A DNA stretch of 64,000 nt from assembly GCA_040357565.1 (NCBI GenBank), contig JBDODJ010000008.1. One strand, given 5' to 3'. Both the position numbers and the translations under genes were made by a program. The stretch comes from Cercozoa sp. M6MM (lineage: Eukaryota > Protista > Endomyxa: Ascetosporea). Numbering within the stretch: the first letter of the stretch is position 1; each line of letters opens with the position of its first letter. This document shows, piece after piece, positions 1-64,000 of this stretch. The notes below the pieces were generated by a model, which saw only the letters and a program-made list of their open reading frames with translations, ran no database searches and was not told the DNA's origin.

Positions 1-1
1 A

Positions 2-58
<57 letters not shown>

Positions 59-1452
59 TATATGCAATGTGATGGTCAGCACATCGTACCGGAACAAAAG
101 CAAAGTCACTGGCGACAGCTTGGTGAAAATGTATCGTGGCGAAGCAGCATCCTGCAGATGAAAACCCTGGATTTGCACCCCGCAGTCGCTGCACGGACTG
201 TACCTTGCCGACTTGGTGACGGGTACCAAACTGACCAATCGGTTGCAGCAACGGAACGTTGTTGGAGCCAAGAAAATCCTACACACATCTTACGACTCCA
301 CAATGCGGGAATCGCAGCAGACGTACCTGTGCCATCGCAACAATCGCGTTCTGCAAGGCAACTTCACCGTGGTGATAACTTGTGGTTTCAGCGACATGCG
401 CAGCTAGTTGTGCAACCTACAACAACAAAATGTTGGAGCATATATTTGATGAAACTAAGTACTTTAATTTCGCCAGTTTGACCCTTTCGGTGACGTCTTA
501 AACACGCATACAGAATCTTCCGTTGAGACTGTAAACCCACGATACAAAAAGAGAGCACGTAAGCTCACTGGTACTTACCGGCTTCAATCCGTCAAAGACA
601 GACGGAATTGCTCTAAAAACGCAGACATAGGGCAGTATACGTAGATAGTCATGCATCATGAACAAGGTTGAATGCTTACTTACCGAACATTGCTCAAGGC
701 AGAAAACGTGCGCAGTTCACCGTCGACAAAACTACCATAGGACACCTCCTTGTCGGTCGCCTCTACAGCGCATTTCTTAGATGCAGGTGATATACAAGTG
801 ATGTACATATTTGTACATACCCAAAGTGTTGAGCCGCTGGGCAATCGGCAATTCGCTAAATTCTTTTAGCCAGAGCTTTCGCGTGTCAGCATCCTAGAAC
901 CAATTTACAGGAATGCAATAAGTTGCGCAGAGGAAAGGTACGGTATTGAACGCCAAATCAATGCGCTCCAAGTCTTTTTCGTCCTTGAAGCTGCTCAACA
1001 AAAAAAAAAAAACAAATTTGTAGACTCAACGCACTGTTCAAAAAAAAAAACACATGAAGCGGATCCGATGCTTGCCCAGGTCGGAGAAGTAGGCACGAGC
1101 TTCTTCAGCAGTGCTTGTACCGAGGCCCTTATAGTATCTAAAAAAGAAGCACATTATTGAAGTGCATAAAAAGTTAGTTGAGGAAGCTTACTTGATTGTC
1201 CAGTCACGCAAGCGACCGTGTCTTTGAACCACAAAAATATACTTCACCAAGTCGAAAGAAAAAAAAAACAAAACAAAACGTACTCTGGTGATTTTTCCTT
1301 CTGGTTGTCAAACTTGCTGACAAAGTCCTCAAACTCAGCACCCTACAACCTCCAAAGGTAAAACAACAGAATTATGCAATATAATCCCATTTTCACGTAC
1401 CGAATAGAATGAGAGAGTTCGCTCTTGCTTAGATTTGGCTGAGCCTAAACGG

Positions 1453-1510
<58 letters not shown>

Positions 1511-4500
1511 ACACACACACAACACAACACAAACAACACACACACACTCATACACACACATACACACAGACACACGCAGACACAACAAAATGACTACCTT
1601 TTCGTGGGATGGCCTTGACAAGTGGCGTGACGAATTGCTCGACAAACGACCACTGAACAACACGTATGGCGTTCCATAAGTGCAAATAAAGCAACAATAC
1701 CTCACCATCAGAACCTGCCCTGCTCCGAAGGAGACCCGGAAAGTACTTGTGAAGAACGTTGAGCACCAGACCCTAGCGTCCCAAAAGTAACATGAAGTTG
1801 GAGTTAAAGGACACGAGATCCACACCTTGATGTGAGAGCCATCTGCGTCTTGATCGCACATCAGCATCAACCGGCCATATCTCAACGAGTCCGTGGTCGG
1901 TCTGCAGATCTCGCGCGTGCAGACATGCGATTAATAGATCCACAAAAGACAAATTACCGCCCTCGTTTATCGGTTGCACCTGGCGAGTAGTCAACTCCGA
2001 ACTGTTACAGCCCTCGTATATCGGCTTACAGAACCGCGTTACAGGAGAGGAGTGACCAATACCTTCAAACCTAGCGCGTTGATCAGGTCTCGGACCTATG
2101 AACGCACACATTTTTAGGTGGTCAACTATTCACAGTCACTTTACCTCTGCGTTTTGTTCCAGTTTCTTTGCGGTGGCTTTTCTGACATTTAGCACTTTGC
2201 CTCGCTACAAGCAAATGGAACGATCGATGAGAAGCTTAACGGGTACACCAAAAATACCAGAGGCATGATGCCAAAACGTTTTCTTTGTGGTTTCGTCAGT
2301 CCTGACAGGCCGGCAACAGCCAGCGCCTATCCGAACGAAGATATGTCGCAAGTTGTCACAAGAAAAACCGGCACACCTTTGCCGAGTCACCTTCCGTAAG
2401 GATCAACACCGCATTTTTGCCTTTCACTTCAGCATCCTAAACACAAACGAGCTTTTCAGAGGACACTAAGAATTTGTTGTCATTGTATATTTACCTGAAG
2501 TTTTGGGATGTTGATTTTGTTGCGTGGTGCTTTTGTCAACTTCTTCAGTGCTTTTTCCTTTTAAAAAAGGGAGTATGATAGAAAATACGAAAAATTGACA
2601 GAATTCAACGCACCTCTTTTAGTCCTTCGGATCCCATTATCCTCGATACAACGTCCTACAAGCAGACACATCATATTTCGTTTTGTTTCAACAAAGAGAA
2701 TCTTACGGTAGTCTGGATGATGTTTTTCAAGAAGACCTGGGACAGAACGACGTCATCAGTCTCCGTCAGCAAGAAATCCTTGCTGTATGAACCAACGCAT
2801 TTACATAGATGAGCATAAACAATAAGTTTGAACCAACGGACCTTTGCGTATCAAACGATGGATTTGGCACCCAGCCACTCACAAGAATGTGCAAATGACG
2901 CTCGACTGAAACCACGAACGTACTTCGTCCAGTCAAAACTAACGCTCAGCAGTACCTTGCTTTTGAGTGACAGTGACCTTAAAAGTGCTCTTGAGGTGCT
3001 GAATAACGGCATCAGCGACTACAATTAACGCACGGCAGTGGAACTTCCAACAAAGATCGGAATAATTGAGCACCTTGCTTTACAATTGTCTTGACATGTT
3101 TGCCTCCTCTGTGCGTAGCGACACCGTTGACAAAACTACGCAGCCATTAAACGTGAAAATAAACAAAATACCCATGCTAAGCGAAGAGCACCTGTTGTGC
3201 AAGAAATGGCCGTCTTTCGATGCAGCTACGCCAATGCTCCACTTGGACTTGCCACGCAGCGTAGTATCCACCATTTTTCCCGCTTCGACGGCTTCTCGCA
3301 ACTCTAAACAACAATGGATATCTACAAGGAGTAGCCGAATCGACGTACCCTCGCATCGAGCAGCGTAAACAGCGAGTGGCGACGAATCGACCGGAACCGT
3401 GATCTGTTCTCCGTCCAGGAAGACAGCAACCGACGGATGGCAGGCTGCCACGTCGAGAACTCGACGCCGCAACAACGCTCTCATGTCTGCAAGTAGAATT
3501 TTAATCCGTGCAGTGTCTGCACGCAGAAAGAGTACCGTCGTCGTTGTGAAGGTTGCCGAATCGATTCCTGTCTGGCGTGTACGATACTCGCGTCCAGCCT
3601 TCAACATTCGCTTGTTTTCGCGTTGAGACACCCTGATCATAGTCTTTAAGTTATTTTCTTCATACAGTAGAAAGAATGTACCAGCTCGCGGTACAAGTCG
3701 TCCAGCGGATCAAATTTCCTGTATCGTATTAAAAATTATGTTGTGTAACGGTGTTCTACATTACCGAATAAACGTACACTTTCGTAATCACCGGCTCTTC
3801 CTCCTCCGCCATGTTATTTTTCCTGCCGAAACGCGTGCGTGTACATCGGTACGAATAAAGCGCAAGCATAATTACCATGTCTGCTGGAAGAGTAGTTTTC
3901 TCGATCTAAGACAAAATGAACCTTTAACGAGACCCAGAGATACGATATTGAAGCTACCTGTCAAAGCATTCGACCGTAAAGGACGAAGAAAACAAGTTGG
4001 TAAGCTTGGCGCCGTAGCCATGACGACCTCCCACATACCTCTATCAATCAAAATTGCAGTGCACAACAAAACATCCATATCAGAGTGCAAAAAAGAGGCA
4101 CCTCTTCAGTATCGTTGTAGTTACTTGAGGTGAGAAGTCGGCCAAACACAAGTGTCGGAACGTACATCTGAACAGGTTGAGTGACAGTGCAGCATACACA
4201 CACACGCGAACATATACATACCCCTTCTTCTTCGTGTTTCACGACGGGCAATTTCGGGCCATCATTGAGAATCGTGATTTCACCACTGCTCAACGGGTTC
4301 ACAAGCAAATAGAGCGACCATTCAAGCAAAGCCATAGAGACGTACGTGTCGGTATCAAAGTCTACTCTGATGAAGGTCATCTGTTTCTTTCTTCCACTAA
4401 ATATAGCGTATAGATTGGGAAGTGAGCGCGAACAATCTGTGAGCAGAAGAGTACTTTTGCTGAAAATGCGCGCGCGTGGCGTTGTCCGCAGCATTAACCA

Positions 4501-4848
4501 AAATTTCGTCAAAGATCTTAAACTCAGCCGGCACAACGGAGACCTGCTTTCGTCGGATTACACCACTTTCGTCAAGTACCGGTAATTCTAAAAGACACAC
4601 ACGAAATCACGCACCCGCATCTGTGCATGTACGACCGCAGTATAATTTTACCGCTTTCCTGCACAGCGACTGCACCAAGGTACATCTCCGGTCGGTGAAG
4701 TACATGCTCACGTTGCGATAGTCGCTGGTACTGAAGCGCTTCTGAACTGCGAACGAAAAAATTACAACACAAACACAAACTGCACAAAAAAGTACCTAAA
4801 GCGGCGAAATCTGAGAGAGACTGCGCGCCGCATGGAACAGACGCGCAT
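1..4848 (-). CDS. TOP2: DNA topoisomerase II (eukaryotic type IIA), multi-exon; 3' part continues beyond window start; probable mitochondrial presequence
   Basis: Spliced minus-strand exons give YQRLSQREHVLHRPEMYLG, KIFDEILVNAADN, YVPTLVFGRLLTSSNYNDTEE, LILTEGDSAK, RGKVLNVRKA, YGRLMLMCDQDADGSHIK, YYKGLGTSTAEEARAYFSDL and RAIPSVFDGLKP (GHKL ATPase, TOPRIM and start of the breakage-reunion domain). First ATG at 4848 gives MRVCSMRRAVSLRFRRFSS. Confidence 0.95.
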
Positions 4849-5117
4849 TCCTCCGCTTGGATCAACAAACAGTCAACAAGCACACGCGAGCGCAGCTTAC
4901 AGCACTTCAAAAATCACCTTGTCGGGCTGGGTGATTTTAAATTTGTGTTAAATCAATTCAGCATGCGCAGCGTGATCATGAAATATCGATATGGTGTCAT
5001 TTAATAACAGGCCAATGTCCGCGCGGGCGAGAACAAAATAGTAAAATTGTTTCCTCTTGAAACTGTTTAGCCATCGGTTCCAAGGGTTCGTAAACCGTAA
5101 GCTACGGTAAGGTTTAG

Positions 5118-7361
5118 ATGATGGAAATCATGCAGACCCAAAAGCCGAAACTTGTGTTCACGTGCGGAAACGAAGAGGTGTCGCTTGATTCGTATCGAAT
5201 GGTTATTCGCAAGCTGCGTGCAGACTTCGATGTTTCCATGTACCCTTCTCGTCAAGACAGAGTGCTGATCTATGCTTCACCGTGGGTAAATTACTCCTCA
5301 GAGCGAAGGCTGGTGTTCGCGAAAAGAACGCAGCGAGCGCAGCTCTCTTGGTAAGCCTTGCGCCCGTTCGCGTCTTCAACGTCGATGAAGTTGCAAGCTT
5401 ACGGAGTTTTCTGAGGCGAGGCGGCCGTTTGCTTCTCTTCGGCGCTGATGCAAGTTGTTGATTCAGTATCCTACTTGCCGGGTGAGTGCCTTTGTATTTT
5501 ACTAGATTTTTCGTAGCACGAGCTGTGCAACGTGGTGGTTAATAAATTGCTGCAAGACATCAGCGAGCACGGGGCAGTTCCACGTCTCTCTCAGCAGAGT
5601 GTGGTTCGCGCAGCATATGCTCGTGGCCACTACCACCCCAAGGTAGGCTAGGAGCAGTTGTGAGTGAGTGAATTGTACTCACTTATGCCTCCCGATACGT
5701 AGGAGTGCCTTGTCCAAAATGCCCTATGTTTGGCCGACGCAAATGTACGTGTTGGAATGAATGTACTAGTGTGGGTTCTTGCGCGCGCGCGCGCGCGTGT
5801 GTGTGTATATTAGCGTGTGTGTTAGATTTCGCTTGCCGATTCATTTGATACGTGCTTGCAATGGGCAAGACGTCGGCTTAAACGTCTCGCTGTAAGTACC
5901 GTTTGAGCAGACATAATCAGTACATCATGATGGCATTAGCACCTCCAGAGACTGAGCAATACCGGCAACGACTCGGAGCAGATTATGCCTCCGCAAGAAG
6001 ATGCAAAGCAATTGCAGTTGCTGTATCCTTATGGAGTGTCAGTGCAGCTTCCGCGCAACGACAGAAACTGTCTCACAGTGCCTGTGTTGACCTCTGGAAA
6101 GCTGAGCCTGGTACATCACGCTTTCGGCTTCGAGTTAACGTTTCAACGGCTTTCTCAACGGCGGTTTTGTTTCCAGCCTGCACACCAGTGTGTCGCCGCT
6201 ACATGCATTGGTTTCAAGCTACATAGTCTATCGGAATTCGCCCAAGTTGTCTGCGAACACTTTTGATGAATATTACGTGTTGTGCAGAAGGAAAAGGGAG
6301 TGTCACCGTGTGTGGCAGTGTAAGTTGTATGGAAGACGAGTTCGTTGGGCAGCACGACAATCTCGCTTTTGTTTTGGCCCTATTCCTGTGGCTGTTACAA
6401 CACCACGATAGATCTCTTTTCTCGGTATCTTCTGCGCCGCTTGAGATTGTAACAAAAACTGAAAAGACAATGAGCCGTGTTAAAACTATCATGACTTATG
6501 GCCTGTAGTCTCCATTGTGGCAGAAAAGAAACTTGGTCCCAGATGTTGGGTCGCTTAGCGAACGCCTGTATGCGTGTCTTAATGCACCATGCCAAGGTAT
6601 ACGAAGCTGGGGTATTGGCTTCTTCATGCTCAAGTTATTGTCGGTGTTGTTCGCAGTGGACACTTTGCCTTCGATTGGCGTTTTTGATGAATCGCTGTTT
6701 CGGTTCGATTGTACACTTTTGCCGCAGGTAATCGAACATTCAATGGGTTTCTTGTTCATTCAAGTTTTCTTTTACGTTTTATGATAGGTGTTGCGGGCAT
6801 CAAAAAAGCTCGGTATCAAGACAACTGACGAGGTACTACGCTACTGCAACCGCTTGTCATATTAACATCGATTCTGTGCAGTTGACGCTCGTAAAACCTC
6901 GTTTCGAGGCGTCACTGCCGAGGACAAAGCTGGAGCACTTTGCTCCTCTGTTTCCACAACCCCCGCTTCCGTCGCTTCAATTGTTCGACTTAGATGAAGA
7001 AATGTCTGACGCAAAACAGCGCCTCGCCTCCCTTGCATATGTACTACTGTACAAACTAAATTAAAATTCGGCTTGAATTTTCAAAGTGAATCAATCCCTT
7101 TCAACTGTAGAGTTCTGGCGAAGATGTTGACTATTTCGTTACTTCTGCGGCCGACCTCACAGGGCTTTATTCCAATTGGATGTAAACCTTCAATAGAAAT
7201 CAAAAATGCCGATGCAACTTCACCAAATAAAGTTAGTACCCAGATGTGTTTGTTTCAGAGCTGAACGTCCAGAAAACAAAGAAGCTATCATACCAGACAT
7301 GCTCATTTATATGCTGCAGCGCACACTCAAGTGGAAGTCCTTGGACTCGTTGACAGTTTAA
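5118..7361 (+). CDS. IFT52: Intraflagellar transport protein 52 (IFT-B), multi-exon
   Basis: Exons encode LLYPYGVSV, LTSGKLS, VTVCGSVSCMEDEFVGQHDN, VPDVGSLSERLYACL, FDESLFRFD, and LTLVKPRFEASLP...FAPLFPQPPLPSLQLFDLDEEMSDAKQRLASLA, the typical IFT52 proline-rich/C-terminal signature. Stop TAA at 7359-7361. Confidence 0.88.
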
Positions 7362-7381
7362 ATTGTGGTTCGAATGCCCGG

Positions 7382-7457
7382 CCGTACTAGACTGAACTAA
7401 CTAACCGGGCCGAGTGAACCCGGCGATCAAATAGTTAGTTAGTTCAGTCTAGTACGG
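7382..7457. repeat. Perfect 24-bp inverted repeat (hairpin) just downstream of the IFT52 stop
   Basis: CCGTACTAGACTGAACTAACTAAC (7382-7405) is the exact reverse complement of 7434-7457; an inner CCGGG/CCCGG pair is also present. Confidence 0.9.
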
Positions 7458-7803
7458 TAAGAAACCCCCAACATCATTCAGCCCACTGCTGATAAATTTA
7501 CTGTAGCACTCAGTAGTAGGAGAAGGCAGCAACAAAGGATGAGTATTAGCTAGCGCTGGCCGCCGGGGAGGTGCTTTTATCGATATCTGGGTTGATCAGT
7601 TTAAGAGCGCTAGCCTTTTCAGTGCAAGTAACACAACAATTCACACCACTCCTAAACTGGTCCTGATCATTCAGCGCACGCACACGACAGTTGAGTTCGT
7701 GGATTGCTTTGCGGCTGAAGTTGGTTCCACCGCAAACCAGCTGCGTACTTAAATTTACGATAAATTTACCGTAAGTCATCAACCTGCGGTATGGGTTCGC
7801 GGT

Positions 7804-8229
7804 GTTCTGTGACGTAAGTTACTTGCACACCTTTTTGCCGCCCTCTAAGTGTACCGATGCGTAGAAAACTTGGTTAGAGCGCAATCACGGAAATCTTAGA
7901 CCATTCTACTGGAGGGATCGCGCGTTCTGGGTCCAACAATTATCTACAAATTGCGAAGCGAAGCGCTGGACTAACCACCAAGAAGCCTCGGTATTCCGTT
8001 CATGCGCTTCTTGATGTACTAGTCCAATTTTGGCTTCCATTCATGTCGTTGAGCGCGATGGTGCATATATTTTTGAGTAATTGTTGCGTCCATCATGGGT
8101 CCAACGCCAGAACGCGCGATCCCTCCAGTAGAATGCTCTAAGATTTTCGTGATAGCGCTTTAACCAAGTTTTCTACGCATCGGCATCACTTAGAAGGCGG
8201 CAAAGAAGGTGTAACTTCCGTCACAGAAC
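7804..8229. mobile_element. Foldback / MITE-like element (~426 bp) with long imperfect terminal inverted repeats
   Basis: GTTCTGTGACG...TTTTTGCCGCCCTCTAAGTG...CCGATGCGTAGAAAACTTGGTTA...CATTCTACTGGAGGGATCGCGCGTTCTGG (7804-~7930) is mirrored by 8107-8229. Further inner inverted matches: CAACAATTA/TAATTGTTG and CAAGAAGC/GCTTCTTG. No ORF. Confidence 0.8.
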
Positions 8230-8236
8230 GTATACT

Positions 8237-11934
<3,698 letters not shown>

Positions 11935-12420
11935 CTGTCGAAAAAACACTGCATCGATCGCACACAAAGTCGATCTCACTCACACAAAAAAGTCGGTCTC
12001 ACTCGCACACAAATCATACAAACGCGCCTAAGCGGCACTGCACACCCTGGAATATGTATTTGTACCGTCTGGCAGTGCCGCCCAGCGTTTCGTTATGTGG
12101 AAGCGCCCGGTGCTCAGGCTGCACACGGCTTAACGAACACGAGATACGTCTCAGAGTGCTCAGGCTGACGCGGACCCACACACTCGTTCCGTAATCTGTC
12201 ACGATTGACAGCCTAAGATGAGAAAGCGCGTCCTCAGATGGATCCAAAATTTTTGTGTCGTCAGATTTAATCGCCCCAAAAGATTGGCTCTGCTTGCTTT
12301 ACGCAGAGATATTGTAACAGCGATTGCACACAGATATTGGTTCACTATGCGCCAAGACCCTAGGCTGGCGTATTGGAGATGTACGCCACACCGTTTTTAC
12401 GCGAGTTTAAACTGGAAGTT

Positions 12421-12490
12421 CTTGTGACCCACCCCAGACTGGTGCAGGGGAACTACACAGTTGGTTTCCTAGAAGACTCAACTAACTAAC
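12421..12490 (+). repeat. Short dispersed repeat with (ACTA)n tail
   Basis: CTTGTGACCCACCCCAGACTGGTGCAGGG...GGTTTCCTAGAAGACTCAACTAACTAAC; a reverse-complement copy lies at 58606-58659, with partial copies at ~60960-60998 and ~24250-24303. Confidence 0.8.
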
Positions 12491-12629
12491 GTAATTTTAT
12501 TAGTATTTGATTTTCAGCTTCCGTTTTAAACTCGCTGCAAAACCTTGTCGATACACCGACGGTGCGTTCGGTCATCGTTTCACCGTGAAAAAGCGTCAGA
12601 TCGTATCGTGAGAAACCAGTTCAGTACGG

Positions 12630-17525
<4,896 letters not shown>

Positions 17526-17898
17526 CTGTTTGACTGCTCTCCTTAATAGTAATGAACACCTCTGCTCTACCAGATTTCCCTCAAGAGGGCCCTTGCACAA
17601 GCAGAAGATGTGTACAGTACCAGGTGTACCAGGTACTGTACAGTATTATTTTTTTTTTAAATTTATATGAGCACAGAATATCGATACATGATCAATTACA
17701 AACATCATACACCAGACAGGTGCATGATGTACAGTTTTGTATTGATAACAGGTTTGTCCCAATATTCGAATGTCACGCTTGATCGATTCACAAGAAAATC
17801 CCATCGGGCCAGCCGACTGCCACCACGTCAGCCCGTCAAAATTATTATTCCGTGCTTTCTCTGCTGTACAGTGCTGTAGAGGAATAGCTTGAATTAAT

Positions 17899-19672
17899 AT
17901 GCGTGTGGTGTTCTTCTCGGCCAAGCGCTACGATAAGACGTCGTTCGGCGGCCGGACATGCGACCATGAACTGGTTTTTCTCGAGGTAAATTAATTACTG
18001 CAATGTGCCACTTGTACTGCTGTGTATGTGTAAGTGTTTACACCGCAGGCCCGTCTCGAGCAGACAACCGCTTGTTTGGCAGAGCACGCAGACATCGTGT
18101 GTGTTTTTGTAAATGACGTTGTAAATGTGGCCGTCTTGCGCAAGCTTCATGAATATGGCGTACTTTACTTGTTCCCAGCACTTTCCCGGTGCGCGCATTG
18201 TATGCTGTGTAGATCAAGGCAATTGCTCTGCGATGCGCTGGCTACAACAATGTTGATCTTGAAGAAGCTGAAAAGCTCGGAATTCAGGTCATACCTTCTT
18301 CTCTGGTGCTTTTAAATTGTCTTTGCTACTCTTCTGTGTGCCAGTAGGTCGTGCGTGTGCCGCGCTACTCGCCGCATGCCGTTGCCGAGCATGCAGTAAG
18401 TTTACTTCTTACTGCTGTGCGCCGCATGCACCGAGCTGTTGCCCGCGTTCGTGAAGGTATCTCGCACCTGTTTTATATTTTAATGCAAGATGTCGTTGCG
18501 TGCAGGCAATTTTGAGTTGTCCGGCCTGCTTGGGTTCGATATCTTTGGTCGCACTGTCGGCGTACGTTATTTTACACGTACGTGCGGTACTTGTTGCTGC
18601 TGGTCAAATGAGTGATTTGGCTGCAGGTGGTTGGAACGGGTGCCATTGGTGCGTGTTTTGCTAAGATCATGCTAGGCTTTGGGTACTGTTTCTTTCCTTC
18701 CTCTGTATAGTATACCTTAATTTTGCTTAAATTAGCTGCCGCGTCCTGGCGTACGACGTGTACCCGAACGAAGAACTCAAGGGTGTTGGCGTCGAATACG
18801 TGGAGGGGTATTTCGAGTGCCTTTTGTGTATCTGTCTGCCTGGGGCGTCTGTCTGGGCTCTCTGTCCGTGCTTTACGCGTGTCTTTAGTTTCGAGGATCT
18901 GTGCCGCGAGTGTGACATCATCTCATTGCACTGCCCGCTGCTGCCGTCGACGAGTCACCTTGTGCGCAAGGAGACCTTGGAGCTCATGAAGGTACTTCTG
19001 TAGCTTGAGTGCTGAAGTCTAATAAACAGTGATTCACTTTGTACAGGACGGCGTGACCGTTATCAACACATCGCGTGGCGCACTTATTGATACTTGTGAC
19101 ATGATCGAAGCCGTTAAACGTGGCAAAGTGGGTCTGCTGTGCCTTGACGTGCTCGAAGAGGAGGCTGGCGTCTTTTTCGTACTCTCCCTCATTATGAATT
19201 ACAGCAATCGTCTGTGTGCCTCTGTGTATTTATGCCTCTGAGCTTTTGAGTCTGTGTAAGCGTGTTTGTTGTAGGACGATCACTCGGAGGACATCCTTCA
19301 TGTATTCCGTTATTTCGTTATTCCGAGTCTCCGCATCAAGATGTGTCCGCGCTGTGTGCAGGATGACGTTTCGCGGCTCATCACCATGCCTCAAGTCGTA
19401 ACCACCGGTCACCAGGCGTGGTTTACGTCGAATGCCCTCGATCAGGTGTTAAGTGTTTAAGTGAGGGGTTGTCGATATGTACTTATCTTGATAGTGCATT
19501 TTTTTTGCATGCTTAGATTGCGGCTGTTACGTTAAAAAACATAGATGACGTCGCAAATGGCATTGTCAATTATGAGTTGTCTACTTTGCTTGATGTGATT
19601 ATCCGATATTTTCTTTGTGTCACGCACGTAGGAGTCCCATGCAAGAATCGCGTGTTTCAGCAGTACAATTAA
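17899..19672 (+). CDS. NAD-dependent D-lactate dehydrogenase (D-2-hydroxyacid dehydrogenase, LdhA-like), about 12 introns
   Basis: Hand-spliced: [16 protein letters not shown]...ARL...IVCVFVND...[16 protein letters not shown]...[17 protein letters not shown]...[27 protein letters not shown]...DIISLHCPL...[10 protein letters not shown]...LDVLEEE...TGHQAWFT...CKNRV. Confidence 0.92.
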
Positions 19673-19876
19673 CGAACCAGCTCGGAAGTCGCAGCACACG
19701 GTGTATGTAGCACAGATCTCCGAAACTCGAAAGGGGGGTAGCTTTCGCTAGAAATGCATGATGGGCGGAGCGCGTACCTAGTAGATACGACTTGGGCATG
19801 TTTAAACGCTCTAAGTTAGCACACACTTCGAGCAATTTTTTGGGCCAGCTAAGAATCACAAAATTGTTGCGGTGTC

Positions 19877-20320
19877 GAAACCAGTAACTAAGGTATTGAA
19901 GACGACTAATAAAGGAAGTAAAACCGTCAGTTAGAATGGCGTCGATGCGGAATTAGAAGACATACCCTTGGAGAAAAGGTCGTCGAAAGCTCAAAGGCTT
20001 GTTGATGGCAATTGAAAAAAAAAACAGCCCAGGCACGATCACGGCAGAACGTATCAAGTGCGAAGGGACAAGAGCTCCGTAGAAGGAAGCTGGAGAAGAT
20101 ACCTGCAGTCAAAGTGCGTGAGCTGTAAGTTTAGAAAGCTTGATCCAAGCTAGGAAGTCAGGTCTGCGCAACACTTGACAATGCAAGGTAGAAGCCTCAG
20201 GATGTAATGCAGGGGATACCTAGCAAACAAATCCTTCACTATTCACCATACTGGTTCAGATTTGATCGTCCGCGCTGACGAGTAGTCAGATGACAACTTG
20301 ACTGGTTGAGAAACGCTATG
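19877..20320 (-). mobile_element. Dispersed ~350-450 bp repeat (copy 1), probable non-LTR retroelement 3' remnant
   Basis: Near-identical blocks shared with 42910-43268, e.g. CTGCAGTCAAAGTGCGTGAGCTGTA, CCAAGCTAGGAAGTCAGGTCTGCGCAACACTTGACAATGCAAGGTAGAAGCCTCAGGATGTAAT and ACAAATCCTTCACTATTCACCATACTGGTTCAGATTTGATCGTCCGCGCTGACGAGTAGTCAGATGACAACTTG. The retroelement identity is inferred. Confidence 0.7.
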
Positions 20321-20855
20321 CATTGAAGTTGAAGCAATGCCACTAAAAGAAAGAAGATGCTGGAAGCATAGTCAAAACTACGGCGGTACAAGCATTGTTA
20401 AATTGAAGTCTACAAAATAGCACGAATAAGAAGGAAACGAGCAAGTATCCTCCATTCTTTGCCAAGGGGAGAAACGAAACAACCCTGGGACTCGACTTGA
20501 AACTCGCTGGGCGAGGTCGAGTTTCGTTAAAGGTTTTTTCTTGGTTTCTCAGGCTCGACTAACTAACTATTTAAACTTATTTCAAGGAAAAGCGATTTTC
20601 CCGAAACAGCTGCGAAACGCAAACGACGGTTTTCCTGCACGTCACGTGCACGCTCTGCTGTAGATCGGCGTGTGACAAGGTTTTGGTGTGCTTCTGTGGT
20701 GCGACAAACCGCGGAGAGGCGTACCGAGCACGAGCACGGGAAATGACACGTGTTATGCACGTCAATCGAGTAAGTAGTCTCATTTGGTTCATTAAAAAGC
20801 AGTAGCGAACAGATTGTTTGGTTCATTCGACAGCGTGTACTGAAAGCGACTCGCG

Positions 20856-22471
20856 ATGTCGTCAAAACTTTTGAGACAGTTGCTGCATCCGCAGGCGAAG
20901 CCTGGAAACGTCGAAAAGGTATATTACTGGAGTTCTTTGTGTAAGTTTACTTTATAATTACTGACTGCACTATTTTCTCAGAATGTGATCCACGTCGGAT
21001 ATTGACGAAGCCGCGCGAACGCGTGCACAACAAGGTACCGCATCGAAATATGTGACGATTTCTTGGAATACTTCGGCTAAGAAAAAGCCGCAAAGAAATT
21101 AGCTAGCAGCTGGAAACTAAGTTTAACTCTGTTGTTTTACACCGATATTTCCGTGCGATTTTTACCAGGGTCAAGACAATGCAAAGCATGATTTGATTCT
21201 CACGGTGGGAGATATTTTACGCGACTGCCGCGATAGCGGTGATGCATACGAGGTGCAAGACTTGTTAGGGCAAGGAACCTTTGGCCAGGTACAGTAAAAT
21301 TGTAGCTGCCAGTGTCCCCGAAACATAATAAGAATACTCGAATCACATACGCGCATGCGAGCATACACATACGCGTTTCTCTGTACAGGTGGTCAGCTGT
21401 GTGTGCTTGAGAACGAGAAAGCAATGTGCATTAAAAGTGATCAAGAACATGCCAGCATATCGACAACAAGCGCTTGTGGAGATCCGTATCCTGAAAACTC
21501 TCCGCGACACTTACGATCCTGAGGGAAGGGTATCGATGCTACGGACACGTGCTTTTTGTTTCAAGAAGCGAAACTCGGTGCATATGTAGGCACATGTTAT
21601 TCGTTTGCTGTCATGCTTCGAGCATGCGGGGCATATCGTTCTCGTGTTTCCGCTCCTATCGATCAACCTGTTTGAGTTTCTGAGGCAAAACCGATACGAA
21701 GGTAGTTTTACCGTCGAAGACATTGAATATGTTAAAGTAGTGTTAAGTTCTTCAGGGCTCCCGCTTTCTATGGTGGCACGGTTTGTGATGCAAGCGCTGC
21801 GCTGTCTCACGGTGCTGAGGTGCGCTGGTGTCATTCATTCCGACTTAAAGCCAGAGGTACTTCTATTCGTTGCTTTCAACGTACCGAAACGCAATTTGGC
21901 TTTTTGTTCATTGCTAACATGCCGACAGAACATTCTGTTGGATTCACTCGACAACACTGACATCACCGTCATTGACTTTGGCTCATCGTGCTTTCAATTC
22001 CAAACGATGTTCTCTTACATTCAATCGCGCTTCTACCGCGCGCCTGAAGTGGTACGCTTAAAACTATATTCATTTAAAGTTGCATGACAGAACGGCGCTG
22101 CTGCGTTTTTTAGTTGCTAGGAGCTCCGTATTCGTGCGGCATCGACATGTGGAGTCTCGGATTGATAGCTGCCGAGCTGTTCGTGGGCTTACCGCTGCTA
22201 CCGGGTCGCGATGAGCACGACCAAATTCGCAGGGTAAGCTATTTTGTCGGTTGTTTACGGGACTCTGCGGGATACTGTGTCGTTTTCATTCAACTCGCAG
22301 ATAATTGAGTGTGTCGGCCAGTTCCCAGCGAATCTTCTTCACCAAGGCAGCAAAACACGTAAATTTGCAATTTTTCGCTTTCCAATAATTAAAACTTGCG
22401 ACAGTTAGTTGTATTTGTCTAATAGGGCAATTCTTCCATGTGCTGCAACGCGATCGCGGTGGCAGTGTTTG

Positions 22472-22514
<43 letters not shown>

Positions 22515-22614
22515 NNNNNNNNNNNNNNNNNNNNNNNNNNNNNNNNNNNNNNNNNNNNNNNNNNNNNNNNNNNNNNNNNNNNNNNNNNNNNNNNNNNNNN
22601 NNNNNNNNNNNNNN

Positions 22615-22648
<34 letters not shown>

Positions 22649-24067
22649 TACACACGCACACACTGCACGCACATGCGATGTAGATTTAATTTCGTGCAAC
22701 GATATATGCACATTTACAGGTGCCTGAAGTCGCGAGAAGAGTGGTGCCAAGAAAAGAAGATTCCAAACAAGCCTCCACACAATTATTTTCAGTGGACTTC
22801 GCTGGATGATGTATGCATGCCGATTTCTCCGCTTGTCCACGTCATCAAGATACAACTCTTTGGTAGCTCATCTTTCGTCGCAAGACAGCGAGCGGCAAGA
22901 AGCTGGCACACAACTCCGAGGTACTACTGTTCCATGTTCTCTGTGAAGTCAAACGGCATCTTAATGTTTAGGAGTACCATTGGAGACAGGCATTTATGCA
23001 TTTCCTTCGCTGCGTATTGTCAATCGATCCTGCGCGAAGACTGTCCGTTCACATGTAGTTGCGAGCAGTCGCTCAAACTTCATGTTTCCAACTTTGTAGC
23101 ACTCCGAGCCAAGCACTGCAACACCCATTCATCACCCAACAGGTGTGACAAAATTTTACTTGCTTTGCAACATAAATTTAGTTTCGGGAGAGTGATGTTG
23201 ACATTTTGTTGGATAGTTCCATCTGCTGAGTTCGTGGCTGCCTCCGTCGCGCGATGAAGCTGCCATTCGACCGCACACGTGTGTTGCGTCACCCAAGGAA
23301 ACACTAAAATTTATTGTGGAATGTGTGGTTTTGCTTGTAGATCCGTCGCAGCGTCAACTCGACGCCGGGGCAGTGCAATCTTTGCTTCTCGGCCTGTCCA
23401 GACAGAGGAACAAAGCACATCGGGTCAAGCGCTACAACTGCCTCTCCTCCGCCCACGCTCAATGTCGTGCACGCAAGGTATCAGTATCTAAGTTTACCGT
23501 CTGTGTTTGCCAGTTCACGTCACTAACCAAAAAATTAATAGGTGTTTTCACCCACGATTCGACCTCGAATGTTCCCCGCGCGAGCATGTACTTGCGCGAC
23601 TCGCTGCTCGCAGCAAGTGAGATGACGACACGGCACCCAACGCGTCAAGGCCTCTTAAGCGAGACGTCTCGCCGTCACTCGATTGGGTCACAGGTACCAG
23701 CAACATCTTTGATATCGAAGCGCACAATTACTTCCCAAGAACGCCGATCGTGTGCAGATTTTGGACCGTTCGTCGCGCGGCTCTTTGGCGAACTCGTCGA
23801 ATTCGTCCCTTCATTCGGTGAGAGCACTGTCATGTCACTGTTTTGTCTTATTACAGGGATTCAATGCATGTTTTGATACAGCCCACTCGGGTGCAACGAC
23901 CTTTCTCGAACACTGACGTCAATCTTCAGAACTATGGTAACATGATTTACTTTTTTCGTTTTACCAAATCACTGCGCCATTCGCTCGTAGCACGCTGGAG
24001 CTCCAACAGTGGACTGTCGCCCAACCTTGGCGCGTCACTACCTCCGAGTGTCCCGCCCTTTAACTAG
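20856..24067 (+). CDS. YAK1: YAK1/YakA-type DYRK-family dual-specificity kinase, multi-exon
   Basis: YAK-typical N-terminal PRRILTKP...GQDNAKHDLILTVGDIL, then [87 protein letters not shown]. Confidence 0.9.
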
Positions 24068-24379
24068 TAAAATAAGTAATTAACGCAACCAACTCGCGTC
24101 TACTGTCCTTGTACCCTCGCGGCGCAGCTGCAGGTTAAACGGTTGAGACTCTGGAGAGCCTCGTCCGACCAGAGCAATTTATCAAACCAAGCGCTGTGTG
24201 TTCCGGTCAGGCCGCGCGATCGCCAGTTGGATGGTTTTAAATATTAGATTCCGTTCAGTCCACTAAGAAACCAACCATGTGTGCCAGTTCCTGTACACCA
24301 GTCGCTCAGGGTAAGTGATCATTTTGGATCATTTTGTTACAAGTGAATAAAAATTGCGGCGACTCGGACAGGACATTGG

Positions 24380-25864
24380 CTAGGGAGCAGCGTGTTGCAA
24401 GTAGTTTTGTGTAAACCACGAGGAATCACTGCTCAACAAAGGCATACATTTGGAGTAACATAAACAGAACACAGATAATGTCAAAACCCTTCACGCAGTG
24501 AAGCAGCGATCGCTTCCTGGAACACACAAGAGTTAGAGCCACACGAGTTAGACAGGCATCGTAATACCACTTCAGACCGACTGACGTTGCAGCGGAAAAC
24601 GGCCGTATCGGGCGTGTGCTGTGACTGTGTACACGCAGCAACATATCCAAGCAGTGCACACAAAGCTGCGCTAAATAACAAACCCCTTTAGACGCAAAAC
24701 TCAGCAAATCAAGAGCTACAAGCGACGCCAACAAGGAATCGACTTGAGTGTCCCTGCTCGTTATGTGCAGTGGCAAAACAGCGAAACAGCAGCAAGACAC
24801 GAGTACCCGGAATCAGTGCCTTCGCGATCGTAAAGAATGTTGAAAATTGAGTCCAGATGCGTGCGGGGAAAGGCGCGCGGAGACTATACACAAGAGGGGG
24901 TGAGCAGTGGGTGGGGACGAAAAATCAAGAAATACACAAGTCTGCGGCTGCAGGTGGTTGGGTCGTAATCTTCCCCTCTTGGCCTGAGACACGATCGTAT
25001 GTATGGAGCAGGGTGAAGAGAGATGTTGGTACAGCAGGATCAAAGACGCGTTTGTTGAAGGTAACGGAGTTGTGGCTGGCGCAATAGGCTGCCTATATAT
25101 GACCAATGGGTAAAAGCATCATCATTCCAGGATGGAAGTAAAAGACGAACACTGTGCTGCATCTCACCAGGATGAGGAACTTTGCGTTGAAAGGCAGATC
25201 GATCTTGGACATATCTGCCCGTACCTGGGTGGGGCACTCCAGCTCGACAAGGTGCTCCCGGCCTTCCTCTGTGAGCACGTTGAATCTTTCATTTACAGGG
25301 AGCGACAGACATAGAATAAGGGTGTCATACCGAATGAGTCGATGCGTGCGGCAAATACATCTAGAACACGCGTAAGAGGGCAAAAAAGTTAAAAAAAAAA
25401 ACGATGCTGACCCACCGAAGGCATTGCGCGGTATGCTGAGTGCCGTTTTGTTCAGTAGTCTCATCACCTCGGTGGCCAGCCTAGTAAGCAGAGGTATAAA
25501 TAGGGACTAAAAGGGTAAAGACGCACAAACCAAGTCTGCTCGTGCAGCTTGCGTTCTTTCTCGCTCGCGAATTTCGGCTGCTCCTGTCGCTGCGCGATGC
25601 TCACACCTACCCAAAAACACACAAAGGTAAACGACACCTCCCGTCACTTTTAAAAGCTCCACCAAGGAAGAAGCGCACCAGGCAGTACTCGCAACAGTGC
25701 TCTCCAGCACGTCTCGGTAGAACTTGTCAACGATTGCATACGGTTGCACACGTGTTGCACCTGTCCACTCATGCGCATATGCCTGAGTTAAACAACCTGT
25801 CATACCGTCTTGTGAAGAATGTTGTCGTTGATGCCAGCACGTGCTGGATGCAATGCCACCCGGG

Positions 25865-25920
<56 letters not shown>

Positions 25921-26540
25921 AGACACAGACACACTTACACAGTGCACAACACCTAAGTCATAGATTTTACCGAGGAGAACTTCGACCACTTGTTGCACCG
26001 TGTAGTGCTGTTCAGCATCAACCCGCACATGCATGCAGACCAATAAACAGTAAAGTCACACGCACCGGGAAGCGCAATTGTGTAACCGGCAGGCTAAACA
26101 CCCAATCGCGCAAAGAACCACGCACGAGGTGCGTATCAACCTACAAGACTCCCAAATCTCCCGTCTGTATACCTCTGGCAGAGCAGCAAGAGGGTACCAT
26201 GACTACGCAGAGAGGCACTTGATGCAGCTCGCGCACTCTCAGCAGCACACGTAGCAGACGCGGAGCACGCGCCATCAGCAGCGCCGCGTTGTGCACCACC
26301 ACAAAACGTGTCGGCTCGTCCTGGATGAAAACGGGTAAGTGAGGAAAGAGGGTGAAGGAGGCAAGAAGGGAAATGGTGGTGTCAGCTACCCTGCGATAGG
26401 GCAGATCAGCGGCACAGCGTTGCGCTAACAGCCGCGACAGGTCGGCGTAAGAAGCACCCACCAAACCCATTTCAAAGCGCGGCACTCGCGTGACAGTTGA
26501 TGCAGGGTACAGAGCACCTGAGCATAGATGGATAGATGGT

Positions 26541-26587
<47 letters not shown>

Positions 26588-26687
26588 NNNNNNNNNNNNN
26601 NNNNNNNNNNNNNNNNNNNNNNNNNNNNNNNNNNNNNNNNNNNNNNNNNNNNNNNNNNNNNNNNNNNNNNNNNNNNNNNNNNNNNNN

Positions 26688-26737
<50 letters not shown>

Positions 26738-26792
26738 GTACAGGTTGAGGTTCCTGCTGAAGGCGCCGAGCCTCGGAGAGGTTCATGCTCAT
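24380..26792 (-). CDS. ORC5: Origin recognition complex subunit 5 (divergent), multi-exon
   Basis: FVVVHNAALL...LLRVLLRVRELH (AAA+ Walker B region), YTVQQVVEVL, IDLPFNAKFLILAAYCASHNSVTFNKRVF (ORC5 C-terminal LP..SKF..IAAY.ASYN signature), LLASLVALDLL and FRCNVS. Both ends are approximate. Confidence 0.8.
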
Positions 26793-27068
26793 TTGTCGTT
26801 ATAAACTCTGTAAGAGGTCGGGAAACAAATCAAAACAATTGTGCAAAATTTGTTTCCGCCCGTCTTCTGAACAGTAATACAATAGCAGCACAAAATTAAT
26901 TCCATTCTCAGGGAGTTTTTCTCTAATCTACTGTTTGATAATTTTATGGCTATAACGTACTCGCTTCCCAGCGCCTGTGGCGGCCTCTAAATGCGAATAC
27001 ATTAAAAAATGTGATTGTAAAATACGAGCTCCGCAGGAGGGCTTCTCGAGTTTACAGTCCAATTGTAA

Positions 27069-29179
27069 ATGATGCGCACGCGGGTCAGTGTTGCGCTTGA
27101 AGGCGTTTCCGCTCGCTTGCTAGACGTGTCTATAGCGAATGGGTCTGGTAGTGTGTGTGTGTTTTCAAACAATGAACGGGCAGAGCGATACTCTTTGGTT
27201 GCGCAGCGCCATTCTTGGCCGAGTTACGTGACAGATCCAGTCCCTTCTATAAAAACAAGCTCAACAATGATCAGGCCTTTTTTGGTGCTGCGGCGACTGC
27301 TGTAGACCTTCTTTAAGGATCGGGTGTTAGTGTATTTCAATACCAAGTGTCGCCCCAGTGGCCGACGACAAGTGTCTCGAACCACGCGAGCATTCTCACC
27401 GGCGTGCCGTCCGCCGAGCATCGTGTGCTACAGCCAGCTGGTACATTGTAGGCATCTGTGTGTCCATTGTTGTAGGCATGCCGTCTACAGCTTTTGTATC
27501 TAGACGTCCCCCGGTGCGATACGCAATTGAGTGACGTCGCTAAATCCAACGACACGCGTGTTGTCGTTGTAACCAATAGTTACGACAACAACACACTTGC
27601 AGCTTTGTTCAAGGTATTTCACTGCTTATGTACAGGTCTTGGTGTCTGTATCCGAGCGATCTAGTAGGATGTTGAAGTGCGACGAGTTGGGGCTTTCGAT
27701 GCGACGTAAACTTTGCCTTTTCTCCGTCTCGCTTCTTTGTTGTCTTTTTACCTGTCTTTTAACCTCGTTAGAGCCGGCTGGATGCCACCGAGTCTTGGAG
27801 GCTCCTCTTCTGGCGAAATCCGTAGGTGGCATGACCCGCTGCGACATGCCTGCGATATTGCACAGACACACGCCTTCGACGCTGATGACACGCGACCGCT
27901 GTGGTTGCACGTGATGGCATCGTGCGACTACTACGATAGTAAGGACAGCACGAGCTATGAAGAACACAGGTACCGTGCATTGCAGTATTGTACATATCCA
28001 TAGATTATTCGTGATTCGACAGATTGATGCCGCGAATCTACGCAATGGACCGCTGGTTGCAAAAACTCGAGTCAGCTGGCGTGAAGGTATACTTTTCTAC
28101 TATTTTAATCAACGCACTCTTGCGTACATTCTCAACAGACCCTCATGGGTGTCACTACAACCCATGGCGCCGCAGAACGGGCGCCAAGACCATCCCATAT
28201 TGTACAAAGCCCTGTGTCTGTTTTGGTTTCCTTATCTTTATACCTTTTCCGCATGTGCTGCTAGGTTGACGTGGATCAAGTGCTGCAACAAGCATGGTCG
28301 GATGCGACTCAATTCGAGCAGTACTCGCATGTGCACGCGCGCACTATCAACAAAAGGAGCAGTTCCAACACTGGCACCATCACCGTGCCTTACAAGATTG
28401 GTACTCGCACTGCAGCTGGTTTGTTGAACGCGTTTGGAGAACTTGTGCAGGAAACAGAGTGGGCACGTTGGCGTTCCGTACAGTCGTGTACCCGACGACA
28501 TCGCTCTGTTCTTTCATGTGCGTGTCGTTTGTACCCGACAAGGATGCTGATCCGGGTATGCTTCCGTGCGTACGTTTGTTTGTTGGAGTGTCATATACGC
28601 AGGTTTGTACTCAACATTGCTGTCGAGTGCCATGTCCGTTCTCCGAAACACTAAGGGTACCTTGATTTCGATTTGTGTCTCGTTGAATCGATATCTTCCA
28701 ATCCAATGAAGGCATCTACGCCGTGCTGACTCCAAAAGACGCCGCTGCCTCTTTCCTGATGCCAGAAGACGTGCTGGGTAGAGGAATGATAAAAGTGTAA
28801 AGAAACGAAGGTGTTTGACTCTGAATGCAACTTAGGCGACTTTGTGGTCATCGCCGATGCCGACGTGGGCTTGCGCGACACGGTTCGTGCGGGTAACCTT
28901 CGGGTTTTTTTACGATCAATGTGTTGTTGGACTTTATTATTGGTGTAAACTGAACTTCAGGCTGTGTGGACTGGGGCCTATCGCAAGCGGGCGGTTGCGT
29001 AGACGATGCTGGTAAATTTACTCGCACCTCTGCACTTTACATTGATCGTGAGCGAATCAGATGGCTTTCTGGCGATTAACGCACCTTTGACAAAGGAGTA
29101 TAAAAAGCGACTCAGCAAGGGCGCTGGTGCGCGCACGTTCAACCTCATCGACGCACTGCGCAATGGAGTTATCGAATAG
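27069..29179 (+). CDS. Alkaline-phosphatase-superfamily protein, phosphonoacetate hydrolase (PhnA)-like, with degenerate metal-binding motifs
   Basis: Hand-spliced: RVSVALEGVSARLLDVSIANGSAPFLAEL...WPTTSVSNHASILTGVPSAEH...RVVVVTN...MASCDYYDS...IYAMDRWLQKLESAGVKTLMGVTTTHG...GDFVVIADAD...SQAGG...APLTKEYKKRLSKGAGARTFNLIDALRNG. This is collinear with PhnA motifs (VDG...AGQAPFLAEL, PSFTNPNNLSIVTG, TDYxQH, TADHG, GDLxV, RSHGG, RNFD). Confidence 0.72.
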
Positions 29180-29829
29180 GCACCGCGGCGATATCGCATC
29201 TTTTTGATCATGGTGTATAACAGCCTCGAAGACACGTTTTGGGGCCGTTTGCCTTGTTTGACTTGGTGGCCAAATTGTCAACATCGACTTTGTTTTGTGC
29301 GCCCTGGCGACTTAGGCATACGCACTAAGATAATTCTGTCTGTTTAAGCGGCTTATGCTCGCTCTAGTAGTTCCAGAATTCTGTCAAAAGAGCCCACAGA
29401 TCGCCCAACCAAAGCCAAAAACGATTTAGGGTTTAAAAAGATTATGATTTACTTTATACGAAATCGTTTACAACCTAAGACCTATTTCTAAAACGCATTT
29501 AGATGGCTGGGGAAAGTTGTGTGGAAGATTCGAGTCCACATCACGATAAAAATCTAAAATATCGAAGCACAGGCTCTATCTAACAAAATCACTCGTAAAA
29601 GTTGTACTACTAATTTTAAACAACTTTGCAGAGCGATTTTTTAAAGTTTGCAACAGTGCGAGAAAACGGTATGCAAATAGGGTGCGAAAATTCTTTACTG
29701 CACTTCCTGTCGAGTGCGTGCAAACTGAAGCATCTTCGGACATACAGTCCGATACGAAGTTGATCGTCAAGGAGATTCTTTAGATCATAATCATCGTATC
29801 CTGGAGTGACTCAGTTGGTGAGTGTCGAT

Positions 29830-30941
29830 ATGCTACATCACCGTCCGGTGGGTGGCGGAGGCCGCTACTTCGATGATGAAGTGCAGATGCCGAGTAACTT
29901 GTAGGTTTTCGTAACTTTAAGCTTGTCTATGACCTACTCACAGTATACGGTGGCAGGAAATCAACGTTTGCCCCGCTCCAAAAAAAGATATCCAAGCTAT
30001 GGAAAAGAAAACCAGTCTTCGTACTTGTTGGAGTCACCCTGTTGGCAGTTCTGTGCGTCACCATAGTCCTATCAATGGTACACCCGCACTGGGCTTATAA
30101 CTGAAAAGATACATAGTAACACAGTGCCAGTGTACATGAACAGGTTATGAACTTCGAAACTACCCACGCCATGCCGGTTCCATCACACGTGTTTGCAGAA
30201 TCTCCTCGCTCTGAGTCCTCTCCAAGTACAATCCACATGTCGCACCAAGAACTGGCTAAAAAGTACCACGAGGATGAAAGCCACGTCAACGAGGAGGTCA
30301 AACGCGTCAAGGAACTGCACGATGCACACTACGACAGCAGCTCAAGCAACACTCCAGAGCTCGAATTCCTGCGGGACCAAAATCTGAAATACAAAACAGC
30401 GACTGAGCACTGTACATACTGATACACTCTACGTATAGTACTGTGCACCTGCACTGTAGAACTGAATGTCAGGTGATTTATAGTGGAAAGTGTGCTCTCC
30501 GATCTGGAAGCGGACGTGCACTACTATGAAAGCGAGCTCACTATGGCCGACAAACGCATCGCCGAGCTTGAGCAGCAACTAAGCGCCGAACGGACCAAAA
30601 TTAAGGCGACAGAGGATGATGGCAAACAGAACTCCGACTTAAGTCCGACCTGTACAGGGAATGGGCAGAAGGGTGAAAGCGAGCTGCTCGCACAAGCCTT
30701 GCTTGAAGTGCGACACGCTTTGGAAGATTGCGCTTCTTCACAAGGCCTCCAAATGCGCCAACTACCGCTTCACAAGAATGCACAGTGGAGTGAGGGTGAT
30801 TTGCGCAAGATCGCTGAGGTGCACAGGTCCAAAAACGCGGAAGCAGGCACTTCCCTGTACGATCACACGCACCACGCAACTCCACAGCGTCATGTCCCAC
30901 ACCGTTCTGCCGGCGGTTGGATTCCTAGTGGCAACTACTAA
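29830..30941 (+). CDS. Uncharacterised type II membrane protein with lumenal coiled coil
   Basis: Four exons splice in frame: MLHHRPVGGGGRYFDDEVQMPSNL|KSTFAPLQKKISKLWKRKPVFVLVGVTLLAVLCVTIVLSM|VMNFETTH...; a basic stretch precedes one hydrophobic helix, then heptad-like SVLSDLEADVHYYESELTMADKRIAELEQQLSAER. Confidence 0.65.
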
Positions 30942-31255
30942 TTCGCTGCTAAAGCTCACAACACTTCGCTAGAATGAGACAAATGAGACATACGATAGTG
31001 TATTATTCTGCGATACTTTGGAGATTGAGTCCGACTGTTGTTTCATTTATCTTGATTATGCGCTCATTAGCACTGCAGACAGCTAAACAACTTAACATGT
31101 TAAAATGTTTGTCTCTCAAGCGCAGTAGTGCTTTAAAAGTTACGACACTGTGAAGATTCTTATTTTTTAAATAAGACCAAGCACCGACAGCTGCAGAAAA
31201 TAAAGTACTGTCCCCGTTACTGTAGGTGCCCAGCTTCGTGCAACTAAATCGGTGT

Positions 31256-31652
31256 ATGCCCCACTTTGGATGGAACGTTTCGCAGACGCATCGGCGTGTC
31301 GGTGCTCCCCAGGAGGCCAATCAGAAAACTAATCACGATTTTGGCGGCAACATCGGACAACCGACGCAGGTACAGATCGTGCCAGCAAGACACGCTGTGC
31401 GACTTGCCAATGGTGCGTCTCTGGGAGTGCAGAGGGCAACTGCGGCCACCGACGAGGCGGAGGAGAGAAAGAAAAGGCGGCGACGAGCACTCGCGCAAAA
31501 GCAGAAACTGGTACCCGCTATACCTGCGAGCGAACACCGTTTTTGCCTCATCTATTACATTTACTCTTGATCTAAAGGAGGCAGAACTGCGCGTGAAACA
31601 ACGTCTGCAGCAGAAACAACAAGAGCTAGAGCAGCAGCAGCAGCAGCAGCGA

Positions 31653-31684
<32 letters not shown>

Positions 31685-34600
31685 TAAACCGCAACTAGAG
31701 AAACAAAATCAACAGAAAAAATTGAAACAACAGCAACAACAACAGCAGCAGCAGCAGCAGCAACAACAAAAACAACAACGGCCACCACCTCAACGAAGTG
31801 CGCCAGTGTCACAAAATTCGAAAACGCCGCTGGGGTCAGAGAGAAGTCGTTCTAAGAGTGCTCCACCCAAAGTAACCAAAGACTCGCCCTTCTTGCGCAA
31901 CACTTTGAGGTACCCCTTACTCCTTTACTTTAGGTACCTCCCTTTACCCCTCACCCGCATTCCTCTTGTAGAAGACAGGGCAGTCGTCAAATGCGACTGC
32001 AGTTCACTGTCAGAGTATGCTCATGCATGAGGAGTACACTAGTAAAAGGATAGTGCATGTTTCTGGTTACACGCAGGAACGAACAGAGGAAGAGATGACG
32101 CGTTGCTTGCAGCCAGTGCCGCCAGGTCTTTTTTTGCTTCTGTTTTCTGTTCCTGTCTGTGACACCATTTTGCCGGCAGAAAAGTCAAAAGAGCAAAGGT
32201 CACGGTGGTTCGCTGCTTGCGCCGAATACAACCCTGTAGTGTTTTGTGTCCGCGTGGGTGCTGCATGGTCAGACTTTGTTTTCTTTAGGATCGCCCCCGC
32301 CTGTGTGCCGACACGGCACCAGTGTTCGTGTATCCCAACCAACGACAAGTGAGTTCTCCACATTTTTCGTTGGTTTATCTGTCCCTTGGTACTTTTGTTA
32401 AACTCTCCTGACCGTGCTTGAGTAGGTGCGCGAGTATCAGTTGAAAGCAGCCTGGCGATGCATCTTTGACAACACACTTGTGCGTTGTTGTGATATCTGT
32501 ACCCTCCCCTTGCTGTGTAGTGGCTGGTAGAGTAGGTGTCCTTGCCGACGGGTGCCGGCAAAACCTTTGTGCACTCTGATCTAATTTCCTTCCTGCTCCC
32601 TTCCCCTCTACGCTTTACGCGTTGCGTCTTTACCTCCTGCAGGTGGCAGCAGTTGCAATGTTGAACTACTACCGCTGGTTCCCAAACGAGCAGGTTCTCT
32701 TCGTCGCACCAACCCGTCCTCTCGTACGCCAACAGGTGAGACCTTTACCGCTTCATTACTCGCCACCTTTAATCACCTCCTACACTGCCTGCGGTGTAAT
32801 AAGGTTGACGAGTGCTGCCGATCGGGCGGAATTAAGCTCGCTGATGCCGCCGTTCTTACCGTGCCTTCCTGTATTCTATTTGTCCCATTCGTCTCCGTTA
32901 TCTGACCTGCCTGCAGGGCGCCGTATCCAAGGAGAAGCGACGACGCTACTGGCGCGAGAAGCGTGTGATCTTTGCCACTCCGCAAACACTCAAGAATGGT
33001 AGATTTGTTCAGTCTATCTGCATATGTATTATGTATACCTTTGTCCTGCATAAAATAGACATAGAGAGCGGCCTTTGTGTCTTGAAAAAAGTTGTTTTGT
33101 TGGTTGTGGACGAAGCGCATCGATCAACCGGAAATTACGCCTCGGTTCTGGTGGCAAGCGACCTGGCAGAGTAAAAATTCTCACTTATTTCCTCTTAAAT
33201 ATTCCCCTATCTACCCGATTACTCATGTACCGCCTACCGAATTAATCAATTTTCCCGATTCACTCTGTTTTGCAGGCACAGTAGGATCATCGGATTAAGT
33301 GCAACTCCAGGTACGACACTTGAGAAGGTGCAGGAAGTCATGAACAACCTGCACATCGGTAGGTACGTTGCGTCTGCGCATTAATACTGCTTTGCCCTTT
33401 TCCTGTACTCTATTTACCCTTAAATGTACCTGTCCACCAGATTGGAGTACTTTTCCGACGAGTCCGTAGAGCGCTACATGCATAAGCGACACTTGGTCGA
33501 GGTTTGCTACCTTTACTCCTTGCTGCTTTTACCCCCTTGCAGCCTTAAATGTGCTCATAGCACGAGATCGAAAGGAGCACGACTCAGTCGCAGATTCATG
33601 AAATGATTATCAAAATGGTACTCTTTAATACGTTATGTTACCTTTGTTGCACCCTACGTCCCGTACAGTTGCAACCGCGAATCCAAAAGCTCCAACTCAT
33701 CTTTGTGCACGCTTCGTACTACCCGTTTACCCATTTACCCATCACCCCTTGCCCAATTTACCAAACTACTCGCTACCCTTCTGTTCTCTTTGACATAGAT
33801 TGAAAGCAGAGACGACTAAGTTGTTTGTGATCGTGAAACTTTGGTACTACGCTTTTACCCTTAACTGCATTACTCTGCTCCTTTACGTTTTGCCCCCAGG
33901 GACACTTTGCGGTCGGAAAAGTACCCAGACAACCCGTAGGTTTCACCTTTCTCATATTGAGCACTCTTTTGTGTGTCATGAAACAACAAACTTTCAGACC
34001 GATCTCGCGCGGTAACGTGCAGCGGCTGCTCTACGAGACACAGCTTCTCGTAAATGCTCGGGTAGTCCTCACCGTCCTCGCTATTGCCCACTGTTCCTCG
34101 CTTTACTCTTCCGTGTCATGTGTGTGCCACAGGAGAAACTGGACAAGTATGGCATTTCGGCCGTGAAAGCACTGTTCGAAAAGCAAGTCTTTGGGTGGGT
34201 TTACACCCATTCCCTTTTCCCCGAACAAATGTGTCTGTGCGCAGAGAAAAGGCAACGCGCGGGCAATTGCGCAAGGACCGCGAGATGCAGCGCATCTGCA
34301 GTAGCCTCGAGGTTTGCTCCTCCGTTGCTCCGCTGGTACCGCTCTTACCCCTGCCCCACAGGCCCTGGAGGAGACAGACGGCAAGCAGCGCAAGCTGTGC
34401 CAGATCGTTCGCGAGCACTTCAAGCGACTGCCGGGTGCGTCTCTACTTTTACACCCTTTTGTTTTCCCTGTTTTCTCCGTATCCACCCACCTCTTTTTCT
34501 GTTTTACTCTTCTATAGACTCCAAGTGCATGGTGTTCGCCAATGAGCGACAAGTGTAACGCCTCATCCCTTTAACTTCTTTTGCCCCTTTAACGTTGGTC

Positions 34601-37600
34601 TTGCTTGTATTGCAGTGTCGCACGACTCGCGGAGGCTCTTTGTGCCATGTATACCATATATACGCATCGCATCAAAGATGGTGGATGTGTATGCTTTTTA
34701 AATGTCTCGACGATAGCGACGGCGTCAAGGCGTCAAAGTTTGTCGGTCAAGCTTCTTCAACTGAGGGGTGCTGGCTTCTTTCAACCTTCTTTTACCCCTC
34801 TATCACCCCAGTTACCTGTGTTGCTCATCACCCCTGTTATATCTTTTTACATCTGCTGTACCTTATCTTGCATTCTCGTGTGTGCAGTCAAGGCCAAAAG
34901 CAGAAACAGCAGCAAAAAATTGTCCGTGACTTCCGCGAGGGCCGTTTGAACTGTCTAGTGAGTCTGCTTGCCCATGAGATCACATGTCTGGGCAATTGAG
35001 CACCAAGTGACATGTAGCTAGACGACCGGTGTTATGTGACTGTTTCGATCTATGAGTAGGTGGCCACATCTATCGGCGAGGAAGGCCTTGACGTCGGCGA
35101 GTGCGATCTTGTCGTCAACTACGACGTACCTTAACTCAATTGTTCATCTCCTCTTAACTAATCCCTTCGCCTCCTTTCTTTCCTTCTTTCACTCTGTACG
35201 CCTCTAACGCCCAGATACCCAACGGCGCGATTCGTATGATCCAGCGAGCTGGTCGCACGGGTCGCAAACGCGACGGTCACGTGGTACACTTCAATCACGT
35301 TACCGGACCTTTGTCTCATTACTTTTTTCCCCCGTTGTGTTTTTGCTGTATTGCTGCAGGTGACGCTTTTAAGCGCCTCAGAGAAACAGTCATGGCAGCG
35401 ACTTCATCGTGATTGGAAGTACTTGTTTTTCTGTATCAGCTGCCCTGTTACAGACCCGTGCTGCAGCGCCTTTCAGCAGAAGATTCGCCTTCTCAGTGAA
35501 CGATCGCGTTGCAACTCGTTCTCGACCAGTGCGCAAGTAAATCCCCGCTCCCTGTATCTCTCTGTACGGTTATCTGTGCTATCTGTGACCCATGCAGTTA
35601 CTTCCGCGCGGACTGTGTCCGAGCATCGAATTTCGTCGTGCGCAGAGTTGTTTCGGTCACATTGACGGTGCCGACACGCTAGGTACACTTTTGCTACCTT
35701 TTCGCCTCTTGTTTTGTACTCGTTGTCTCTTCTTTTGTTCCCTTTGCAAAGAGGAGCATTACGAAGCACTTGACGGACCTCGCAAGCGGCCAGTGTAGTT
35801 TTGACCTCCATGCTCCCTTTCCCCATAGTTATGTTATGTGGATATGTTTGTGTGCAGGGAACGAGCGGGTGCTTTCAACATGTCGAACTTCGAGAGGGAA
35901 CTCCTCGAGCAGTGGATGGTGTGGCTTCTTCGTTTACCTCCTATCCCCTGGCATAAATATAAATTACTTTAGCCCAAGAAGGAGGACATCCCGCAACTCG
36001 ACTTCTCGAATGCTATCCTACTGGATGCGCCTCTAGCATTGGTCGCTACATCTGTCTCAGTGCCTACCTGTCTGTTACCATGTGTGTGTATGACTTCTGT
36101 ATGTGTGCTCGCAGAGACTGTTCGGGCGTAGATTGTCGCGTGCTGGTCAGCTGTGGGTGCAGTTGACGCACCAAGCGCCGCGCGTCGACCCGCCGGTGGT
36201 CACTGCACGACGGCTTGATCGCACGTGCGACGGTTCGCTGCTGTCCGAGTCGACCGGCACCTCAATCATCAACCTGTGCGACGACACAAATCACCAAAGT
36301 CGCTCTGCGCTGGCACACAACAACAATGATGGCAGCAACAATGACAGCAGTAACAACGACAATGACGCGAGTGAGCCCAATTTCGGTATGTTTGTCTCGT
36401 CCGCGCGTAAAAGACGCCGTTTACAGCATCCGCAGCCCGTAGATGTGTTTGATTTGACAGGTATCCTATCTGTGTGTGTCTATTTTGTCGTATGCCATTG
36501 TATGACTCAGACGAACTGTCTCACGAGAGTGCGGATCCGATGATCGACCACGACGTCAATGTTTGCTGCGACCTCGAGGAAGCCGACTTGCAGATTCCAA
36601 GCATCAAGACGCCAAGTATCGACATGCCAAGCATCGACATGCCAAGCATCGACATGCCAAGCATCGACATGCCAAGTATCGACATGCCAAGTATCGACAT
36701 GCCAAGTATCAAAGACATGCCCGATGAAGATAGCGGTAGCAATGACACTGACAATGAGATCATGGCCATGCTGGCTCCTGCCACTCCCAACAGTCGTGCT
36801 ACAGATGTTGCTGTTGGAAATGATGCGACTGGTCGCGATGTCTTCGTCTTCAACTCAACCGTGTCGTTGTCAGGTGCCTTCCCAAGCTACCTGTCCCGTG
36901 CAAGAGAAGACAAAGAAACAACTCACAAGAACACTGACGCAGTCGATGACACAGTCAGTGACATGGATGGTGTCTTCAGTGACAATGACATGCACGCGTT
37001 GAACGCTCACAGTGATGGAAGACGGTCGTCTGCACAACCCGAGTCAACACTACCTGGGCCAAGAAAAGGTGAACCAGGACGAGCTGACGCAGTTGACGGT
37101 CCGGTTATCAAAGACGACCGCTGGCGTATGCCTGAGATCGTTCTGCCGAGCCAGTTGCCGTTCGAACTGGCCGACGAGGAAGCCTCCAACCAATCAAATC
37201 ACTCCGTCAATGTCGGTGTCAGCACGCAAGCCTCGCAACTGCCCGCGCTGTATATCAATCCCAACAGCAACAGTCACCAGCAGCAACATCTTCCCAACCC
37301 GAACAGTACAGAACACATTATTGACTCCGACACGCTAAGCGTGCTCGTGTCCTCTCGCTCGGCTGTCCTGTTTGGCACTGTCATTGCCTTGCTGCGGCGC
37401 AACTTTAACATAACGTCCTCCTCACTGCCTTCCTTTGTACGTTTCGAGGCGTGACCGAGTGCTTCTCTTTATCTTCACACTTGTGTAGGGAAGTGTCGAC
37501 ATCGTGGTATCTACCGAACAGGCATGCATTCGAATCGCTCAGAAACATCTCGTCGACGGAACATTTCGTACCATTTGCATTCTGGATACTTCAGATGAAA

Positions 37601-38552
37601 GAAATTTGGTTGGATAGGTGAGACCTTGCGACAACGAGTCGAAATGGCCACGAAGCGTTTTTCAGTTGTATTTTTTGCGTTGGGAGGGCAATGGGGTGGG
37701 GAGGGGAGAAACGACGTGTGTGCTAGGTGTGGCTGCTCGTATTGGCGAACTCAAAGAACGCGGCTCTTCCGCCAGCGGCTGCGTACATTTCCTACTTTCT
37801 GTCGCACACACACACACACGCACACACACACACACACGCACACACACGCGCACCTGCCCTTTCAGGATCGACTTGCCCAAGTCGAAACGACTGGATCGCA
37901 TTCTTGCGCGCGTTGTACTGTCACTTTGTGTCATCGCTATGTGTGCTCCTTTCACAACCCAATCCTATTAGGTTAAAAGTAAAGACAGTGTTCGCAGTGT
38001 CTTTGTCTACAACCAGGACTCCGTACCTTGTTACTAATACAGTCACAGTACCATCGGCGAATACATTGTGTGTGTGTGTGCATCAGTGTGCCAAGACACT
38101 TGCATCCATCACGCGTACCGCTCAGCGTGAGAAAAGGTCGCGTATCCTCATGCCGCGTCTGTTCGTCGATCGGCCTCGCCACTCGTATCTCATGTAACCT
38201 GTGGATTGGTGCTAATGCACTGGGTGTGTGCGAAGACTCCTGCAGGTGGCGGCGTTGTTGCCTCCTCCGATGAACATTGCTGTGGCTCTGCGTTTGCTGC
38301 GACGCCTCAAGTTCTCGTTGCGTGACGTATGTCGTTTGCTTATACTTGCGCTGACTGTTCTATCTGCAATTCCGCCACCACAGGTGTTTGCGTACTCGCC
38401 TGAGGCTCTTATACAAAGGTATACGTTGTTTCGCTCACGACTCGAACTCTTCAACAGGGTTTATGCTTAGAGAATCGTCTCTGACGTTGGATATGGTGTG
38501 TTCGTTACGTCAATTTCTGCTGCGCGGACAAGCAAGTCTCGTCACCTATTAA
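31256..38552 (+). CDS. FANCM: FANCM/Mph1-family DEAH helicase with degenerate C-terminal ERCC4/HhH-like region, many exons
   Basis: [93 protein letters not shown]...GQKQKQQQKIVRDFREG, VATSIGEEGLDVGECDLVVNYD, IRMIQRAGRTGRKRDG. The start codon is uncertain. Confidence 0.92.
31606..31780 (+). repeat. CAG/CAA polyglutamine tracts in the FANCM N-terminus
   Basis: QQKQQELEQQQQQQRQQQQQQQQQQH...QQQQQQQQQQQQQQKQQ in frame. Confidence 0.9.
36597..36720 (+). repeat. Coding 15-bp minisatellite (CCAAGYATCGACATG) encoding (PSIDM)x6 within FANCM
   Basis: PSIKT-(PSIDM)6-PSIKDM in ORF 36474-37454. Confidence 0.9.
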
Positions 38553-38773
38553 AACACACACAGACAAACATAGAGATTTAGGCCACCACCAAACGGTGGT
38601 GACCTTGGCTATATCGCAGCTGGCTTTCTCCTCCCATACCACTCTCGTGAGACATGCAAGTGCTCAAAGTTGCCGTCTTAAAAATGCTCGATCGACGAGA
38701 GTACAGCTAAAACGCGATCAGTTTGACTCAATCCGAGACCCGAAGTATTTCGACGACTGTGTAGGCATTTTAG

Positions 38774-41700
38774 ATGCTCGCGTGGACGCTGAGTGCTCTT
38801 GTGGGCACGGCCGCTTCTCAAGTCCAATGGCGAGCTGTGTAATTAATTTTGTGTTTTTCTTTGGTTTTGTTGTTGTAGACTTCTCTTCCCAGAACACACG
38901 CATTCGCGGAGGAAGTGCCGACCTTCGCTCGTCAACTTGACGCGTTTGCTGCCCATCTGCGCACAGAGGAGGTAGCCCAAATATCTCTTCTGTTGAAGTG
39001 CAAAGAGTATACGATAAGTAGAAAACCGAGTTCACTCCGCATCTGAGTGTTTTGCGACGTGACTGGGTCGACTGCAGGCTGCATGAGTGCTTCGCTTCTA
39101 TCCTTCTTTGCATTGGCACTCTGTCATTGATACCTTGGTAGTTGTGAGGCGGAATGTCACGACGCCTATTGCGTCATTGCGGCCGACCAAGACGGCCGGG
39201 GCGCTGCATTGTATACCCTTCAACATGCTTTTCCCTGTGCCCTCTTGTGTATGTTGTGTCTGACTTTCAGGGTGTTAGAGCACGCACGCCAATTGTATCC
39301 CAGCTAAATGCGTCCTCTTTGTCCCCGTACCCTATGTTACCTTTCTCCCCAGGTGCATTCACAAGGCAAACGAAGGGCAATGGTTCGAATACGCACGCCG
39401 TTTCTCAAAACATTGCTCTAAGAGTACCTTTGTTCCCCGATGTTATCTTTCCTGATATACCTCGGAACAGCTACGGATCTGGGTCGCTGCTCGCTTGAGC
39501 TGATCGACGACATTGGTGGTGCTGACCTTTTGGTCCGCGTGGACGCATGCATGCGTGATCTGGACGGCGTGTTCGACGAGCAACTCCAACAACACGCGGT
39601 TCTCGGTCTGCCCACTGACAAGGTGCTCACCAACGTTGTCGGTATCAACGATGACCTCTTTTACAAGGTAGCGTTCATGCCTTCTTTCACTTATCCCCAT
39701 GTCACCCTTTTTTCCGAAATTTCCTGTTTCCTTTCAGACCACGCTGACATGCGACGATGGCGAAATCGATCGTACGCGCTGTGGCGTCGTTCGGGCTGTA
39801 TGGGCTTCTTGCCTCCGACAGCCCGAGCTTATATCTTTGTGTATTCCTTCCCCTGTGCAGGTTTGTGAACCCTTCCGCGAGTGGGATCTTCCGCGCGGAT
39901 GCTTGCGCAAGTGCAGCGAGAAGCTGTTCCCGTTGCCACGCAAGATCACCTGTCAGGATGACTACGCCGGCATGCGTACGTTTATCAACCTTAGCCGTTG
40001 TATCTCATTAATCCTCCTTCCTCAACAGTGGAAGGGAGTGGTGCCGTTGTTGCCTTCAAGAAGGACGTCAAGTTCGTCTTTAGGAGTGCTCAGACTTTCT
40101 TCATTTTGCCCTTTATCCTTGCCCCATTCTCATCTTAGTTTATCGCCTTGTTTTCTTGTCGGTAGACGGACAGAACCAATTGATTGAAAAGGCACGAAAG
40201 CGCATGCTAGACCTTATGTTGTGAGTTTACCGCCGTGTCTCTTACCCCTTTGTAACTGTCCTCTTTGTCCCATGGTAGCGATGACGACGCTGACGACGAT
40301 AATGTCGAACTTGAATCGGGCGCTACGCTGATTAACGAGGTAGTTTTCCCATGTTCAAAGTGTCATCATGTGGACGTGGACTTGCCTTTTGAGAAAACAG
40401 ATCGTGGTGCACATGGGAAGCCTCAACTCGGAACTCACTGCTAACGTCAACGAACGTGCCGCTTCATGTTCACACCCTGCTGTACCCTTTACATCTGTAC
40501 TTGCGGGCCCTCGATAGGCTACAGCATCGTGGTGCGCGGTGACTCGGAACTCGTGATGAAGTGCGAGGCCACTTTTGGCTGCGTGCACGCTTTCATGACG
40601 CTGTCGCAGATGACGGGCGATGACAATGTCGGGTAGCTTTACCCTTTTTGTCTCCTATCTCGGCACCGTTTGTCTGTCATCCCCACCGCTCTTATCCTTT
40701 ACAGGTACGCCTACGTTCGAAACGGTCCGTGGCACATCGAGGACTGGCCGCGTTTCCCTCATCGCGGTTTTATGTTCGACACCAGTCGGCACTACTTTGA
40801 TGGTATACCCTTTCTTCTCTTTGACTTTGATTGCATGCGTTGTCAAGCCTTTATCTTCCCTCTTATTCCGGATAGTGTCACTTATTCTGCGCAACATTGA
40901 TGCGCTGGCGTGGACGCGCATGGTGACTTCGCCTCTTTTAACACCCTGTCCTTTAACCTCTTGCTCGATAGAACGTGCTGCACTGGCACATCACAGATTC
41001 ACAAACCTTCCCTCTTGTGGTGCTTGACATTTACCGCTCTGTTGCCTGACCCTGACCATATGGCCTCGACTCAGATCCCTGGCGTCGAACACCTGGCTCT
41101 CAACAGTTCCTACCCGAAGGAAAAGCGCTCAGAGTCGTCGCATGCCAAGCTGGTTGATTCACCCCGTGTGCTTTTTGTTAGCCCCTTACCCCTGCCTTAT
41201 CAGGCGCTGTACACGCTGGACGACGTCAAGCGCGTGATTCAGTACGGTTACGAACGCGGCGTGCGCGTCTTGCCAGAGATCGACACTCCCGGCCACTCCT
41301 AGTACAAATGTCTGTGTTTTGTGAAGAGAATCGAGATAGCTGGCTGGCTGTGCAGTTCCTGGGGTCTCGGAAAGCCCGGTATCACGGTGTGTGGCAACCA
41401 GCAGGTGTGTTTTTCTATACGTCTTTGCCCCCCTATACGTCTTGTCTTTATCCTAACGTGCTTCCTGTAGCCTTGGTGGGACTACTGCGCCGGCCCCCCT
41501 GTATCCCTGTTCCATTACCATTCCTTGTCGTGTCCTGCCTGCTTGGATGCGTGCTGCCTGCAGTGCGGACAACTGGACCCGACGAGCGATGTTATGTGGA
41601 ACACCCTGGAAACAGTGCTGACTGAACTGACGGCCGCCTTTGGCGACGATTATTTCCACGCCGGTTTTGACGAGGTCAACTTTCGTTGCTGGGACACTGC

Positions 41701-42799
41701 GCCGCACATCAAGGACTACATGCGTGACAAGGGCATGGTGTGTCTCTGTCTTCTCATGTCACTGCAGGTTGCTTTTTACCTGTCCTGCTTTTCCCAGACT
41801 GACTACCACGAGTTGTACCAAGAGTTCACCGACCGTCAGCACGAGTTCTTGCGTGGCAGAAACAAGCGCGTGATGGTGTGGTACGTATGAGCATTTCCTG
41901 GCACCAGCTGCCACCCTTACCCTCGTTGCCCCTGCGCAGGGAGGAGCCCTTCGCTGAGGACATTGCACTGGGCAAGGACGTCGTCGTTCAGGTTTGGCGC
42001 TCGCACGACATCTTGCGCGATATCGTGCGTGCTGGCCATGAGGTAAACGCAAACGATATCCAAAATTTACATGTTTAAACAGCCGGTTTTTCAACTTTTG
42101 CCCTTGTTAGGCCGTGTATTCGAATGCCGACGCCATGTACCTCGACTGCGGTCAATCTTCTTATGTCAACGGGTACATTTCTCCCTGCCTTTGTGTTGGT
42201 ACGCTAACTCAAGATAACAGTCAAAAGAGCTGGTGCGATCCGTACAAGAGCTGGCAGACCATCTATTCGGTACCTCCACCCTTGTATTTTCGATCTTGCC
42301 AGCACACGCCCTTCTTCAGCACGAGCCGGTTCCGGAGCGTCTGGGCCTAAGCCCGGAGGAGGAGAAACGTGTGTTGGGAGGTGAGACCTGCATGTGGACG
42401 GGCCAGACCGATCGCAGCAACGTCATGTCCAAGGTAGCAGCGACACGTTGTTTTAGTATCATCTGGTATCGAGCACAGGTGTGGCCTCGTACTGCTGCCT
42501 GGGGTGAACGCGCTTGGGTACATGTCCGCTTTCCTACCCTCCTGGTCAATTATCATCGTGTTACTTTCATAGGCACCGCGCACGCTGGACGACTGGTCGC
42601 ACGCACAGTCGCGTTTGCTCGAGCACCGCGAGCGCCTATTCCATCGCGGGTACTTCTTTGCCGCTGTGGCTTCTCTGCACGAGGATTAGGTGTTGTGGCG
42701 TTGTTAAACAGAGTGGACGCGACGCCCATGCAACCTGGCTGGTGTTTTCTGCGCAAAGACGGCTGCTCCAACCCAGATGGCGGCAACCCGCCCGTGTAA
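38774..42799 (+). CDS. Secreted/lysosomal beta-N-acetylhexosaminidase (GH20) fused to an N-terminal vacuolar-sorting-receptor-like thioredoxin domain
   Basis: Signal-like [16 protein letters not shown]; N-terminal Cys-rich domain ([53 protein letters not shown]...PRGC); GH20 part [56 protein letters not shown], catalytic [53 protein letters not shown]. Confidence 0.88.
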
Positions 42800-42879
42800 C
42801 GCGATAGTTGTTGCCTATCGTAGCGACGCCTGGACCTCTCGATCGACCATCCGTCGCGTCCACGCCTCAACATGCTCTC

Positions 42880-43268
42880 AATTAGATAGTTCAGTGTTAC
42901 GGTATCGTATGAAACCGAAACTCAGGTATTGAAGACGACTAAATAAAGGAAGTGTTAACGTCAGCTAGAAATACGTCGAAGGGGAGGATTATAAGACACA
43001 CCCTTGGTAGAAAAGGTCGCCGAAGCTTGGAGGCTTGTAGGTTGAACCAGCCCAAGCACTGCAGTCAAAGTGCGTGAGCTGTAGAAAGCTCGACCCAAGC
43101 TAGGAAGTCAGGTCTGCGCAACACTTGACAATGCAAGGTAGAAGCCTCAGGATGTAATACAGGAGATACCTAGCAAAACAAATCCTTCACTATTCACCAT
43201 ACTGGTTCAGATTTGATCGTCCGCGCTGACGAGTAGTCAGATGACAACTTGCTCGAGAAACGCTATGC
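42880..43268 (-). mobile_element. Dispersed repeat (copy 2 of the 19877-20320 family), with a degenerate (ACTA)-type tail at its left end
   Basis: Shares the long identical blocks with 19877-20320 and starts with TTAGATAGTTCAGTG...GAAACC, resembling the tail of the short repeat family. Confidence 0.7.
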
Positions 43269-43708
43269 CGTAACAAAAGCCTAGGTCGGTGTGTAGAAAG
43301 CGGCGTGTTACCGCAGAGTAGGTCAGGATACCAGCGAACACACGTCAAAATCTTCCACACCTCTCTTGAGGATTTTTGTAAGTTGTAGGGTTGCTTCCGC
43401 GCGGATACAGTAGCTCATGCTGTAACACATGCGGCACAGTTAGTAGTTCTCCTCACAATGGCCGTGTCTACCGCCCGCTTAGGGTAGGACCGACTTTACA
43501 ACTCCCCTTTTGCCGCTCTTCCGTAGCCCTAAGTGTTTCCGCAGTCTGACACCGTACCAATGCCGCTAGCACACTTTGGATAACACTTAGCGCCACACAG
43601 ACAAAGGAGAGCCTCATGAACATTTTAACTATTATTACTGTACAGAATCTATAGTACAGTGTTACCGCAGCCTTTCAGAAATTGAGGCTTTGGTAGTGCA
43701 AAAGAGTA

Positions 43709-44060
43709 CTATGCCAGGAAAAAGACCCAAGATAGGGTCGGCAAAGTACAGGAAGTAGACTGGTCGGGAAGGATGAGAGGCCCGGTAGTCAGAAGAAGGA
43801 AGGAAGGAGAAGGAGGGACGTAAAGGAGAAAAAGAAAGGCTCTCTGTGCTGGGAAGACAGCAACAGGGATTACGTGAGAGTGCAAGGACTGGAGCCTGGA
43901 GAGGTGCTTTACCTGGTGAGTAGAGAGCCTTTTCAGGAAAAGAGCAAAATCTTGCTCTTTCGAGGTCAGTCTACCAAACACAGGGTAAGGAGGTTAGCAA
44001 CACTCTCGGAGAGGTCAGGATACCAGACAAACACAATACACCACACTTCTCAAAGTGCTT
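43709..44060 (-). pseudogene. Possible decayed LINE APE-endonuclease fragment
   Basis: Intron-free, purine-skewed segment; minus-strand translation ...VIPVAVFPAQRAFLFLLYVPPS...PLIL weakly resembles the YxPP...(plil)GDFN region of APE domains. It is adjacent to the dispersed repeat. Weak. Confidence 0.3.
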
Positions 44061-44180
44061 AATGAATAGCTTTCTTCCGCGCGGAGCACCAGAACTCAGA
44101 CAGATCTGACTGGCCGGATGGAAAATACCGTTTCGTAACAACAGTTCGTAGTATAACGCGACGTCACAGAACCTTGGACC

Positions 44181-44933
44181 CTAGACCAGAAGCGCTGCAC
44201 CGTGCACCGGGCGCAGCAGCTCTAGACTGAGCGCCATCACGTTGCCAGCCCGGTCGCTGATTGTGTTTAGTCTGCCAGCAATGCGGTCGGGCAGTTGCTC
44301 CGACTGTGCCTCCTCACTCTGCAACAGACCAAAGAAAGTGCAAGCTAGACGCACATCTTCTGGCGACGTCAACGCAAAGACGGCAGGCGAGTGTTGTTGC
44401 TCCACTTGATGCGACTCGAGCACGGCTGGGAGCGCGAGAATAAGGGAGCATAGAAAAAAGAGAAGGAATAGAGTACTTCCAAATGGCTGCCGGGCTCGTT
44501 GCACCTCAGCAGCCGTCTTGGCGGGTAGGTTGTCCAGAAACACTGTAAGTAGGGCGATCTCGACTGGTACTTGCGTGGCCGCGGTCTGCAACACCACCGC
44601 GCGCCGCAATACTCGGCTTGCTACAGAATTCTCAGCATTATTCACTTTTTATCCATATGACAGAATACCAGTCCACATGCGTTCCACTCGAAGTGCAATT
44701 TCGTCTTGCCAATGTTGTTCGAGCAAGGGCGTGATCAGCCTGGACGAGCACAGCAGCCGGCGCTCGGATTTTCTGAAATGTTGACGAGCCTCATCGCGAG
44801 TGACGACCACTAGACTGCTCGAATTGGCGTCATTCCCATCAAGAACGTCAAGAAACTGCTCCGGCACAGCCGGCAACGTCGCACCCGCAGCATGTACGAC
44901 ACACGACAAGACGCGACACAGGAAACTGTCCAT
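44181..44933 (-). CDS. Hypothetical protein (about 3 exons)
   Basis: ORFs 44649-44933 and 44181-44645 can be joined by short GT..AG introns; composition is coding-like; I recognise no family. Confidence 0.5.
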
Positions 44934-45394
44934 TTAGGTGCTTGCTTTCGCGCACTATGCCAAGTGGGCAAACTCGCTGGAAAAAGAAGGCTGCTCTAGT
45001 GCATGTTGCCTCTAATCCCATCTCGGCGCCAACAAACAAGCTCAATTCTTCTTTCATGCTCGCGTATTTAGCAACGATCGGCAGCGCAGTGCACTATAAC
45101 AGATTTAAGTTTGTACAAGCACGCGCGTGCGTTAATCCAGCCGGAGCAGCAGGCTTGGGCTGCGGGCCCAATCGATTTTTTCCCAGGTCGGCCGCAGCAT
45201 GGAGAGCGAGCTGATTGACTGGGGGCCACTGCCACTCACATTTACATTCTGGACGCTCTGCATGTACGTTGTTTTGACTGATACCGAGGTGTAAACACCT
45301 TTCTTTAGGCTCTTCACATTGCTGGTCTACTTGATTCTCCTTGACCGGTACGAAGTAACTGAAATCCCCCGAGGGAGTCAATGATACATAAAGA

Positions 45395-58280
<12,886 letters not shown>

Positions 58281-58569
58281 AGTCACGACTGTCAGGACCG
58301 AGAACAACATTTCGATACGTATCAATGTACTTACAGTTGAATCTTCTAAGATCTACACGAACGGAACGATACTAAACTTGATTGTACCAAATGCTGGTGT
58401 GACTTAGAGCTGGGCAAAAGTAGTAACTTACGTCATATTTCAGCAATCGCATTCGGGGAGGGCTTCCTCTGCCGTCGTGGCCTCTTTGTGTACTTTAAGT
58501 CTCACGGGGAGCCCCCGCACGCATTGTTGTTTTGCACTGTGCATTTTGTATGACCCGTCCAGATGAAGA

Positions 58570-58830
58570 TATGCATGCATGTATGTATGTGCGTATGTAT
58601 GTATGTTAGTTAGTTGAGTCTTCTAGGAAACCCTGCACCAGTACGGGGTGGGTCACAAGAGCAAGGCCGTGTCTACCGCCCGCTTAGGGTAGGCGTATGT
58701 ATGTATCGTATGTATGTATGTGCGTATGTATGTATGTATGTGTGTATGTAGTATGTAGGTGTGTATGTATCGTATGTTTGTATGTATCGTATGTTTGTAT
58801 CGTATGTATGTGTATGTCTGTGTGTATGTC
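58570..58830. repeat. Degenerate (TATG)n microsatellite interrupted by a copy of the (ACTA)n-tailed short repeat
   Basis: TATG runs flank GTTAGTTAGTTGAGTCTTCTAGGAAACCCTGCACCAGTACGGGGTGGGTCACAAG; the next 29 bp (58665-58693) are identical to 43460-43488. Confidence 0.85.
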
Positions 58831-58966
58831 TTTGTAAAAAAAAGCACCAACGCAACAATCACAACAACGCAACTACATAGCTGATTTCTTGTTAACTAAC
58901 TAACTACGTACCGGAACATCTAGCGGTGTGCTTCGAAGCCCGGGCCTATCCGCCGTTCTGCTGAGC

Positions 58967-60799
58967 TCACGACTTGTGTTTCGAGTTGGCGAGAGCGGCT
59001 GCAGCATGCCGCAGGTGCTGCTCGATAAAAGTGGCGACAAAATCGTAGCCATGTCCGTAACCAGAGCACTGCGGTTCATGCCTCACGACAAGGATAAGTG
59101 CGCTGTAAAAAAACATAGCCTGTACCATGTGCACGGAAACGTCGACATTGGACTGGTTCTACAACACATGGGGTTTCACTCCTCCAACTCAACTTGCCTC
59201 CTCGATCAGGAGTATTGGCAGAGAAAATACCGCCGCCTCGATCAGCGAGGACGTGCGCAACTGCGACGCAAAACCGTCAGCACCGCCCTGATGCACTCTG
59301 CTCTCGAAAATAAAGGTGAAGGAAAACAAGGTAAAGCGTAGAGTAAGGCGCACAGGATCGGTAACTTCGGAGTGGGCGCCGAATAGCGCTTCAGCAGGTG
59401 GCATGCGTCCTAAACGTAGAGAAGCACATGGAAGGCAAACATACGAAAAGGGTTAAGAGGCAACATACGTACCGCAGCCATTGGTCCTTCTCGCTCAGGT
59501 AGGCGGAGAAGCACTTGTGGCCTGTATGGGAGAGGAAGGGACTGTTGTAAAATGCTGGAAACGAACAATGCGCATACCCCAAGGACAGTGCATTGGCTCA
59601 CAAATCGGCGCCAGTGCGCTGCAGGAGTAGTACTTGCCCGGATTGCGCAGGAAAAGCACCAATGCGCCGTGTCCTGTTTCACGCGTGCAGGGGGTGAACA
59701 AGAATAGAGTAGGGGTATAGAGTTAACGCACCGCCCATGCTGTGGCCGCTGATGCTGATGCGCGTAGTGTCAACGCACGGCAGCGTTCGACCCACCGCGT
59801 TCATCAACTCCTCGGCGTAGTAGGTGTAGCACTGGTAGTGCGGCGCCCACTTCTCGGTGTTGGCGTCGGTGTAGAATCCGGCACCGGTACCGAGGTCCCA
59901 ACTCTCGTCTTCGCCCTCGACTCCGGCACCTCTCCTATACACAGATACCTTATACACTCCTGTCATCCTCTCAATAACGAAAAAAGTACGGCGATGTGTC
60001 GGGACACACGAGAACAATGTCCAGTGCGGCGGCAACGCGCTGTGCTCCAGCCTTTTGCATCTGCGGGGGGGGGGGGTGGACATGACACTACAGAGACAGC
60101 ATATAAGAAGATAAAGAGAGCAAGTACGAAGTTGTCCTCGTTGCACGTCAGACCAGACAGCCACAGGAAAACGGGAGACTGGTGACCCTCCTCCTGCAGT
60201 GCCTTGGGCGGCAAGAACACTGAGAACTTTGCGTTCAAACCACCAAAGCTCTGCGACACGTGCTCTGTACACACACACACATACACACACACACGTACAC
60301 ACACGTGTACACACACACGTGTACACACACGTACACACACACGTGTATACACACATGTGTACACACACACACACACGTGTACACACACACACGTGTACAC
60401 ACACACGTGTACACACACGTGTACACACACACGTGTACACACACACACGTGTACACACACACGTGTACACACACACGTGTACACANNNNNNNNNNACACA
60501 CACACGTGTACACACACACGTGTACACACACACGTGTACACACACACACGTGTACACACACACACGTGTACACACACACACACACACACACACGTGTACA
60601 CATACACACGTGTACACACACACACACGTGTACACACACACACGTGTACACACGTGTGTGTGTGTCGGGGAAACGAGATGTACCGTACTTGCGCACCTCA
60701 CCGCCAAAGCAGCGCGACGTCGACTATCGGTGCATAAATTTACGTACACATCAGAAAAAACACTGCAAACCATACCAACAACGTAGCAGCCTCAGACAT
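58967..60799 (-). CDS. ESD: S-formylglutathione hydrolase (esterase D), multi-exon
   Basis: [64 protein letters not shown], nucleophile [50 protein letters not shown]. Confidence 0.95.
60265..60665. repeat. Intronic palindromic minisatellite ((CA)nCGTGTA)n
   Basis: About 20 visible units of ACACACACGTGT/ACACGTGTACAC with a small N gap, inside an ESD intron. Confidence 0.9.
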
Positions 60800-61755
60800 G
60801 TTAGGGGTTGTTAACCGCTACAAGCACACGTAGGAAACGGTTGTTATGGACGATCTATAGCAGTCAAAATCAAAAATTACTGTAAATTTTTCTATCGCTT
60901 TGACATGTGACCAGACCAAGAAATCATCATTTGAAAGTTCAGTATACGAAGAAACCCGATGTAGTTTCCCTGTACCAGTACTGGGGTGGGTCACAAGCGC
61001 CATGGCCGTAATCCCCTTTTAAAGTTCCCCCAGGACATCTTCTTCACGCTTGTCATCGGCGTCGGCGTCACATCGTCTTGTTGTCGTCCGTCGAGTCGTC
61101 TCGTTGCCTGTTGCTCTCCTCCCACCTAATTAAACAAGCGCAGACAAGCACAGAAATTTGGCACACCACCGCTTTGGGGGTTTGCTCAGTATGTCTTCAA
61201 TAGTGCGCCATTCAGTTGGCTTGGCGGAGGCCATCGGTTTGTTTGAGTTGTCACATTCTAAATAATAGTCGGAATTCTGTCTGTCTCATAACAGTCTGTC
61301 CTGACAGCTGCGGGAGGATGGACAAGTCAGTGTCGCCGGCACCGGCACGCTCGGCAAACTCGGCACAGGATACGAGAATGACGTCGATATAGACGAAGTG
61401 TTCACACTGCCAAAAGAGACTTTCCTCAACGCTTCTGTCGTATCTTGTCTTGTGTACTTCCGTAAGTTCTATGCGTAAGGAAACGAATGCCACATTGCAA
61501 GTCTTTCTGCCTCGTACTGTTGGTGGCATTGGTAATTTTGCCGTTGCCGCGCGGCTACTGCGTTTGCCTTGCTCGGATTTGTCTGATACCTACCCATCCG
61601 TATCCAGCTTCATTTCTCTTCAAAACTATCGCATCAGTCTCAGTGGCATCGCATAGATCTGTTGTGACCGAGACCGAGAAATCATTGAGATCGTAAATTT
61701 ATCTCAGTTTCTATATAATACGCGACGGAAATGACAAACGAATCACTAATCTGAT

Positions 61756-62371
61756 CTAGAGTCGAAGCGGAATGAAGAGGCCATCTCGACCTGGCATTAC
61801 CTCACTAAAAGCACAAACGAAAACGAAATGGTCGTGTTTTTTTTTACAGCAAAGAAAAAAACTCACATCCCAGCGTCGCAGAAATACTTCGCGTCAAGTT
61901 CCTCTCGAATCGTGTTGAATTCGAGATCTTAATTGCACATACTCAAACCTTTTGGAAAAAGGCATTTTTAGCGACAAAATACCACAAGTCATGCCAGTGA
62001 GAAGGCACTTATGGGGACGCATCTCACGGATGAAATCTAGTGTCTGAGGAGGTGTGTACAGGGAGAGAACGAAAAAACGGAAAGTACCTGAGGCCAGCAG
62101 AAATGTGCTGGATGCGCATTTCGATTGCGAAACACACAGTCCAACACCAGAAGATCGATGGGCTGGAGTGTACACATCATAGTTACATTCAAAGGCGTAG
62201 TTTGTGTAGTTTGTGTACCCACTTCTGTAGCCACTCGCGTGTATGCGAGGGCACAGACGAAACGTCGCTGATGTAGACGATTCGACGTCTCCTTTGCTCT
62301 TCTTCGAAAAGTATGAGGGGTAAAAACGATACATAGGCAATTACGCGGGAGAAAAGGGGTCAAGGGAGTAC

Positions 62372-62419
<48 letters not shown>

Positions 62420-62845
62420 NNNNNNNNNNNNNNNNNNNNNNNNNNNNNNNNNNNNNNNNNNNNNNNNNNNNNNNNNNNNNNNNNNNNNNNNNNNNNNNNN
62501 NNNNNNNNNNNNNNNNNNNCACACACACACACACGTGACACACACACAGACAGAGATAAGCATCAATAAATTTACTTTCGAAAGGTGTGCAGACGATTGA
62601 AGAATGAAAGTGACAGCTTTCGATGCGATCTCCGACAATGTTTGCGACAGATTGCCACTCTGCAAACGCACGCAGGCAGCTGAAGTTCATACTGACAGTC
62701 AAAAGCAGCTGACATACAGTAGCAGAGGGTCGCCAGGAATGCAGCGAGCACAGCTCTCGGAGCAACTCGAGCACCTGCTGCACCACAGGGTGCACACCGC
62801 CCCTGTCCTGTTAAAACACTCTGTAAGCAGAAGACGAAAGTATGT

Positions 62846-62921
<76 letters not shown>

Positions 62922-63486
62922 AGTTACCGAAGCCGGAAAATGTTGGCCCGACTCCTCAAGGAAAGTCAAAAGTTTGCGTTTGGCCGATATCACGCGTGTT
63001 TCCTGTTTGTTTTCGAAGGGTGTTATAGCAAAACAAATAAGTAGAAAGAGGTACGGCCTCTTCTGACAGGGTGTCGACGAGAGGCGCCAGGGCCGGTGAC
63101 AGCTGCGTGAACTCGGAGCTGTTGTCTGTGACGACTGCTTTGACACGCAAGGCGGCGACCTGTCGCACATACGCACACATATGCACATGTGTCAACCGAT
63201 ATATCTAGCCACGAACCAGACGTGTCGAGAAGGCTGCGAAGTCCGCTAGTTTCTTCGCTTCATTCTGCGAACACTGGATATTTTAAAAAACAGCGAACAC
63301 AGAGTCAAACCTTGGCGGCGTCAGCGGCTTCAAGAACGCGTTTGTTCCACTTCTCCACTGCGGGGGCCTACAGGTGCGTGCGTGAGTGTGTGCAAGCACT
63401 GTGTGGATAGCGTGCGTGCGTTAAATACCGCGATTTGAGCAAGCAAACTGTCAAGACACGCCGAGTCGGCGCAGGTGTATCTATCT

Positions 63487-63537
<51 letters not shown>

Positions 63538-64000
63538 TATTTATATCCATGAATACACAAGGTAGATCGCGATTACGGGTGAAGTGCACCTGAGAAGAAA
63601 GGCATGCAGGTGACTCTCTTGCCGAAGCGCGCGCAGCAGCCTAAACAGGGTGTGGAAACGAATCAAAGGAGGCGCAGGGGTAAATACCGCAGACAAGTGT
63701 TTTGCACGAGTGCAGCCACATCGTCGTCCTCGTTCAACTGCAGGAAAGAGACAACTCAATGTCCGCACTTCACAAAAGGTAGAATGGAAAGCCTACATCG
63801 TCGTGAGACATCGTGGCGTTGGACATTGCAGTGAGGCTAATGTCGTCTTGTTCCTCTTGTTGCTGTGGTTCTTGTTTTTGTTGTGACTGTTGTTTTGTGC
63901 TGTACAAGGACGTATTGAGTATCGAATGGTCCACGGTGGCGTTCGTGCTGCACAATAAAATGTGAACCTTAACTATCTTGAGATTAACTCTGCTGTACCT
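61756..64000 (-). CDS. Metallo-beta-lactamase-fold hydrolase (PhnP-like), C-terminal part; 5' end lies beyond the window
   Basis: RIVYISDVSSVP, PIDLLVLDCV...AHPAHFCWPQTLDFIREMRPHKCLLTGM, and EVMPGRDGLFIPLRL* match the C-terminal motifs of PhnP-like MBL hydrolases. HxHxDH is not seen in the window. Confidence 0.7.
62849..62920. repeat. (GA)n microsatellite
   Basis: Uninterrupted AG run read directly. Confidence 0.95.

Follow-up and report, generated by a model that had tools for sequence, protein, structure and literature searches.

A predicted secretory GH20 beta-hexosaminidase of Cercozoa sp. M6MM has an N-terminal domain distantly homologous to the vacuolar sorting receptor central domain

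The central domain is the least understood part of vacuolar sorting receptors (VSRs), and its role is disputed in recent structures, with cargo binding, trimer formation or thiol oxidoreductase activity as the candidates. A locus in Cercozoa sp. M6MM, a marine amoeba now named Lemnamoeba sinaloensis (Rhizaria), raises the question of what such a domain may do outside a receptor. In a stretch of 64,000 nucleotides of contig JBDODJ010000008.1 (the window), the initial annotation had described a VSR-type thioredoxin-like (TRX) domain joined to a GH20 hexosaminidase. Here, we asked whether both parts belong to one gene, how closely the N-terminal domain is related to VSRs, and which functions its kept and lost features would allow.

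The spliced model was assembled from window coordinates (Table 1). The hand-spliced model of the initial annotation was reproducible: every junction across the 30 exons was GT/AG, the frame stayed unbroken over 778 codons to a TAA at 42797-42799, and all peptide strings quoted earlier were present in the translation. The introns were 42-80 nt long (median 58, n=29). Genes of the organism are reported to have 13 introns on average, with a mean length of 82 nt, and the fit of the intron lengths to this mean supports the gene model. The public model MES1907690.1 (P0001) agreed with ours from exon 7 on, with two exceptions, namely, the exon 17 donor, which differs by one codon (41016 versus 41019), and intron 27, which P0001 retains at a site where aligned GH20 homologues have no insertion. 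P0001 starts inside intron 6 and lacks exons 1 to 6, a truncation that the full model corrects.

Table 1. Coordinates of the gene and its predicted features in the window
Feature	Position	Strand	Basis and remarks
Whole coding region	38774..42799	+	30 exons, 29 introns, 778 codons plus stop
Exon 1, initiator ATG and predicted signal peptide	38774..38836	+	First ATG past an in-frame stop
VSR-type TRX-like central domain	38906..39914	+	Model residues ~31-232, exons 2-9; profile, hhalign
Micro-exon 5, 24 nt, VLEHARQL	39271..39294	+	GT/AG, phase fit; counterpart of V(L/V)ENLRQL
Exon 9, junction exon	39861..39975	+	Single open 115-nt exon, no stop
GH20 domain I (Glycohydro_20b2, PF14845)	39924..40612	+	Pfam, P0001 residues 118-242, E 6.3e-09; exon-level match
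GH20 catalytic TIM barrel (PF00728)	40754..42580	+	Pfam, P0001 residues 266-623, E 1.4e-90
Catalytic Asp-Glu pair, H548-A-G550-F-D552-E553	41657..41674	+	Alignment with 112 GH20 homologues
Gly701	42401..42403	+	Glu of the W-x-E motif in 105/112 homologues
Intron 27, 45 nt	42434..42478	+	GT/AG; retained in frame in P0001 (15 added residues)

For comparison with sorting receptors, a profile was built from 19 VSR central domains (232 positions). The reference VSRs were intron-free genes from metagenomes, and those tested by Pfam contained PA and VSR_TRX (plus EGF). The spliced N-terminal domain matched this profile strongly, with 61.8 bits (E 3.6e-21) over HMM positions 22-228 of 232, whereas the best of 2000 composition-preserving shuffles reached 14.3 bits and the reversed sequence -1.8. 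The profile itself retrieved the VSR1 structures 8r4y and 9b1r with an E value of 1e-110. With hhalign, the domain was aligned to the profile over 178 columns (probability 98.6%, E 1.2e-15), and single-exon pieces gave weak matches in collinear order. BLASTP against single VSR domains showed 25-29% identity over ~213 residues, with E values down to 1.8e-12. Sub-profiles gave 51.6 bits (protist-type), 33.0 bits (plant-like), and 25.8 bits (prasinophyte-like), and a single alga-like sequence (L034) gave 30.1 bits, each above its own shuffles (maxima 7.7-15.9 bits). Pfam VSR_TRX (PF25011; curated cut-off, 27 bits) matched neither the single exons nor P0001, which holds only exons 7-9 of the domain, and Pfam on seven single N-domain exons returned nothing at E values up to 10. 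In a tree, the domain was set apart by an extremely long branch, about 10 changes per site, without a firm placement, and its composition was unusual. By these profile comparisons, the N-terminal domain is a very divergent homologue of the VSR central thioredoxin-like domain, and the collinearity claimed in the initial annotation was borne out.

The match to the VSR central domain (BP-80/AtVSR1; PF25011; PDB 8R4Y, 9B1R, and 9DUP) was collinear over the full length. Shared elements included the FTPH strand, two helices (RQLC and W-x-x-Y-x-x-x-F-x-x-x-C), the C-M-x-D loop, the four-cysteine insertion, and the terminal C-x11-C pair. The product of micro-exon 5 aligned without gaps to L-R-x-x-C, a stretch that does not vary among VSRs. 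Altogether, 19 of the 29 VSR-invariant columns were kept, as were 10 of the 12 VSR cysteines, one of them shifted by a few residues. The four-cysteine insertion, which with its two disulfides has been described as unique to VSR (PMC11052993), was retained, and a further cysteine pair was gained in an insert of ~10 residues. Hence the cysteine scaffold of the VSR domain, which in VSRs forms six disulfides, is retained, including this insertion.

The two missing cysteines are the CxxxC pair, which occupies the place of the thioredoxin active site and is also absent from protist-type VSRs; in AtVSR1, this CxxC-type motif lies at the start of helix alpha1 (PMC11052993). The cis-proline was lost as well (the invariant Pro189 column is N or T), so that both redox hallmarks were gone, and W53 was also missing. 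GRYCAPDP, invariant in 17/17 aligned VSRs, was replaced by D-A-Y-C-V-I-A-A, in which only Y and C are kept. Given the loss of the CxxxC pair, the cis-proline, and GRYCAPDP, the domain is probably redox-inactive.

Relatives of the domain were sought in several ways. Exon 7, searched with phmmer against 1.84 billion representatives, recovered its own gene and, beyond that, nothing but a repeat protein (P0002); against the PDB, it gave chance matches only, and no paralogue was found with it in the organism's own genome. With P0001 residues 1-117, a word-based search found only the protein itself and an Atlas search gave nothing usable. None of 120 related GH20 proteins carried a VSR-type domain. 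A homology search with the VSR alignment returned mostly plant VSR fragments, and no unusual architecture was seen among the 120 matches listed. Likewise, no description of a VSR_TRX and GH20 architecture, or of PF25011, was found in the literature. The fusion of a VSR-type central domain with GH20 was thus found nowhere else in these limited searches, in agreement with the earlier statement that no example had been described. Searches of the organism's own genome with PF25011, the VSR alignment, PA, a YCAPDP pattern, and an entire VSR protein gave no match, not even to the gene's own domain; since this positive control was missed, the blanks for a canonical VSR carry no meaning. A weak PA-like frame on another contig (C32), picked up with the protist VSR alignment, was not accepted as a VSR, and no TRX signal followed within ~10 kb downstream.

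The features that were lost raise the question of whether the domain still has a function. It could be decaying, given its very long branch and the loss of the motif that VSRs conserve best, and it may be a relic, i.e., a VSR fragment acquired by exon shuffling that now serves only as a spacer or cleaved pro-peptide and binds nothing itself. The branch length and unusual composition, the loss of GRYCAPDP, the CxxxC pair, the cis-proline and W53, and the failure to find a paralogue or orthologue with exon 7 and P0001 1-117 would all fit such a fate. However, all eight downstream scaffold cysteines and the four-cysteine insertion were kept and an extra pair was gained, the frame is open across nine short exons, and the hydrophobic motifs FTPH, RQLC, and W-x-x-Y-x-x-x-F were preserved. 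We therefore regard a relic as unlikely.

Alternatively, the domain might be a built-in sorting adaptor that docks on a receptor PA domain or captures co-cargo, so that the enzyme sorts itself. An analogue for such docking would be the domain-swapped trimer of AtVSR1, in which PA and TRX domains of neighboring chains come together. If so, a piece of the enzyme's own receptor would travel with it and direct it, and perhaps further hydrolases, to the lysosome or phagosome; the VSR central domain would thereby prove able to work outside a receptor. The PA-docking residues of AtVSR1 and its cargo-binding loop (232-245) were not conserved in the N-terminal domain, where the loop is five residues shorter than in VSR; a VSR-like binding function is thus not supported in detail. 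In addition, a lysosomal location is assumed from the GH20 family, and the searches above, which also missed the gene's own domain, found no canonical VSR in this genome that could stand as its own class of receptor. For these reasons, the self-sorting, piggy-back, or substrate-targeting roles suggested in the initial annotation were weakened. We consider an adaptor of this kind quite unlikely.

It is very improbable that the domain was never derived from a receptor and is instead a soluble thiol reductase of the GILT/DsbA-like type, the nearest structural neighbors of the VSR central domain. GILT shares the DsbA-like thioredoxin fold class with the VSR central domain and is soluble and lysosomal. 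However, the VSR-specific insertion is missing from GILT, which carries an active CxxC, whereas the N-terminal domain has this insertion with two disulfides and the motif spacing of VSRs, and has no CxxC. Moreover, genuine VSR TRX slices matched PF25011 only and never GILT, even at E values up to 10; a GILT would thus not be expected to score 60 bits with a profile made of VSRs alone.

The hydrolase part resembled other eukaryotic GH20 enzymes (human HEXA/HEXB, plant HEXO, and insect chitooligosaccharidolytic enzymes) in combining Glycohydro_20b2 (GH20b2) with a TIM barrel, and was 31-37% identical to its best matches. Positions 1-347 of 348 in the PF00728 profile were covered, with exon-level matches too, and of 48 columns that showed at least 93% conservation across 112 homologues, 43 were kept. 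The HxGxDE motif reported earlier was indeed intact (H548, G550, D552, and E553), and Arg387, Tyr646, the H-W-H motif, and the Trp residues of the Trp cage were also present. Unlike the 120 relatives compared, the protein has the VSR-type domain at its N terminus, and it has Gly701 where most homologues (105/112) have the Glu of W-x-E. Judging by this motif, we take Gly701 to be the counterpart of Glu491 in human HEXB. HEXB Glu491 is a substrate-binding residue (PMC2492878). The predicted product is a complete GH20 beta-N-acetylhexosaminidase in which one conserved, presumably substrate-binding Glu is replaced by Gly, and it would most likely cut terminal GlcNAc/GalNAc in the lysosome, in the phagosome, or outside the cell. 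The initial annotation had noticed neither this replacement nor the loss of GRYCAPDP and of the redox hallmarks.

In the predicted protein, a signal peptide is followed by the cysteine-rich VSR_TRX-type domain (about 200-215 amino acids) and the complete GH20 beta-hexosaminidase. The signal peptide call was read by eye from the sequence and relies on a hydrophobic core of 13 residues; no other 19-residue window of the whole spliced protein reached transmembrane level (maximum Kyte-Doolittle value, 1.09). Unlike VSR, the protein has no PA domain, EGF repeats, transmembrane helix, or cytosolic tail, and the enzyme takes the place of the EGF repeats. These absences, noted earlier, were confirmed as follows: six-frame pieces of 33-46 kb gave no PA signal, and the N-terminal domain comes directly after the signal peptide; the 1.3 kb upstream of the gene showed no coding signal; GH20b2 starts three residues past the N-terminal domain, with no EGF repeat; and nothing matched the tail profile.

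Both domain edges lie in exon 9, as had been stated, with the VSR-like domain ending at 39914 and GH20b2 (LFPLPRKI) beginning at 39924. On the protein, model residue 232 is the last one covered by the profile alignment, and the Pfam match to GH20b2 starts at P0001 residue 118, which is model residue 236. The profile match, Pfam on P0001, and this junction exon jointly support the architecture proposed initially. That the fusion is an artefact, with exons 1-8 coming from a transcript of their own further upstream or with a chimeric contig, would accord with the lack of exons 1-6 in the public annotation, but it is extremely improbable given that both edges share one 115-nt exon without a stop, that the public model itself connects exons 7-9 to GH20, that the hydrolase would have no signal peptide if the upstream exons were removed, and that all phases and splice sites fit. 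As the sole predicted signal peptide lies upstream of the N-terminal domain, entry of the hydrolase into the secretory pathway would depend on the fusion. We consider it likely that the locus is one real gene for a soluble secretory protein made of a signal peptide, a VSR_TRX-type domain, and GH20.

As to function, we tentatively prefer the reading that the N-terminal domain is a redox-inactive, disulfide-stabilized binding or assembly module that may aid the delivery or stability of the enzyme or its capture of a partner or substrate. The gene, the only one of its kind here and from one species, extends the VSR_TRX family to Rhizaria and to a non-receptor context. Here the domain, which lacks the redox motif as well as any PA, EGF, or membrane segment, sits on an enzyme of a typical cargo class, so that nature has in effect dissected the receptor. 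Should targeting or assembly of the enzyme require the module, the VSR central domain would have a binding function that needs neither redox chemistry nor the PA domain.

The Cys-rich region of ~200 aa ahead of the GH20 beta-hexosaminidase (the N-domain; exons 2 to 9, 38906..39914, plus strand) was assembled by splicing at window coordinates and compared with a profile that combined 19 central domains of vacuolar sorting receptors (VSRs). It reached 61.8 bits (hmmsearch, E = 3.6e-21) over profile positions 22 to 228 of 232, against 14.3 bits for the best of 2,000 shuffles (mean, -1.4) and -1.8 bits for the reversed sequence. With hhalign, the probability was 98.6% (E = 1.2e-15, 178 columns), and BLASTP gave 25 to 29% identity to single VSR domains over ~213 residues. 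Thus, the VSR-like N-domain claimed in the initial annotation was recovered by profile comparison. Among the group profiles, that of the protist-type VSRs (metagenome loci L016, L029, L091, and L118) scored best at 51.6 bits, followed by the plant-like-only profile (33.0 bits), the single sequence L034 (30.1 bits), and the prasinophyte-like-only profile (25.8 bits); with all four, the N-domain scored well over its own shuffles (maxima, 7.7 to 15.9 bits).

As a separate check, exon pieces were compared singly with the VSR alignment A1 by hhalign. The pieces fell in collinear order on A1, as listed in the table, and exon 2 alone gave no match. Single N-domain exons and P0001 (the public protein model MES1907690.1 of the same gene) gave no VSR match when compared with Pfam, the PDB, the Atlas, a set of 1.84 billion representatives, and the own genome. 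P0001 alone scored 5.3 bits against the VSR profile; the bulk of the VSR signal lies in exons 2 to 6, which the public model omits, so the domain was never annotated. A 388-aa tandem-repeat protein (P0002) matched exon 7 in five stretches (E = 1.4e-4) through a C-x-I-E-L-L-D-K-x-G-G motif, like an 11-residue protein stretch; this match probably arose by chance or from the repeats themselves.

Features of the hexosaminidase locus and placement of exon pieces on the VSR alignment A1
Feature	Location	Strand	Remark
CA/TG-type microsatellite	window ~37790-37870		translations THTHTH / VCVCVC; in the 1.3-kb gap from the FANCM-like gene to the hexosaminidase start
Start ATG	38774	+	first codon after in-frame stop; begins short hydrophobic leader
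Micro-exon	39271-39294		24 nt, eight residues
Exon 3	A1 profile columns 50-56		P = 1.3e-3
Exon 4	A1 profile columns 80-88		P = 0.017
Exon 6	A1 profile columns 122-134		P = 1.3e-4
P0001 residues 15-115 (exons 7-9)	A1 profile columns 142-235		P = 1.3e-3

The reference VSR genes were fetched from metagenomes with a back-translated GRYCAPDP(E/D) pattern, which yielded about 120 loci, many holding full-length reading frames without introns. Eight of the nine frames tested with Pfam contained PA and VSR_TRX (PF25011, the central thioredoxin-like domain), with EGF in three; the ninth (L091, 331 aa, start cut off) contained VSR_TRX only. L016, L029, and L118 were short (~460 aa), with PA and VSR_TRX and no EGF in Pfam. 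A profile of the fetched central domains matched the AtVSR1 structures 8r4y and 9b1r (E = 1e-110).

A GILT-type rather than receptor origin of the N-domain was considered because GILT and DsbA resemble the VSR central domain most closely in structure (PMC11052993) and its Atlas look-alikes without PA were GILT families. Such an origin is unlikely, however. With the Pfam E limit raised to 10, genuine VSR TRX slices still had no GILT match, and the N-domain has no CxxC, follows VSR motif spacing, and contains, between the first beta-alpha-beta unit and the helical bundle, the four-cysteine insertion that has been described as unique to VSR (PMC11052993). It is also improbable that the receptor-type N-domain, which retains 19 of the 29 columns invariant among 18 VSR rows and 10 of the 12 cysteine positions, is a decaying relic. 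In the tree, its branch was ~10 changes per site and its position was not settled; therefore, no donor lineage is claimed.

The N-domain has lost both CxxxC cysteines at the thioredoxin active-site position, W53, and the cis-proline, which is invariant in VSRs; D-A-Y-C-V-I-A-A stands in place of the GRYCAPDP signature. The protist-type metagenome VSRs also lack both CxxxC cysteines of plant VSRs. Five residues are missing from the loop that matches residues 232-245 of AtVSR1 (cargo site 2). An additional pair of cysteines, C199 and C209, sits in an insert of ~10 residues that breaks the stretch matching the AtVSR1 PA-docking stretch, which in the AtVSR1 trimer contacts the PA domain of the neighbouring chain (PMC11052993). 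Docking of the module onto a receptor PA domain is improbable, and residue conservation gives it no support.

When 38700-42850 was translated in three frames and its splice sites were checked, the proposed spliced gene at 38774-42799 was borne out as a single plus-strand gene of 30 exons (24 to 197 nt) with a joined frame open over 778 codons. All introns were GT...AG, at 42 to 80 nt (median, 58 nt). The 29 donors read GTA (18), GTG (10), or GTT (1), with G at +5 in only about six. Strain M6MM, a marine amoeba from fish gills, now bears the name Lemnamoeba sinaloensis (Apofilosa, Rhizaria); its genes have 13 introns each, at a mean length of 82 nt. The micro-exon is supported as real because it aligns gap-free with the L-R-x-x-C stretch that is invariant in VSRs. 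The sole identical database protein for the region, the 675-aa "hypothetical protein" MES1907690.1 of Cercozoa sp. M6MM, begins at ATG 39440 within intron 6 and thus lacks exons 1 to 6 together with the signal peptide; in addition, intron 27 (45 nt, 42434-42478) is read through in it as 15 in-frame residues, an insertion absent from homologues. Upstream, the 1.3 kb before the gene held microsatellite only and no coding signal, and the next gene, FANCM-like, lies on the same strand.

The VSR profile alignment stops at residue 232 of the spliced model (39914) and the Pfam GH20b2 match starts at residue 236 (39924), both within exon 9 (39861-39975), an exon free of stop codons; the junction is, as had been claimed, independent of any splice guess. 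That the fusion is a gene-model artefact is highly improbable. The hydrophobic leader of exon 1 reads as a predicted signal peptide, and since it is found only there, a hydrolase that lacked the upstream exons would have no way into the secretory pathway.

The reported absence of the other receptor parts also held: PA-domain and EGF/transmembrane/tail profiles had no match in six-frame pieces of 33-46 kb, and across the whole spliced model no 19-residue window past the leader reached membrane-helix-level hydrophobicity. Five queries for a canonical VSR in the own genome found no match; the same searches also missed this gene's own VSR-type domain. On contig C32 of this genome, a 265-aa open frame (C32:27993-28787, minus strand; L122:1417-2211) matched the PA domain weakly (15 bits with Pfam PA, 23 bits with the local profile of VSR PA domains), with no TRX signal within ~10 kb on its downstream side. 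An uninterrupted 1569-aa frame at C32:20637-25343 (minus strand) is unusual for an intron-dense genome.

In the hydrolase part, P0001 residues 118-242 matched Glycohydro_20b2 and residues 266-623 Glyco_hydro_20 (E = 1.4e-90) in Pfam, and GH20 matches were also obtained from single exons. The closest relatives were eukaryotic hexosaminidases (31 to 37% identity). An alignment with 112 homologues has 48 columns that are conserved in at least 93% of them; 43 of these columns were retained, including Arg387, H-W-H, Trp residues, and the H-x-G-x-D552-E553 motif, which was intact as first read. Judged by sequence, this part is an ordinary GH20 hexosaminidase and looks catalytically competent. Gly701 (42401-42403) replaces the W-x-E Glu found in 105 of the 112 homologues, and the Lys414 column, invariant in the homologues, is Arg in the amoeba protein; these changes may alter the affinity or specificity of the enzyme. 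The replaced Glu is, we presume, probably the counterpart of human HEXB Glu491. In HEXB, Glu491 is substrate-binding (PMC2492878).

The architecture, of which the initial annotation named no described example, was absent from 120 other GH20 relatives, none of which had PF25011 in the precomputed Pfam column or a local VSR-profile signal (best, 2.9 bits). The gene encodes a soluble protein in which a disulfide-intact, probably redox-dead VSR-type module precedes a GH20 enzyme. The module would act as a binding or assembly element and would help delivery, stability, or partner/substrate capture. Seen from the GH20 family, the enzyme has an accessory domain that none of 120 relatives shows; for VSRs, it is a VSR_TRX domain outside a receptor.
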